Source: an uncultured delta proteobacterium
GTDB lineage: Bacteria > Desulfobacterota > Desulfobacteria > Desulfobacterales > JAHEIW01
Assembly: GCA_963706575.1 (NCBI GenBank)
Contig: CAVPNL010000015.1
Location: 320,001-384,000, forward strand
Direction of reading: 5' to 3'
DNA: 64,000 nucleotides
The translations under genes were made by a program, and so were the position numbers. Below are positions 1-64,000 of this stretch, piece by piece; positions within the stretch are counted from its first letter, which is position 1, and every line of letters starts with the position of its first letter. Below the pieces are notes generated by a model. The model saw only the letters and a list, made by a program, of their open reading frames with translations. It did no database searches and was not told where the DNA came from.

Positions 1-50
1 TATCTTTTTTTAGTTCCTCTAATGACAGCATTTCGTATGCCTTTCTGAAG

Positions 51-105
51 GTAGTGCGGGCCACCGTGCCCGCATACTTTAGGTCGGCACAGTGGCCGAC
101 CCTAC
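51..105. repeat. Inverted pair of GTAG-type REP palindromes (REPIN-like doublet)
   Basis: GTAGTGCGGGCCACCGTGCCCGCA (51-74) faces GTCGGCACAGTGGCCGACCCTAC (83-105; revcomp GTAGGGTCGGCCACTGTGCCGAC); each is GTAG plus an imperfect hairpin. Confidence 0.65.
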
Positions 106-257
106 TATCATAAAATTGCCTTATCGGCGCCGCTGGCATATGGGTGCCGACAGGTGCAACCCGTCTCCCGTTTGTCCGTTGGCCGGTAAAAAAAATAAAT
201 CAGACAGCTTTCTTTTTTTAACGGGCGATACGCGCTCAACGGAACAACGCGCTCAAC

Positions 258-1622
258 CTAAAACGGTAATTTTGCCGTTTCGAGCAAATCCGGGTGATCG
301 CCTAAAAACCGGTATAAGGTGGCTCGGCCCACACCCAGAAGTTTGGCGGCTTTGACCTTATTTCCGCCGGTTCTTTCCAGGGCCGTTCGCACCGAGTCCG
401 AATCCAGTTTGCGGGATGGCCCCCGCCGCATGCAGATATTTTCAAGATCGCGAAGCTCCAGCGGCAGATCATCGGCAGAAATCACCCGCCCGTTGGACTT
501 CACAATGGCAAACTGAATCGCATTTTGTAATTCACGCACATTCCCCGGCCAGCGATAATCCAGCATCAACGACATGGCTTTGCTGGAAATCTTCAGTTTT
601 TTTTTGCCGTAACGCTCCCGCGCTTCCTGTAAAAAATGTTCGCTCAGAAGGGGAATGTCGATTTTGCGGTCACGCAGCGGCGGAAGATGGGTGGGGATCA
701 CATTCAGCCGGTAGTAAAGATCTTCCCGGAATTTGCCGCGCTTAACTGCTTCTTTCAGATTTTTGTTGGTGGCGCTGATCACGCGCACATCAACGCTAAT
801 CGTCTGTTCTCCGCCGACCCTCTCAAACTGGCCTTCCTGTAAAAAGCGCAGAATTTTGGCCTGCATATTATTTGAAAGCTCGGTTACCTCATCCAGAAAC
901 ATCGTACCGGTGTCTGCCAGTTCAAAACGCCCCTTTTTATCCCGGATGGCGCCGGTAAAGGCGCCTTTCACATGTCCGAAAAGTTCACTTTCAATCAGGC
1001 CCTCCGGCAGGGCCCCGCAATTAATCGGGACAAAGGGCGCGCCGCCGCGACGGCTTTCGCTGTGGATGGCCGCAGCCACAAGCTCCTTGCCGGTACCGGT
1101 TTCACCGGAGATGTGAACCGGATAATCATAATCGGCAACATCTTTGATCTGTTTAAAGAGCGATATCATCTTGCTGTCCTGGCCGATGATGTTGCCAAAA
1201 CTGGTCAGCTCCCCGGCACGCTCTTTGAGACTGAAAATATCGGTAACATCCTTAAATGATGTCAGTACACCGGTATGCTGTTCGCTGGCATCCCGCATGC
1301 TGGTTACCGTCATCTCGATGCGTCTCAACTCGCCTCTTTTGGTGCTGATGTTCAGCGTGTATTCCGATTTTTCAGCCAGTTTGGGCGGATCTTCACAAAA
1401 GACACAGCGCTCCCCGCAAAATGGACTGCCAAAGGCCTCATGGCAATCCCGGCCCAGTATGTCTTCACGCCGGTAACCGGTGATGCGTTCGGCTTCGGTA
1501 TTGAAAAAAAAGATGCACCGGTCCATGTCGTGGGCAATAATCCCTTCTTTGAGATTATCCAGGACATTTTCCAGGTTATCCCGGTGGCACATTAAATTTT
1601 CTAAAGAATAATCCGACATCAT
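258..1622 (-). CDS. PAS-domain sigma54-dependent enhancer-binding transcriptional regulator (Fis HTH)
   Basis: N-terminal PAS; Walker A GETGTGKE; ESELFGHVKGAFTGA; FLDE; FREDLYYRLNV; WPGNVRELQN; C-terminal HTH AAKLLGVGRATLYR. Confidence 0.95.
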   Translation of the reverse strand: MMSDYSLENLMCHRDNLENVLDNLKEGIIAHDMDRCIFFFNTEAERITGYRREDILGRDCHEAFGSPFCGERCVFCEDPPKLAEKSEYTLNISTKRGELRRIEMTVTSMRDASEQHTGVLTSFKDVTDIFSLKERAGELTSFGNIIGQDSKMISLFKQIKDVADYDYPVHISGETGTGKELVAAAIHSESRRGGAPFVPINCGALPEGLIESELFGHVKGAFTGAIRDKKGRFELADTGTMFLDEVTELSNNMQAKILRFLQEGQFERVGGEQTISVDVRVISATNKNLKEAVKRGKFREDLYYRLNVIPTHLPPLRDRKIDIPLLSEHFLQEARERYGKKKLKISSKAMSLMLDYRWPGNVRELQNAIQFAIVKSNGRVISADDLPLELRDLENICMRRGPSRKLDSDSVRTALERTGGNKVKAAKLLGVGRATLYRFLGDHPDLLETAKLPF

Positions 1623-2101
1623 AAAAATTTTTCTTCGATCATATCTGCCAGCGGCACCACATCTTCAAATCCGAATTTTGGAACCTTTAATTGGAGATCA
1701 ACATCGGTCACCACTGCAATCAGAAGCTCATCATTTTCTAAGAGCGGTTCGGAATGCCGCGCGGAGCGCACGATTTCAATCTTCGGTTTGTTCCCTGTTT
1801 TGTAACCCTCGGTAATAACCAGATCAACATCTTTAAAATAGCCCAGCAGGCTATCCATGTCGCCGGAGTGATCATTTCTGACCATAGCAATTTTTCCGGG
1901 TGAGTGAAAAATAACGGTATCGGCACCCGCGGCTTTATGTCGGGAACTGTCCTTGCCCGACCGGTCGATGTCGGGGTTATGGTGCGAGTGTTTAATGGTG
2001 CCGATTGTGTATCCGCGTTTTTTGAATTCGGGAATCAGCTTTTCAATAAGTGTGGTTTTGCCGGATTGAGAGCGTCCGACAATCGATACAACCGGTGGCA
2101 T
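1619..2101 (-). CDS. mobB: Molybdopterin-guanine dinucleotide biosynthesis protein B
   Basis: GRSQSGKTTLIEKL, GTIKHSHH, DRSGKDS, DLVITEGYK motifs; stop overlaps the start of the regulator. Confidence 0.92.
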   Translation of the reverse strand: MPPVVSIVGRSQSGKTTLIEKLIPEFKKRGYTIGTIKHSHHNPDIDRSGKDSSRHKAAGADTVIFHSPGKIAMVRNDHSGDMDSLLGYFKDVDLVITEGYKTGNKPKIEIVRSARHSEPLLENDELLIAVVTDVDLQLKVPKFGFEDVVPLADMIEEKFL

Positions 2102-2141
2102 AAGTCTAACCTATTACATTAAGATTCTACGATTATTTTTT

Positions 2142-2223
2142 ACCGCGAAGGCCACAAAGAAACAAATTTTTTAATTTTGTTCTAATCTTGGTGTGTCTTC
2201 GTGTACTATGTGTTCTTTGTGGT
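2142..2223. repeat. Intergenic imperfect inverted repeat (ACCACGAAG/CTTCGTGGT-type family)
   Basis: ACCGCGAAGGCCACAAAGA...CTTCGTG..TGTTCTTTGTGGT; related element near 59138-59238. Confidence 0.5.
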
Positions 2224-2487
2224 GAACAACGAAACATCAATTAACCTGAAATTACATCCTTCACAACCGATAATGAAATGACCGGCTGCCGGGTAGCAAA
2301 GCAAAACTAAGGTGCAAAAAAAAGAATGTCAAGCCATTTGAACGTTAGCCGCTCTATAGTTCTGGCCAAAGATCACCCAACTGATACAACCGTAAGGATA
2401 AAAAAGTATTGATATCTTAATTCTAACGATTATCATAGCAAAAATATTATCAAAGGCTCAGGGATCAGCGGTTCAATGTTTAACGAT

Positions 2488-2578
2488 TTGTTAAATTAGT
2501 TTTATTTGTTTTATTGGTTGAATTGGTTGGCATAAACCGAACCAATTGAACAAATTAAACCAATCAAACCAATCTAAC
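2488..2578. repeat. Low-complexity palindromic element (TTGGTT... then AACCAA... 9-mer units), family A
   Basis: Run of ATTGGTT units followed by a run of AACCAAT units; similar elements at 7722-7812, 15291-15372 and 52107-52208. Confidence 0.7.
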
Positions 2579-2647
2579 GGTATAATAGATGCCTTGAGTG
2601 CCGGGCTTATACATACTTTGTGAGTCCGTGGCTAAATAAAATTTAAT

Positions 2648-3532
2648 ATGGACCCCATCCTCGAAGTAAAAAATCTGGTAAAAAAATATGACAAGATCGT
2701 GGCGGTTGACGGGATCAGCTTTGCCCTGCGGCAGGGGATCTGTTTCGGTCTGCTGGGTCCGAACGGCGCCGGTAAAACCACGACGATTGAAGTCATTGAA
2801 GACGTTATCCCGCCAACAGCCGGTGAGGTTTTTTACAAGGGCACTGCCCGCACACCATCATTTCGGGAAAAGGTTGGCATTCAGTTTCAGAGTACGGCTC
2901 TGTTAAATCTTCTGACGGTTCGGGAAACATTAGAAACATTTCAAAGCTTTTTCAGGAAGACCGCTACCATAGAAGAGCTGGTGAAGCTGTGCCGGCTGGC
3001 TGAATTCCTGGATCAATACAATGACAAGATATCCGGCGGGCAACGCCAGCGCTTCCTGCTGGCCCTGGCCCTTATCAATCGGCCCGAGCTGCTCTTTTTG
3101 GATGAGCCTTCAACGGGCCTGGATCCCCAGGCCAGGCGTAATTTATGGGACTTAATCCAGGGAATCAAAGCTGAAGGTAAAACCATCATTTTGACCACCC
3201 ATTACATGGAAGAGGCGCAGTATCTCTGCGATGAAGTGGCTATCATGGATTACGGCAAAATCATTGCGCAAGGATCTCCCGATGAGCTGATTCGACAATA
3301 CAGCCGCGGGATTACTGTGGTCCTACCCAAGGCACATTATGCTCTTAAGGCAAACAGTTTTCCGCTGCCTGTCCGTGAAGTCAAAGACACCATCGAGATT
3401 AAAACCGATGATGTCAATCAGTGTCTGGAGCAACTCATTTCCCATGATATCGATTTATCCGATATCACGGTCCGGACGCCCAATCTGGAAACAGTATTCT
3501 TGAATTTGACCGGACGTAAACTGCGAGAATAA
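2648..3532 (+). CDS. ABC transporter ATP-binding protein (ABC-2/DrrA-like exporter)
   Basis: GPNGAGKTT, ISGGQRQR, LFLDEPSTGLDP, TTHYMEEA. Confidence 0.95.
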   Translation: MDPILEVKNLVKKYDKIVAVDGISFALRQGICFGLLGPNGAGKTTTIEVIEDVIPPTAGEVFYKGTARTPSFREKVGIQFQSTALLNLLTVRETLETFQSFFRKTATIEELVKLCRLAEFLDQYNDKISGGQRQRFLLALALINRPELLFLDEPSTGLDPQARRNLWDLIQGIKAEGKTIILTTHYMEEAQYLCDEVAIMDYGKIIAQGSPDELIRQYSRGITVVLPKAHYALKANSFPLPVREVKDTIEIKTDDVNQCLEQLISHDIDLSDITVRTPNLETVFLNLTGRKLRE

Positions 3533-3534
3533 TC

Positions 3535-4584
3535 ATGAGCTTAAAACGCCTGTGGTCCATTTTAAAGGCCAGAAATCTGGAGTTCTTCCGCGACCGTTCG
3601 GCTTTCGGCTGGAATTTTTTATTCCCCTTTCTGCTGGTTGCCGGGTTTGGAATTATCTTCGGCGGCAAGGCCTACACGGAGTATAAAATCGGCGTATTTC
3701 CGTCCGAATCAGCCCAGGTCTCCATCGAGCGGCTCAACATCCCGCAGCGTTTTAAAGATATGAACTATCTTAAATTTATCGGATTTCAAAATGCCGAAGA
3801 AGGCCTGGAAAAGCTAAAGCATCACCGCATTGATTTTTTGATAAAAACCGGCAATGGATCCCATAAATACTGGGTCAGCGATACTTCGCCCAAGGGATAT
3901 GTTGTCGAGCAAATGTTTAAAGCCAGCCTGCTTCCCCCTGAAAGCGCCGCCAACGCCCAAAGAAAAGAAATTCAGGGAAGCGCAATCCGCTATATCGACT
4001 GGCTGTTTCCGGGTATCCTGGCGATGAACATGATGTTCAGCGCGCTCTGGGGCGTTGGATATGTTGTGGTGCGCTATCGTAAAAACGGCGTACTTAAGCG
4101 ACTCAAGGTCACACCCTTAACGGCCTTTGAGTATATAACGGCCCAGGCCATTTCACGAATTTTTCTGCTCATGTTTACCCTGGTGATTGTCTGGACCGGA
4201 TGCGATCTCATTTTTGCATTCGAAGTGCAGGGCTCCTATGTCGATTTGTTTATTATTTTTTTTCTCGGCAGCCTGAGCCTGACGGCCCTGGGTCTGGTGC
4301 TGGCTTCCCGAGGAACCAGCGAGGAATTTACCACGGGAATTTTAAACTTTATCTCCTGGCCGATGATGTTTCTATCCGAAGTCTGGTTTTCGCTGGAAGG
4401 CGCACCGGGGTGGGTGAAAAGTTTCGCAAAAATTTTCCCGCTGACCCACATGCTCACCGCCGCCCGCAAGATCATGCATGACGGCGCCGGATTGATCGAT
4501 GTCGGCTCGCAAATTATGATTCTTTCGCTGATGACCGTGGGTTTTTTAACGCTGGGGGCTGCATTATTCTCGTGGAACAAGTAG
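3535..4584 (+). CDS. ABC-2 type transporter permease
   Basis: Multiple TM segments; YIDWLFPGILAM, GVLKRLKVTPL, FPLTH; directly follows the ATPase. Confidence 0.92.
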   Translation: MSLKRLWSILKARNLEFFRDRSAFGWNFLFPFLLVAGFGIIFGGKAYTEYKIGVFPSESAQVSIERLNIPQRFKDMNYLKFIGFQNAEEGLEKLKHHRIDFLIKTGNGSHKYWVSDTSPKGYVVEQMFKASLLPPESAANAQRKEIQGSAIRYIDWLFPGILAMNMMFSALWGVGYVVVRYRKNGVLKRLKVTPLTAFEYITAQAISRIFLLMFTLVIVWTGCDLIFAFEVQGSYVDLFIIFFLGSLSLTALGLVLASRGTSEEFTTGILNFISWPMMFLSEVWFSLEGAPGWVKSFAKIFPLTHMLTAARKIMHDGAGLIDVGSQIMILSLMTVGFLTLGAALFSWNK

Positions 4585-4728
4585 AATCTATCACAAAAAT
4601 GCGTCTAAGTGTCCAGGGCCGCGTTGTCCCGCCCGAGTTGAAATACTCACGTACTCCGTGTACGCTCCGTTTTCAACTCGCGGGACGCCTTGCCCTGAAC
4701 CCCGATCCACAATTTTTGAGATAGATTC
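4584..4728. repeat. ~145-bp long-hairpin ERIC-like element, copy 1
   Basis: Termini GAATCTATC.CAAAAAT...ATTTTTGAGATAGATTC; minus-strand core AAGGCG...GAGCGTAC...GTACGTGA...CAACGC; begins at the permease stop codon. Confidence 0.75.
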
Positions 4729-4761
4729 AAGAAGCGGTCTTAAACGTGCGTTAAGGCAAGT

Positions 4762-4884
4762 GCATTAAAGTTAAGAGTGATCTAAAGTGACTAAAGTTGA
4801 GGAATTCTGTCAATCATATAAAAAAGATGGGGCCTCGCGACTCCTTAACTTTAGTCACTTCACACTTTAGTTCACTTTAGTCAC
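4762..4884. repeat. Palindromic repeat family B (CTAAAGTG/CACTTTAG units around GGAATTCTGTCAAT...AAGATGG core)
   Basis: Same core appears inverted at 17199-17325 and as a half copy at 12533-12590; supplies the stop codon of the 4877..5821 ORF. Confidence 0.7.
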
Positions 4885-5821
4885 TATCATTTTGTGTTTT
4901 CTGCTCTTGGTTTTGTGGCTGGGATTTAGCGGCAGCGGGATTGGCCTGGACCGCTTTTTTCCGGGGAATAAATTCAGCTATAAAATGAGTGGAATGAATA
5001 ACTGAGATGGTTTTAACGGCCACAAAAATGGAACCAAGCACCAGCAGATAGACCAGGCTGCCTTCAACCCGGTTGAGCAAGCCCTCCACGGCCATAGCGA
5101 TGTAAAGCAACAGAAAGATTTCTAGAATTGCATTGAGCAGCCCGAGCAAATAGTGGCGAGTATAAAAATAACCGCCTCCCGGAAAAAGAATAGCCAGAAT
5201 ATAGGCAATGATTTTGTTTTTAAACTTTAAACCACAGGACTCGCAGACATATTTTGCGGCTGTCAGCAGCCGGGTGCACTGCGGGCAAAGGTGAAATCGT
5301 TCGCCCACCTGACTTTTGGTCCCCGAGAAGGGCTTTTGTTTAAGCAATGCCCTGATTTTTTTCCTTTCCGACAGCGCAATGGCTTTAAACTTCTCTATTT
5401 TGCCGGATTTTGTATGCTGCACAACCAGGGTTCCGCCCTTTAGCTCAATGGATTGGCAACCGGAGTAGTAAATCTGAGAGAGCGATTGCTTGAATTTGTA
5501 ATTCGGGGTGGTCGGCACATGAAAAATTCGATGATTGGTAAAGACAAACAGGGAGCGTTTAAGATAAACAAATAAGAAGCCGGTAACATATTGGGGCAGG
5601 GATGTAATCGGAGAATATCCGGTCGAAACCTGCAAAATCTTCTCACCGGTTTTCAAAAAGGGTTTGAGAAAGGATAATTTGACAATAAATTTGCGCTGCC
5701 GATTTTCAATTCGTTTTTTATAAATTTTTTTATGATTGGAAAACAGGGTTTCGCGATCAACCGGCAGCCCAAAAATCTGCGGCCCCATTATGCCGGTCGG
5801 TTCAAAGGCTTTATCTGCCAT
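4877..5821 (-). CDS. Hypothetical membrane protein (PH-like N-terminal region, double CxxC zinc ribbon, TM2-like C-terminus)
   Basis: 314-aa ORF with RBS; CPQC...CESC; LFPGGGYFY TM2-like motif; C-terminal TM helices. Confidence 0.7.
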   Translation of the reverse strand: MADKAFEPTGIMGPQIFGLPVDRETLFSNHKKIYKKRIENRQRKFIVKLSFLKPFLKTGEKILQVSTGYSPITSLPQYVTGFLFVYLKRSLFVFTNHRIFHVPTTPNYKFKQSLSQIYYSGCQSIELKGGTLVVQHTKSGKIEKFKAIALSERKKIRALLKQKPFSGTKSQVGERFHLCPQCTRLLTAAKYVCESCGLKFKNKIIAYILAILFPGGGYFYTRHYLLGLLNAILEIFLLLYIAMAVEGLLNRVEGSLVYLLVLGSIFVAVKTISVIHSTHFIAEFIPRKKAVQANPAAAKSQPQNQEQKTQNDSD

Positions 5822-5973
5822 CTACAGTAATACTCCTTCCCTTTATTCAGTGTCTCCCCAAGTGGTCCCATCAATCTCAAAATTGAAAAACAGCATTTTA
5901 AATTTCTAGTAAAATAATACTGTTTTAAGACCAGTTCTATATTAATATATATAATATCATAAAGAAGTAAAGA

Positions 5974-6969
5974 TTAAACAATGCCGGTGATAATACCGGA
6001 GTCGTTGGGGGTTTGGACGGTAAGGCGTTGGATATCCTTTGCGCCGGCGGCGGCCAGCATGTCCATGAGCTGCTGTTCTGAATAGGCTTGTCCGGAATCG
6101 GTTCCCAGCAGCATATTGAGGGAAAAAAGGGCTGGGAAAAGGGGGCCGTCCATGGAATTATCAAGGATAAATTCATGAATGATAAGGATTCCACCCTGTT
6201 CCAGCGCGGCAGCCGCTTTTTCAATAATTTTTTTGCACTCCTCCGGACCTTCACCGTGCAGAATGTGGGAAAGCCAGACCGCATCGAAGCGGCTCTCAAT
6301 ATCATCTTTCAGATAATTACCACCCTGAAAATCAATCCGATCCGACAGATCAAAGCGCTTAATGGTTTTTTCGGCAAATGGCCGGGAGGTGGGCAAGTCA
6401 AAAACAGTGGCTCTTAATTGCGGATTGTGGCGGCAAAAATGAATCGCATAGGTGCCGGGGCCGCCCCCCAGATCAAGCAGATGCCGGCAGGAGGAAATAT
6501 CAATTTTAGGAATGAGCATCGGCGCCATATTCATGGCCATGTTAAACATGCCCATTAAAAAACTTTCTCTCCATTCTTCATCGTTGAAGGTGGACCGCTC
6601 ACGAATCGCCTGACCGGATTGAACGCTCTGATCCAGCCGCGACCAGGATTCGACCAAGTGGTGGTGATGCATTATGATATTGCCGAGGTATTTAGGGGAG
6701 TCTTTGGAAAGAAATTCTCTGGCAGAAGACGTGTTGACGTATTTATCATCTGCTTTTGTCAGCAGTTCCATGGCGACCAGCGCACTGAGCAGCCGTTGCA
6801 TGCCTCTGGACGAGGTCTTTAGCCTGTCCGACACTTCTGCACTTGCCAACTGCTCCTCGCCCAGGCAGGTAAATACATCCAGCTTAACGGCGGCATGCAG
6901 GGTGCAGGTCTTCCAGAAGTACCCGGATAGCTCGAGTAGTTCGCCGGGGTTCCATTTGTGATTCGCCAT
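5974..6969 (-). CDS. SAM-dependent O-methyltransferase (dimerisation domain plus Methyltransf_2)
   Basis: LHAAVKLDVF winged-helix start; LLDLGGGPG; ATVFDLP; LSHILH; FSLNML. Confidence 0.92.
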   Translation of the reverse strand: MANHKWNPGELLELSGYFWKTCTLHAAVKLDVFTCLGEEQLASAEVSDRLKTSSRGMQRLLSALVAMELLTKADDKYVNTSSAREFLSKDSPKYLGNIIMHHHHLVESWSRLDQSVQSGQAIRERSTFNDEEWRESFLMGMFNMAMNMAPMLIPKIDISSCRHLLDLGGGPGTYAIHFCRHNPQLRATVFDLPTSRPFAEKTIKRFDLSDRIDFQGGNYLKDDIESRFDAVWLSHILHGEGPEECKKIIEKAAAALEQGGILIIHEFILDNSMDGPLFPALFSLNMLLGTDSGQAYSEQQLMDMLAAAGAKDIQRLTVQTPNDSGIITGIV

Positions 6970-6996
6970 CGTCGCTATTTTTTACTGAGATTTCGT

Positions 6997-7533
6997 CTAT
7001 GATGGGGGTTTTTCCCCATTTGCGATTCGTGCCTTTTTTTCTTTATCAGACAACAATTCCCAGGCACGCCGTTCGGGCGTCATCGTCCAGAAGGGAGTGC
7101 CATCTTTGGTAAGGCGGACTTTTACGATTTCAAAGTCGGGATCTTTTTTAATCTTGGCGGCCATAAAAACATCCTTGCCGTCAATTTCGGCCCAGACGCC
7201 TTTTACTTTGATGCGCTCATTTTTCTTCAGCGGTATTTCGCTGGGTTTTCGATACCAGGTTGGGCAGAGATGAACTTCAATAAGATCGCCTCCTTCGAGC
7301 ACCTCGACCGCGGTGGCCGGTGACATACCCGGCATCGGTATGACTTCTTTGGCCCGCACATACCAGGCCCGGATCGTTTCGAATTCTCTAACATCATAAT
7401 GCTTGTTGTATTCGCTGCCGATCTCCCAGCCCGCCATCAATTTGGGATCAACATCTTCGGCGTTAGCCATCATGAAGTTTGCCGCAAAAATCAAAATTAT
7501 TAATATTTTTAAAACATTGTGGTATCTTTTCAT
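6997..7533 (-). CDS. Secreted hypothetical protein with OB-fold-like domain
   Basis: Signal peptide ending ANA; IEVHLCPTWY...IKVKG...VFMAAKI...RLTKDGTPFW pattern; AGGAGG RBS. Confidence 0.7.
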   Translation of the reverse strand: MKRYHNVLKILIILIFAANFMMANAEDVDPKLMAGWEIGSEYNKHYDVREFETIRAWYVRAKEVIPMPGMSPATAVEVLEGGDLIEVHLCPTWYRKPSEIPLKKNERIKVKGVWAEIDGKDVFMAAKIKKDPDFEIVKVRLTKDGTPFWTMTPERRAWELLSDKEKKARIANGEKPPS

Positions 7534-7721
7534 ATAATCCTCCTCTATAAAGACTGGAATGGCCCAACTCGTATGGAACCTATTTTATTGATTATATTAT
7601 ATCCATCGAAATCAGTTTTGCAACTCTGAAATTAGCCGAGTACCGTGGACAAAATTGGGCTGTTTTATATAGAAACAGACGGTTATAGTCTCAAATGGGT
7701 TTACAAATCTCTATAGAAGTA

Positions 7722-7812
7722 TTTGTTCAATTGGTTTTATTGGTCTTATTGGTTGAATTCGTTGGCTTAAACCGAACCAATCGAACGAATTAAACCAATT
7801 AAACAAATGTAA
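7722..7812. repeat. Family A low-complexity palindrome
   Basis: ATTGGTT/AACCAAT unit runs in inverted orientation. Confidence 0.65.
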
Positions 7813-7881
7813 CGTTCGCCAACTGACTGACACTTGAAATCCGTCACCTTAGTTTGGACCAAGTTGAAAACGCTGCTGACA

Positions 7882-9027
7882 TTAGGAGACAGAATACAAC
7901 AACTGCCCCTCCCCGTACACCGCCACCGGGTAACTGGCCAGATCGAAGGGATCCCCGTTCCAGCAAACAAAAGATGCCCATTTGCCTTTTTCCAGTGTGC
8001 CGAGTCGGTTATCAATTCCCAGAATTTTGGAATTACGACGTGAAATTAATTCAATGGCCTGTTGTTTGGATAAACCGGCCCGCAAAAACCATCGGGTTTG
8101 CAGCAATAGCTGACGTGCAAGGGTTACCGGATGATCCGTCATAAGACCAAATTCAACACCGGATTCCACCAGGAAGCGTACATTGCGCCGGTCCTCATGT
8201 TTAAGTTCCACTTTATAAGCGAATGAATCGATCGGACCGTAAACAACCGGAATTTTGCGCTTCTTTAATTCCTGAAAAATCTCCGGCCGGTGAACATCCC
8301 CGGCGTGATCAACGGTAACCTTAATTTTAAATTCATCAACCAGTCGCAAAAGTGCGGCAATATCATCTATTTTGTGGACGTGCGCGCGCAGGCGAATTTT
8401 ACGACTCAATAAATTCCGCAGCACCATATCTTCAGCAGAAAACTGGATATCTTCCTTTTTGCTGCCCCTGGCTTTACGGTATTTTTGAATCTTCTGCCGC
8501 ACCTCATCCAACCGGCTGCGCAGCATGGCAACGGCCCCCATGCGGGTGGTGGGGCGTTTGCCTTTCCAGGCTTTTGTTTTCATGGGATTGAACCCAAACG
8601 CGCCTTTTAGTCCGGCACGGGTAATTAAGGCGTCTGTGCTGGAGGCGGCGTAATTTCTAATAACCGCCGAAAGGCCACCGATAATATTGCCGCTGCCCGG
8701 CAGCACACACGAGTATAAGACGCCCATTTCCACTGCGTCTTTTAGCGCCTTATCATCCATTTGGATTGAATCCAGCGCATCTGTCAGCACCAGAATGGGA
8801 TCTTGGTGTTCATTGGCCTCCCCTTCGGTATTGGGCTCCCCGGCACGCTCCATACCGATGTGGCTATGGGGATCAATAAAGGCAGGGGTCAGCACATCAA
8901 ATTTTCCTAAATTGCGGCCGGTTTTTGTTTTTGAAATGGCGCTGATCTTTTTAGCGTTAAACAAAAGGTGCGCATTCGAAAGCATTTTTTTTCCGGTGTA
9001 GATGGTCTTGGCAGAAACGTAATTCAT
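7882..9027 (-). CDS. Metal-dependent amidohydrolase (imidazolonepropionase-like)
   Basis: PAFIDPHSHIG, LPGSGNIIGG, RAHVH, TDHPV, GTLEKGKWA motifs. Confidence 0.9.
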   Translation of the reverse strand: MNYVSAKTIYTGKKMLSNAHLLFNAKKISAISKTKTGRNLGKFDVLTPAFIDPHSHIGMERAGEPNTEGEANEHQDPILVLTDALDSIQMDDKALKDAVEMGVLYSCVLPGSGNIIGGLSAVIRNYAASSTDALITRAGLKGAFGFNPMKTKAWKGKRPTTRMGAVAMLRSRLDEVRQKIQKYRKARGSKKEDIQFSAEDMVLRNLLSRKIRLRAHVHKIDDIAALLRLVDEFKIKVTVDHAGDVHRPEIFQELKKRKIPVVYGPIDSFAYKVELKHEDRRNVRFLVESGVEFGLMTDHPVTLARQLLLQTRWFLRAGLSKQQAIELISRRNSKILGIDNRLGTLEKGKWASFVCWNGDPFDLASYPVAVYGEGQLLYSVS

Positions 9028-9060
9028 AACAAATCCTTATCAGGTTAGGTGTGGGCATAT

Positions 9061-9816
9061 TTAAAATTTTAAAATCCGCTTATCATCAAAGATGATCTCC
9101 TGGTATCCGAACAGTGCGCTTAAATGGTGCAAGAAGGCATGTTGGCCTTTATTCTGCCACAATTTGGAAATGGCGGCATTTGCATTTCTATACTGGTCCT
9201 CATTTTCTTGAAGCGACAACGGGCGGTCCGGGCTCGACATATCAGCAATGGTCTCGGAAATTAAATTCAGCCACATCTGGCTGGCGCCCATAATAAAATA
9301 AGGCCAGTTTTTTTGAATGGAAGGCGGCCAGGAGGCATCACTGGTGTCTTCGATGCGGGGTTTGGTGATTCTGCCCGTATTATCATACTGATCTTTAATC
9401 ATTAATCCGGCCGATTTTATTTCCGACAGCAATTCATTCGAACGCAGCATAATAAAGACCCGATAGGCCGTTTTTGCAGGAGCATAAAAAATAAAGCTAA
9501 ACTGATGGCCAGCATGGTCCCGAACTGCGCGGCGGTGAAATCGCCAGAGATTAATTTCATCCTTGTAATGCGCCAGAGCCGGCGCAACGATTTTATGGGC
9601 AATGAGTAAATCCAAATGCCAGTTTGCCTTTTCTTCTGCCGGCCAGTGCATGCGAAATTTTGCAAACCACCATCCATAGGATGAGGCGATCTCTAGTGGT
9701 GGCGCAACCGTCTCTGGTGATTTGGTCGGACCTGTTATGGCACATCCTGTGATAACCATCATTAAAAAAATGAGTAAAACCGATATCAATCGGCAAGCAA
9801 ACTTATTTCGTACCAT
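9061..9816 (-). CDS. Hypothetical lipoprotein
   Basis: Signal peptide with lipobox-like ITGC; GAGGAG RBS; 251 aa. Confidence 0.75.
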   Translation of the reverse strand: MVRNKFACRLISVLLIFLMMVITGCAITGPTKSPETVAPPLEIASSYGWWFAKFRMHWPAEEKANWHLDLLIAHKIVAPALAHYKDEINLWRFHRRAVRDHAGHQFSFIFYAPAKTAYRVFIMLRSNELLSEIKSAGLMIKDQYDNTGRITKPRIEDTSDASWPPSIQKNWPYFIMGASQMWLNLISETIADMSSPDRPLSLQENEDQYRNANAAISKLWQNKGQHAFLHHLSALFGYQEIIFDDKRILKF

Positions 9817-9864
9817 TTCACTCCTCTATTTTGCTTTCCATACCAAACCGCCATTTGTGCTTTG

Positions 9865-10143
9865 TTACGTTCGCTTTGACCGCTGTAATTGAATGGTGAC
9901 AAGATTTTTCGGATCCGGGCACCCCAGTTGAATGCTGTCTCCCTTCCACCACGGCAGCGAGCCCCCGAACTGGAAGGTCTGCAGGCTGGGAAATATATCG
10001 TGGTAGAACCAGCCGCACAGCCCCCCGGAGTCAAAACAGCTGATTTCAAAGGTTTCCCCCTCTTTATGGCATGCATCGCATTCGCCCTTGACGCTTAAAA
10101 CGGTGGCTTTGATTTGATAGCCCAATTGTGGATCGTGTGCCAT
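9865..10143 (-). CDS. TIGR04076-family Cys-rich small protein
   Basis: KGEC..HKEGETF, GLCGWFYHDIFP, CPDPKNLV; start chosen from GAGGAGG spacing. Confidence 0.8.
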   Translation of the reverse strand: MAHDPQLGYQIKATVLSVKGECDACHKEGETFEISCFDSGGLCGWFYHDIFPSLQTFQFGGSLPWWKGDSIQLGCPDPKNLVTIQLQRSKRT

Positions 10144-10171
10144 TTTCATTCCTCCTCGCATACGGATTACC

Positions 10172-10241
10172 TCTCACGCAAAGCCGCTAAGCCGCAAAGC
10201 GTGATGATTTAATCATAAAAACTTTGCGCATTTGCGTGAGA
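10172..10241. repeat. CTCACGCAAAG.../CTTTGCG...GTGAG inverted-repeat family
   Basis: Terminal TCTCACGCAAA/TTTGCGTGAGA; relatives at ~39872-39992 and 62473-62569. Confidence 0.6.
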
Positions 10242-10270
10242 TTTCATAATTTTGCTACTCACTCATACGT

Positions 10271-10474
10271 TTAAACCAGGTTTTTGGCTACCAGCCGGGA
10301 AAAATGTTCAAACGATCGGTCATAAGTGCGCTCGCGGTCATTGGGAAAGCAGCAGGCGGGCAGCTCACGGCTGGACAGATGATAACTCAGGCAATCGCAG
10401 CAATTCCCTTTCCGCGGGCAGGGTTCGTAACTGCAATTGCAATTTTTAAGATTCTGCTCGGTTTTGCATTCCAT
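10271..10474 (-). CDS. Cys-rich small protein (DUF6485-like)
   Basis: MECK...CNCSYEPCPRKGNCCDCLSYH...LPACCF...YDRSFEHF; AAGGAG RBS. Confidence 0.8.
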   Translation of the reverse strand: MECKTEQNLKNCNCSYEPCPRKGNCCDCLSYHLSSRELPACCFPNDRERTYDRSFEHFSRLVAKNLV

Positions 10475-10500
10475 CGAGATCTCCTTCTTCAATACCGGAT

Positions 10501-10845
10501 TCACATATAATTGTTTTTAATCACCGCCTCCAGGGGTCTTAGTTTTATGGATTCCTGGGGATCGGACTCGAAGTAAAGAATATATTCTTTATATATGCCG
10601 CCCAATAAGATGTCGATCCTGCGGGTTCGTTTGATAAATATCCCATTTTTATCATAGACGATATCGCCTTTATCGTCTTTGACAATCGAAATGGCAAATA
10701 AATCCTGTTTGCCCACTTTTACCGTAAATCGGTCGCCCACTTTGAAACCGCTATCATTTAACTGATTTTTATGAATAAATATTCCTTTGCGATCGGAATC
10801 GTAATTCGCAACGGGCAAATCAGAAACGTCTTTTTTTGATATCAT
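10501..10845 (-). CDS. Hypothetical protein, possible tandem AbrB/SymE-like swapped-hairpin repeats
   Basis: Start re-called at 10845 (GGAAGGA RBS; avoids overlap with the + strand gene); internal repeat YDSDRKGIFI / YDKNGIFI; GFKVGDRFTV. Confidence 0.6.
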   Translation of the reverse strand: MISKKDVSDLPVANYDSDRKGIFIHKNQLNDSGFKVGDRFTVKVGKQDLFAISIVKDDKGDIVYDKNGIFIKRTRRIDILLGGIYKEYILYFESDPQESIKLRPLEAVIKNNYM

Positions 10846-10978
10846 TGAATCCTTCCTTCCGCACAACCGCAACTTATCTGCCCATATCATGAACCGGCTG
10901 CATATTCCATTGCAAAATCTCCGAATCTGAGTCCAACTAAATTTGACAGGCCAACGGCGATCCTTTACAATTTTAGAC

Positions 10979-12460
10979 ATGATCGTCCACAAATCTAAAG
11001 TATTCTGGATTGCCGGCAGCATTTTTGCTCTGACATTTGCCGTTCTGTTCATCATCCGCCTGGGGATATTGGAGACACTCTTATTCCGCCCGCGCACCCT
11101 GTCCCTGGAATCGATCAATACCGTCGCTGAACGTGATACCTGGATGAACATTTTCCAAAATGAACGTAAAATCGGTTTCTCCCATACCCGATTTTATGAA
11201 GATACGACCGGTTACCGCCTGACCGAGGCAGTTCAAATGCGCATCAACACGATGGGGATGATTCAGGATATCAGCCTCAACACCAACAGCCGGCTCAATC
11301 CGGATTTTACGCTCAAGGAACTGGATTTTGAAATCAGTTCAGGCCGATTTCGCTTTTCGGTCCGGGGTTCTGTTGATGGAAATAAGCTGCAGGTGACGAC
11401 CGAAAGCGCCGGTTCGAGCCGTCAATTTGAAATCCCGGTTCAAGGAAAGACTTACCTGATCAACAGCATTATGGGTGCCATGACCACCACCGATCTGAGG
11501 CCAGGTGACAAATATGTTTTTAATATTTTCGATCCGGCTTCGATGGGCCAGGCTGAGGTCATTACGGAAGTTATCGGCCGGGAGTTCATTGATATCGGAG
11601 AGCTAAACCAGCCGGCCACCAAAGTCTCTTTGAATTTTAAAGGGGTATCGCAGATGGCCTGGATTGGAAAAGACGGGGACATTATTAAGGAAAAAGGGTT
11701 GTTGGGGATCAATTTGATAAAAACGGACCGTGAAGATGCCCTTGACGGGCTATCCATTGAATCCAGCCAGGATCTTACAAAAATTGCTTCGGTGGCTGCC
11801 AATGTCACACTTGACAAGGTTGAAGCGCTTAACGTGTTGAAGGTTAAAATCCAGGGAATCCCGTTTGAAAAACTGCAGCTCCAGGGCGGCCGGCAAACGT
11901 TTAATGGGCAAGTTTTGACCGTTAAAAAAGAAACTCTGACAAATCTGGCCTCAGAACTTCAGACCGAAAATCTGGCAGCATTGGAAAAAATATTTTTAAA
12001 GCCCGATCCGTTTATTCAATCCGACAATCAAAGGATCCGGGACCAGGCCCGTGAAATTTTAAAAGACGCGCCGGATGCCCCCCCGCTAGCCCGGGCCAAA
12101 ATGCTGCTGGATTGGGTGCATACCCATATTAAAAAACGCCCGGTCCTATCGCTGCCCGATGCGCTTTCAACCCTTGAAAATCGTGTGGGCGATTGTAATG
12201 AACATGCCGTATTGCTGGCCGCACTGGCACGGGCAGCCGGAATTCCCACGCGCATTGAAGCCGGGCTGGTGTATTTAAAGGGTCGCTTTTACTATCATGC
12301 CTGGAATCTTATGTACCTGGGGCAATGGATCACCGCTGACTCCCTTTTCGGGCAGCTGCCGGCCGATGTCAGCCATCTGCGCTTTGCAACCGGTTCCCCC
12401 GAACAGCAGCTGGACATCCTGAGTATCATCGGCAAAATCCAGCTGGCGGTAATAGAATAG
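10979..12460 (+). CDS. Membrane-anchored transglutaminase-like domain protein
   Basis: N-terminal TM; catalytic-type GDCNEHA, LARAAGIP.R, YHAW, W...D. Confidence 0.88.
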   Translation: MIVHKSKVFWIAGSIFALTFAVLFIIRLGILETLLFRPRTLSLESINTVAERDTWMNIFQNERKIGFSHTRFYEDTTGYRLTEAVQMRINTMGMIQDISLNTNSRLNPDFTLKELDFEISSGRFRFSVRGSVDGNKLQVTTESAGSSRQFEIPVQGKTYLINSIMGAMTTTDLRPGDKYVFNIFDPASMGQAEVITEVIGREFIDIGELNQPATKVSLNFKGVSQMAWIGKDGDIIKEKGLLGINLIKTDREDALDGLSIESSQDLTKIASVAANVTLDKVEALNVLKVKIQGIPFEKLQLQGGRQTFNGQVLTVKKETLTNLASELQTENLAALEKIFLKPDPFIQSDNQRIRDQAREILKDAPDAPPLARAKMLLDWVHTHIKKRPVLSLPDALSTLENRVGDCNEHAVLLAALARAAGIPTRIEAGLVYLKGRFYYHAWNLMYLGQWITADSLFGQLPADVSHLRFATGSPEQQLDILSIIGKIQLAVIE

Positions 12461-12599
12461 CCTGTTGCCGACTTCTTTTGCTTTTCAATAATTTTGGGCA
12501 GGCGGGACCGAAGTATGATATAATCCAAAAAAGTGCCTAAAATGCCTAAAATTGGAAGTGCCTAAAATTAAGGCATTCTGTCGATTTTAAATTTAGCTC

Positions 12600-13328
12600 A
12601 TGATCGAACTAACAGACCTGACAAAAAAATACGGTGAGTTCCAGGCGGTGAATGACCTGAACCTTTGTGTTAAAAAAGGAGAGGTTTTTGGATTTATCGG
12701 CCCCAACGGCGCCGGCAAAACCACCACCATTAAAATGATGGGCGGCATTCTCGAGCCGACCAAAGGTTTGGTGAAAATTGCCGGCATTAACATGCGGGAA
12801 GAGCCTGAAAAAGCCAAAAGTAAAATCGGTTTTATTCCCGACCGGCCCTATCTGTACGAAAAACTCACCGGCATGGAATTTTTAAGATTCACCGGGGATT
12901 TGTACGGGGTATCCGAAGACGCATTTGAGGCAAGCGCTTTTAAAATCCTCAAAGATTTTTCGCTGGCGGACTGGGCCGATGAGCTGGTTGAATCCTATTC
13001 CCACGGTATGAAACAACGGCTGATTATGTCGGCAGCCCTCCTGCACGATCCGGAAGTGATTATCGTAGATGAGCCCATGGTGGGACTCGATCCGGCAGCC
13101 ATTATGATGGTTAAAAAACTTTTTAGAGAGCTTGCCGAACAGGGCGTCACCGTCTTTATGTCTACCCATACCCTCAAAGTAGCTGAGGAAACCTGCGATC
13201 GGATCGGGGTGATTAATAAAGGCCGTTTAATCGCCATGGGAACAACCAAAGAATTGCAGCGGGAGGCCAACATCACCGAAGCCGACCTCGAACGGGTCTT
13301 TTTAAACCTGACCAACAATGTTTCCTGA
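12600..13328 (+). CDS. ABC transporter ATP-binding protein
   Basis: GPNGAGKTT, YSHGMKQR, IIVDEPMVGLDP, STHTL. Confidence 0.95.
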   Translation: MIELTDLTKKYGEFQAVNDLNLCVKKGEVFGFIGPNGAGKTTTIKMMGGILEPTKGLVKIAGINMREEPEKAKSKIGFIPDRPYLYEKLTGMEFLRFTGDLYGVSEDAFEASAFKILKDFSLADWADELVESYSHGMKQRLIMSAALLHDPEVIIVDEPMVGLDPAAIMMVKKLFRELAEQGVTVFMSTHTLKVAEETCDRIGVINKGRLIAMGTTKELQREANITEADLERVFLNLTNNVS

Positions 13329-13441
13329 AATTAGTAGTTACGGGACACCGGTCGCTGGCCACTGGCTGCCGGCCGAGCCAGAGACAAGCAGCCCGGAAGG
13401 CGTGACCAGAAGCCAGAAACCAGCGGCAAGCAGCGAGTAAA

Positions 13442-15130
13442 ATGAGCGAAGTTCTGACCCTATTAAAACCTCGAATCTGGCATGTTAGAAACCGCGGTTC
13501 TTCAAAAGCCAACGGCAGACGCGGTGCACGCCTTCTTTTGCTCGGTTCATTCGGCTTGCTTTTCTGGTGCGGTATATTTGCTGTTTCCTGGCGGGTTCTC
13601 GTTTATTTTAAAGGCATTGAAGATATCGGTGATATTCTGGGCTATAAACTGCTGTCCATGATGCTGGTCGTGTCTTTCGCCCTGCTACTTTTCAGCAACA
13701 TTCTCACATCCCTTTCCAAACTGTACCTGTCCCGCGATCTTTTACTGGTTCATTCCCTGCCGGTTTCCAGTTACAAGATTTTTATCGCGCGCTGGATCGA
13801 CAGCACCATCGAAAGTGCCTGGATGGTCATCATCTACACCCTGCCGGTCCTTATATCCTATGGTATCGTCTATCAAACCGGTATCTTTTACTATGTCAAC
13901 ACCATGATTTCGATGCTGTGCCTGGCGGCCATCGCTTCAGCCATCAGTACCCTGCTGGTGATGACGGCGGTTATCTTTATCCCCGCCAGCCGGATGAAAA
14001 GTGTATTTATTTTCATGGGAATTCTTTCTTTTGTGGTGATCTATCTGGCCATTCGTCTTTCACAGCCGGAATTGCTGGTGGATCCGGAAGTTTTTGACAC
14101 TGTTATGGTGTATATCACCTCGCTGCAAACACCTTCATCACCATTTCTGCCGAGCAGCTGGGCATACGACGGCATCCGATCCGCGCTTTCGGGCTCGATC
14201 AGCAGCAGTTTGTTTTTCACGGCACTGGCTTTGAGTTTTACGGGAATGATCGTATTTGCCCTGGTCTTACTTGCAGACGCGATCTACTTTAAAGGATTTT
14301 CAAAAACCCAAAATGCCCCGGCCCGCCTGTTCAAAAAAAATGTCATCGGTGACCGGATCTTCAACTTCCTGCCGGGCCCGATAAAGTCCTTTACCGTCAA
14401 AGAGATAAAAACGTTCCTGCGCGATCAAACCCAGTGGACTCAAATCTTTCTGATTGCCGCCCTGGTTGTGATTTACGTTTATAATTTCAAGGTCCTGCCC
14501 CTTGAAAAATCGCCGATCAAAACCGTGTACCTTCAGAATTTATTCTCATTTTTGAACATGGGCCTGGCGTTGTTCGTCCTGACCGCCGTCACCGCCCGTT
14601 TTGCCTACCCGGCGGTCAGTATGGAAAGAGAGGCCTTCTGGTTGGTCAAAACCTCGCCAATGTCCATCAGAACGTTTTTATGGATCAAATTTTTTATCTA
14701 CTATTTTCCGCTGCTGATTTTAACCGAGGTTCTGATCGTTGCAACCAACATCCTGCTTCAAGTCACCCCCTTTATGATGACCCTGTCAACGCTAACGGTT
14801 TTTTTTACGGTCCCCGGTATCGTGGCCATGGGCGTCGGCCTGGGAGCTGCCTACCCGGATTTCAAAGCCGAAAATCCGACCCAGACGATAACCAGCTTCG
14901 GCGGATTGGTCTTTATGATCTTCTGCGCCGGATACATCGGCCTGGTCGTGCTCATCGAGGCCGGTCCGGTTTACAATCTTTTTATGGCCGGCATCCGCAA
15001 CAAAGTCATCAGCCCTTCCGCCTGGATCTGGATTCTCGGCTCATTTATCCTGGTACTGATTCTCAGTGTACTGGCGATATCCCTGCCGATGCGATTTGGT
15101 GAACGGCGCCTATCCGCATTGCGAATCTGA
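13442..15130 (+). CDS. Putative ABC exporter permease (large multi-TM)
   Basis: About 12-14 TM segments; SRDLLLVHSLP, KEIKTFLRD, SMEREAFW..KTSP. Confidence 0.85.
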   Translation: MSEVLTLLKPRIWHVRNRGSSKANGRRGARLLLLGSFGLLFWCGIFAVSWRVLVYFKGIEDIGDILGYKLLSMMLVVSFALLLFSNILTSLSKLYLSRDLLLVHSLPVSSYKIFIARWIDSTIESAWMVIIYTLPVLISYGIVYQTGIFYYVNTMISMLCLAAIASAISTLLVMTAVIFIPASRMKSVFIFMGILSFVVIYLAIRLSQPELLVDPEVFDTVMVYITSLQTPSSPFLPSSWAYDGIRSALSGSISSSLFFTALALSFTGMIVFALVLLADAIYFKGFSKTQNAPARLFKKNVIGDRIFNFLPGPIKSFTVKEIKTFLRDQTQWTQIFLIAALVVIYVYNFKVLPLEKSPIKTVYLQNLFSFLNMGLALFVLTAVTARFAYPAVSMEREAFWLVKTSPMSIRTFLWIKFFIYYFPLLILTEVLIVATNILLQVTPFMMTLSTLTVFFTVPGIVAMGVGLGAAYPDFKAENPTQTITSFGGLVFMIFCAGYIGLVVLIEAGPVYNLFMAGIRNKVISPSAWIWILGSFILVLILSVLAISLPMRFGERRLSALRI

Positions 15131-15179
15131 GCCCTTTCAATCTTCCAATCTTGCGAAACTCCTTATTCAATTTTTCATC

Positions 15180-15226
15180 TTGACATGTAGAATGTTTACA
15201 TTTATATTTACATTAATATTTACATT
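15180..15226 (+). promoter_or_regulatory. Sigma70 promoter of the lexA cassette overlapped by three direct repeats (candidate operator)
   Basis: TTGACA (15180-85)-N17-TATATT (15203-08); TTTACATT at 15195, 15207 and 15219. Confidence 0.75.
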
Positions 15227-15446
15227 CTTATCAGGAAAGGTGTTCAGCCGGGGGCAGATTCAGGTGCCAGCCAGCTGGCAAATGTTATATTTGTTTAATT
15301 GGTTTAATTCGTTCAATTGGTTCGGTTTAAGCCAACCCATTCAACCAATAAGACCAATTGAACCAATTGAACAGGCCTTTGAACCCTGAACGTTTGAATT
15401 GCTGAACCTTGAACCTTAGAACCTGCAACCTTGTATCGGAGGTCCC

Positions 15447-16079
15447 ATGCAACCCCAGCCGACACCGAAACAGCAGCGTTTTCTGGATTATCTCCAGCGG
15501 GAGATCGCCAAAAGCGGTCTGTGTCCCAGCCTGCGCCAGGCCGCAGCGGATCTGGGGGTCAGCCATGCCGCCATCGCCCAGATGCTTCGTGTGCTGGAAG
15601 AAAAGGGCTATGTGAGACGGGAGGGCCGCTACAGTCGCAAGGTCTACCTGTTAAACCGCGCTCGCGAGGCATCGGCTTTGCAGCGCGGGCGCGAAATCCC
15701 GATTATCGGTCGGGTCACGGCCGGCCTGCCGATGTATGCCCAGACGGAGTGGGACGGCAGCATCGTGCTGGACGCCGCCGTTTACCGCAGTCAAAATATT
15801 TTTGCCCTGCGCGTTAAAGGCGATTCGATGAAGGATGCCGGCATCCTCAGTGGCGATCTGGCAATCTGCAAACCACGCCAGTTCGCCCAGAACAGCGAAA
15901 TCGTCGTGGCGCTTATCAACAGCGAAGAGGCCACCGTCAAACGCTTCTTTTTACATGACGATCACATTGAGCTGCGTCCCGAAAACACCGACTACGCCCC
16001 CATGCGCTACGGCTTCGACGAAGTGCTGATCCAGGGCAAGGTTATCGGCATCCACCGCGGACCGGAGGGAATAAAATGA
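15447..16079 (+). CDS. lexA: LexA-family repressor (cassette-associated)
   Basis: wHTH PSLRQAAADLGVS; Ala-Gly site VTAGLP; Ser in GDSM; Lys in ATVKRF; IQGKVIG. Confidence 0.93.
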   Translation: MQPQPTPKQQRFLDYLQREIAKSGLCPSLRQAAADLGVSHAAIAQMLRVLEEKGYVRREGRYSRKVYLLNRAREASALQRGREIPIIGRVTAGLPMYAQTEWDGSIVLDAAVYRSQNIFALRVKGDSMKDAGILSGDLAICKPRQFAQNSEIVVALINSEEATVKRFFLHDDHIELRPENTDYAPMRYGFDEVLIQGKVIGIHRGPEGIK

Positions 16080-16275
16080 GCACGCTGCGCGTTTGAGGAC
16101 CGGCCCTGCGGGCCTCGAGGAGCGGTCCTTCAGACCTTTAGGAGCGCTTCGCTTTAGGCAGTAAAAAAATGCCTCAAGTCCCGCCGAAAGCGGGACGCTC
16201 CTCAAACGGAGCGCATCGAATGCGCGGAGTGCTCCTCTAGTTCCGCCGAACACGGGCGGAATGATCCTCCAACAG
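16080..16275. repeat. Composite GAGGAG/CTCCTC-hairpin element, copy 1
   Basis: Alignable to 18575-18745; shared GCCCTGCGGGC, AAACGGAGCG and GCGCGGAGTGCTCCTCTAGTTCCGCC. Confidence 0.8.
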
Positions 16276-16328
16276 GGCGTGATGACATTGCGCAGGCGTC
16301 GCAACACCCTTTGACGTCGAAAACAAAA

Positions 16329-17153
16329 ATGCAAACCGAACAAAGAAAAAGCCCCTGCCGCCTGCGGGTCGGCACCAGCGGCTATTCGTATGCAGAGTGG
16401 GTCAACGCCGGGTTTTACCCGTCGGGCACCCGGTCCGGCCAGATGCTGCCGCTTTACGCGCAAACGTTTCCCATCACCGAACTGAACTTCACCTGGTACC
16501 AGATGCCGAAAGCGGCCGCGATCGAACGCCTGCGCCAGCAGGCACCGCTCGGTTTTCGCTTTGCCGCCAAACTGACCCGCACCTTAACCCATGAGGTCGA
16601 TCCCAACCAATGGCGCGGGCAGGTCTCCCGGTACCGCGACGGCATGGCACCGCTCACCCAGGCCCGGCAACTGACGGCCGTTCTGCTGCAGTTTCCGCCG
16701 AGCTTTTCCCGGGCGCCGAAAAACCGCTACTATCTGGCCGCCCTGCTGGATGAACTGGACGGATTGCCCCTGGCGGTGGAATTTCGCCATGCTTCCTGGG
16801 CCACCGACCGGGTTTTTGACGAACTGCAACGCCGTCGCACCACCCTGGTCGCCGTGGATGAACCGAATCTGCCGGGCCTGTTCCCGCAGCTGGATGTGGT
16901 CACCAATCCGGATCTTTTCTACGTTCGGTTTCACGGTCGCAACGCCCGAGGCTGGCGCTCGGGCAATATGCAAATGCAGTTCGACTACGACTACAGTAAT
17001 GAAGAGCTGCGGGGATGGGCCGATAAAATCATCGCCCCCATGACCCGGCAGGCCGGCAGCGGCGTTATTTTTTTCAACAATCACGTTCGCGCCCAGGCGC
17101 CTAGAAATGCCCGGCGTCTGATCAGTCAGCTCATCGAGAAGGGTTTGTTGTAA
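16329..17153 (+). CDS. DUF72 (YecE-like) TIM-barrel protein
   Basis: VGTSGYSY.EW, ELNFTWY, LLQFPPSF, AVEFRH.SW, YVRFHGRN, FFNNH; upstream TTG start at 16311 also possible. Confidence 0.92.
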   Translation: MQTEQRKSPCRLRVGTSGYSYAEWVNAGFYPSGTRSGQMLPLYAQTFPITELNFTWYQMPKAAAIERLRQQAPLGFRFAAKLTRTLTHEVDPNQWRGQVSRYRDGMAPLTQARQLTAVLLQFPPSFSRAPKNRYYLAALLDELDGLPLAVEFRHASWATDRVFDELQRRRTTLVAVDEPNLPGLFPQLDVVTNPDLFYVRFHGRNARGWRSGNMQMQFDYDYSNEELRGWADKIIAPMTRQAGSGVIFFNNHVRAQAPRNARRLISQLIEKGLL

Positions 17154-17198
17154 CCGAAACAGATTTTCAACATCGACAATCGCTCAACTTTAGGAGTG

Positions 17199-17325
17199 AG
17201 TGCCTAAAATGCCTAAAATGAGCTAAAGTGCCTAAAGTTATGGTGTCGCTTCGCTCCATCTTTTCTTATAAAATTGACAGAATTCCTTAATTTTAGGCAT
17301 TTTAGGCACTTCACACTTTAGGCAT
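17199..17325. repeat. Palindromic repeat family B
   Basis: GTGCCTAAAATGCCTAAA...ATTGACAGAATTCC...TTTAGGCATTTTAGGCAC; inverted homolog of 4762-4884. Confidence 0.7.
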
Positions 17326-17398
17326 TTGCTCAAGCAAACGGGCTGATTTTAGAAACCTCGATCCACACGTTGACGACTTCGTCACTTGAAAGCAAACA

Positions 17399-18571
17399 AT
17401 GAACCGTTCCATTATCCATTTAAATGTAGCCGATTTTGCCGTGGCGGTGGAGCGCGCGGTGGATCAGCGGCTCGATCAGCGCCCGGTGATCATCGCACCC
17501 GAAGGCGCCGCCCGGGCCGCTGTTTACGATATGAGCAACGAGGCTTACCTGGCCGGTATCCGCAAGGGCATGGCCCTGCGCCGCGCTGTGCGCCTCTGCA
17601 AAGATGTCCAGATCCTGCCGCCCCATCCGGACCGCTATGAGCTGGCCATGCGCGATGTGCTCAAGCGCGCCCTACCGTATTCGCCCCTGATCGAAACCGG
17701 TGAAGACGACGGCCACCTGTTCATGGATGCCACCGGCACCTCCCGTCTTTTTGGCCCGCCCAGGGACGTAGCCTGGCGGTTGCGCAGGCAGATTAAAACC
17801 GATCTGGGCCTGGACCCGATCTGGTCGGTGGCGCCCAACAAGCTGGTTGCCAAAGTGGCCACGCGCCTGGTGAAGCCTGACGGGGAGTATATCGTCGCCC
17901 CCGGCCAAGAGGAAGCGCTGCTGGCCCCGCTGCCGGTCAGTCTGGTTCCGGGCATCGAGCACGCCGATCAGCTGCGGTTACGGGAATTTAACCTGACCCA
18001 TGCATTCCAGGTTTCGGCGCTGAGCCTGGAGCAGTTGGAGATCCCTTTTGCAACCCGTGCGCAACTGCTTTACGAAGCGGTACGCGGCATCGATCCGTCT
18101 GCGGTTTTGCCGGTCGGACAAAAGCCACCAAAGATCATTGCGGACCACGAATTCGGCAATGACACCAACGACGCCCACATCTTGGAAGCGGTTCTCTACG
18201 GCCTGGTGGAGCAGGCCGGCAGCCGGCTGCGCCGGCGCCGTCGCGCTGCGCGACGCATCGCTATGATCCTCGACTATTCCGACGGCATGCGCCGCGCCCG
18301 CCAGGTGGCCGCCCGACCGGCCACGGCCAATGATCTCATCCTCTTTGACCTGGCCCGCCGCACCCTCCGGCTGGCCTGGACGCGACGGGTGCGCATCCGG
18401 CACATGCGCCTGGTCTGCGACCGACTGATCTTTCCGCCGGCTCAGCTGGAACTGTTCGCCGCCGACCAAACCGCCAATGAAAAACGCTGCGGCCTGATCA
18501 CGGCCATCGACACCGTCCGCCATCGCTTCGGCAGTCAGGCGCTGCGGTTCGGCCGCACGCTGGCAGCGTAA
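17399..18571 (+). CDS. Y-family DNA polymerase homolog, probably catalytically inactive (ImuB-like)
   Basis: DinB-like layout (AGIRKGM, NKLVAKVA..VKPDG, VPGI); catalytic motifs degenerate (IHLNVADF; EDDGHLFMD); QLELF clamp motif; C-terminal AIDTVRHRFG. Confidence 0.88.
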   Translation: MNRSIIHLNVADFAVAVERAVDQRLDQRPVIIAPEGAARAAVYDMSNEAYLAGIRKGMALRRAVRLCKDVQILPPHPDRYELAMRDVLKRALPYSPLIETGEDDGHLFMDATGTSRLFGPPRDVAWRLRRQIKTDLGLDPIWSVAPNKLVAKVATRLVKPDGEYIVAPGQEEALLAPLPVSLVPGIEHADQLRLREFNLTHAFQVSALSLEQLEIPFATRAQLLYEAVRGIDPSAVLPVGQKPPKIIADHEFGNDTNDAHILEAVLYGLVEQAGSRLRRRRRAARRIAMILDYSDGMRRARQVAARPATANDLILFDLARRTLRLAWTRRVRIRHMRLVCDRLIFPPAQLELFAADQTANEKRCGLITAIDTVRHRFGSQALRFGRTLAA

Positions 18572-18574
18572 AAA

Positions 18575-18745
18575 GAGCGCTGCGCTTGAGGAGCAGCCCT
18601 GCGGGCTTTGAGGAGCGGCCTTGAAGCTGCAGACAAGAAGGGTTCTTTTGCCTCAAGCGAAGCGCTCCTTAAACGGAGCGTATCAGAGGCGCGGAGTGCT
18701 CCTCTAGTTCCGCCATCGGCGGAACGATTCTCCAACGGGAGCAAA
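18575..18745. repeat. Composite GAGGAG/CTCCTC-hairpin element, copy 2
   Basis: Homolog of 16080-16275. Confidence 0.8.
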
Positions 18746-18750
18746 GCGAC

Positions 18751-21700
18751 ATGATCCCATTAACCGTAAGATCAAACTACTCTTTCATGTGGGGCACAGC
18801 GCCGGTCAAGCAGGTCTGCCGGGCCGCCCGACGCCTGGGCTATACCCATCTGGCGCTGACCGATACCGACAACCTGTGCGGCCTGTGGCCTTTCTTAACC
18901 GCCTGCCGGCGCGAAGGGCTGACGCCCATCGTGGGGGCCGAGATCAGCGATCCGCAGCGCAAACAGCGTGCCGTCTGCCTGGTGGCATCCGACAGCGGTT
19001 ATCGCAATCTTTGCCGCCTGCTCACCCGCCGCCACATGGCGCAAGATTTCAACCTGGAAGCCGCCGTAATTTCGCATGCAAACGGATTGGTGGTTCTCAC
19101 TCAGAGCGCCGACCTGTTGGGCGCCTGGCATGCGGTCGGGGTTTCGGTTGCCGCAGCCATGCCGCGCCGCCCACTGCCTGCCACCCACCGGTTGCGCCGC
19201 ATGGCCGACCGCCTGGGGCTGCCGCTGGTGGCCACACCGGGAAGCTTCTTTTTACACCCGGATGATATCGCGGTGCACCGCATGTTGCGGGCGATCGAGC
19301 GCAACACCTCCTTGTCGCGCCTGGCAGTCGATGAAGTCGCCCCGTCGGATGCCTGGCTGGCAAGCCCAGAGGAATATGAGCGTCGCTTTGCGATCTGCCC
19401 GCAAGCGGTCAGCGCCACTTATGAAATTGCCGAGCGCCTGACATTCACCGGACCCCGGTTCGGCATTGTCATGCCGCCGCTGCTGAGCCAAAACGGAAGC
19501 AATCCGGCTCAACGCCTGCGGAAAGACGCTTATGAAGGTGCGCGGCGCCGGTACGGCGCCGAGCTTTCCGAAGCCGTCGTGGACCGCCTCGAACACGAAC
19601 TGCACAGCATCACGCAGATGGGGTTTGCCGCTTATTTTTTAATCGTGCGCGACATTATCCAGCGCAGCCCGCGTACCTGCGGCCGCGGATCGGGAGCCGC
19701 TTCGCTGGTGGCTTACTGTCTGGGGATCACCAATGTCTGCCCGCTGAAACACAACCTGTATTTCGAGCGGTTTTTAAATCCGGGCCGCAAAGATCCGCCG
19801 GATATCGATGTGGATTTCGCCTGGGACGAGCGCGATGACGTGCTGGATACGGTCCTGGCCCAGTATCCGGGCCATGCCGCCATGGTATCCAGTCACGTGC
19901 TGTTTCAACCGCGCATGGCGGTACGGGAAGTCGCCAAGGTTTTCGGTCTGACCGACGGCGAGATCGGTCAGGTGTCCAAGCGCCTGCCGCATTTCTGGCG
20001 CGTGAAAGAATCCGACTCTGATTTTTTGGCCGAACTCAAACGCTGGCCCGAAGCCAAAGCCCTGGAGTTCCCCCCGCCCTGGCCCGACATTTTGCAGTTT
20101 GCCCAGCGCATCATCGGAACCCCGCGTTACCTGTCCGTGCATCCCGGCGGTGTTGTCATCACGCCGCGGCCCATGGAAGAATACGTGCCCGTTGAGCAGG
20201 CCCCCAAAGGGGTGCCGATTATCCAGTGGGAAAAGGACGCCACCGAAGATGCCGGGCTGGTTAAAATCGATTTGCTGGGAAACCGCAGTCTGGGCGTTAT
20301 TCGCGATGCCCTGACCAACCTAAACGGCAACGGCATCACCTTTGACGAGCTGCGCTGGGAGCCCGAAGACGATTTTGCCACCCAGGAAGCCCTGGCTCAG
20401 GGCCGCACCATGGGCTGCTTCTACATCGAAAGCCCGGCCATGCGGCTGTTGCAGCAAAAATCCAGGGTGGGCGATTTCGAGCACCTCGTCATCCACAGCA
20501 GCATTATCCGTCCGGCCGCCAACGAATTTATCCAGGAATACATTCGCCGCCTGCACGGCGGCCCCTGGGACCCGATTCATCCCTTCCTGGCCGAAGTGCT
20601 CGCTGAAACCTTCGGCATCATGGTCTATCAGGAAGACGTTTCCCGCGCGGCGGTGGTGATCGCCGGCTTCTCGCATGCCGAAGCCGATATTCTGCGCAAA
20701 GTCCTGACCAAAAAAGATCGCGAATATCAGCTGCGGGACTTTCAACAGCGGTTTTCCAGCGGCGCCAGACAGCGCGGGGTGCCCGAGGGCAAAGTCGCCG
20801 AAATCTGGGATATGATGATGAGCTTTAACGGCTATTCCTTCTGCAAGCCCCACAGCGCCTCCTATGCCCGGGTATCCTTTCAGGCCGCCTACCTCAAGGT
20901 CCATTATCCGGCCGAATTTATGGCCGCGGTCATCAGTAACCAGGGCGGTTTTTACGGCACCTTTGCCTATGTTTCCGAAGCTCGCCGCATGGGTCTGACG
21001 GTGCGGCCACCCGACATCAATGTCAGCGACGTTCGCTGGGCAGGGCAGGGCAAAACCGTTCGGGTCGGACTGCTGTCCGTCAAAGGGCTGGGAGCCGATA
21101 CGCAAGAACGCATCGTCACCCGGCGCCGCCGGCAGCCCTACAGCAGCCTGAGAGACTTCCTGGAGCGTGTGCGCCCCGCTGAAGACGAAGCCCGCTCCTT
21201 GATCAACTGCGGGGCCCTGGATGCCCTCAATCCCGGCAGCAATCGCGCAGCGCTGCTGTGGGAGCTGGCCGGCTGGTTGAAATCAAAACGACCGCGGGCA
21301 GCTGCGCCATCCCTGTTTGACCGCCCCGCGACGGCCGGCAATTGTCCGCCGCCGCCACTGCCTGCCGAAGACGAGCACGAGCGGCTGCGGCGCGAATATT
21401 CCGTGCTGGGTTTTCTGTGCGACCGTCACCCGATGGAGTTGTTTGCCGACAAGCTGCAAAGGCGCCGCACCATCAAAGCCGTTGATCTGCCGCGCGTTAT
21501 CGGCCGGAAAGTGCGCCTGGCCGGCTGGCTGATCACCGGCAAAGTCGTTTCCACCAAAACGGGTGACCCGATGGAATTTTTAACCTTTGAAGATGAAACC
21601 GGTATTGTAGAGACCACCTTTTTTCCGCAAGTCTACCGCCGGTTTTGCCACCTCCTCGACCGCCAGCTGCCCTATCTGCTAACCGGCAAAGTCGAAGAAG

Positions 21701-21753
21701 ACTGGGGTGCGCTGACCCTGACGGTGGAAAAAGCGGAACGAATGCAAAGTTGA
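18751..21753 (+). CDS. dnaE2: Error-prone DNA polymerase III alpha subunit (DnaE2/ImuC type)
   Basis: Degenerate PHP domain (ALTD), GRGSGAAS, FERFLN, PDIDVDF, HPGG, KIDLLG, YQE, YSFCKPHS, C-terminal OB fold; 1000 aa; lies in a lexA cassette. Confidence 0.9.
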   Translation: MIPLTVRSNYSFMWGTAPVKQVCRAARRLGYTHLALTDTDNLCGLWPFLTACRREGLTPIVGAEISDPQRKQRAVCLVASDSGYRNLCRLLTRRHMAQDFNLEAAVISHANGLVVLTQSADLLGAWHAVGVSVAAAMPRRPLPATHRLRRMADRLGLPLVATPGSFFLHPDDIAVHRMLRAIERNTSLSRLAVDEVAPSDAWLASPEEYERRFAICPQAVSATYEIAERLTFTGPRFGIVMPPLLSQNGSNPAQRLRKDAYEGARRRYGAELSEAVVDRLEHELHSITQMGFAAYFLIVRDIIQRSPRTCGRGSGAASLVAYCLGITNVCPLKHNLYFERFLNPGRKDPPDIDVDFAWDERDDVLDTVLAQYPGHAAMVSSHVLFQPRMAVREVAKVFGLTDGEIGQVSKRLPHFWRVKESDSDFLAELKRWPEAKALEFPPPWPDILQFAQRIIGTPRYLSVHPGGVVITPRPMEEYVPVEQAPKGVPIIQWEKDATEDAGLVKIDLLGNRSLGVIRDALTNLNGNGITFDELRWEPEDDFATQEALAQGRTMGCFYIESPAMRLLQQKSRVGDFEHLVIHSSIIRPAANEFIQEYIRRLHGGPWDPIHPFLAEVLAETFGIMVYQEDVSRAAVVIAGFSHAEADILRKVLTKKDREYQLRDFQQRFSSGARQRGVPEGKVAEIWDMMMSFNGYSFCKPHSASYARVSFQAAYLKVHYPAEFMAAVISNQGGFYGTFAYVSEARRMGLTVRPPDINVSDVRWAGQGKTVRVGLLSVKGLGADTQERIVTRRRRQPYSSLRDFLERVRPAEDEARSLINCGALDALNPGSNRAALLWELAGWLKSKRPRAAAPSLFDRPATAGNCPPPPLPAEDEHERLRREYSVLGFLCDRHPMELFADKLQRRRTIKAVDLPRVIGRKVRLAGWLITGKVVSTKTGDPMEFLTFEDETGIVETTFFPQVYRRFCHLLDRQLPYLLTGKVEEDWGALTLTVEKAERMQS

Positions 21754-21757
21754 AATT

Positions 21758-23071
21758 TTACCCGGCGGAGCCCAGCGCCACGAGTTCAGGCAAGGGCTTG
21801 ATAAACTCCTGGCGCAGGCTGTAGGTGTAAGCCCCCTGATTGGGGATCAGGAGCAGATCTCCAGGCTCAATCCCCTTGCCGAAATAGCTGTAACCCCAGA
21901 CATCGTGCGGGGTGCAAAGCGAGCCGAGGATAAAGCACTTGTGTTCCGACTTTGATGGGCGGCTGAGATTGATGACCGGAAAATAGTCGGTTTCGAATCG
22001 CTCCCAGCCGATGATGTTGGTGCCGCCGTCAGTAATGACCAGATCTTCTTCTTTCTTGTCGACGACGGTTAAAAGAATGTGCATGGCATCGTTGCATAAC
22101 CAGCGACCCGGCTCGGCGTATAAACGACAATCAACATAGGGTGCTACATATCTCTGGATGGCTGCGCCGATTTTTTCAGCAAAGGTGGTAATCGGCGATG
22201 AAGGCAGTTTGTAATGCTCTGTTGAAGGGGAGCGGGTGTTGAGCAAAGCCCGGTGCAGGCCTCCTTTGGAAGTGCCAGCCCATTGCAGCCATTCGCCCTC
22301 GGGGGGCCAGTAGCCGCCGCCGATATCAATAAAATTGAGCGACTCCCGCCGGTTTTGGGCGAGATTCTGCAGCGATTCTCCCAGACGTGCAATGAAATTT
22401 ACCTGCTGGCCCGGATCCAGATTCCAGCTGGTGTGAAATTGCAGCCCACCCAGCATTACATGGGAACAGCCGGCAGCCTTTTGCATGAAACTATCCAGTC
22501 TGGAAAGCGGGATACCGAATTTGCGCCAGAGCCCCCGGTCATCGGTATTCAACCGCACACCGGCTTTTATCCGGGTTTGCAATTCCGCGGCGGCATTTTC
22601 GAGACGATCGAGCTCGCCAAAACTATCCATCAGGACGGTGACATTGTTGGAATGCCTGGCGGCCAGCTGCAGCTCGTTGTCGGTTTTACCCGGGCCGCTG
22701 AAAATAATATCGGAGCAGTTGCAACGTAAAGCCAATTCAAGTTCCAGCGCGCTGGAAACATCCAGACCCAGACCGGATCGCACCAGACTGCCGACCAGTG
22801 CCGGGTGGTTGTTGCTTTTAACCGCATAAAAAATACGAATCTCACCCAGCGTTTCTTTAAAAGCAGCGGCAAACTGCGCGGCGCGCTGCAGCAAAGCCCC
22901 TTCGTCAAAAACATACAGGGGTGAGCCATGCCGCTCGACCGTTTCGACAAAGGTGTCGGCGCGTTTTAAAAAGGATCCGACGAATGCGGCCACTTCATCG
23001 TAATCCAAGACCGAATTGGGCTGCTGCAGCACTTCGGCTGCTTTTTTCAAAAGGCTTTCGAGGCTGTTCAT
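21758..23071 (-). CDS. Fold-type III PLP-dependent decarboxylase (DAP/Orn/Arg decarboxylase family, non-canonical)
   Basis: YAVKSN (PLP Lys), DVSS..E, FSGPGK, KFG, DIGGG, EPGR, GSLCTPHD, GAY; HTSW in place of HIGSQ. Confidence 0.9.
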   Translation of the reverse strand: MNSLESLLKKAAEVLQQPNSVLDYDEVAAFVGSFLKRADTFVETVERHGSPLYVFDEGALLQRAAQFAAAFKETLGEIRIFYAVKSNNHPALVGSLVRSGLGLDVSSALELELALRCNCSDIIFSGPGKTDNELQLAARHSNNVTVLMDSFGELDRLENAAAELQTRIKAGVRLNTDDRGLWRKFGIPLSRLDSFMQKAAGCSHVMLGGLQFHTSWNLDPGQQVNFIARLGESLQNLAQNRRESLNFIDIGGGYWPPEGEWLQWAGTSKGGLHRALLNTRSPSTEHYKLPSSPITTFAEKIGAAIQRYVAPYVDCRLYAEPGRWLCNDAMHILLTVVDKKEEDLVITDGGTNIIGWERFETDYFPVINLSRPSKSEHKCFILGSLCTPHDVWGYSYFGKGIEPGDLLLIPNQGAYTYSLRQEFIKPLPELVALGSAG

Positions 23072-24356
23072 GGTTCGGCTTCAATTTCAACACTGAGTTT
23101 TGATTCAAGCTCGGCGCATTCAGTTTCAATAGATTGAGGCGTTGCTGGCTTAAAAATAACATGTCCCAGCAGGCGTGACTCGTAATCATCCGGCGGCAGC
23201 GCCACCCGCTGCCCCGGCCGGCGTTTTAGATGCAATTCCTTTACGCGCGCATCCCGCCGCAGGGCACGATCGCCGATATTTTTGATAATACCTTTTTTTT
23301 TGGCCATTAAGCGCAAGCCGACCATCTTGACCCAGCTCGATGCCGCCGGCAGGGCAATCGGCGTTCCTTCGGCAAAATCGAGCGCCAACCCCAGCATGTC
23401 CAGCCCGCAGCTTTGAAAGATGGTTTGCGGAAGGCAGTCGCCGCCGGGACGTGGGGTCATCTCGAGCAGATAAGCAGTGTCCTCCTGCACAATAAAATCC
23501 ACCATGCAAAGCGCTCGATTCAGACCCAGCGCGCGCGCGGCATTTCGAAGCTGAAGTCGGAATTTTGCTGTATCGAGCGGCTCAGGTAGCCGACTCGGCA
23601 AAACGTAGGCCCGGGTGGTTCCGGCCGCTTGATCCTGGGCCAGAATTTTTTGGGCCAGCCGGATGATCTCCACACGGTCTGCGTCGAGCATAAAATCACA
23701 GCTGTATTCCCGCCCGTCGATGAATGTTTCAATGACAAAATCCTGTAGCGGATCCATTATGACTGCCCCGCCTGCTTCCGGGTGATACATGCGGATGTTC
23801 GGATGCGCTGCAAGCTTTAAGCCGATCGTGTCGATGGCATGGGAACAGTCGCGTTGATTATGACATTTGAACAACAGTTCGCTGCCGGAGCCGGTCAGCG
23901 GTTTGATGATAACCGGTTTTGCGAATCGATCCATGAATTTTAGGGCATCCGACAGATTTCGCACAACACCTGTCGGGGGACAAGGCACCTCCGCTTTTTG
24001 CCAGATTTGCTTGGATAGAAACTTGTTCCGGCTGGCGCCCACCGCCGCGGGGTCAGGAAACGGCATGGCGAATTGCGTTGCCAGGTCTGCGGCGAGCCCC
24101 AGTGATTCGCAATCGTAACATACCACCCCGCAGATTCCCATTCGCCATCGACTTAAATGGGTGCTGAGTTCGTCGTGAACCCGGCGGGGGTTCTGCAGGT
24201 CACACAGCAACTCATCGGCCGGCGCAGGATCTGTCTCAGCCGCCGCGGCTCTTTCAGCCGGATCGGTTACAAACAGCGCCCGCCCGGGTAGCGCGTACTG
24301 ATGTGATCAATGTAGTCGCTGGTGGTTCCGACGACCAAAAGGCGTTTGTCAGGCAT
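23068..24356 (-). CDS. ATP-grasp ligase (reading frame broken by a 1-bp deletion near 24285)
   Basis: SRNKFLSK, PVIIKPLTGSGS, VIETFIDGREYS, LLEMTPRPGGD; N-terminus MPDKRLLVVGTTSDYIDH starts at 24356 and continues in another frame as ALFVTDP...LLCDL. Confidence 0.82.
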
Positions 24357-25317
24357 GCACGATCCTGGGCATAGCCTCCAGATCTGCTTTCCGGGCAATT
24401 TCTGAAGCGAGATTTGAAAAAAGAAACAGCGGCCGCGGCGTCAGATGGAATTGTTTTTTCCAGTGAAAATCACCACATAAAAAATCGACCTGCTGCAAGC
24501 GCTGCTGACAGGCCCACTGCATATGGTGCAGATTGATGAGCTTGGCCACACCTCGAAACCGGCTGCTGGTTCCGCCGGCCATCACCGTGTACACATTGCG
24601 ATAAAGGCAGCCCATATCAACGGCTGCAGGCTCCCCGTTTATCAGAACCGTGGTAAAACGAAGCCAGCCCTTCTCGTCCAAATAATTCGCCAGGCTTCTG
24701 AAACCTTCCTTAAACCGGGAGTCATAGAAATAGGAGTCGGCGCCAAACCGGCTGATATTCATCTCAACCATTAAATCAAAGTCAGCGACTTCGTCATATC
24801 GGTAGCTGACGCCCAGCTCCTCGATCGCGGCAACCTCCCGCAGAATCTGCTTAATCGATTTGCGGGAAAACTCCCGGAAGTAATTTTGAATTTCAAAGTC
24901 ATAGTGAGGCGGCAGAAACAAATAGCCGATTTCATCGATCGCCATTTCACCATCACCCCAGCCGGCATGGGGCAGCAGGTACCGCAGATGATACGGTGAG
25001 GAACAGCGGGCCACAAGGTCTGACGGCTGGGTATCACCGCAAGCGTATATCCGGTTTTTTTCCAGCCATGTCTTGCCGTGCCAGATTTCTCCCGGAAAAT
25101 AACCGTAGCACTGACTTTCCTCTATCCAACTTAGCGGCAGCAGGCCGCAGATGCCGCGGCTGTCTTCGGCAACGATAAAGTTTGGCCGCTGCCTGAAATG
25201 ACGCTGAAAACAATTGCGAACTTCCCAAAGATCGCCAATCGATTCAGCCGGCATGACCTGCTGCCAGATTTGCCGGCATTCGTCCAGGTCGGAAACCGTT
25301 CGAAAATTTTGTAGCAT
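24349..25317 (-). CDS. GNAT-fold acyltransferase (double-GNAT, CelD/BcsL- or Fem-like)
   Basis: C-terminal GNAT features NGEPAA...GVAKLINLHHMQWAC...VDFLCGDFHWKKQF; TAATG coupling to upstream gene. Confidence 0.82.
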   Translation of the reverse strand: MLQNFRTVSDLDECRQIWQQVMPAESIGDLWEVRNCFQRHFRQRPNFIVAEDSRGICGLLPLSWIEESQCYGYFPGEIWHGKTWLEKNRIYACGDTQPSDLVARCSSPYHLRYLLPHAGWGDGEMAIDEIGYLFLPPHYDFEIQNYFREFSRKSIKQILREVAAIEELGVSYRYDEVADFDLMVEMNISRFGADSYFYDSRFKEGFRSLANYLDEKGWLRFTTVLINGEPAAVDMGCLYRNVYTVMAGGTSSRFRGVAKLINLHHMQWACQQRLQQVDFLCGDFHWKKQFHLTPRPLFLFSNLASEIARKADLEAMPRIVHA

Positions 25318-25757
25318 TAACGCCTCAGGTTGGCATGTATCATAATTTCAGAACCGCCAAAAAATTTTTTGGCGAAATCCGCCACCACCTCGGGATCGTA
25401 TGGTTTGCAGCTAAACACGTCGAGATAGGTGGCGTTGGTGAGATTGGCAAAATGAGCTGATATCAGGGACGTTTCAATCAGCTGCACCATGGAAAATCCG
25501 GCGACCCGCTCGTCTTCTCCGAAGTTCACGACCAGGGTATCCTGGAACCGTTTCATCTCGATCAGGTCGCAAAGTTCAACAACGAACTGTTTGATTTTAT
25601 CGGCGTCGCGAATGGTTTCCGGATTGCATTGATAGATGTCGAAACTGGAGGCAATCCCCCAAACCTTTTCGTCAATCGCCTGTTGCATAATGTTTTTCTT
25701 GTTTACTGGCACCTCTTTTTCGTCAAGCGCTAGTTGAATAATGTTTTGTTTGTTCAC
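25317..25757 (-). CDS. S-adenosylmethionine decarboxylase-like proenzyme (pyruvoyl, SpeD family)
   Basis: GFSMVQLIETSLISAHF (self-cleavage Ser region), YLDVFSCKPYD; GTG start after GAGGTG RBS. Confidence 0.85.
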   Translation of the reverse strand: MNKQNIIQLALDEKEVPVNKKNIMQQAIDEKVWGIASSFDIYQCNPETIRDADKIKQFVVELCDLIEMKRFQDTLVVNFGEDERVAGFSMVQLIETSLISAHFANLTNATYLDVFSCKPYDPEVVADFAKKFFGGSEIMIHANLRR

Positions 25758-25766
25758 TGTCACCTC
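25665..25766. repeat. 51-bp diverged tandem duplication covering the RBS and start of the speD-like gene
   Basis: 25665-25715 vs 25716-25766; encodes EVTVNKQNIIQLALDEK / EVPVNKKNIMQQAIDEK. Confidence 0.85.
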
Positions 25767-25792
25767 TTTTAACATAAAATGTTTACTCTTCA

Positions 25793-26496
25793 CTAAAATT
25801 GCGCAGGATCACAACTCCCATGGAAGCCGCCGACCTGCGCAGCCCCTTTCACCCTTTTTTGTTCTGAGACATCGCCTCGCTGATAAAATGTCGTCAGGCT
25901 CGCCACCAACGCTCCGCGCAGGGACCGAAACGTAGCGTCAACGTCCTCATCTTCCGAAGTGATCACCGCAAAGGAATAGTATCCGGAAACAAATCCGGCG
26001 GTGGCGCACGCAATTCGATGGGACACGGGTTTCGGTAAGCGATGTTTGATTGACGAATCCAGTAGGGTTTCGATCGTCTCCAGGTAGTCCAAAAAGGGCT
26101 CTTCAAGAACCGAGTATCCCTCTGCAAGCTTCAAGTCAGCGCGTCCTTGATAATACAGTACGAAATCTTCCCAGCGCGAGCTGAAAAATTCGATGTGAAC
26201 GCTGATCAGTGTGTCCAGCAGTTCGGATAAATCCGTAATGCCTTCGGCCTTTTGATTTATCGTCTCTATCTGAGTTCTCCCAGCACCTTGTTGATCAGTA
26301 CCTTAAGGAGGCCTTCCTTGTTTTTGAAATGATAATAGAAGGTGCCTTTGCCGACATCGGCGCGTTCGGTGATGTCGTTAATAGTGGTTAGGTCCAGGCC
26401 TTTTTCGGCGAACAGGCTGCTCGCGGCCTCCAAAAGCTTTTGCCGGGTACGGCCCACACGTCGCTGCTGCCGAGTTTTTTTCTTTTTTTTCACCAT
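25793..26496 (-). CDS. TetR/AcrR-family regulator (frameshifted near 26270)
   Basis: HTH TRQKLLEAASSLFAEKG...ADVGKGTFYYHF; continues in another frame as IETINQKAEG...FFSSRWEDF... into ORF 25793..26134. Confidence 0.85.
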
Positions 26497-26528
26497 AAGC
26501 TCAACGGTATGTATAATTAGCGCTTCTT

Positions 26529-26579
26529 AGACTATCTGGTCATAGCTGACATAATAGTCAAAACTGACCAAATAGTCAA
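26529..26579 (-). promoter_or_regulatory. Sigma70 promoter with three TGAC-N6-GTCA palindromes (candidate TetR operators)
   Basis: Minus strand TTGACT (26579-74)-N17-TATTAT (26556-51); palindromes at 26529-42, 26547-60 and 26565-78 (18-bp period). Confidence 0.8.
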
Positions 26580-26763
26580 TTATTTTTTTGGGGGGGGGTC
26601 GAACGCATATTTTTGATCCGATACATCCGGAGCTAATAATAGGGGTCACATCCTGATTAGAAGTGGTTATGCTGACACGCAATTGAAAAAGAGAGGGAAA
26701 GGGGAAGGGTCAAACTTAAGCTTAAAACGGATAACAGAGCAATCATCAACGGAAAAGGATCTT

Positions 26764-28321
26764 CTACGGCTCTGTTGGGTCTTTAGGTACGTTCGTCTCA
26801 AGGGGTTCCGCGTTAGGGCTGCCGACGGTGTCATCGACTTGTGTTTGTTCCGCAGCCGGCGGTCCCGCCTCCGGATGGCCGTCTTCGTTACCGGAAGGGT
26901 TGGTGTACATATCATTGAGTTTCTGAATATAGGTATTGGTATCTTCTAAAACTTTCGCCAGGCGCCGCTGCGCTCTCCGTCCCCAACCCGTTGGTTTACG
27001 CTTCAGCAAACTGCGATACCAGCGGCTATTCTTTTTGAAGGCGCGCGTGTAGTTCGCTTGCAAATCAGGGTCCTTAAGGTCCGCCAACAACTTGCGCGAT
27101 ACATAATCTGCGGTTAACCGGCGAATGGAGAAGTGAACATAGCCAAAAAGCAGCACCAGCAACGCTAACAGACCCAGCCTGCTGTAATTTCCGCCCGGCA
27201 AATTGTCCAGGAAAGGACAGCTGGAGCTTCAGCCCCTGCCAGTATCCACCCCAGATGGTGGCGACCAAAAAAGCCGCCAACACTGCCCCTAAGATGATTC
27301 CGTCCAGCCAGATGATTTTGCTGCGCCAGCCGGAAATAAACTGCTGGATTCGCGGTATTATATTGTTCTCAAGCAAATGGGCGGTTTCTTCCAGCATGCC
27401 CACAATGCGATAGGCCCGTTCCTCCCCGACGCGTTCGATCCGATTGAAAATCTGTTCGATATTTGAATCACGCTTATTCTCGAAACGAACCCGAACGCTT
27501 TCATCTTGAATCGGTACAGCGACTTCCGGAACATAGATGGCATAGCAACAACCGGCGGTCAGTCCGGATTGGGCAAGGGCCCGCTGCCAGGATGCAAAGA
27601 CTTCCTCGGTATTATCCTCAAACGCCGTGGCATCGATCTGATTGAGGATAAACATAAATTTATTGGAGTCCCTGCGGTTTTTGGTCCGGTTAACCAGATG
27701 CTCAAGCGTGTCATGCATGGAGCCGGTTTCAGGGTGGCGCGCATCGAAAAACACCAGGACCAAATCGGACAAGTCGATGATGTGATCGGTAATTCGCAAG
27801 GTGGACGTCCGTTGCGCATCAGCATCAAAACCGGGCGAATCGATAATGATCTTACCGCGTAAGCGAGGGTTGGGGCAGGTTTTGAGTTGGAGGTAAGAAT
27901 CGATCCGCTGCCCTTCTCCTTCGGCCACCTCTTCGATGGCCTGACTGATCTTGTAAAATGGAAAGCGCGGATCCGCATCCAATGCCAGACCCGGCAGCAC
28001 CCTTACCTGGTCATCATCGGTATAAGAAATAACCGTAAACTTGTCATCAACCGCCTGGTTGCCGGTGGACTGCAGGCGGTATTGAAGGTAATGGTTGATA
28101 AAAGTGGATTTGCCGGATGAATAAATTCCCAGTATGGATATCAAAGGCCACCAGGAGGTAAGCGTCGCATGAGATTGCCCGTCATGAAAAAATCCAAGTC
28201 GCCGGCTGAGATAATCCAGTTCTTGAAAACTATCCACCACTTGAGATAGGACCGGATTTTCCTGTTTTAGGCGTTCTTTAAGATTTGCTAAACGTTGCCT
28301 GATCTGGCTATCTTTGGCCAT
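26764..28321 (-). CDS. EHD/dynamin-like P-loop NTPase with C-terminal TM hairpin (frameshifted near 27213)
   Basis: GIYSSGKSTFIN, TGNQAVDDKFT, IIDSPG, NQID; removing one T in TCCTTTCC joins the frames (SFLDNLPGGNYS). Confidence 0.82.
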
Positions 28322-28530
28322 GTCTTATACTCCTGTAGCAGTCCATCCGAGTGTTGGCAGTAAGGACCATCTCCTCACCACATTGGAAAATAATACCTAA
28401 TTTTTAACTATATCAAAGTTTAAGATTTAATACAATTTTCGATCGTTAGCGTAAATAGAAGATCGTTAGCGGCCACATCTTAACGGATTGCTGCCCCAAA
28501 TAGCGGTTGAAGATCACGGCTACTTTTGCT

Positions 28531-28636
28531 AGAACCCATATCACAAATGTATTTTGGCCCTGCCGCGCGTGTCCCGGCGAAGCCTTTAGGCCAAGACGGA
28601 ATCTTGAACCAAAATCCTATCTTTGAAATGGGTTCT
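28531..28636. repeat. ERIC-like element, internally rearranged copy
   Basis: AGAACCCAT...AAATGT.TTTTGGCCC and AATCTTGA.CCAAAATCCTAT...ATGGGTTCT match the revcomp of 29815-29958. Confidence 0.7.
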
Positions 28637-28671
28637 TGATAAAAAAATCAACCTTTAAACGGAGAATTCCG

Positions 28672-29799
28672 ATGCCGTTGTTTTACAAGCTTGACGGATT
28701 GGGTAATGATACCGCTAGAGTCGCAGGTCGCCTCGCGTCGTTGCGCCAGGCGTTGCAAACCCATGCGGATGGGCCTGAACGCAGCGTGCCCAACAAAAAT
28801 GTCACCGACACCCTCCTGCTGGCCACCTGGAATCTGAAAGAATTCGAAGGCGGCAAAAATGATAACCGCACGGCAGAATCCTACTGGTATATCGCCGAGA
28901 TCATTTCGCATTTCGATCTGATCGCCATTCAGGAAGTCGGCGCCCACCTGGGGGCGCTGAATAAGCTGCGAGCAAGGCTGGGCCGTACCTGGAGATTTGT
29001 GGTCAGCGATGTAACCGAAGGCTCGGCCGGCAACCAGGAACGCTTGGCCTTTTTGTTTGACCGCCGCAAAATTCGCTTCAGCGGAGTGGCCGGTGAAATT
29101 GTCATTCCGCCGATCGAAGACAAAAAGGGCAAAACAATTGCACCCGCCAATCAGCTGGCACGCACGCCCACCATCGTCGGCTTCGAGGCCGGCTGGTTCC
29201 GCTTTATGCTGTCTACCGTTCACATTATCTGGGGCCAGGAGGTGGCTGAACATCCCGATCGCGTGGCCGAAATTCAGGCCCTGGCTCAACTCCTCAAGCA
29301 GCGCACCGAAGACCCGACGGCCTGGAGTCGCAACTTGATTTTGCTCGGCGATTTTAATATTTTTGAAGCCGATCGGGCGAACGCGGCTTTTAATGCCATC
29401 ACCCAAAACGGTTTTCAAATACCGCAAGCGCTGCAAAACATACCCCCTTCCAATGTCGGCAAAAAACGGCGCTTTTATGATCAAATCGCATTAAAGGCGC
29501 GGCAAAACAATCTGGCCCCCACCGGCCGCGGCGGTGTTTTTGACTATTTTAATCAAATCTATCGAAATGAAGACTATGAAGCCTATATTGCGGCCATGAT
29601 GGGCGGCAGGGCCGAAGATGATCCCGCCAACCCCTTAGTGTATGATACCAAGGGCAACGTTCGCACCGAAAAACAGCGCCGTGCCTACTACCGCAATCAC
29701 TGGCGGCGGAGGCAGATGTCAGACCATCTGGCGATGTGGCTGGAATTAAGGATTGATTACGGCGAGGAATATCTCGCGAAGAGAAAGTCTGATCCCTGA
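28672..29799 (+). CDS. Endonuclease/exonuclease/phosphatase (DNase I-like) family protein
   Basis: LATWNL, DLIAIQEV, ERLAFLFD, ARTP, STVH, LLGDFN, YDQI, MSDH. Confidence 0.92.
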   Translation: MPLFYKLDGLGNDTARVAGRLASLRQALQTHADGPERSVPNKNVTDTLLLATWNLKEFEGGKNDNRTAESYWYIAEIISHFDLIAIQEVGAHLGALNKLRARLGRTWRFVVSDVTEGSAGNQERLAFLFDRRKIRFSGVAGEIVIPPIEDKKGKTIAPANQLARTPTIVGFEAGWFRFMLSTVHIIWGQEVAEHPDRVAEIQALAQLLKQRTEDPTAWSRNLILLGDFNIFEADRANAAFNAITQNGFQIPQALQNIPPSNVGKKRRFYDQIALKARQNNLAPTGRGGVFDYFNQIYRNEDYEAYIAAMMGGRAEDDPANPLVYDTKGNVRTEKQRRAYYRNHWRRRQMSDHLAMWLELRIDYGEEYLAKRKSDP

Positions 29800-29814
29800 A
29801 GTTGCAAAGATTCT

Positions 29815-29958
29815 AGAACGCATCTCAAAAATAGGATTTTGGCTCAAGATTGCGGCGGGGCCGAGTTTAAAACCGGAGGCATACTGTTGTATGTTGAGGA
29901 TTTTAAACGAGGCTCCAACAAAGATATTGGGCCAAAAGACATTTTTGGGATGGGTTCT
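29815..29958. repeat. ERIC-like long-hairpin element
   Basis: AGAACGCATCTCAAAAAT...ATTTTTGGGATGGGTTCT; core GGAGGCATAC..GTATGTTGAG. Confidence 0.75.
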
Positions 29959-29996
29959 AAATGCCTGCGGGACCTTGCTGACTACAGACCTGTTCA

Positions 29997-31400
29997 TTAC
30001 TCGATTTTTTTCCGACTGGCACTTATCTTTTGAGAGGTCTCCGATGTTGCTGCGCCCGGTGTTTTATTCCCTTTAAATCCAACGGTCCAGACTTTAACCT
30101 TACCGGTAGTGGTGGAATAGGTTTGAAAGCGCAACTTTCCGGTTTCCAGAAGGTAAGTATAATCAAAGTTGGTGGAATGAATACCAAGGGTCTCCACATG
30201 ATAGGGCAACCAGCTGATGCCGTTGTTAATGCTGCGGTGCAGTTTGTTGTGTCCGTCAACCGCGGTCAGGATACCGTTTGCATCCGTCAGAATCCGGGCC
30301 GGAATGTATTCAAAAGGCAATTTTGCAGGCGTAGACCATCCAACCCCGGGACGCCATAAGGACCACCAGGCGGAATCGTTATTGTTGTCAGCAAAAGATA
30401 CGGCCGGATGCCCGTCTGCTGTTACCCCCACATAGCTGGTGTACCACAAACTGCCGTCGCTGCCGGTCCAGTCAGGACCGACAACCACGTCTCCGTTTGC
30501 AAGCGTAATCGGCATCGTTTTGTATGGCGAACCGTCAGCGCGTTTAAACGTGTCTCCGCCATCATCTGAATACCCATAAAGCACATGGGTATGATAGCCC
30601 GGAGATCCATTACCGTCATCCACCACCCAGGTAACGTGCATGCGATTGTTGCGGTCAAAAAAGATGCGTGTCCGATAAGGTTGATAGGCCGTATCGCCCG
30701 CCCCTGAATCATTCCAGAAAAAGGTTTTCTCATCATGGAGGTAATCATTTCCACCCAGCATCACCCAGATTTTGGCGTCGGCATCATATCGCGCAATAGC
30801 TGCGGCCATGATTCCCGGGGACCAGCCGGTACCGAATTTGATTCGATGGCGAAAGGCAATGTAAAGCACCCCGTTGGTGTCCCGGGCAAAAGAGGGATAG
30901 GTAATCCAGGTTCCCGGAATGGTCCGGGATTGATTTCCCCCGACAAATGTAAAGGAGGAGATATCTTCCGGTTTATCGGAAACGACATATTGCCAGGCAT
31001 ATTCATAGTAGGGATTGCCTGTTTTGGGATGATTAAACGGAGAATGATGCATATTGCCGGCAACATGAATATACCCGTTGCGGTCAATGCCCACAGAGGC
31101 GCCATTATACCAGGGGCTTTTGTCGGTTTCTTCAAAGATAACATTTTTAGAAACCGAACCATCTGACGACTTCTTGACAATCAGCGTCTTTAATTGCCGG
31201 TTCACATAGACATAGTAAATGGCATCGTTGTATGTTGCCACCGGTGTTTGCCAATCGCTGCCGGTTACCTTGCAAGCATCACTAAATTCAAATTCTTTGA
31301 TTATGGTGACGGTTTCCGGTGACGGTTGCCCCCATGCCGTCATTGCATTTATTATTATCGCCACCGGAACCGCCACCAAAGCGTGGCAAAAACGCCTCAT
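29997..31400 (-). CDS. Secreted BNR-repeat (BNR_4-like) beta-propeller protein
   Basis: Signal peptide; D..GYIHVAGNMHH; TYPSF; Asp-boxes SDDGGDTF and SINNGISW. Confidence 0.8.
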   Translation of the reverse strand: MRRFCHALVAVPVAIIINAMTAWGQPSPETVTIIKEFEFSDACKVTGSDWQTPVATYNDAIYYVYVNRQLKTLIVKKSSDGSVSKNVIFEETDKSPWYNGASVGIDRNGYIHVAGNMHHSPFNHPKTGNPYYEYAWQYVVSDKPEDISSFTFVGGNQSRTIPGTWITYPSFARDTNGVLYIAFRHRIKFGTGWSPGIMAAAIARYDADAKIWVMLGGNDYLHDEKTFFWNDSGAGDTAYQPYRTRIFFDRNNRMHVTWVVDDGNGSPGYHTHVLYGYSDDGGDTFKRADGSPYKTMPITLANGDVVVGPDWTGSDGSLWYTSYVGVTADGHPAVSFADNNNDSAWWSLWRPGVGWSTPAKLPFEYIPARILTDANGILTAVDGHNKLHRSINNGISWLPYHVETLGIHSTNFDYTYLLETGKLRFQTYSTTTGKVKVWTVGFKGNKTPGAATSETSQKISASRKKIE

Positions 31401-31609
31401 GGTTACTCTCCTTTATCACTACCTGAATCTTGCATGAAAATAGATGAGAAACTCCGACTCGTGTAAAATTCAGGTACCACCTCCGACATTCGATTGCCGA
31501 ACCCTGTAACCGTAAAGCCCCCCGGCTGTTTGTGGTTTGCAGCCATCCAGAAAGAAATGCCTTGCTTTGCCATGTTGCCATGCACTTGCACGGTAGCGAT
31601 AAAATCAGG

Positions 31610-31700
31610 TGCAAAATGAATACCACATCAGCCGTTCGGGCGACCCGGGATTTACGATTGTTTCACCAACTTTCAAAACCTGTGTGTAATCAATTCCTTA
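31610..31700 (-). promoter_or_regulatory. Sigma54 promoter and upstream IHF site for the BNR gene
   Basis: Minus strand TGGTATTCATTTTGCA (31625-31610, GG-N10-GC); AATCAATTCCTTA (31688-31700) fits WATCAANNNNTTR. Confidence 0.7.
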
Positions 31701-32097
31701 GGCCTTTGGGAATTTTCAAAGCAAACCGGGTCTCTCCCGTTATGAAAATCATTAGGAGATGTTGATGATGATTCTACCGGTGGTATGTACGATAAATTAT
31801 ACTTTCGCGTATACAGAATGATAATTATCGGAGATCACAACCGAATTTCTAAATGGTGGATACACAATTATTTTGAATAATATGATAGACTTGCATCCAA
31901 ATCATCAGGTTTTAGCCTTTATATAGTTGCTAATTTGACTGTTTTCAGTATAAAATTGCAAAACTGCAGGGAAAAATCATAATCCACTTTTTTGATCTTT
32001 TCATCACCGCAAAAATAATTGCACTCAGCCACCCGTTTGAAATGCCTGCAGTGGAATAAACGGGTACATAATTTAAACAATTTAAGGAGGAAAATCG

Positions 32098-32241
32098 ATG
32101 GAAGCTTATTGTGTAAAATGCAAGGCAAAGAGAGAAATGAAAGACCCTAAAGAAATAACGATGAAAAACGGCCGGCCTGCAACCCAGGGCGTGTGCCCGA
32201 CTTGCGGCACTAAGATGTTCAGGATAGGCAAGAGCAAATAA
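32098..32241 (+). CDS. 47-aa basic zinc-ribbon protein (DUF5679-like); below ORF-track cutoff
   Basis: AAGGAGG RBS; MEAYCVKCKAKREMKDPKEITMKNGRPATQGVCPTCGTKMFRIGKSK. Confidence 0.88.
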   Translation: MEAYCVKCKAKREMKDPKEITMKNGRPATQGVCPTCGTKMFRIGKSK

Positions 32242-32357
32242 GGCTGCCGGTCTCGCATTTTTACGCCATTTAATAAATATCAATCGGAACGCGAATCGCG
32301 AGACGCTGCATTTTGTTTCAAAGTATGGCACAACGCGTTCGGTTAAAAATTTTACTG

Positions 32358-32397
32358 TGAATTAACTCCGGTGGCAGTCGCTGCCGGAGTTAATTCA
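32358..32397. terminator. Strong hairpin, probable terminator after the DUF5679 gene
   Basis: TGAATTAACTCCGGTGGC-AGTC-GCTGCCGGAGTTAATTCA. Confidence 0.55.
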
Positions 32398-32507
32398 TTT
32401 AGGCCGGATGAATACCTCCGTATGTCTGAAGAAATGTTTTTTTCATCGCAGAAGAACATTCCTTAGTGACCATCTGCAATTCCACTTTCAATAAAGATCG
32501 CAATTTG

Positions 32508-32930
32508 ATGAGACATCGCTTATTCGTATATGGAACTCTTAAAAAAGGATTTCCGAATCACGACAATTATTTGGAATCCGCCAAGCATCTGGGCAAATAT
32601 CAAACGGTTGAGAAGTATCCCCTGGTTCTTTGCGGCGCGCGCTATGTTCCCTGCATGATTTATCGGCCGGGAGAAGGTCATCATGTTGAAGGGGAACTCT
32701 ATGAAGTTGACGACGAATGCCTAACTAGGGTAGATGCATTAGAGCGCATACAGGATTCAGATGGTTACAGACGAACCGTTATCCGTGTCAGATCAAGTGG
32801 GCGTATACATCAGGATATCAAAGAAGCACAGGCATATTTCATGCTACCTGAGCAAATAACAGATTGCCGATCCAACGATTTGAAGACTTACGGATTGGAG
32901 GAGGCCAAGAAGTACACCCCAAGAAAATGA
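32508..32930 (+). CDS. Gamma-glutamylcyclotransferase (AIG2-like)
   Basis: LFVYGTLKKGFPNH, VEGELYEV, DALE, YRR. Confidence 0.9.
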   Translation: MRHRLFVYGTLKKGFPNHDNYLESAKHLGKYQTVEKYPLVLCGARYVPCMIYRPGEGHHVEGELYEVDDECLTRVDALERIQDSDGYRRTVIRVRSSGRIHQDIKEAQAYFMLPEQITDCRSNDLKTYGLEEAKKYTPRK

Positions 32931-33011
32931 AAGCATTTACCGGTTTCAAATGACAATTAACGCCTGATTGAGCGTTTTCCGCTCAATTATGGCATGAGGA
33001 GGGACGACCAG

Positions 33012-33302
33012 ATGCCTGCCTACATGATTGCCAGAGTCAATGTAACTGATTGGGACCAATACAACGAATACATGAAAGTGACGCCGGGGATCATTGCAAA
33101 ATATGACGGCCGCTTCATTGTCCGCGGGGGAGAAATGGTCACCCTCGAGGGCCCGGAGGAAAAATGGCGGGTCGTTGTGGTTGAATTCCCCGACCTTGCA
33201 AAAGCCAAGGAATTCTACTATTCGCCGGAATACACCGATGCCAAAAAGATTCGCGAAGGCGCAGCACTGGCACAATTTGTCGCCATTTCGGGTGTCGAAT
33301 AG
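33012..33302 (+). CDS. DUF1330-domain protein
   Basis: MPAYMIA...YDGRFIVRGG...LEG...VVVVEFP...YYSPEY...R. Confidence 0.9.
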   Translation: MPAYMIARVNVTDWDQYNEYMKVTPGIIAKYDGRFIVRGGEMVTLEGPEEKWRVVVVEFPDLAKAKEFYYSPEYTDAKKIREGAALAQFVAISGVE

Positions 33303-33315
33303 ATCCCTAACCACC

Positions 33316-33465
33316 ATGAAAAAAATAAAAATTCGTAATGTCCGCAGAGATGATCTGAAACATCTGCTGGAATTAAACCAGTCCAATTTGCCTCATGTCG
33401 GCTCGCTTCAAATCAAGCAGGTGGTCCTGCTGCGGTCGTCATCTCCTAACGGCGTCGTCGAATAA
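33316..33465 (+). pseudogene. Probable 5' remnant of a GNAT acetyltransferase
   Basis: MKKIKIRNVRRDDLKHLLELNQSNLPHVGSL resembles a GNAT beta1-alpha1 start, then stops at 49 aa. Confidence 0.45.
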
Positions 33466-33543
33466 TGCCTGAATCCTGGATTCGATCATCACAACAGTAG
33501 AAGCGTTGCTTGGATCCATAACGCATTTTTGCAATCTGTAAAT

Positions 33544-34374
33544 ATGAAGAAGCTTATGATACGCCTTCCGATCTATTATCTGATCGTTGTGTCCGGCATG
33601 TATTTTTTTCAGGATTACTTTATCTACCATCCGGAAAAAACAGATTCTAAATTCATCCAAAAAGCGGCAAGAAATAGCAACTTGGGTATTTGGCCGGACG
33701 ATGTTAAAATTTACCGCGGTTTCGTATCACCGATAGAATCTGAAAAAGCCAGGGGAACCATCATCGTATTTCATGGAAACGCCGGCAGTGCCATAGACCG
33801 CTCGTACTATGTACACGCTCTGGGTCGACTGGGGTATCGCATGATAGTGGCTGAATATCCCGGCTACGGGTCACGCCCGGGAAAACCCGGTGAAAATCAA
33901 TTCACAGCGGATGCAGTCAAAACCATCCGCCTGGCGGCAAAGGAATTCGGACACCCGCTCTTTCTGCTCGGTGAATCTTTAGGATGCGGTGTGGTGTGTG
34001 CTGCCGTTGCGCAAATTGATATTTCCATCGACGCTGTTGGATTGATCACCCCCTGGGATTCTTTGCTCAACCTCGCCCGGCACAAATATTGGTTTCTACC
34101 GGTTCGCTGGATGTTAAAAGACACTTACGACAATGTAGCGAACTTGGCAGATTATCGCGGACCCGTTGCCATTATCATCGCCGAGCAGGATGAAATTATT
34201 CCGCCGCGACTGGCCAATCATTTATATGAAACTTTGCGGGGGCCGAAACGCCTGTGGACATTTCCAAATGCGGGGCACAACAGTTGGCCATCCGGCCCGC
34301 AGGAGCCATGGTGGGATGAAATGATGCGCTTTTTAAATTCAACACCAAATGACAAGGAACTAAAATCAAAATAA
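33544..34374 (+). CDS. Membrane-anchored alpha/beta hydrolase
   Basis: FHGNAG, EYPGYG, GESLG nucleophile, DEII, AGHN. Confidence 0.9.
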   Translation: MKKLMIRLPIYYLIVVSGMYFFQDYFIYHPEKTDSKFIQKAARNSNLGIWPDDVKIYRGFVSPIESEKARGTIIVFHGNAGSAIDRSYYVHALGRLGYRMIVAEYPGYGSRPGKPGENQFTADAVKTIRLAAKEFGHPLFLLGESLGCGVVCAAVAQIDISIDAVGLITPWDSLLNLARHKYWFLPVRWMLKDTYDNVANLADYRGPVAIIIAEQDEIIPPRLANHLYETLRGPKRLWTFPNAGHNSWPSGPQEPWWDEMMRFLNSTPNDKELKSK

Positions 34375-34426
34375 CGGTTTTGATTATTTATCTTCCGTTT
34401 GGTTTGTGCTATGGGCAGTCTCACCC

Positions 34427-34580
34427 AGAAGCTATCTCAAAAATGCATCTAACGCCCAAGGGCTTTGTTGCAAACCGATTCAAAATACTCACATACTAAC
34501 GTGTATGCTCAGAGACACGCATTTTGAATCGGTTTGCGTCGCACCCTTGAACGTTATCTACGATTTTTGAGATACCTTCT
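34427..34580. repeat. ERIC-like long-hairpin element
   Basis: AGAAGCTATCTCAAAAAT...ATTTTTGAGATACCTTCT; core AAATACTCACATAC..GTATGCTC. Confidence 0.75.
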
Positions 34581-34605
34581 ATTGAAGCCTGAAGGAGATT
34601 TTATC

Positions 34606-34830
34606 ATGAGCGATTTTGGAGACAAGTTGATCGACTTAAGGAACAAGAGCAAGTTAAGTTTAAAAGAAATCTGTAAACAGGCCGGAATTCCGCCGTCAAG
34701 ATTGGTGGAGTTGGAAAACGGGGTGAGAATACCGACGCCCGGTCAAATCGAGCATCTTGAAAATTTGTATGGCATCAATTCCGGAGGGCTTGCCGAACTG
34801 TCCCAGGAGGTTGCAAATACCGAATGGTAA
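34606..34830 (+). CDS. XRE-family helix-turn-helix protein
   Basis: AAGGAG RBS; FGDKLIDLR...LSLKEI...LENGVRIP. Confidence 0.85.
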   Translation: MSDFGDKLIDLRNKSKLSLKEICKQAGIPPSRLVELENGVRIPTPGQIEHLENLYGINSGGLAELSQEVANTEW

Positions 34831-35179
34831 TCTAAAGCAATTAACGACGCATTAAACCTGTCACCAAAGCCTGGTCATCAGGCCTGGATATCAAGCGTTT
34901 ACGCATTGCCCACCCTAATATTGGAAAAATAAAGCTGCTAAATCCCTTTTGAAATCACTTGAAGGGCTCCGGGGAACTCCCAGGGCCCTTATCAATGCAT
35001 GGATGAAGAGCTATGGGCCATCTGATTTCGCCGGGAAAATCGATGGCTGTTTTGGGTACCCGAAGCGGCTTTCAATATGCTCTGTTAGGGTATGTCCCTA
35101 ATTTTTATTAGGAATTTCCAAGATTTGTGGTATAATTAACGGATATATGAATTGAATATCGTATCTTGGAGCAGATTCT

Positions 35180-35929
35180 ATGAAGCTTGATTGGGAATTC
35201 GGCGAGCGAATACAGTGCAGCGAGGATGAAAAGAAAGAATGCATGGCGCTGGTCGCTGATATCGTTTCCATGGCGACCAAAGCCAAACGCAACGGGTTGC
35301 TTTCCCTGGTGCAGGACGCGGAAGAAACCTCTCATTTTCTTTTGCGCAAAGGGCTGCAACAGGTTCTGGAGGGTGTCAACCCCCAGATGGTAGAAAAAAC
35401 GCTTCAGTATTATATCCTGTCCGGCAAACACCACGGCAAGGAACTTTTGATGCGCTGCATCATAATGGAAGGGGTTTTGGCCATCCAAAACGGCGTCAAC
35501 CCCACTATTATTAAAGAGTTGCTTGTATCTTTATTCGGCGAAGGCAGCTATGAGACCTATGAACGCGAATTCGGTGATGGAAAAAATAATCACCTCAAGG
35601 CCTTTTTTAAAAAAATCGAAAAGTCCAGGGCGGCAACGCCTTTAAGCTCCAAACTGGGGCATACCATTATGCAACTCAATGATCAGTCCATTCAACAATG
35701 TCTCAAAGAAATCAGCACCGTCGATCTGGCCCGGGCGCTCAAAGGTATCGAAGGCAAAGCCCAGATAAAAGTATTTAATAATTTGCCGAAACGCTCTGCG
35801 GCTATCTTACAGGAAACCGTTGAACACCTGGATTTGATGAGGGAATCCGAAATGACCGAAGCCCAGGAAAAGGTGCTTCTGATTATTTCCAGTCTTGAAG
35901 ACCGTGATGAAATTCTGGTGTCAAATTGA
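35180..35929 (+). CDS. Soluble fusion: MotA cytoplasmic-domain-like region plus FliG C-terminal domain
   Basis: AKRNGLLSL...FLLRKGLQQVLEG...EGVLAIQNGVNP..IKELL (MotA-like); LNDQSIQQCLKEI...DLARALKG...FNNLPKRSA...EAQEKV...LEDRDEI (FliG_C-like); no TM. Confidence 0.75.
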   Translation: MKLDWEFGERIQCSEDEKKECMALVADIVSMATKAKRNGLLSLVQDAEETSHFLLRKGLQQVLEGVNPQMVEKTLQYYILSGKHHGKELLMRCIIMEGVLAIQNGVNPTIIKELLVSLFGEGSYETYEREFGDGKNNHLKAFFKKIEKSRAATPLSSKLGHTIMQLNDQSIQQCLKEISTVDLARALKGIEGKAQIKVFNNLPKRSAAILQETVEHLDLMRESEMTEAQEKVLLIISSLEDRDEILVSN

Positions 35930-35972
35930 GTGTTACCCTTCTGTATATTCTATAGAACCCACGCTGTAAATC

Positions 35973-36653
35973 ATGGACCTCAACAATAAATTAGCCGCAC
36001 TGGATCAGATTTATCAGATCTACGATAATTTCGTCTCCGGACTGGAGTTGGCCTGCAGGAAGCATTGCGCCCACTGCTGTACCACCGGTGTTACCCTAAC
36101 CACGGTGGAGGGATACAAAATAATTAAAAAATTGGAATCCGAAGGGAATAGGCAGTGGATTGAAAAAATTGAACCGGCGGCAACTCAACCCCATTTTCAG
36201 CTTAAAATTACCACCAATCAGCTGGCCAATATGTGCGCTGAAGGCATTGAGCCGCCGGTAGAAGAAAATACCGAGTGGAATACGTGCCCCTTTCTAACGG
36301 ACGACCTGTGCCCGCTTTACACTGTCCGTCCTTTTGGCTGCCGGTGCCTGGTGTCGCGCCAGGATTGCGCCAAAGAAGGCGTTGCCGATATAGACGACTT
36401 CGTGCTTTCGGTCAACACCGTTTTTTTGCAGACCATCGAGCATCTGGATGCCGGTGGCTGTACCGCAAACCTGCTGGATGTGCTGGGGGTAATGGCGCTA
36501 AAAGAGAATCGGCAGGCCTATGCAGGCGGTAAATTGATGTGCCTGTCTGCGGGACTGATTGCAAATCAACCGCTTAAGGTGTTAATGATCCCACCGGAAC
36601 ATCGCATCAAAATGGAGCCCATCCTGAATTCGCTTCGCGAAGTTCGTATTTGA
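35973..36653 (+). CDS. YkgJ-family Cys-cluster (CxxxCxxCC) protein
   Basis: ACRKHCAHCC; CPFL...CPLYTVRPFGCR. Confidence 0.85.
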   Translation: MDLNNKLAALDQIYQIYDNFVSGLELACRKHCAHCCTTGVTLTTVEGYKIIKKLESEGNRQWIEKIEPAATQPHFQLKITTNQLANMCAEGIEPPVEENTEWNTCPFLTDDLCPLYTVRPFGCRCLVSRQDCAKEGVADIDDFVLSVNTVFLQTIEHLDAGGCTANLLDVLGVMALKENRQAYAGGKLMCLSAGLIANQPLKVLMIPPEHRIKMEPILNSLREVRI

Positions 36654-36657
36654 TAAT

Positions 36658-36757
36658 ATTCACCGCAGAGACGCAGAGGTCGCAGAGAGAAAGTTTCTTT
36701 GCCTTGTCGCTGAGACGCACATCTCAACCCTGCGAACTCTGCGTCTCTGCGGTGAAT
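36658..36757. repeat. CACCGCAGAGACGCAGAG inverted-repeat element between convergent genes
   Basis: 21-bp perfect terminal inverted repeat ATTCACCGCAGAGACGCAGAG; half copy near 45645. Confidence 0.75.
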
Positions 36758-36762
36758 TTAAT

Positions 36763-38097
36763 CTACCCTTCAACCTTGAAGAACGACTCATCAAACTCGG
36801 GCCTGTCTTTGTAACGGCTAAGGAAAAAGCCCGGCAGCTGATCGATGTTCTCAAACAACCCGGCATCCGCATCGATGCCAGCCTGGTGAAGGGCCTTGAG
36901 CACGGAATTGGGTGAAGGCGGGCAACCCTTGACCGCAATCCGCTCCTGGATGTCGGGATTGTCTTTGTGGGCTTGAGACATGCATTTACCCAGCAGAATC
37001 GTTTTTTTCATTCCGGGTGTGGGTTGCATGGATTTACCGGTCAGAATCTCGACATCATCCCAGGCTTCACCCTTCCAGGCATAGCGGATCGCTGAAATCA
37101 CTATACCGTTTATCGCGGAGCAGTATGTGCACATGGAAAGGTCGTATTTACGGTAAAAAACACCTTTTAGCCCCTCTTTGGCTAACGCCAACGGCATCAT
37201 ACCGTCTTCGGTATCGTTGTATTGAAAGTCGTATTGGTGAAATTGACTCAAGCCCTCAATGTTTTCACCCAGAATTTCAACGTCACTAAGATCATGAGGC
37301 CTGTTGCGATTGCGGGCGGCATGCACCAGGTGGGGGACATCCCGCCCTTCATAGCCAAGCAGTTTTGCCCCGACCAGATCTGCCGCCAGCACATCGGATG
37401 ATGCCACCAGCAAATTGCTGCGGTGCATGCGGCCGTCCGGACCGGGCCCTCGCTCGTTGGTATAAATCCCATCTTGCAGGGTCAGCATCGGCGGCATCCG
37501 GTCGGCCAGCTTGGCGACCCAGAAATGGAGGTCTTTGTTCGGCGTCATGGTGTGGCATCGTTTGCGGGAGGGGATGTCGATGGCGCCCTTCAGGTTTTTA
37601 ATACCCAGACTCACCACTGTCTGATTGTGGGCTTTCATCACCGGCAGATCCACCACAAAGTCGCTGTTTAAAATATCGGTGTTAAAGTTCAGTTCGACAC
37701 CGTCGCCCAGGTCTACTTTTTCAAAGGGCCTTTCAAAAACATTGATATGCGTAATGCCGTACTTTTGTTTTAAAATGCCGTATCCCAGGGTCTCAAAGGC
37801 GTGGGCCAGGGTGGCGGTATCTTTGGGATTCATGGTGACGGTGCCCTCGCCGATGGTGATATCAGCGATGCCACGTTCCTTGAGCAAAATGATGATATCT
37901 TCCACGATGCGGGATGTGGTGATGACCCCCCATTTGGGGAAGGCAACGGCGCGGGTCCAGAACACAATGTTGGGCTTGATGAAAACCCTGGCCCCGGCAG
38001 GCATAGCATCCAGACCGCCCGATAGTTCGACGGCTTTGCGAACCGATTCGATCGGTTTTTCATACTTCACCACCGCAACCTTGTACTTGCTCATCAA
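36763..38097 (-). CDS. DUF362-domain protein with C-terminal Cys (Fe-S) region
   Basis: VFIKPN, GEG, LPVMKAH, LGIKNLKG, GPG; C-terminal CTYC, GKC, KGCPP. Confidence 0.85.
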   Translation of the reverse strand: MMSKYKVAVVKYEKPIESVRKAVELSGGLDAMPAGARVFIKPNIVFWTRAVAFPKWGVITTSRIVEDIIILLKERGIADITIGEGTVTMNPKDTATLAHAFETLGYGILKQKYGITHINVFERPFEKVDLGDGVELNFNTDILNSDFVVDLPVMKAHNQTVVSLGIKNLKGAIDIPSRKRCHTMTPNKDLHFWVAKLADRMPPMLTLQDGIYTNERGPGPDGRMHRSNLLVASSDVLAADLVGAKLLGYEGRDVPHLVHAARNRNRPHDLSDVEILGENIEGLSQFHQYDFQYNDTEDGMMPLALAKEGLKGVFYRKYDLSMCTYCSAINGIVISAIRYAWKGEAWDDVEILTGKSMQPTPGMKKTILLGKCMSQAHKDNPDIQERIAVKGCPPSPNSVLKALHQAGIDADAGLFENIDQLPGFFLSRYKDRPEFDESFFKVEG

Positions 38098-38118
38098 TCT
38101 TCTCCGAAAAAGATGGAA

Positions 38119-38967
38119 TTAAAAAGTTACATTGAAAAGTTTGGCGGCATTGAGACCACAAATTTGCCCCATCTCCTCATCCGACAACCCGGCAGCCTTC
38201 ATCTCCTCAAAATACGTTGCCGGGGGCAGGAGGGGAAAATCACTGCCAAACAGGATTTTTCCCGCCCCGACCAATTCAATTGCCAGGCGATAGACACTCA
38301 GGTCGTATAAGTAAGGAGAGGCGGCAGTATCAAAATACACCCTTTTCAGGCGTTGCTTAACTTCCTTTTTAAGAAGACTGAAAAAAAACAGGCCGCCGCC
38401 CCAGTGGGCCAGAACAATGTTGTTTTGTGGAAACGCATCAACCAGCTGATAGATCTGTGCCAGCGTATTGGGGGTTTTTCCAGGGTATTGATGCCCGACG
38501 GGCTCATTGGTATGAATTAAGACGGGAAGATTCCAATCTCTGCAAATATCCATGACCGGTTTGAGTCTGGCGAGTGAATCATTTTCAATCCCGCTTTGAT
38601 AAAATGCCAGCTCGCCGATTCCGGACAACCCGCCTTCCTGAAGGCACCGCTGAGTTTCTTCAGCCGACCTGTCGCTAAAAGGATCAAAACATCCCAGACC
38701 GATAAAGCGGTCCGGGTATCGGCCGACCACCTCGCTGATATAATCATTGTGCCGCTTAAAAAGTCCTTCATCTTTCCATGGAAATCCAAAAATAACGGAT
38801 TTATCCACCTGGCCGGCATCCATTGACGCCAGCATTTCCCTTGCCCCAATCAGCTTTGATTTGGGCGATTGATACAGCTTTTGAAATGCGGGTTCGTCTG
38901 AAAAATAGGCTTCTCTATTTTTGCGAATTTTTTCGGGGAATAGATGGGTATGAATATCAATGATCAT
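38119..38967 (-). CDS. Amidohydrolase_2 family metal-dependent hydrolase
   Basis: IIDIHTH, GIGEL, VLIH, LAHWGGG, YFDTAA, FGSDFP. Confidence 0.9.
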   Translation of the reverse strand: MIIDIHTHLFPEKIRKNREAYFSDEPAFQKLYQSPKSKLIGAREMLASMDAGQVDKSVIFGFPWKDEGLFKRHNDYISEVVGRYPDRFIGLGCFDPFSDRSAEETQRCLQEGGLSGIGELAFYQSGIENDSLARLKPVMDICRDWNLPVLIHTNEPVGHQYPGKTPNTLAQIYQLVDAFPQNNIVLAHWGGGLFFFSLLKKEVKQRLKRVYFDTAASPYLYDLSVYRLAIELVGAGKILFGSDFPLLPPATYFEEMKAAGLSDEEMGQICGLNAAKLFNVTF

Positions 38968-38989
38968 CAACTTGGCGCTCCCGCTGAGT

Positions 38990-39316
38990 TTAATTATCTT
39001 CAAATATCCAAAACGATACCGCCGCGCCCGCACCGTCCAAAAACAACTGTTTAAACTTCCAAATACCTTCAGTGGTCAAAGTCAAGGGGCCCAGGATCTT
39101 AATATTCCTGGCCACGAAGACATGGTAGCCTTCCACCACAAAATATCGGTAACCCGAAGCATCCGCCGGCGCCTGGTATACCGGTTCAATCTCTTTTAAA
39201 ACGCCCTTTGGTTCAGCGCGACAAAGATTAAACGTTACGTCTGTAATTCCCTTTTTCTGCATAAATTTTTTCGCGGATGCGGAAAGCTTTATTTTTGTAA
39301 TTCCCATTGAAAACAT
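38990..39316 (-). CDS. Small HesB-like-fold hypothetical protein (CC/Se-motif family-like, motif absent)
   Basis: IKLSASAKKFMQKKG...P...Y...VEGYHVFV...KQLFLDG pattern. Confidence 0.6.
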   Translation of the reverse strand: MFSMGITKIKLSASAKKFMQKKGITDVTFNLCRAEPKGVLKEIEPVYQAPADASGYRYFVVEGYHVFVARNIKILGPLTLTTEGIWKFKQLFLDGAGAAVSFWIFEDN

Positions 39317-39396
39317 TTTGGAATTATCCTGGGGTCCTTATAAGATTTGTTTGGATGAGAGGATATTGTTATGGAAAAGGTCATCAAAATTCAAAC

Positions 39397-39437
39397 AAAA
39401 AAATAACGGCTAATCGATTTTTTTCGATTAGCCGTTA
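39397..39437 (-). terminator. Intrinsic terminator of the candidate sRNA
   Basis: TAACGGCTAATCGA / TCGATTAGCCGTTA perfect stem followed by a U7 tract on the minus strand. Confidence 0.85.
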
Positions 39438-39473
39438 AGGAGGAGAACAGATGAAGAAATTATTAGGCTGCAA
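39397..39473 (-). ncRNA. Candidate sigma54-dependent small RNA (~75 nt) with anti-SD seed
   Basis: Lies between a sigma54 promoter and a 14-bp-stem terminator; contains UUCUUCAUCUGUUCUCCUCCUU; no minus-strand ORF. Confidence 0.65.
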
Positions 39474-39483
39474 ATGAAGTAAC

Positions 39484-39563
39484 TGCAAAACCCTTGCCAA
39501 AGATAATTTCGCTCGGCGAAATTATCTATTTTTATTATTTTTATTTTAAAATTCAGGTAGTTA
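39484..39563 (-). promoter_or_regulatory. Sigma54 promoter with IHF-like site
   Basis: Minus strand TGGCAAGGGTTTTGCA (39499-39484); ATTCAGGTAGTTA (39551-63) in AT-rich DNA. Confidence 0.75.
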
Positions 39564-40058
39564 TAAATATTAAAATTCCAGCATCGCTGCTTTCACAAAT
39601 AATATGGGGCCCTAAAATTTAGGGGTTCAGTTTATAATTTTTAACCGAATATATCTGAAAATGGAAAAACCTGTTGTTTTTAAACATTTTTTTTATTATT
39701 GGGTGAGGTTCAAAATTTTGAACCACGGCTTTTTTTGCCGGGCAAAAAAAGCATAACTCATTAAAATTAATATATAAAATAGAGTTTATGGCTTTGAACC
39801 CGCCGTGTGTTAGACGGAAAAAAATCCGATAATGGATCCTAAACCGGACAAGGCAGAAATCAATATAAATCTCACGTAAAGACGTCAAAACGCCAGGTTT
39901 TTCATAAATTCCAGCGTGAAAATTTTTCGTCTTGCGAGTTTGCGCGCTTTGCCCGCCGACGCTAAAGCTATGGCGCGACACGCAGCTTTGCGTACTAGCA
40001 AATACCGAGCAATTATCAGGCCAATTTTTTATTGCAGCGCTCATATAACTTAAATCGT

Positions 40059-41222
40059 ATGGAAATGGAATCCGAAAAAGAAATCAAAAATAATCCGATG
40101 TTTTTGTACCTGGCGGTTCTCACCATCTGTTCCACCATCGGATTGCAGGCCTGGCTGACGCTGTTCAATAATTTTGCCGTGGAAATTGCCGGGTTGGATG
40201 GAAATCACATCGGCGTCATTCAATCGGTGAGGGAGATCCCGGGGTTTCTGGCCCTGCTGGTCGTCTACGTCATCATGGTGATCAAAGAGCATCGGCTTTC
40301 CGCATTGTCGATACTCATGATGGGATTCGGGCTGGCCATTACCGGCTTGCTTCCAACCTACGCCGGGCTGATATTGACTACGCTGGTGATGAGTTTCGGG
40401 TTCCATTATTACGAAACCACCAACATGTCGCTGACCCTGCAGTATTTTGATGAAAATTCCTCACCATGGGTTTTTGGCAAACAGCGCAGCTATGCCGCCG
40501 CTTCCAGTATTGCGGTGGGCATTGTAATATATATCCTGTCATTTTTCATGAGCTTTGCACAAATCTACCTGTTGCTCGGCGGGATGATTATGGCCGCGGC
40601 CGTCTGGGCATTATATCAAAAACCGGCTCAACGGCAGGTGGTCCCCCAGCGCAAGCAAATGATAGTGCGTAAAAAGTACTGGCTTTTTTACTTTCTGACC
40701 TTCATGGCCGGCGCCCGTCGCCAGATTTTTATGGCATTTGCCGTCCTGCTGATGGTCCAGAAATTTCATTATTCAATTCAGGAAGTGACGGCCCTTTTTG
40801 TGATTAATAATGTCATCAACTATTATTTGAGCCCGCTGATCGGCAAAAGCATTATCCGCTTCGGTGAACGCAAGGTTTTATCCCTGGAATACGTCAGCCT
40901 GGTTTTCATATTTATGACCTATGCCCTGACCCCTTCCAAATGGGTGGTGGCAGTGCTTTTCATTCTGGATCAAATTTTCTTTAATTTTTCGATTGCGATC
41001 CGAACCTATTTTCAGAAAGTCGGCGATCCGCAGGATATCGCACCCAGCATGGCCGTGGGCTTTACCATCAATCACATCGCCGCTGTTTTTCTGCCGGCCA
41101 TCGGCGGCTTCCTGTGGGTTGTGGATTACCGAATTCCGTTTTTCGGCGGCGCTGTCATGGCTGCAATATCGTTAATGGCGGTGCAAAAAATACGGGTAAC
41201 CGGGCGAAATGTTGCCGCATAG
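40059..41222 (+). CDS. MFS transporter
   Basis: About 12 TM; QSVREIPGFLAL, GARRQIF, GFTINHIAAV; exact start uncertain. Confidence 0.88.
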   Translation: MEMESEKEIKNNPMFLYLAVLTICSTIGLQAWLTLFNNFAVEIAGLDGNHIGVIQSVREIPGFLALLVVYVIMVIKEHRLSALSILMMGFGLAITGLLPTYAGLILTTLVMSFGFHYYETTNMSLTLQYFDENSSPWVFGKQRSYAAASSIAVGIVIYILSFFMSFAQIYLLLGGMIMAAAVWALYQKPAQRQVVPQRKQMIVRKKYWLFYFLTFMAGARRQIFMAFAVLLMVQKFHYSIQEVTALFVINNVINYYLSPLIGKSIIRFGERKVLSLEYVSLVFIFMTYALTPSKWVVAVLFILDQIFFNFSIAIRTYFQKVGDPQDIAPSMAVGFTINHIAAVFLPAIGGFLWVVDYRIPFFGGAVMAAISLMAVQKIRVTGRNVAA

Positions 41223-41327
41223 ATTCATATCTGCCAGAATTTGATTTGAAGAATTAAAACTCCCTTGACAATCAGCGGCATCAACTCGTCATCTTGACAG
41301 CCGCATAACGATGCCATATGGTGAAGC

Positions 41328-41597
41328 ATGGACTCCGTAATGAAAGAAAAAATAGACCGGGTTCTGGATACGGTTAAAGAACCGGAAACCGGACTGACCA
41401 TGGCTCAACTGGGGTTTGTGGAGCGGGTTCGCTATTATGAAGAAAAGAAGAAGCTGACGGTCTTCTCCTGTAATCTCAAGCCCAATCATAAATATTGCTG
41501 CACCGTTATTCAGGGACTGCTGATTTCCGGCACCATAAACTCGTTGACTGAAGCTTTTCAGAAAGCGTTTCCGGATCTTGCCGTTGAAGTTGTCTGA
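41328..41597 (+). CDS. DUF59-like (FeS assembly/MIP18-type) small protein
   Basis: VLDTVKEPETGLTMAQLGFV pattern; CC motif. Confidence 0.75.
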   Translation: MDSVMKEKIDRVLDTVKEPETGLTMAQLGFVERVRYYEEKKKLTVFSCNLKPNHKYCCTVIQGLLISGTINSLTEAFQKAFPDLAVEVV

Positions 41598-41760
41598 GAT
41601 AAACCCGCGCCAAAGTCAAGATCAAAAAATGCGTTTTGCCTCCCTCTGAGAATGCCGGGTAATCAGCCCGTTTTAAGCTAAGGCTAATACAGAGCATAGC
41701 AGTCGAATCTGATTTTAACCTCCCCCACAATTATTTTACCTAACTTAAGGAGATTCAAGG

Positions 41761-42579
41761 ATGTCACTGATTACCGTAACAACAAGCATTGGATGCGGTG
41801 CGATGAGTGTCTCTCAAAAGGTTGCCGATGATCTTAAAATTGAAATTTATGACGACGAACGGCTTCAACAGGAGGCGCTTAACATGGGGTATTCATCGGA
41901 AGACCTGAAGGGATTTGATGAAAAGGCTCCCGGATTATTCGATCGGCTTTTTAGGCGCCAGCCAGAATTATATGATGAGCTAATGGCAGCGGTTATTTAC
42001 GAAGTCGCCCATCGAGATGAAGGTATCATTATCGGTCACGGGGCTACTTATTTTTTAAAAGACTTCAGCTGCGCCCTGCACCTGCGAATGCATACGTCGG
42101 AGCAATATCGCATCCAGCGTTTGACCGATCAGTTGAAAATAAACCCGGATACGGCCCTTAACATGATCAAAAATCGTGACCAAGAACTCAAAGCCTTTTT
42201 GGATTTTTTATTTCAAATCGATTGGAATGATTTTTCGCTGTATGATCTGGTGATTAATGTCGACAAACTGGGTATTGATGCAGCGGCAGAGATGATCGTC
42301 AATTTGGCAAAGGCGGACAGCATCCAACAATGCAGCTTAACCGCGCTGGAATCTATGGAGAAATTATCACTGCTAAAAAAAGTTGAAGCCGCTGTTATGA
42401 AAGATAATATCAATCCACAAGAATTGCAGATCGAGGTTCCGGAGCCCGGTGTGGTTCGGCTAACCGGGTTGATCAATCCAATGCGGACCGTCGCCGGTGT
42501 AACTGAAGTGATAAAATCCGTCGCGGGCGTAGAAAAAGTCATTTGCGAAGCCGAACGGCATCCATTGGCCAAGATGTAA
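41761..42579 (+). CDS. Cytidylate-kinase-like protein with C-terminal BON domain
   Basis: ITVTTSIGCG, IIIGHGA, RD...YDLVIN; BON-like GVVRLTG...VAGVEKV. Confidence 0.85.
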   Translation: MSLITVTTSIGCGAMSVSQKVADDLKIEIYDDERLQQEALNMGYSSEDLKGFDEKAPGLFDRLFRRQPELYDELMAAVIYEVAHRDEGIIIGHGATYFLKDFSCALHLRMHTSEQYRIQRLTDQLKINPDTALNMIKNRDQELKAFLDFLFQIDWNDFSLYDLVINVDKLGIDAAAEMIVNLAKADSIQQCSLTALESMEKLSLLKKVEAAVMKDNINPQELQIEVPEPGVVRLTGLINPMRTVAGVTEVIKSVAGVEKVICEAERHPLAKM

Positions 42580-43011
42580 TCTGTAAGATCTCAATATTTC
42601 AGACCGGTGGTTTTATGTAACCGGTTATTCGAAAGTCAATTTTTTGCACATCCTATAACCATCCTAAATTTATACATATTTTTACTAAGGCGAATTAGCG
42701 AACAGCATAATTTCGCGCCTTTTTTTGATTTTTTGCTCAAATTCACCATTATTCATTCCCGAAAAATTATAATTTTAAAAATTTGTTGACTTTTTCCCAT
42801 GCATAAATAAGGATTCTACCCGGTGAAAAAGCCTATCCATGCACGGTAAATTAAGGTGTCACTTTTAGCGGTATAAATCCGTGCTATTAAAGCATTCATT
42901 ATGGACAACTGGAAAGTCGTCAAGGTTCGTGTAAGGGCTTTAAACAAAGCCTTAGTTTAACCGAAACCAAAGGAGGAGAAGGTTAAAACTTACTAACCGA
43001 AAGGAGGAATT

Positions 43012-44755
43012 ATGGGTGCTTTAGCGATTATGGTGATAGCATTCGCCGGGTACATTATCATGTACCAGTTGTACGGCAAGTTTATCGGCGCAAAGATTTT
43101 TGCGCTATCCGGCGCTGCTAAGACCCCGGCGGTTGAAATGGAAGACGGGGTCGATTATGTCCCGACCAAAAAAGAAATTATTTTTGGCCACCACTACACC
43201 TCGATTGCCGGAACCGGTCCCATCGTCGGGCCAGCCGTTGCTGTAATCTGGGGCTGGATGCCGGCCCTGATCTGGGTGTTTGTGGGCAGCATTGTGATGG
43301 GCGCAGTGCATGATTTCGGTGCCCTGATTATTTCGATGCGCAACCAGGGAAAATCGATTTCCGAATACACCGCCAAGTATGTCAACAACCGCACCAAGAT
43401 TTTCTTTTTCCTGATCGTCTTTCTGGAATTGTGGATCGTGATCGCCATCTTCGGGCTCGTGATCGCCGTGGTGTTCAACATGTATCCGACATCGGTACTG
43501 CCGGTCTGGCTGGAAGTCCCCATTGCCATATATCTGGGCTATTTGATTTACAAGAAGGGCGCCAACGTGATGACCTGGTCGATTTTAGCTGTTATTGCTA
43601 TGTATGTAACGGTGGTCATCGGTGCCTACCTGCCGATCAAGCTGCCCACCATCGCCGGTATTCCACCCACCGGTGTGTGGACCATCATCCTGCTGGCATA
43701 TGCCTTTATTGCATCGGTTTTGCCGGTTACCACCCTGCTGCAGCCGCGTGACTTTATCAACTCCCACCAGCTGGTTGTGGCTTTAGCATTGTTGACATTG
43801 GGTGTCCTTTTTACGGGGTTCGGTGGCCGGCTGGATATCGTAGCGCCAGCTGTGCAGCTCTCTCCACCTGAATCACCGCCGATGTGGCCCTTCTTGTTTA
43901 TCACGATTGCCTGCGGGGCCATATCCGGATTTCATTCCCTTGTATCCTCTGGCACTTCGGCCAAACAGGTGCGCGACGAGCAGGATTCGCTGTTCGTGGG
44001 TTACGGGTCCATGCTGCTGGAAGGGGTGCTGGCGACCCTTGTGATCATCGCCGTTACAGCGGGAATTGGAATCGGCTACACCGCCAAGATCGGGTGAAGC
44101 ATTCACCGGTATCGCCGCCTGGACAGCCCACTATTCATCCTGGGCTGCTATAGGAGGTATCGGAAACGCTGCCCGCGCATTTGTTGACGGCTCGGCCAAT
44201 ATGATCGCCACTCTCGGTATTCCGAAGCAATTCGGCGTCGTCATCATGGGTGTATTTATCGCCTCCTTTGCCGGAACCACCCTGGATACGGCCACCCGGA
44301 TTCAGCGCTACGTGATCGCCGAGCTGTTCGGCGGCCTCAACCTGAAAGCGCTGACCAACCGCTACGCTGCCACCTTTGTCGCGGTAGGATCGGCCCTCAT
44401 ACTGGCATTTGCAACCGGAGCCAGCGGAACGGGCGCGCTCAAACTGTGGCCGCTTTTCGGCGCCGTCAATCAAACCCTGGCGGCCCTGGCGTTAATTATT
44501 ATCACCCTGTATCTGAAACGCCGCGGTGGTTTGAAGTGGCTGGTTTCCGGCATCCCTGCCGCCTTTATGGCGATCATGACCATCTGGGCGGTTATTCTGA
44601 ACCAGGTTAAATTCGGTGCCGGCGGAAATATGCTCCTGACGGTGATTAATCTCTGCATTCTGATCATCGCGATCTGGATTGCGATTGAAGGCGTCATCAA
44701 ATTCTTCGTAACAGAAGAAGAACCGGCTGCGCCAGCCGCACCGGAAACAGCGTAA
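43012..44755 (+). CDS. cstA: Carbon starvation protein A transporter (frameshifted near 44090)
   Basis: DGVDYVPT, FGHHYTSIAGTGPIVGP, GAVHDF, LLQPRD, ACGAISGFHSL; second frame FAGTTLDTATRIQR, LWPLFGAVNQ. Confidence 0.9.
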
Positions 44756-44764
44756 ATCAATTAA

Positions 44765-44803
44765 GTGGAAGTATCGCCATGCGGCGATACTTCCACATTT
44801 TTT
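44765..44803 (+). terminator. Intrinsic terminator after cstA
   Basis: GTGGAAGTATCGCC-ATGC-GGCGATACTTCCAC followed by T tract. Confidence 0.85.
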
Positions 44804-44884
44804 CAAACCCCTGCAAGATTCGATTAGCCTGCCGGCGTTTTTACGATAGGGATTCACTCAAAACCCACTTGAGATACTTTTTAT

Positions 44885-45319
44885 ATGACCCATGACTTAA
44901 AACGTACGTATTTTACCCTCCTGCTGCCGGCGGTGGCGGGTTTTATTTTGATTTTTGTCCTGCAACATTTCCATCTGGTCAGTTTTGAGATTCCGCAAAT
45001 TCCATCTGTGCTGTCTCCCATCATCTTTATTGTCTCGGTTTGCTTTGCAGTGGCCCTGCCTATTTTTTACCGCACCGTTTTTGCCAACAAAAGGCGCCAT
45101 CAAACAAATACCGCTGAAGATGATTGGTTGAAATTTGAACGCAACCTGCTTTATATTGCCCTGGCAAGCCCCTATGTATGTCTGATTGCCCAGATTTTGC
45201 AGCTGCCCCGTTTTCATCTGGGCGGCACGATTATCATGGCTTTGTATGCGGTGTATTATTACTATCCTTCTCGGAGAAGAATCGATTACGAGCGACGTAT
45301 TTTTCGCGTGAAAGCCTGA
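44885..45319 (+). CDS. Hypothetical 4-TM membrane protein
   Basis: 144 aa with four hydrophobic segments; ends YYYYPSRRRI. Confidence 0.75.
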   Translation: MTHDLKRTYFTLLLPAVAGFILIFVLQHFHLVSFEIPQIPSVLSPIIFIVSVCFAVALPIFYRTVFANKRRHQTNTAEDDWLKFERNLLYIALASPYVCLIAQILQLPRFHLGGTIIMALYAVYYYYPSRRRIDYERRIFRVKA

Positions 45320-45347
45320 AACAATACAGACGGGAAATGACGTTCAG

Positions 45348-45638
45348 ATGAATCCTTTTTTAAAATGGCTAAAAGCACAAATCATCGAAGCATTTAAGAT
45401 CAGCGATGAGGTCATGCGCGGCAAGGCCGTGGAAACCATCGAGCATGAGGTGGCGGAACTGGATAATATCTTCGGCATCCTGGTTTTAGGCGCCTTTATC
45501 GGCATCCCCTCACCACCGATTCATATTACCATGGAGCTGTTCCCCCTGATGGACAAAGAATTGGACATCATGCTCGACAAGGTATTAACCGCCCATGATC
45601 CTCTGGGCCATCTTTTTTCGGTACTGGGTATTGATTAA
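45348..45638 (+). CDS. Small CstA/ArsA-associated protein
   Basis: E..ELDNIF..LVLG..IGIPSPP...TMELFP.M pattern, recalled from genes lying between cstA and arsA. Confidence 0.7.
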   Translation: MNPFLKWLKAQIIEAFKISDEVMRGKAVETIEHEVAELDNIFGILVLGAFIGIPSPPIHITMELFPLMDKELDIMLDKVLTAHDPLGHLFSVLGID

Positions 45639-45693
45639 TTTCTCACCACAGAGAACACAGAGCTTTAAAAATTAAAACAAACACGAGACAAAA

Positions 45694-46590
45694 ATGAAAC
45701 CGCAGCTTCTTTTTTTTATCGGCAAAGGTGGCGTCGGCAAATCAACCAGTTCGGCACTGACAGCCGTTTATCTGGCGGCGAAACCTTATAAAACGCTGCT
45801 GGTGTCCATGGACCCGGCCCATAATCAATGCGATATTTTCGAACAGGATTTTTCTGAAAAACCGAAAAAGGTCTCTGAAACCTTGATGGTCAAAGAGGTC
45901 AACACCGATTTATGGATAGAAAAATATTTGAAGGAGACAACCGCTCAGATCAAAGAGACCTATAAATACGAAAGCGCCTTTAATCTTCAAAATTATTTTA
46001 ATGTCCTGCAGTTTTCACCGGGCCTGGAAGAATATGCGCTGCTTTTAGCCTTTGAGGACACCCTGCACAAATACAGTGATCAGGATTATATCGTCTTTGA
46101 TATGGCGCCCACCGCTTTGACCCTGCGGTTTTTTTCGCTGCCGTTTATCACCCTGATCTGGCTGGAAGAGCTGTTGACCCTTAGAAGCGAAATTTACCGG
46201 AAAAAGGAAATTATTTCTAAAATAAAAATCGCCGGAAAAGAAATCGAGCAGGATAAGGTAAAGGCCAAGCTGCAAACGTTAATCGGCAATTACGAGCACC
46301 TGCGAGAGCATTTTATGTCAGATACCACCAGAGTGAACCTGGTGATGAACAATGACAAGCTGTCGTTTTCGGAAGCCTTTCGCATCCGAAAGAAACTAAC
46401 CGATATCGGCATTGTTATCGATCGAATCGTCATCAACAAACTACACGCGGATGAAAATACAGCAGGGATCGAAAACGAATTCAAGGATCAAAAAATAGCA
46501 AGGCTGCGCTTGGCGCCCGAGGGCCTGACCGGTTATGAGGTGTTGAAAGATTATATTGCGGCGCATACAGAGGCGTTTCAGAGCTTATAA
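45694..46590 (+). CDS. ArsA/GET3-family ATPase (single domain)
   Basis: GKGGVGKST, SMDPAHN, PGLEE, FDMAPT..TLRF, VINK. Confidence 0.9.
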   Translation: MKPQLLFFIGKGGVGKSTSSALTAVYLAAKPYKTLLVSMDPAHNQCDIFEQDFSEKPKKVSETLMVKEVNTDLWIEKYLKETTAQIKETYKYESAFNLQNYFNVLQFSPGLEEYALLLAFEDTLHKYSDQDYIVFDMAPTALTLRFFSLPFITLIWLEELLTLRSEIYRKKEIISKIKIAGKEIEQDKVKAKLQTLIGNYEHLREHFMSDTTRVNLVMNNDKLSFSEAFRIRKKLTDIGIVIDRIVINKLHADENTAGIENEFKDQKIARLRLAPEGLTGYEVLKDYIAAHTEAFQSL

Positions 46591-46603
46591 TGTAAATACA
46601 TAT

Positions 46604-46930
46604 TAATTGAGGGGTCAGGGAGTTTATCATTCCAAGCTTGTCATTCCCGCGAAGCAGACTGTGTCGTAATTCAAAAAAGCGCTTAAATTCTGCCTGTCAT
46701 GCCGGACTTGATCCGGCATCCAGCACTGTAACACTCTGAAAAAGCGCTGGATTCCGGGTCAAGCCCGGAATGACAAAAGGGCTCATTTTCCTCGTTTGAA
46801 GATTACGACACAGTCTGGAAGGCGGGAATCCAGAAATGTTTTTTTGTTTGGATCCCCGCATGCGCGGGAACGAAGTCTGGATGCCCGCCTTACGCGGGCA
46901 TGACGGCAAAACTCCCTGACCCCTCAATTA
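46604..46930. mobile_element. Nested non-autonomous elements (outer MITE > dRS3-like REP > inner MITE > REP pair)
   Basis: Outer 22-bp TIR 46604-25/46909-30; inner 16-bp TIR 46655-70/46802-17 flanked by GAAG duplication. Confidence 0.85.
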
Positions 46931-46992
46931 TTTAGCCATCAAAAATTATGGGGCATTTAAAGATATGAGGGCGTTGCCTGCTAAAAATGCTC

Positions 46993-48006
46993 TTAGCTCC
47001 AGACACCGTCAATCTCGGCCCCGCACACTGCACACCGGCCGTCTTTGATTCTGAGAGATCCCACCTGAAACCCCCAACGTTCGATGACAATCTCACCGCA
47101 GCCAGGGCAAAAGGTGTTTTCCGCGGCATTCCCGGGGACATTACCGGTATAGACGTATTTTAATCCGGCCGCCAACCCGATTTCACGGGCCGCTGTGAGA
47201 GTTTTCACCGGTGTGGCCGCACGGTCGGTCAGCTTGTAGGTCGGATGAAAGCGGCTGATGTGCCAGGGCGTGTCGGTTCCCAGATCATTGGCGATAAAAG
47301 CGGCCAATTTCTCAAGCTCGGCGCTGTCATCATTAAGTCCGGTAACAATCAGCGTGGTGACTTCAACAAAGATGCCCTGAGCCTTCATGCGCCGCAGGGT
47401 TTCCAGGACATGCTCGAGGCGGGCACCGCACAAATCTTTATAATATCGGTCGCGAAACGCTTTTAAATCCACATTGGCCGCATCCAGATAAGGGTCGATC
47501 ATCTCAAGGGCTTCAGTCGTCATATACCCGTTGGTGACAAACACATTTCGCATGCCACGCTCATGGGCCATTTGGGCGGTGTCATAGGCAAGTTCAAAAA
47601 ACACGGTCGGCTCGGTATAGGTATAAGAGATGCTGCGGCAGCCGGATTTATCCGCCGCCGCCACGATTTCCTGCGGGGTTACCGTATCGCCCATGATCAT
47701 GCCTTTATGATCGGTGGGCATCTGGGCAATATCGGCGTTCTGACAAAACCGGCAGCGAAAATTACAGCCGACGGTGGCAACCGAATATGAAAGGGTGCCC
47801 GGCAGAAAATGAAACAGAGGTTTTTTTTCGATGGGGTCCACATGTTGCGCAATGACTTTATCATAAACCAGCGTTTGCAGCCCGCCGGCCTGATTCTCCC
47901 GAACGCCGCATTTACCCCGGCGGCCCGTTTTTATCACGCAACGATGGCTGCATAAATTGCATTTGACCTTTTTATCCGCCAGCGGTTCATACAGGTAAGC
48001 TTCCAT
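46993..48006 (-). CDS. amrS: AmmeMemoRadiSam system radical SAM enzyme
   Basis: CNLCSHRC...CGVR, DPIEKKPLFHFLPG, GCNFRCRFCQN, YTYTEP, HISRFHP, YVYTGNV, CPGC. Confidence 0.9.
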   Translation of the reverse strand: MEAYLYEPLADKKVKCNLCSHRCVIKTGRRGKCGVRENQAGGLQTLVYDKVIAQHVDPIEKKPLFHFLPGTLSYSVATVGCNFRCRFCQNADIAQMPTDHKGMIMGDTVTPQEIVAAADKSGCRSISYTYTEPTVFFELAYDTAQMAHERGMRNVFVTNGYMTTEALEMIDPYLDAANVDLKAFRDRYYKDLCGARLEHVLETLRRMKAQGIFVEVTTLIVTGLNDDSAELEKLAAFIANDLGTDTPWHISRFHPTYKLTDRAATPVKTLTAAREIGLAAGLKYVYTGNVPGNAAENTFCPGCGEIVIERWGFQVGSLRIKDGRCAVCGAEIDGVWS

Positions 48007-48114
48007 AATAGGATGACTCCGTCATCAAATTGAGGAATTGCGAATTGAGGAATCTAGGAATTAGAAAAAGACCCTAATTTTAATCCCTAAATTCCAAAAT
48101 ATTATAATTCGTTT

Positions 48115-48861
48115 TTATCCTGTCGCCGCCCCGCTTGAATCCCCGGCCTGGTAACGCATCGTCAGCGGTCGTGTTCTAAATTTGGGGACCAGGGTAACCA
48201 CCATCCCGGCAAAGGCACCAAAGGGACAGCGTTGAATAATTTTAAACTGTTCCAGGCTGGTCGCAATCTTTCCCGATTGCGACGGCAATTGACAGACGGT
48301 TCGCCAGGATATGGGGGTATGGCCAACGATCTTTCGAATCCGTTGCTTCAGTTCCCAGACACTGAAAAATTGAGCATGGTTAAAAATCGTTGAAGTAAAC
48401 ATGCCCTTTACGCGACGCTGGATGCCTTTGATGGCATAACGGTTTAAGACGCCGATAAAGATCCGATCCTTGGTCACCCTGCAGGCTTCCTCCAGTGCCT
48501 TTTGAGGGTCATCGACAAATTCCAGGGTGGTAAACAGACAGGTGTAATTAAACGAATTATCATCAAAAGGAAGGTCTTCGGCGTAACCGCGGTAAAGATC
48601 GGCCCGGTTGCCGACATTGCGAGATGCGATATCAAGCATATATGTGGAAGGATCCAGTCCGGTGACCAGCAGCTCCATCTCGAGAAAGGCCATCAGACTT
48701 GCCCCCGTTCCACATCCGATATCCAGTACGGATTCGCCACGCATGGGTTGCAGCAGGGTATGCATCAGATGGGTTTCAAGCGCTAAAGCTGTTTTTGTTT
48801 GCGGCTTTTGGAGCCATTGCTCGTAGGCAATGGCATCTTTGAAATCGAAGACATGGCCCAT
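48115..48861 (-). CDS. Class I SAM-dependent methyltransferase
   Basis: VLDIGCGTG, GLDPS, AEDLPFDDNSF. Confidence 0.9.
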   Translation of the reverse strand: MGHVFDFKDAIAYEQWLQKPQTKTALALETHLMHTLLQPMRGESVLDIGCGTGASLMAFLEMELLVTGLDPSTYMLDIASRNVGNRADLYRGYAEDLPFDDNSFNYTCLFTTLEFVDDPQKALEEACRVTKDRIFIGVLNRYAIKGIQRRVKGMFTSTIFNHAQFFSVWELKQRIRKIVGHTPISWRTVCQLPSQSGKIATSLEQFKIIQRCPFGAFAGMVVTLVPKFRTRPLTMRYQAGDSSGAATG

Positions 48862-48927
48862 GGGAGATAACTTAAGTAATAAATGTGAGTTTATCAAGAG
48901 TGAAAACGACACCTTGTCCGTCGGATT

Positions 48928-50433
48928 TTAAGTTGGTTCGGTCGGGGTGTCCGGCTCGGGCTTCTTGGCAGCCCGGGGAGATCGCTTCTTTTTCCGTTGC
49001 GGTCGTTTTTTGGGGACGGATTTTTCAGACTTTGTGGTGGTTTCGGTTTTAGTCGATTCGGAAGATTCGGGGCCAAAGCCGAAAAATGCGCCTGGAAACG
49101 AACGTGTCTTGGTTTTTTTTGACGGTGGCCGTGAATCGGTGCGCTGCTTTTCCCGATGCTGGCTCCGCTTTCGGCCGGATTTCCGGAGACTTGACCTGCG
49201 TCGGGAAGCGATCGGTCTTGAGGTGTCAGCGACAAACCAGTCGGTTCCAGGCCAGACCACGGGAATTTTGTATCCCAGCATTTCCTCCAAAGGCTCCAGA
49301 TGGTATACGTAGTCTTCACAGGCCAGCGCAAATGCCTTGCCGGTCTTGCCCGCCCTGGCGGTCCGACCGATACGGTGGATATAATTTTCAGAATCCTGGG
49401 GCAGATCGTAATTGATCACATGGCTGATATCTTCAACATGAATGCCGCGGGAGGCGACGTCGGTGGCGACCAGAATTTTGATCTGGCCCTTTTTGAATTG
49501 TTCCATCAGCCGAAACCGTTTGCGCTGGGGCAAATCGCCGGTGATTCTTTCAGCCGGCCAGGCATTGCCCTTAAGCTTGGTTGTCAGCCAATCAACGCCG
49601 ACCTTGGTATTTACAAAAATGAGCATCCGATTCCAGTCTTCTCTTTTCAGCAGACCCAGCAGCAGTTCTAATTTTTTCCCCGAACCGACATGAAACAACT
49701 GCTGCTCGATTCCCTCAACCGTTATGGTCTGAGGGGTAACCGATATAAACTCGGGCAGATTCATAAATTCATAAGTCAGCTCCATCACCCGATAAGAAAG
49801 CGTGGCCGAAAAGAGCATGGACTGGCGGGTATCATAGGGGGGGAGTTTGCGGAGCAAAAAGCGCATATCCTTTGTGAACCCCAGATCAAATAACCGATCG
49901 GCCTCATCGATAACCAACATTTTGATGCCTTCTGTTTTAAAAATGCCCTGCTTGAGGTAGTCAATGATACGCCCGGGGGTACAGATGACAATATCGGTTC
50001 CCCGGCGCAGGATATCCGCCTGACGTTTGTAATCGATGCCGCCGACAACTTCGGCGATCTTTAAATCCGCATGCCGGCACAGGGTGCGCGCTTCCTCGTA
50101 TATTTGGTGCGAAAGTTCCCGGGTGGGCGCAACGATAAGCGCTGCCGGCAGACGGGGATCGCGGTCAGAAAACGTCAAAATACGGGTAATGACGGTCACA
50201 AGAAAAGCCGCTGTTTTTCCGGTGCCGGTCTGCGCCTGGCCGGCAACATCAAGACCGCTCAACGAAATGGGAAGCGTTTGCTCCTGGATGGGTGTGCAGT
50301 AGACAAAACCGGCTTCCTTTAAAGCGGATTGTAAAGGCGCCGGCAAAGCGAACTCGTCGAATCGTTGTTCGGTTAAAAATTCAGGCTTTTCGGCCCGCGG
50401 GTGCGCTGCCGGAGATTCAGATGTCTCGGACAT
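48928..50433 (-). CDS. DEAD-box RNA helicase (RhlB-like)
   Basis: AQTGTGKT, PTREL, TPGR, DEAD, SAT, SRGIH, HRIGRTAR; basic disordered tail. Confidence 0.93.
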   Translation of the reverse strand: MSETSESPAAHPRAEKPEFLTEQRFDEFALPAPLQSALKEAGFVYCTPIQEQTLPISLSGLDVAGQAQTGTGKTAAFLVTVITRILTFSDRDPRLPAALIVAPTRELSHQIYEEARTLCRHADLKIAEVVGGIDYKRQADILRRGTDIVICTPGRIIDYLKQGIFKTEGIKMLVIDEADRLFDLGFTKDMRFLLRKLPPYDTRQSMLFSATLSYRVMELTYEFMNLPEFISVTPQTITVEGIEQQLFHVGSGKKLELLLGLLKREDWNRMLIFVNTKVGVDWLTTKLKGNAWPAERITGDLPQRKRFRLMEQFKKGQIKILVATDVASRGIHVEDISHVINYDLPQDSENYIHRIGRTARAGKTGKAFALACEDYVYHLEPLEEMLGYKIPVVWPGTDWFVADTSRPIASRRRSSLRKSGRKRSQHREKQRTDSRPPSKKTKTRSFPGAFFGFGPESSESTKTETTTKSEKSVPKKRPQRKKKRSPRAAKKPEPDTPTEPT

Positions 50434-50542
50434 AGTAATTTAGGTTTCTCCTAAAACGAGCGTTTCAAATTTTAAAAATGAGGAAAATTTTTTATTTTTA
50501 GGAATTCTATCGTTTTTGGTTTTTAAAATTTGGAACCCTTCG

Positions 50543-50646
50543 GGATTGCCGATCTTACCGCATCTACCGCGTCAGATGCCGTCCCGCATAGTCAACTATA
50601 GCGCAACGACATCTTCCTTGTAGCTGCGGCAACCTCGACAATCGCT
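50543..50646. repeat. Divergent ERIC-like hairpin
   Basis: GATTG.CGA...CCGCA.CTAC GCGTC AGATG...CATAG TCAA CTAT...CATCT TCCTT GTAG.TGCGG...TCGACAATC. Confidence 0.5.
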
Positions 50647-50822
50647 CAATTTAGGTTTTTCTGAGTATATAAACAGTCTCATATCGATTTTTTGCTCGGA
50701 GTGATTATATACTTTTAACAGGCTGTTTTGCAAGCAGTGAGAATTCTACTGTTTGAATTAAGTTACGTCGTATGCTAACAGAAGACGCGTTCTCTTCGCT
50801 CACGTCATATTGGAACAATGTT

Positions 50823-52052
50823 ATGAAAGAATTCTTCAAAGTTACAGATTTACAAACGGTTTTAGAATACCGTACAAAATTCCTACAGGTCAAGACCGAA
50901 AATATCCCGCTGGTGGAATCGGTTGGGCGCATACTGGCGGAAGATATGGTTGCCGATGATGATCTGCCGGACTTCCCGCGAGCCATTGTGGACGGCTACG
51001 CTGTTAAAGGCGCATCCACCTTTGGGTCCAGTGAAGGCAACCCCGCCTATCTAACGCTCAGCGGTAGCATCGCCATGGGAGAATCGCCGGAAATTGACGT
51101 TGGTCCCGGAGAAGCCGCTCAAATCGCCACCGGCGGAATGCTACCGCAGGGTGCGGACAGCGTGGTCATGATTGAACACACCGAAGCCATTGATGACTCC
51201 ACCATTGAAGTTTACCGCAGTGTCGCCCCCGGCCAGAACATGATTGCCATCGGTGAAGATATCAAAAAGCAAACGCGTGTCCTTTTGAAAGGACAAATGA
51301 TTCGCCCCCAGGAGGCAGGGCTTTTAGCCGCTCTGGGCAAACAGCAGGTTACCGTTTATCAAAAACCGCTCATCGGTATTATTTCCACCGGAGACGAAAT
51401 TGTGCCCATCAGCGAGACACCGAGTCGCGGACAGATACGCGATATCAATACGTACACGCTTTCGGGTCTGATTCACGACGCCGGAGCAGTGGCTGTCTCC
51501 TACGGAATCGTGCGTGATGATTTTAAAATCCTGTTTAAAAAATGCAAACTCGCACTTGAGCAGTGTGATATGATTTTAATTTCCGGTGGCAGTTCGGTCG
51601 GCGCGCGTGACTTTACGGTTGATGTTCTTTCAGACCTGCAGGATGCAAAAATCCTGGTTCACGGCATATCCATCTCACCCGGCAAACCTACCATCCTGGC
51701 AAAAGTCCAAAAAAAGGCGTTCTGGGGAATGCCCGGGCATGTGGTGTCGGCCATGGTTGTATTTTCAAGAGTGGTCAAACCGTTTGTCGAGCATCTTAGC
51801 GGACAAGTGGCTGGTCAGAAAAAAGAACTGCGGCTACAGGCCAAGCTAAGCAGAAATGTCGCTTCGCGGCAGGGTCGCATTGATTTTATCCGGGTTCAAC
51901 TTCGTCTTGTAGAAGGTCGGCTCTGGGCGGATCCGGTGCTTGGCAAATCCGGGCTTATCAGCACCATGGTCAAGGCCGATGGTCTGATTGAAATCGATAT
52001 CAATACCGAAGGGCTGGATAAAGGGGATCAGGTAGAGGTCATCCCGGTGTAA
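50823..52052 (+). CDS. moeA: Molybdopterin molybdotransferase
   Basis: GRILAED, DGYAV, IATGGMLP.GAD.VVMIE, STGDE, SGGSSVG, PGKP, GMPG. Confidence 0.93.
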   Translation: MKEFFKVTDLQTVLEYRTKFLQVKTENIPLVESVGRILAEDMVADDDLPDFPRAIVDGYAVKGASTFGSSEGNPAYLTLSGSIAMGESPEIDVGPGEAAQIATGGMLPQGADSVVMIEHTEAIDDSTIEVYRSVAPGQNMIAIGEDIKKQTRVLLKGQMIRPQEAGLLAALGKQQVTVYQKPLIGIISTGDEIVPISETPSRGQIRDINTYTLSGLIHDAGAVAVSYGIVRDDFKILFKKCKLALEQCDMILISGGSSVGARDFTVDVLSDLQDAKILVHGISISPGKPTILAKVQKKAFWGMPGHVVSAMVVFSRVVKPFVEHLSGQVAGQKKELRLQAKLSRNVASRQGRIDFIRVQLRLVEGRLWADPVLGKSGLISTMVKADGLIEIDINTEGLDKGDQVEVIPV

Positions 52053-52265
52053 ATTTATTATCTGGACCTACAAGTCTGTTGAGCCCAGCTTTAATAATTT
52101 CCTATCTGTTGGATTGGTTCGATTGGTTTTATTTGTTTGATTGGTTAAAAGAAGGAACAGAGTGCTTTTAACGAATTGAACCAATTCAACCAATAAAACT
52201 AATTAAACGGCTGTTTAACGTCTCAGAGATTAATTTTCAAATGAGCCAATAGTCAGGAATAAACA

Positions 52266-54194
52266 ATGACTTTTAAACGCAACGTCTATCTAAAAATGAA
52301 GACCCTGCAGGAAGCACGGGACATTCTTTTTCAAACGTTTGGGGATTTGCCGCCGCTGCCGGCTGAAAAAATTTCGGTTCCGGATGCCGTTGGCCGCGTT
52401 CTGGCGGAACCAGTCAATGCACGGCTATCATCACCGAACTTCCATCTGGCAGCCATGGACGGGCTGGCGGTAAAGGCTGAAATCACCTTTGGCGCAAGCG
52501 CTGCAGCACCCAGGGAGCTTGTCATCGATCGGGATGCCTTTTACGTCAACACGGGCCATGTCCTGCCGAAAGATACCGATGCGGTCATCATGGTCGAAAA
52601 TGTCAACGAACTGGATGAAGAACGCGTCGAGATCGAAGCACCGGCATTTCCATGGCAAAACGTCCGCAGGGTTGGAGAAGACATTGTCGCCACCGAGCTG
52701 CTTTTCCCGCAAAACCATGTCATCACACCTTATTGCGTGGGAGCCCTGTTGGCAGGCGGTGTGTTCAGCGTTGCGGTCAAATCAAAACCGAAAGTGCTGA
52801 TTATTCCCACCGGATCGGAACTGGTAGACTGGCGCAATCTCCAATTGCATGACTTTAAGCCGGGACAGGTGCTGGAAACCAATTCATTTGTTCTGGGTAA
52901 GCTGATTGAAAAGTGCGGGGGCACCTTCAGGCGCCACGAGATGGTCGTTGACGATACCGCTAAGATTAAACAGGCCCTAAAAAACGCCCTAAAAGAAGAT
53001 TATCAGTTGATCATGGTTCTGGGCGGATCTTCAGCCGGTTCTGAGGATTTCGCCAAAACAGCAATTGTGGATCTGGGTGAAATTAAAGTCCACGGGGTAA
53101 CCATTATGCCCGGCAAACCGGTTGTCATCGGAGCTGTGGAAAATAAGCCGGTCTTTGGCATTCCCGGTTACCCGGTGTCTGCCATTATTGCTTTTGAACA
53201 ATTTGTTCAACCCCTGTTATATGCGCTTCTGGGCCAACCTCATCCGCAAAAGGAAACCATCACGGTACAGCCGACCAAAAAGATCGCTTCCAAACTCGGG
53301 GTGGAAGAATTTTTGCGCGTAAAACTGGGTGAAGTGGGCGGCCGCATTGTCGCCACCCCGTTGCCCAGAGGGGCCGGCACCATAACATCCATTACCGAAG
53401 CCGACGGCATCATCCGCATACCGAATCACGTTGAGGGCATCAACGAAACCGAGAAAGTCTCCGCCGAACTGCTTCGTCCGCTTGCGGCCATTCGCCGAAC
53501 CATTGTTATCGTGGGAAGCCATGACAATTCCCTGGATGTGTTGGCTGACCAGCTTAAGGCCGGTCACAGTGAATTGACGCTGTCCTCGAGCCATGTGGGC
53601 AGCATGGGGGGGCTGATGGCGATTAAACGCGGCGTCTGCCATCTGGCCGGCACTCACCTTTTGGATACCGAAGACGGCTCCTATAACCGATCCTATCTTA
53701 AAAAATATCTGCCGGATACGGCTGTCAAACTCATCCATCTGGTTCAACGCGATCAGGGCCTGATTGTAAAGCCGGGCAATCCGAAGGAGATACATGGAAT
53801 TGAAGATATCGGCCGCAAGGACGTCAGCTTTATCAACCGGCAGGTAGGATCCGGCACCCGGATTTTACTGGACTACAAACTAAACCAGCTGGGCATTAAA
53901 GCGGATGCCATCAACGGTTATCAAAATGAAGAATTTACCCATATGGCTGTGGCAGTTTCTGTCCTCAGCGGATCAGAGGACACCGGCCTGGGGATTTATG
54001 CGGCAGCCAAAGCCCTGAATTTAGATTTCATCCCGGTGGTCACCGAGCAATATGACCTGGTGGTTCCCCAGGAATATTTCGAAACCGAACCGGTCCAAAT
54101 TCTGCTTGATATCATAAACAGCCCGGCGTTCAAACAACGGGTAGAGGCCCTGGGCGGGTACAGTACAAAAAATACAGGCGCTGTTATTTTATAG
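52266..54194 (+). CDS. MoeA fused to periplasmic-binding-protein-like domain (second MoeA paralog)
   Basis: MoeA motifs plus GSHD, VGSMGGL, GTHLLD, NRQVGSGTR, EEFTH. Confidence 0.92.
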   Translation: MTFKRNVYLKMKTLQEARDILFQTFGDLPPLPAEKISVPDAVGRVLAEPVNARLSSPNFHLAAMDGLAVKAEITFGASAAAPRELVIDRDAFYVNTGHVLPKDTDAVIMVENVNELDEERVEIEAPAFPWQNVRRVGEDIVATELLFPQNHVITPYCVGALLAGGVFSVAVKSKPKVLIIPTGSELVDWRNLQLHDFKPGQVLETNSFVLGKLIEKCGGTFRRHEMVVDDTAKIKQALKNALKEDYQLIMVLGGSSAGSEDFAKTAIVDLGEIKVHGVTIMPGKPVVIGAVENKPVFGIPGYPVSAIIAFEQFVQPLLYALLGQPHPQKETITVQPTKKIASKLGVEEFLRVKLGEVGGRIVATPLPRGAGTITSITEADGIIRIPNHVEGINETEKVSAELLRPLAAIRRTIVIVGSHDNSLDVLADQLKAGHSELTLSSSHVGSMGGLMAIKRGVCHLAGTHLLDTEDGSYNRSYLKKYLPDTAVKLIHLVQRDQGLIVKPGNPKEIHGIEDIGRKDVSFINRQVGSGTRILLDYKLNQLGIKADAINGYQNEEFTHMAVAVSVLSGSEDTGLGIYAAAKALNLDFIPVVTEQYDLVVPQEYFETEPVQILLDIINSPAFKQRVEALGGYSTKNTGAVIL

Positions 54195-54408
54195 CTGGCG
54201 TAATAGTCGATAATCACGCTAATCAGTGAAACTCAAACACAAGGCAGAGAGCAAAGCGCATAGGGCATAGCGTTTAGAATAAATGATGCTCCGCATAATG
54301 ATTCTACGCCATGCTCCATGCGCTATGCCCTTTGCTGTCGTTTAACGGGTTGATAATCAATTGATAATCGCCAGTTTTTAACATCCACAAAGCACAAAAC
54401 AGGTATGT

Positions 54409-55239
54409 ATGAATTCTAGCGAGGCGATTCTTTTGGGTATCATCCAGGGCCTGACCGAATTTTTACCGGTTAGCAGTTCGGGGCACCTGGTACTGTTTCA
54501 ACAACTGTTCGGGCTGAAGGAAGCCGAGTTGTTTTTCGATGTGTGCGTCCACCTGGGAACGCTGCTGGCGGTCATTGTTGTCTTTCACCGGGAAATACAG
54601 AATATAATAGCGGCGCTGTTGCGGCTTGTTTCTATAACAGCGAAAAAAGAAAAATTCTGGCAGCAGGTTGAATCCGACCCGGACTTAAAAATGGCTTTGC
54701 TTATCATCATCGGGTCCATTCCAACCGCGATCCTGGGGCTCATATTTCACAGTATCGCCGATAAGCTGTTTTCATCGCCGTTTTTCACCGGCCTGATGCT
54801 GATGGTAACCGGATTGCTTCTATGGCTAACCCGCCGTGCCAAAACCGGTGGAAAGGGACCGGACATCGAAGGTTTCTCCAGAACAAAAGCATTTATAATC
54901 GGAATTATACAAGGGCTGGCCATCATCCCCGGGCTTTCCAGATCGGGTTCTACGATCAGCATCGGCCTGTTGCTGGGTATCAACCGTGAAATAGCTGCCA
55001 GATATTCATTTTTACTTTCGATACCAGCCATTATCGGGGCCGGACTGCTGAGCCTTAAAGAGGGTCTATCTCAGACGGATTTGGCTATTCAGATTTCACT
55101 GTTGGGTGCCGCAACGGCAGCTCTTGTCGGTTACGGGGCTTTAAAAGTGCTGCTTCGTATGGTTAAAAAGGGGCATCTGTATGTGTTTGCACCTTACTGC
55201 TGGCTGGCGGGCATTCTGGCAATCGTTTTTAGCTGGTAG
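54409..55239 (+). CDS. uppP: Undecaprenyl-diphosphate phosphatase
   Basis: QGLTEFLPVSSSGH; PGLSRSGSTI; SFLLSIP. Confidence 0.95.
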   Translation: MNSSEAILLGIIQGLTEFLPVSSSGHLVLFQQLFGLKEAELFFDVCVHLGTLLAVIVVFHREIQNIIAALLRLVSITAKKEKFWQQVESDPDLKMALLIIIGSIPTAILGLIFHSIADKLFSSPFFTGLMLMVTGLLLWLTRRAKTGGKGPDIEGFSRTKAFIIGIIQGLAIIPGLSRSGSTISIGLLLGINREIAARYSFLLSIPAIIGAGLLSLKEGLSQTDLAIQISLLGAATAALVGYGALKVLLRMVKKGHLYVFAPYCWLAGILAIVFSW

Positions 55240-55241
55240 AC

Positions 55242-56423
55242 ATGAATTTAGGTGATAAAAAAATATTTGCCACACTTTTCTTTTCCATATTCGCCACCGT
55301 CACCGGGGTGGGAATTGTGGTGCCGCTGCTTCCGATTTACGCGCACGACTTAGGGGCCAGCGGCTTTTTTGTTGGATTGATTTTTGGCGCTTTTTCACTG
55401 GGGCGAATATTTTGCCTGCCATATTTTGGGCGCCTTTCAGACCTTAAAGGACGCAAGCCCCTGATCGTTCCCGGGCTTCTGGCGTATGCGGCCATCTCAT
55501 TGGGATTTGTTTTTTTCAAGGAGGTCAACGCCCTCATTATTCTGCGGTTTTTTCAAGGAATTGCCTCGGCCATGCTGATGCCCATCATTCAGGCCTATGT
55601 CGGTGATATTACACCTCCTGGAAATGAAGGATTCACAATGGGGCTGTTTAATATGTCCATGTTCTGCGGTTTAAGCATTGGACCATTATTGGGCGGTGTC
55701 ATCCATGACCGTTTCAGTCTTGAAACCGCATTTATCTGTATGGGAGTGCTGGCACTCATCGGGTTTTTATTATGTCTTTTTTTGCTGCCCCCAACCCGCT
55801 CTGAAAAAAATATCAGCAGCGGGAAATCACCTATCGAATGGAAGCAACTTTTCCTTGATCGGGACATCGCCAGCATATTTCTTTTCAGATTCTCCCATAT
55901 CCTGTGCATCGGAATTGTCTGGGCCTTCTTGCCGCTTTTTGCAAGATTAAAATTTTCATCTTCAAGTTCAGCCATCGGAATTTTAATCATGCTGGGTGTG
56001 CTCGTCAGCGGAGCGCTGCACGTCCCCATGGGACTACTGGCGGACAAACTGAGCAAAAAATGGATGGTGATTGCCGGCGGCTTGATCGTTGCGTGTGCCG
56101 TTTTTTCGTTTGAATGGGTCCAGGACTTCTGGGGACTGGTATGGGCCAGTATTTTTTTTGGAATCGGTGGGGGTATTGCCATGCCGGCCCTGATGGCCAT
56201 CGCAGTCGTTAAGGGCGGCGAAACCGATTCGATGGGATCGGTGATGGCAATTTTAACAATGGCCCACAGCCTGGGTATGCTTTGTGGATCCTTGATCGGC
56301 GGCATGATGATGGATGTGTATCAGCTGCGCGCTGCTTTCCCGCTGGGTGCGGCCGTTATGGCTGTAACCGTCGCTGTTTTTTTTGTCAGTACGCGTTCCC
56401 GCAGAAGATTATCGAATTGTTAA
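55242..56423 (+). CDS. MFS transporter (DHA1-like)
   Basis: GRLSDLKGRK motif A; LRFFQG; about 12 TM. Confidence 0.9.
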   Translation: MNLGDKKIFATLFFSIFATVTGVGIVVPLLPIYAHDLGASGFFVGLIFGAFSLGRIFCLPYFGRLSDLKGRKPLIVPGLLAYAAISLGFVFFKEVNALIILRFFQGIASAMLMPIIQAYVGDITPPGNEGFTMGLFNMSMFCGLSIGPLLGGVIHDRFSLETAFICMGVLALIGFLLCLFLLPPTRSEKNISSGKSPIEWKQLFLDRDIASIFLFRFSHILCIGIVWAFLPLFARLKFSSSSSAIGILIMLGVLVSGALHVPMGLLADKLSKKWMVIAGGLIVACAVFSFEWVQDFWGLVWASIFFGIGGGIAMPALMAIAVVKGGETDSMGSVMAILTMAHSLGMLCGSLIGGMMMDVYQLRAAFPLGAAVMAVTVAVFFVSTRSRRRLSNC

Positions 56424-56580
56424 ATTGACATCAATCATAGGTGCATTACATTAGAACAAAACAAGTTCGAGGCTTTGCCCCGATTGGAATGTTGGAATGT
56501 TTGAAAAATTCATGTCTCAAAAGCTACTTAGAATATTCATTCAGTTGTAGAAATTCCGAGACGTTTAAGTGGAAGAATCT

Positions 56581-57696
56581 ATGAGTACCAAACGGGATTA
56601 TTACGAAATTTTAAATGTCAACCGCAATGCCACCGACGACGAATTAAAAACAGCCTACCGCCAACTGGCACTAAAATACCACCCGGACCGAAATCCAGAC
56701 GACAAATCAGCTGAAGAAAAATTTAAGGAAGCGGCTGAGGCTTACGAGGTTCTGCGGGATTCGCAAAAGCGTTCTCTTTATGATCAATACGGCCATGCCG
56801 GGCTTGAAAATACCGGATTTCAAGGTTTCGGCGGCTTTGAGGATATTTTTTCAAGCTTTGGAGACATTTTTGAGGATTTTTTCGGTTTCACATCCCGGCG
56901 GTCCTCAAGGAGCCGGGCCATGCCCGGAGCCGATTTGCGATATGATCTGAGTCTGAACTTTATGGAAGCGGTTTCTGGAACGGAGACCGAAATTGAAATC
57001 GAAAAGCGGGAAATTTGTCCCGTCTGTAGCGGCAATGGCTGCGAAAAAGGCACCGAACCGGAAACCTGCCGGCATTGCAATGGTATCGGTCAAGTTTCCC
57101 GAAGTCAGGGATTCTTTACGGTCCGCACCACCTGTCCGACATGCCGCGGAAATGGCCAGATCATTGCGCATCCCTGTTCGAAATGCCGCGGCACGGGACA
57201 GGTGATGGCCAGCAAAAAAGTCGCGGTTAAAATTCCGGCCGGAGTTGATAACGGTTCCAGATTGCGGTTGACCGGCGAGGGCGAGCCCGGTGTCTATGGA
57301 GGTCCTCCCGGCGATCTCTATGTTTTCCTGTATGTGAAGCCCCATGAATTCTTCAAGCGCCGGGATACGGATATTATTTGTGAGGTCCAGATCTCTTTTG
57401 TCCAGGCCGCACTGGGTGATAAAATCAGTGTTCCGACCTTAAACGGCAACAAAAACCTCGAGATTCCAAAAGGGACTCAACCGGGTGACGTATTTTATTT
57501 CAACGGAAAAGGCATCCCGTCTTTAAGAACCCGCGGACGGGGTGACCAGATTATCCAGGTGGCAATTAAAACACCCACCCATCTGAGCAAAAAACAGGAA
57601 GCCATTCTAAAAGAATTTGCCGAGCTTGAAACAAAAAAACTTTCGAGTAAAATCAAGAATATCCTCAAAAAAGATTCCGGCAAAGCAGCCAACTAG
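56581..57696 (+). CDS. dnaJ: Chaperone DnaJ
   Basis: J domain with HPD, G/F region, four CxxCxGxG repeats, C-terminal domain. Confidence 0.96.
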
Positions 57697-57906
57697 GATA
57701 TTTTGGATTGCGGATTGCGGATAGCGGATTTTGGATTTTACGATATTGACAATTACAGAACGAAATCAAATTCAGTTGATGCCCCAACTTGTTTCACCAT
57801 TATTCCACTATTCCATTTTTCCACTATGCCAATGACAAAGGGCAGCCTGATAATCTGATAACCATATGATTTTTTATTTTAAATACGAACATCATGGGTA
57901 GAGAAT

Positions 57907-58278
57907 ATGTATGAATTAAAAGTGGTGACCCGTTTTGCTGCGGCACACCAGCTAGCGATGGTCGGATCCAAATGTGAAAACATGCACGGCCACAACTGGA
58001 AAATCGAAGTCTATGTAACCGGTGATAAATTAAATGCCGGTGGCGTCCTGGTAGACTTCGGAGAGATCAAGGCCCATCTGGCCGGGGTGATGAAAAAATT
58101 GGATCACAAATTTTTAAACGAACTGGATTATATACCTGACGGAAAGCCCTCGTCGGAAAACATCGCCTATTTTGTTGCAACAGAGCTTCAATCCAAAATA
58201 GACAATTCCTCTGCCCGGATCAGCCGGGTTACCGCCTGGGAGTCCGATGATGCGTGTGCGACGTATGTCGTCGAGTGA
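57907..58278 (+). CDS. queD: 6-carboxy-5,6,7,8-tetrahydropterin synthase
   Basis: FAAAH, CENMHGHN, VDF, LDHKFLN, SSENIA, WES. Confidence 0.93.
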   Translation: MYELKVVTRFAAAHQLAMVGSKCENMHGHNWKIEVYVTGDKLNAGGVLVDFGEIKAHLAGVMKKLDHKFLNELDYIPDGKPSSENIAYFVATELQSKIDNSSARISRVTAWESDDACATYVVE

Positions 58279-58341
58279 TGATTCTGGGGTATATTTGTAA
58301 GTTAACAAGGTTTAAAACATCCGAGGCTTCAACTTGCTTTC

Positions 58342-58495
58342 TGGTTTCAGGTGTCGGGTGTCAGGTGTCAGAATTGATTGAGATGAAAATTCGACGGGTC
58401 AGATGCTGAACACTGAAACCTGAAACCTTCCTTTTCCTGAACCTGACACCTGAACACTGAACCCTTCCCTTTCCTGACACCTGACACCTGAAACC
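58342..58495. repeat. Heptamer (CCTGACA/CCTGAAA) tandem runs in inverted arrangement
   Basis: TGTCAGG repeats followed by CCTGAAC/CCTGACA repeats between convergent queD and pyrE. Confidence 0.75.
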
Positions 58496-58498
58496 TCA

Positions 58499-59059
58499 TT
58501 ATTTAAGTGTTTTGTACCGCTCCACCAGTTCATCCCGGGTGACAATACTGGATACATGCGCTACGTGCCGCCGGATGTTATCGATCCCGCCTTCCTGCCG
58601 ATCAACAAGAATAACGGCCCTGACAACTTCGAGCCCCTCGGAACGCGCTCGCTCGATAGCCTTAATCGTGGAGCCGCCGGTGGTGGCTACGTCATCGATA
58701 ATCGCCACCCGCTCACCCGGCTGAACATCACCCTCAATCCAGCGAATCATTCCATGATCTTTGCGGGTTTTGCGAATGGAAAACGCATTTATCGGCCTTG
58801 ACTTCAATTCGGAGGCAAAAGCGGTGGCGACCGCCAGAGGATCGGCCCCAAAGGTTAACCCACCAACTCCGGTCACATCGTCGTTTTTAATCTCCTCAAA
58901 TAACAGCTGTCCTGCCAGAAACATGCCCCGGGCGCAGAGGGTAACCGGTTTGCAATTCACATAAAATTGACTCATGCGGCCCGATACCAGTTTATAGATC
59001 GGCTCTTTGCTGTATTTAAAAGATTTTTTGCACAGCATATCGATCAATTCTGCTTTCAT
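58499..59059 (-). CDS. pyrE: Orotate phosphoribosyltransferase
   Basis: [43 protein letters not shown]. Confidence 0.94.
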
Positions 59060-59320
59060 TACGACTGCTCCTGTATCAGAATGTTGAGGATGTAAAAATT
59101 AAACTTTGAGCAAAACCATGAACTCAAAAATATTCATACCACGAAAGCACCAAAATATAAAAACACGAAATTCCATTCAGCGAGTAAACTAATTCGCTTT
59201 CTTTATTTTTCGTGCTTCCACTATTTCGTTTTTTCGGGGATATTTTGCTTTTTTTTAAATACCCACATATTGTATTGCTCAAATCTGCAAATTCGATTGG
59301 ATCCGTTTATCAAGAAAACA

Positions 59321-59349
59321 TTGATTTTAACACCTTGTTTCGATATAAA
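59321..59349 (+). promoter_or_regulatory. Probable sigma70 promoter of tolC-ftsEX operon
   Basis: TTGATT-N17-TATAAA. Confidence 0.5.
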
Positions 59350-59522
59350 AAAGCCTCCACTGAAATAGAAGAAGCCTGTTAATGGGATTCAGCGGAGGCT
59401 TTAAGCAAGGAAAACCCGGAAAGGCACTCCTTGAACTCGTCCAGGAATGTACCAGTAAAATCCAGGTGGGTCAACTCGGTATCTCAAAACGGTTTAGCCG
59501 TTAAATCAAAACAGATTAAGGT

Positions 59523-60875
59523 GTGAAGATGAAAAATCTGGTTTTTCGGGATCTATTTTTTTATTGGGTCATTGGGTGCCTGGCGCTCTTGCCGTTGGCT
59601 TCGAATGCAGACGATTCGATTGAAAATCTATCGTTAAAAGACACTATCGAAATGGCCATTGATGCCAATCTGAACCTGAAGCAATCCCGGGAAGAAGTCA
59701 AGGCGGCCGAAGAAACCCGCAAGGCGAGCATTACTCGGTTCCTGCCTACTTTCAGTACCTCCTATGACTATCTGCATCGCAATAAAGAACTGACCCAGGG
59801 GCTTACCGGAATTGGAGGGGGTCCAGAATTTATTGTCCGCCCCGATGATCAATATACCTTTGTAACCTCTTTTAACCAGCCGATATTCAGTGGATTTTCG
59901 CTGATTAACCAGTACAGGGTTGCGGATCTGGGTCTCGATGCGGCCGAATTCGGCGAAAAAGTCACCCGTCAGGATGTGATTCTGGATGCCAAGAATGCAT
60001 TTTACTCGGTCTTAAAAGCTGAAAAACTGATGGGGGTTTCCAAGCAGCGCGTCACTCAGATTGCCGCCCAAAAGGATGTGGCTGAAAATTTTTATGAGGT
60101 GGGAATGTCCCCGCTCAATGATCTGCTGGAGGCCCAGGCATCGCTGGCCAATGCCCGGCAGGATTTTATCGTGGCCCAAAACAATCTTGAGATCGCCAGA
60201 TCCCAGTTCAACACCATCCTGCGACGTCCGGTGAATGCGCCGGTGAAAATAGAGGACATCCTCGACTACTCACCCTTTGTCTATGATTTCGATTATTGTT
60301 TGGAAACAGCCAAAGAAAACCGTCTCGAAATTACACTTGCCGATCTGGAGGTCGAAATCGCCGAAAAAGAAGTCGCGCTGGCTAAAAAAGATTTTCTCCC
60401 TTCGGTCAATTTAAGGGGAAATTATACTCGCACCGGCGATGATTATAAAGCCAAGGGCGGGGAGGGCATTACCGATGCTGCCAGCTGGGAAATCCAGGCC
60501 GTCGCCGAATGGGAATTCTGGCAATGGGGTCGAACTCATTTTGGCGTAAGAGAAAAATTGCACCGCCTTTCCCAGGCTCAATATCGCCGATTGCAAATCC
60601 AGGACAACATTGAACTGGAGGTTAAGACATCATTTCTGCGGACCAAAGAAAGTGAAAAAAATATCATCACCGTCGAAAAGGCAATTGAGCAGGCCAAAGA
60701 GAACTTTCGAATAAACCAGGAACGCTTTAAAGAACAGGTGGCCACGACCACCGAGGTTCTGGACGCCCAGACCCTGCTGTCAAATACCCTCACCAATTAT
60801 TTTAAGGCCTTATATGATTTTAAGATTTCAAAAGCCACGTTGTTCCGTTCGATGGGCCAGGAAGTGATGGAATGA
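59523..60875 (+). CDS. TolC-family outer membrane protein
   Basis: Signal peptide; two OEP repeats (LSLKDTIEMA..N, FLP, PIFSG, EVLDAQ). Confidence 0.9.
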   Translation: MKMKNLVFRDLFFYWVIGCLALLPLASNADDSIENLSLKDTIEMAIDANLNLKQSREEVKAAEETRKASITRFLPTFSTSYDYLHRNKELTQGLTGIGGGPEFIVRPDDQYTFVTSFNQPIFSGFSLINQYRVADLGLDAAEFGEKVTRQDVILDAKNAFYSVLKAEKLMGVSKQRVTQIAAQKDVAENFYEVGMSPLNDLLEAQASLANARQDFIVAQNNLEIARSQFNTILRRPVNAPVKIEDILDYSPFVYDFDYCLETAKENRLEITLADLEVEIAEKEVALAKKDFLPSVNLRGNYTRTGDDYKAKGGEGITDAASWEIQAVAEWEFWQWGRTHFGVREKLHRLSQAQYRRLQIQDNIELEVKTSFLRTKESEKNIITVEKAIEQAKENFRINQERFKEQVATTTEVLDAQTLLSNTLTNYFKALYDFKISKATLFRSMGQEVME

Positions 60876-61588
60876 TTGAAGCAGATGCGAAACGCTCCAT
60901 AATTCGGATGTTCCATGTTCATCACAATTACGGTACCAAAAAGGCCCTGATTGATATTACCCTTGATATTTCTAAAAATGACTTTGTATTTATCACCGGT
61001 CCAAGCGGAGCGGGAAAAACTACCCTGCTAAAACTCCTGTATCTGGCCGAATCGGTGTCAGAAGGTCAGGTCCTGATAGACGGCATCAACCTTTCCCGCA
61101 TTCCTCGCAAACGCATCCCGTTTCTGCGCAGAAAATTCGGAATTATTTTCCAGGATTATAAGCTCATCGCCAGTCGAACCGTATTTGACAATGTCTCGCT
61201 TGTGCTGGCGGCCGCCGGCAAAAAAAGGCGGTTGATTCAAAAAAAAGTCAGAAGCGTGCTGCGGTTGGTCGGTATGGAGGATCGGCAAAACGCCTTCCCG
61301 CCAAGTTTGTCCGGTGGAGAACAGCAGCGGGTGGCCGTTGCCCGCGCCATCATCGGTGACCCCAAAATCATCCTGGCCGATGAGCCCACCGGAAGCCTGG
61401 ATGATGATTCCGCCAATATCATTATGGATTTGCTCAACGGCGTTCACATCAGGGGAACCACGGTTATCGTTGCAACCCATGACAACGATCTTATAAGAAA
61501 AACCGGTGGTCGGGTCCTGCTTTTAAAACAGGGACGATTGGAAGGATCGACGTTTACTGAAAAGCATTATGACGATTCTATTTTTTAA
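60872..61588 (+). CDS. ftsE: Cell division ATP-binding protein FtsE
   Basis: [36 protein letters not shown]; upstream of ftsX. Confidence 0.93.
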
Positions 61589-62450
61589 ACGGGCCGTAGA
61601 AGACTTTCGCAATAACCGGCTGCTCAATATCATTACCCTTTTGACCATTTCGCTATCGATTCTAATCGTCAGCGCATTTATTCTTTTTTTTATCAACACC
61701 AATGAGATTATGAATTTCTGGAAAAAAGGGTTGCGGGTTATGGCCTACCTGAAACCGGAATTGCCCGGCTCGCAATTGACGGATTTAAGCCGCAGGATTC
61801 AAAGCATTTCCGGTGTTGAAACCGTCCGGTTCGTTTCAAAAAAAGAGGCTTTCACCCAGCTAAAGGCACAGATGAAACGGCAGGCGTCATTATTTGACAA
61901 TCTGGCCGAAAATCCACTACCGGATGCGTTTGAAATCAGGATGACCGCCGCGACCCAGACCTGGGATAAGGTCGAATTTTTAGCGGCCGAAATTGAGGCC
62001 CTGGATGAGGTTCAAGAAGTAGAATATGGACAGCGGTGGCTGGGCCGCTACACGCATATTTTCAATCTGTTTAGATTAACCGGGTATGCCATGTGTGGCA
62101 TATTTTTTATGGCCGCCGTATTTATCGTGGCCAATACCATCCGGCTGGTCATCTATTCCCGGAGGGATGAAATAGAGATTATGCGGCTGGTGGGTGCTGC
62201 CGAACGCTTTATCAAAGTTCCGTTTTACTTTCAGGGCCTGCTGCAAGGCGCTCTCGGTGCAAGCATCGGTTTGGCCATATTATTTTCCGCTTATCTGGTG
62301 ATCGCATCCAACATCGAGCAGGAATGGTTTTCCGGCCTGTTTCAGATCCGGTTTCTGTCTCCGCTTATGTCAGGCGTCATCATTTTAATGAGTATGCTGG
62401 TCGGATGGTTTGGATCATACCTTTCCCTCAAGCAATATTTGAAAGCCTAG
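61569..62450 (+). CDS. ftsX: Cell division permease FtsX
   Basis: VSKKEA, ENPLPD, NTIRL...RRDEIEIMRLVGA...FIKVPF. Confidence 0.93.
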   Translation: MTILFFKRAVEDFRNNRLLNIITLLTISLSILIVSAFILFFINTNEIMNFWKKGLRVMAYLKPELPGSQLTDLSRRIQSISGVETVRFVSKKEAFTQLKAQMKRQASLFDNLAENPLPDAFEIRMTAATQTWDKVEFLAAEIEALDEVQEVEYGQRWLGRYTHIFNLFRLTGYAMCGIFFMAAVFIVANTIRLVIYSRRDEIEIMRLVGAAERFIKVPFYFQGLLQGALGASIGLAILFSAYLVIASNIEQEWFSGLFQIRFLSPLMSGVIILMSMLVGWFGSYLSLKQYLKA

Positions 62451-62644
62451 CAGCAAGGATCGAATTGAAAACCTCACGCAAAGCTGCAAAGTTCGCAAAG
62501 AGAAATGATTTTAGCGATAACATTTTAAGAATATCTTTGCGTGCGTGTTTTTTGGCGTCTTGGCGTGAGAATATGGTAAAATGAATTATATCATATAAAA
62601 CGATTGGCTAATTCCAGATGAAGGGCTAGTTTCACAAAGTTAAT

Positions 62645-63850
62645 ATGAGGTTCTGTAAAAAAAACAAGGCGATTCGCATTTTGCGCTTGGCGGCCGGCTG
62701 TTTTTTGATTTTTTCAGCCGGCTCTATTTTAAAGGCCCAGGATCAGCAACCCCGGATCGATGAATTTACAAAAAAGGCCCAGGATATCAACCGTGAAATC
62801 CAAAAAGGCAAGACCAAAATTCAAAAATTTTCACGCCGGGAAACCGATATTATTATGCGGTTAAATCAGGTTGATCAGGCTTTAAATCGATCTCGCAAAC
62901 GGATTGCCGGTTTAGAGCGTGAAATTAAAGTGCTCGAAAAAAAAATAACCGAAACCGCCGCAGTGTCTGAAGAACTGGTTAATCAGATAGGGACCAATGA
63001 GACATATGTCGCTAAGCGCCTGGTCGCCTTGTATAAATTAAACTGGCTGGGGAAATTCCACGTGCTGGCTTCGGCCCAGAGCCTGCAGGAATTGTTGAAG
63101 CGCAAAACAGCCCTCGAGCGAATCCTGGCCTACGATGAAATGGTTATCAGAGAGCTGGTGGACAATCGGCTGGATCTGGAAACTGTCCGATCCCGTCTGG
63201 AGACACACAGGAACGAAAAGCGCCGGCGAGCAGATGAGTACCAGCAACAAATCAAGCAGATAGCGGCTGAGCGCACACAGCGCGCCAAGCTGTTAGCCCA
63301 TGTACGCCAAAAAAAATCCGCCCAGCTGGCCGCCATTGAATCCCTGAAACTCGCGGCGCGGGATTTAGATGAGAAGATCAAAAATTTAGGTATCGAATCG
63401 GCGGCCACGACTCTGCAAAAATATACCGCCACCGAATCGTTTCAGGCATATAAAGGCTTGCTTAAAATGCCGGTAAAGGGTAAAATAGCAAGTCTTTTCG
63501 GTAAGTTTAAAAATACCCGCTATCAGGTTTTGAATTTTCGAAGCGGTATCGAGATTCAAACCGAAAGAGGCGAGCCGATAGCGGCGGTCTTTGCCGGTAA
63601 AATCCTTTACGCTGATTGGTTTAAAGGATACGGAAACATGATTATTATAGACCATGGGGAAAATTACTATACGGTATATGCCCATATTGAAGAAGCCTTT
63701 AAATCAACCGGGGATTCCGTCGAGGCAGGAGAAGTGATTGCGACCGTCGGCGATAGCGGCTCCATTACCGGCCCCAAACTTTATTTTGAGGTCCGCCACC
63801 ACGGAAAACCCCTGGACCCGCTGCAGTGGCTTGAGACCGCATCCAGTTAG
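62645..63850 (+). CDS. envC: EnvC-like murein hydrolase activator (coiled coil plus M23)
   Basis: Long coiled coil; PVKG, GYGNMIIIDHG, YAH, LYFEVR; follows ftsEX. Confidence 0.88.
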   Translation: MRFCKKNKAIRILRLAAGCFLIFSAGSILKAQDQQPRIDEFTKKAQDINREIQKGKTKIQKFSRRETDIIMRLNQVDQALNRSRKRIAGLEREIKVLEKKITETAAVSEELVNQIGTNETYVAKRLVALYKLNWLGKFHVLASAQSLQELLKRKTALERILAYDEMVIRELVDNRLDLETVRSRLETHRNEKRRRADEYQQQIKQIAAERTQRAKLLAHVRQKKSAQLAAIESLKLAARDLDEKIKNLGIESAATTLQKYTATESFQAYKGLLKMPVKGKIASLFGKFKNTRYQVLNFRSGIEIQTERGEPIAAVFAGKILYADWFKGYGNMIIIDHGENYYTVYAHIEEAFKSTGDSVEAGEVIATVGDSGSITGPKLYFEVRHHGKPLDPLQWLETASS

Positions 63851-63874
63851 AATATAATAATGAGGAGTAACTAA

Positions 63875-64000
63875 ATGAGATTAAAGAAGATCCAGCACGT
63901 AAAGCTTTGGATGATCATGGTAACAGCAGCTGTTTTTTGGACGATCGGAGCAGGCTTTTTTGGTGATCTCGCCGCCAAAAGTGAAGAGTCCTATGAGGGG
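63875..64000 (+). CDS. 5' end of a secreted protein, probably S41 carboxyl-terminal protease (truncated by window)
   Basis: GAGGAG RBS, signal-like MRLKKIQHVKLWMIMV...; identity inferred only from the usual ftsEX-envC-ctpA order. Confidence 0.55.
   Translation, partial: MRLKKIQHVKLWMIMVTAAVFWTIGAGFFGDLAAKSEESYEG

What the first reader, a model, noticed from the sequence alone, without database searches (positions are those of the whole stretch)
39397..39563. Candidate sigma54-dependent sRNA whose seed is the antisense of an ideal SD plus 'MKK' start
Seen (minus strand): IHF-like site, TGGCA-N7-TTGCA promoter, ~35 nt of unstructured CU-rich sequence, then a perfect 14-bp terminator with U7. 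The seed UUCUUCAUCUGUUCUCCUCCUU is complementary to AAGGAGGAGAACAG-AUG-AAG-AA. The cstA leader 3.5 kb away contains an exact 11-nt complement, AAGGAGGAGAA (42970-80), about 30 nt before its start. Established: anti-SD sRNAs such as AbcR repress many transporter mRNAs, and MKK starts typify signal peptides. Inference: an enhancer-controlled global repressor of exported or transport proteins.
Basis: partly seen in the sequence, partly recalled or inferred. Interest (0 to 1): 0.75.

Follow-up and report, generated by a model that had tools for sequence, protein, structure and literature searches.

The report
Sigma54-driven porin-silencing small RNA
A small regulatory RNA gene, widespread in one order of sulfate-reducing bacteria, appears to be switched on by a two-component sensor and to block translation of the main outer-membrane pore protein, whose start region has evolved in step with it.

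Summary
The element is real: a ~75-nt minus-strand RNA gene (39473-39397) with a sigma54 box, an unpaired CU-rich seed and a covarying terminator (10 of 13 pairs). A covariance model finds it in 122 of 151 genomes of the order (Desulfobacterales by record titles). No Rfam family matches; Hfq is found in 0 of 101 genomes.

(1) The best target is a porin-fold gene, not cstA: ranks 1-2 of 1966 start regions. The RNA base opposite the porin's synonymous codon-2 position matches in 36 of 39 genomes, and own pairs beat swapped pairs in 11 of 13 family pairs. (2) A single-copy kinase/sigma54-regulator pair often lies directly upstream. Its recognition helix follows the enhancer palindrome type in 34 of 34 genomes, though by only about two evolutionary events.

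Limits: no transcript was shown; the porin was found in only 53 of 151 genomes; within-family swaps gave no signal. Verdict: a new sRNA family of the porin-repressor kind with new sigma54 wiring; untested at the bench.

The parts
39397..39473 (-). predicted sRNA (~75-77 nt; 5' end inferred from the sigma54 box)
   Evidence: model R1 hit 39398-39500, 115 bits (in the training set)
39434..39471 (-). seed: anti-codons 2-5, anti-AUG, anti-spacer and anti-SD, running into the base of the terminator stem
   Evidence: mostly unpaired, and pairs over about 37 nt with the porin start region at -41 to -45 kcal/mol; conserved
39397..39437 (-). intrinsic terminator: 14-bp stem, 6-nt loop, U7
   Evidence: 10 of 13 pairs with double-sided changes, 95% of cells paired, 0 of 500 shuffles
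39484..39500 (-). sigma54 -24/-12 promoter, TTGGCA-N6-TTGCA
   Evidence: TGGCA and TG invariant in 26 of 26 aligned sequences, which were chosen for having a box; rpoN present
39549..39564 (.). IHF-like site between promoter and enhancers
   Evidence: conserved column block; consensus recalled; binding not tested
39629..39646 (.). proximal enhancer palindrome (imperfect GGTTCA-N6-TGAACC), about -148 from the -24 box
39707..39724 (.). distal enhancer palindrome GGTTCA-AAATTT-TGAACC, about -225
   Evidence: perfect GTTCA-N6-TGAAC dyad in 88 of 117 upstream regions; the only such site followed by a sigma54 box among 60 in the genome
39783..39800 (.). third, weaker copy of the palindrome
   Evidence: alignment of 20 relatives
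39501..39527 (.). 12-bp inverted repeat abutting the -24 box; kept only in some close relatives; role unknown
   Evidence: absent in G012 and G034 leaders

Best explanation
A trans-acting base-pairing sRNA, the non-coding output of a conserved two-component system. Step 1 (inferred): a membrane histidine kinase (here G000:C6:398663+) activates a single-copy NtrC-type response regulator (C6:400508-401881). Step 2 (inferred from synteny and covariation): the regulator binds two GGTTCA-N6-TGAACC palindromes and, with IHF looping, opens the sigma54 promoter. Step 3 (sequence and covariation shown; transcript not shown): a ~75-nt RNA with an open seed and one terminator hairpin is made. Step 4 (pairing computed, coevolution shown, repression inferred): the seed pairs over the SD, spacer, AUG and codons 2-6 of a porin-fold gene (next to mutL here) and blocks its translation without Hfq. 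A few other exported-protein mRNAs are likely weaker targets. The signal sensed is unknown; an envelope or periplasmic cue is my guess.
For: Gene anatomy: (122 of 151 genomes). The downstream gene varies in identity and orientation, so the unit is not a leader. Target: the porin alleles rank 1 and 2 of 6513 and of 1966 start regions, z -6.3 and -5.3; shuffling the seed's 5' part drops them to ranks 3-55 in 5 shuffles. The model has a porin fold: DcaP E 5.8e-15, then OmpT, Omp32, OmpF. Coevolution in 44 paired genomes from 26 families: own-pair residual below 0 in 38 of 44; one genome per family, permutation p=1e-5. RNA C/U against porin codon 2 AAG/AAA: 20, 1, 2, 16 (36 of 39 concordant). G170 has a perfect 27-nt complement in which both partners differ from ours. 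The match holds in low- and high-GC halves and in low and high Lys-AAG halves. On the regulator tree: 7 changes each but 8 jointly; 5-6 of 7 independent pairs go the same way, 0 opposite; nearest-family swaps favour own pairs in 11 of 13, p=0.022. Regulator: directly upstream in 21 of 117 loci, also in three genomes outside the order; single copy in 48 of 48 genomes. Recognition helix with W/Q/Y goes with palindrome A and with K goes with palindrome B in 19 of 19 adjacent loci and 34 of 34 genomes, including G100 and G149, where the genes are apart.
Against: No transcript shown: RNA-run contigs were from relatives, covered flanking genes alike, and the same-sample run laid nothing. The porin family was found in only 53 of 151 genomes against 122 with the RNA, so many carriers have no porin detected with this query. 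In 9 of 44 paired genomes (G154, G149, G081, G175, G040, G064, G054, G123, G127) the own pair is weaker than the mean foreign pair. Within-family swaps show no signal: 3 favour own, 3 tie, 7 favour swapped. On well-supported branches only 1 independent pair exists, so the strict tree test has no power. GC and Lys-codon bias correlate with both traits, and the Lys-usage control also gave 3-5 same-direction pairs of 7. Helix/enhancer agreement rests on about 2 changes. Any strong SD plus MKK start pairs with this seed. Energies ignore target accessibility.
Confidence: 0.72

Rival explanations
1. Broad repressor of many exported or transport proteins with strong SD and MKK starts; the porin is only the most visible member.
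For: The seed is the complement of a generic strong start. 25 of the top 100 predicted targets carry a heuristic signal peptide against 11.6%, p=1e-4; 11 of the top 50 against 5-7 for shuffled seeds. The RNA is in many genomes without a detected porin. cstA ranks 8 with a long window.
Against: The RNA follows the porin's AAG codon, the minority form among MKK starts here (12 against 56). There is a gap of 4.5 kcal/mol or more after the two porin alleles. The top 25 are not enriched. The cstA site is not conserved.
Confidence: 0.17
2. The RNA is a decoy rather than a repressor: an anti-SD mimic or sponge that binds another RNA or a protein (for example KhpA/B). The porin match would reflect descent from, or conversion with, an inverted copy of the porin leader.
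For: Near-perfect 27-30-nt complements in G170, G052 and G161 look like copying. The sigma70 sibling lies beside khpA in 13 of 13 loci.
Against: The match has been kept across about 26 families while both partners changed, which needs selection on pairing. G-U wobble is tolerated (2 cases) but C-A is rare (1 case).
Confidence: 0.06
3. The functional unit is the plus-strand mini-ORF MKKLLGCK with its strong SD, or a leader/attenuator of the neighbouring gene.
For: A perfect SD-ATG on the plus strand and a second hairpin at 39501-39527. 17 of 51 model-found loci read MKKLL in antisense.
Against: The peptide varies after 3-6 residues, shifts frame (MKNY, MKIIRL, MRNYQA) and runs 4-63 aa; 9 of 51 lack the SD-ATG pattern I searched for. 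The U-tail and promoter are on the minus strand. The second hairpin is lost outside close relatives, and neighbours vary.
Confidence: 0.03

Closest known systems
Porin-repressing sRNAs: FoxI of Fusobacterium nucleatum; MicA, RybB, VrrA, MicV (PMC9546586, passages read); MicF and MicC (recalled)
   Same: A trans sRNA pairs over the start region of a porin mRNA; FoxI acts in a host lacking Hfq and also hits other envelope mRNAs.
   Different: Those in the passages are sigmaE-driven. This one has a sigma54 promoter with enhancers and a dedicated two-component system, about 35 nt of pairing, and no Rfam similarity.
Pxr with PxrK/PxrR (Nla19) of Myxococcus (PMC5684412, PMC5568312; passages read)
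   Same: Same layout: kinase, NtrC-like regulator, sRNA with a sigma54 promoter about 260 bp downstream; no Hfq; tandem paralogs in some genomes.
   Different: Pxr is 108 nt with three stem-loops, is processed, is limited to Cystobacterineae, and its targets were unresolved in those papers. No RF01812 match (that search had no positive control). Orthology of the regulators was not tested.
Four sigma54-dependent ncRNAs of Desulfovibrio vulgaris (DVU0653, DVU0679/Dv_sRNA2, DVU1419, DVU2359) (PMC3333781, PMC4641369; passages and supplement rows)
   Same: Sulfate reducer; sigma54 regulator; in two cases the ncRNA lies just downstream of its regulator; function unknown.
   Different: The published binding motifs of all four differ from both palindromes here, and the three DNA-binding domains I saw (DVU0653, DVU1419, DVU2359) differ from this helix. 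The RNA sequences themselves were not compared.
Qrr (LuxO/sigma54), GlmY, CrcZ, AbcR (all recalled, not tested)
   Same: sigma54/enhancer-driven sRNAs, some with sibling copies; AbcR-type anti-SD seeds.
   Different: Hfq- or protein-dependent, with other targets; no Rfam match.

Membership tests
trans-encoded base-pairing sRNA (class) | Own promoter and intrinsic terminator, conserved independently of neighbours | tested here: met
trans-encoded base-pairing sRNA (class) | Non-coding | tested here: met
   no conserved antisense ORF; the sense strand of 39473-39397 has no AUG
trans-encoded base-pairing sRNA (class) | Conserved unpaired seed complementary to an unlinked mRNA | tested here: met
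trans-encoded base-pairing sRNA (class) | Discrete transcript of the predicted size | tested here: inconclusive
   contig-only RNA runs
trans-encoded base-pairing sRNA (class) | Regulation of the target by pairing | not testable with these tools
   needs a reporter with compensatory mutants
Any Rfam 15 family | Score at the gathering threshold | tested here: not met
   0 hits in the window; none on the element at E<=1 in L093, L031, L198, L123; one weak suhB hit (E 0.072, below gathering) on L129
Pxr (RF01812) | Three stem-loops, about 108 nt, model match | tested here: not met
   one hairpin, 77 nt; no match (the last without a positive control)
Pxr (RF01812) | Downstream of a kinase/NtrC-like regulator, with sigma54 promoter | tested here: met
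   21 of 117 loci; not at the window's own locus
Pxr (RF01812) | Regulator orthologous to PxrR | not tested
   no Myxococcus sequence was available through the tools
D. vulgaris sigma54 ncRNAs | Same regulator binding motif | tested here: not met
   against 68, 69
sigmaE-type porin sRNAs (MicA/RybB/FoxI) | sigmaE promoter | tested here: not met
   conserved sigma54 box with enhancers instead
Hfq-dependent sRNAs (AbcR, Qrr, MicF) | Host encodes Hfq | tested here: not met
   0 of 1 and 0 of 101 genomes; controls rang in 5 of 14

The most novel reading that the evidence does not exclude
An ancient three-part module (kinase, sigma54 regulator, sRNA) of Desulfobacterota is the main switch for outer-membrane permeability in complete-oxidising sulfate reducers. 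The regulator's direct output is essentially this RNA alone. Lacking Hfq, the RNA works by a long duplex that constrains even synonymous codons of a hypervariable porin, so both the protein-DNA code and the RNA-RNA code can be read from genomes. It may share its origin with the Myxococcus PxrK/PxrR/Pxr cassette, which would point to envelope-protein mRNAs as Pxr targets. A KhpA-linked sigma70 sibling would set the basal level in this genus.
Probability: 0.25. Interest if true: 0.82.

Novelty: new variant of a known kind. Interest (0 to 1): 0.64.

Why it matters
In the searches I ran, I found no described sRNA for Desulfobacterales. This gives a complete, testable circuit from sequence alone: sensor, activator, enhancer, promoter, RNA and target, in culturable Desulfosarcina strains. 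It suggests how these sediment bacteria tune porin levels, which bears on substrate uptake and, by inference, on toxin and phage entry. It is also a rare natural record of sRNA-target coevolution across many families, down to a synonymous codon, and a model for Hfq-free repression with KhpA/B as candidate helpers.

Tried and rejected
RNA evidence: 9 runs listed with shares of 0.05 or less; 4 laid. They were contigs of relatives at mostly under 95% identity, covering genes and spacer alike; the same-sample run laid 0. No evidence either way.

cstA as conserved target: found in 2 of 5 relatives; the two readable leaders lack the upstream site (-22 kcal/mol).

Target scan for the sigma70 sibling: no clear outlier; the porin alleles rank 9 and 18 of 1966. 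The first scan with a longer seed was noise.

treekit independent pairs on starred branches: 1 pair, no power. Within-family swaps: no signal.

Family names for the porin: NCBIfam none for the two own alleles; DESULF_POR1 below cut-off for the G052 protein; Pfam below cut-off.

Considered and dropped: a plus-strand selenocysteine read-through of the mini-ORF (frame not conserved); LexA boxes for the palindrome (recalled consensus differs, and the sigma54/IHF layout and helix covariation fit an enhancer); a second structured RNA in 39636-39910 (only the palindromes and A/T blocks are conserved).

Earlier scan notes: nothing returned. No IntaRNA, CopraRNA, Prodigal or SignalP was available, so ORFs, starts and signal peptides came from my own heuristics.

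Full report
OBSERVATION. The minus strand carries TTGGCA-N6-TTGCA (39500-39484), about 35 nt of CU-rich sequence, a perfect 14-bp hairpin (39437-39404) and U7. The 77-nt RNA folds at z = -5.97, and the seed is mostly unpaired. Of 127 such boxes in the genome, 2 are followed by a strong hairpin and U-tail. Rfam has nothing in the window or on the element at relaxed threshold in 4 of 5 loci; the fifth had a weak sub-threshold hit. The genome has rpoN, IHF/HU-family genes and several KhpA/B-domain genes, but no Hfq (0 of 101 genomes of the order).

CONSERVATION. Full-length homologs are in 18 of 21 same-genus and 3 of 3 other same-family genomes. In the alignment the box is fixed, the next 10 nt vary freely, the seed is conserved, and the U-tail is on the minus strand. 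The terminator shows double-sided changes in 10 of 13 pairs, with 0 of 500 shuffles reaching this (related sequences inflate such tests). Model R1, built from 26 sequences with the promoter included, hits 122 of 151 genomes of the order at E<=0.01, mostly once and up to four times. That count includes training genomes and a few weak hits that are the sibling or a target site. It hits 11 of 121 in a phylum sample, 8 of them outside the order and weaker. Titles of the 80 listed are mostly Desulfobacterales, including Desulfosarcina widdelii PP31 and D. cetonica. Downstream neighbours differ in identity and orientation. The antisense mini-ORF shifts frame and length.

TARGET. Duplex scans of the own genome, with my own ORF and start calls, put two alleles of one gene first: ranks 1-2 of 6513 and of the 1966 with a clear SD and 100 aa or more. 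The gene lies next to mutL and is present as three allelic contigs, one frameshifted. It has a signal peptide and a terminal Phe, and its model (pLDDT 74) matches trimeric porins. Pairing covers SD, AUG and codons 2-6. The porin family was found in 53 of 151 genomes. For 44 genomes from 26 families I had both partners, taking the best profile hit as the porin regardless of pairing; G062 was dropped because its start was unresolved. Own pairs are better than expected in 38 of 44 (one per family, permutation p=1e-5). The RNA base facing the third position of codon 2 is C with AAG in 20, U with AAA in 16, U with AAG in 2 and C with AAA in 1; 5 genomes lacking the pattern were skipped. Codon 3 follows too in G066, G083, G138 and G170, and G170 has a perfect 27-nt complement. 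In this genome MKK starts are mostly AAA-AAA (56 against 12 AAG-AAA), so the RNA fits the porin rather than the typical start.

CONTROLS ON THE TARGET. GC and Lys-codon usage correlate with both traits, but the match holds within each half. On the regulator tree each trait changes 7 times and the pair 8 times; 5-6 of 7 independent pairs agree and none oppose, while a Lys-usage control gives 3-5 agreeing and 0-2 opposing. Swaps between nearest families favour own pairs in 11 of 13. Against: only 1 independent pair lies on well-supported branches; within-family swaps show nothing; and 9 of 44 own pairs are weaker than the mean foreign pair. cstA ranks 241, or 8 with a longer window, and its upstream site is missing in two relatives. 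Heuristic signal peptides are enriched in the top 100 (25, p=1e-4) but not in the top 25.

ACTIVATOR. Among 117 distinct upstream regions, many from close kin, 88 hold a perfect GTTCA-N6-TGAAC dyad, at about -225 and -148. Allowing mismatches, 106 have this palindrome A only, 7 a different palindrome B (GTTTCCA-NN-TGGAAAC) only, 2 both and 2 neither. In 21 loci the RNA lies right behind a sigma54 response regulator; in 20 of these, and in every protein of over 200 aa but one that I compared, the best own-genome hit is the same gene at 59-80% identity. A membrane kinase precedes it. The cassette is intact in three genomes outside the order. In this genome the RNA has moved away, and the regulator abuts the TPR gene that follows the RNA elsewhere. 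The regulator is single-copy in 48 of 48 genomes. One recognition-helix position is W, Q or Y with palindrome A (13 of 13) and K with B (6 of 6). Among the 47 tree rows, the 34 with a parsed helix and a single motif class agree 34 of 34, but this is only 2 changes on the tree. The own regulator has Q and the window has A. Of 60 A-like sites in the genome, only this one is followed by a sigma54 box.

SIBLING. A second copy with the same anti-SD/anti-AUG core, another 5' part and a TTGACA promoter occurs in 18 of 22 genus genomes and 0 of 79 others searched. It lies within 830 nt of khpA on the same strand in 13 of 13 loci. Its targets are unclear.

MECHANISM. Kinase, regulator, enhancers and sigma54 make the RNA, which covers the porin's ribosome-binding site and blocks translation without Hfq. 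Shown: the sequence features, their conservation, and the two covariations. Inferred: transcription, binding, repression, signal and chaperone.

KNOWN SYSTEMS. It works like FoxI, MicA and RybB on porin mRNAs (PMC9546586, passages) and is laid out like pxrK-pxrR-pxr (PMC5684412, PMC5568312, passages), but it fails the membership tests for each. D. vulgaris has four sigma54 ncRNAs of unknown function with other binding motifs (PMC3333781: passages, supplement rows and one supplement part; PMC4641369: passages and supplement rows); their RNA sequences were not compared. MicF, MicC, Qrr, GlmY, CrcZ, AbcR and the IHF and sigma54 consensus are recalled. I found no description of this RNA in the listings (listings and abstract starts only). 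The library lacks most subscription papers, and bioRxiv supplements are closed, so an sRNA catalogue there could hold it unnamed.

VERDICT. A real, apparently undescribed sRNA family with a well-supported target and activator. New variant of a known kind; interest 0.64.

Noticed in passing
L390:1979-2087 (G000:C3:224477+): A second, unrelated candidate sigma54 sRNA: TGGCA-N6-TTGC box, CU-rich anti-SD stretch, strong terminator. Matches in 21 of 41 genomes, including 18 of 24 other family members.
   Followed up: partly
L031:5004-5120 (-) (G000:C6:89030-89119): sigma70-type sibling of this sRNA beside an extra khpA gene; genus-specific.
   Followed up: partly
window 40009-40023 (-): A second sigma54-type box pointing towards the enhancers, found in 13 of 22 close loci in otherwise variable DNA. 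A depth-21 contig of RNA run X1 covers 39636-39910 downstream of it (weak hint).
   Followed up: partly
G000 contigs C6, C19, C20 (L032-L034): Three allelic versions of the gatA-mutL-porin locus in one assembly, about 84% identical in the porin; suggests strain-level porin diversification.
   Followed up: partly
L335:728-7615 (G000:C6:395700-402600): The kinase/regulator pair is divergent from a pilM-N-O-like operon (names recalled from sequence likeness) and is followed by a convergent TPR gene.
   Followed up: no
L178 (about 25-45 nt upstream of the matched gene start): A porin-like gene whose leader holds a second stretch complementary to the 5' part of the sRNA.
   Followed up: no
G070:C1, G109:C1, G113:C2, G093:C2, G106: Tandem or multiple sigma54 copies of the sRNA, 290 bp to 2.7 kb apart, up to four hits per genome.
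   Followed up: no
window 43012-44755 (+): cstA is split into two overlapping frames, perhaps an assembly indel.
   Followed up: no
window 38990-39316 (-): Protein like the CC/Se-motif family (NF041239, below cut-off) without a CC motif; present in only some relatives.
   Followed up: no
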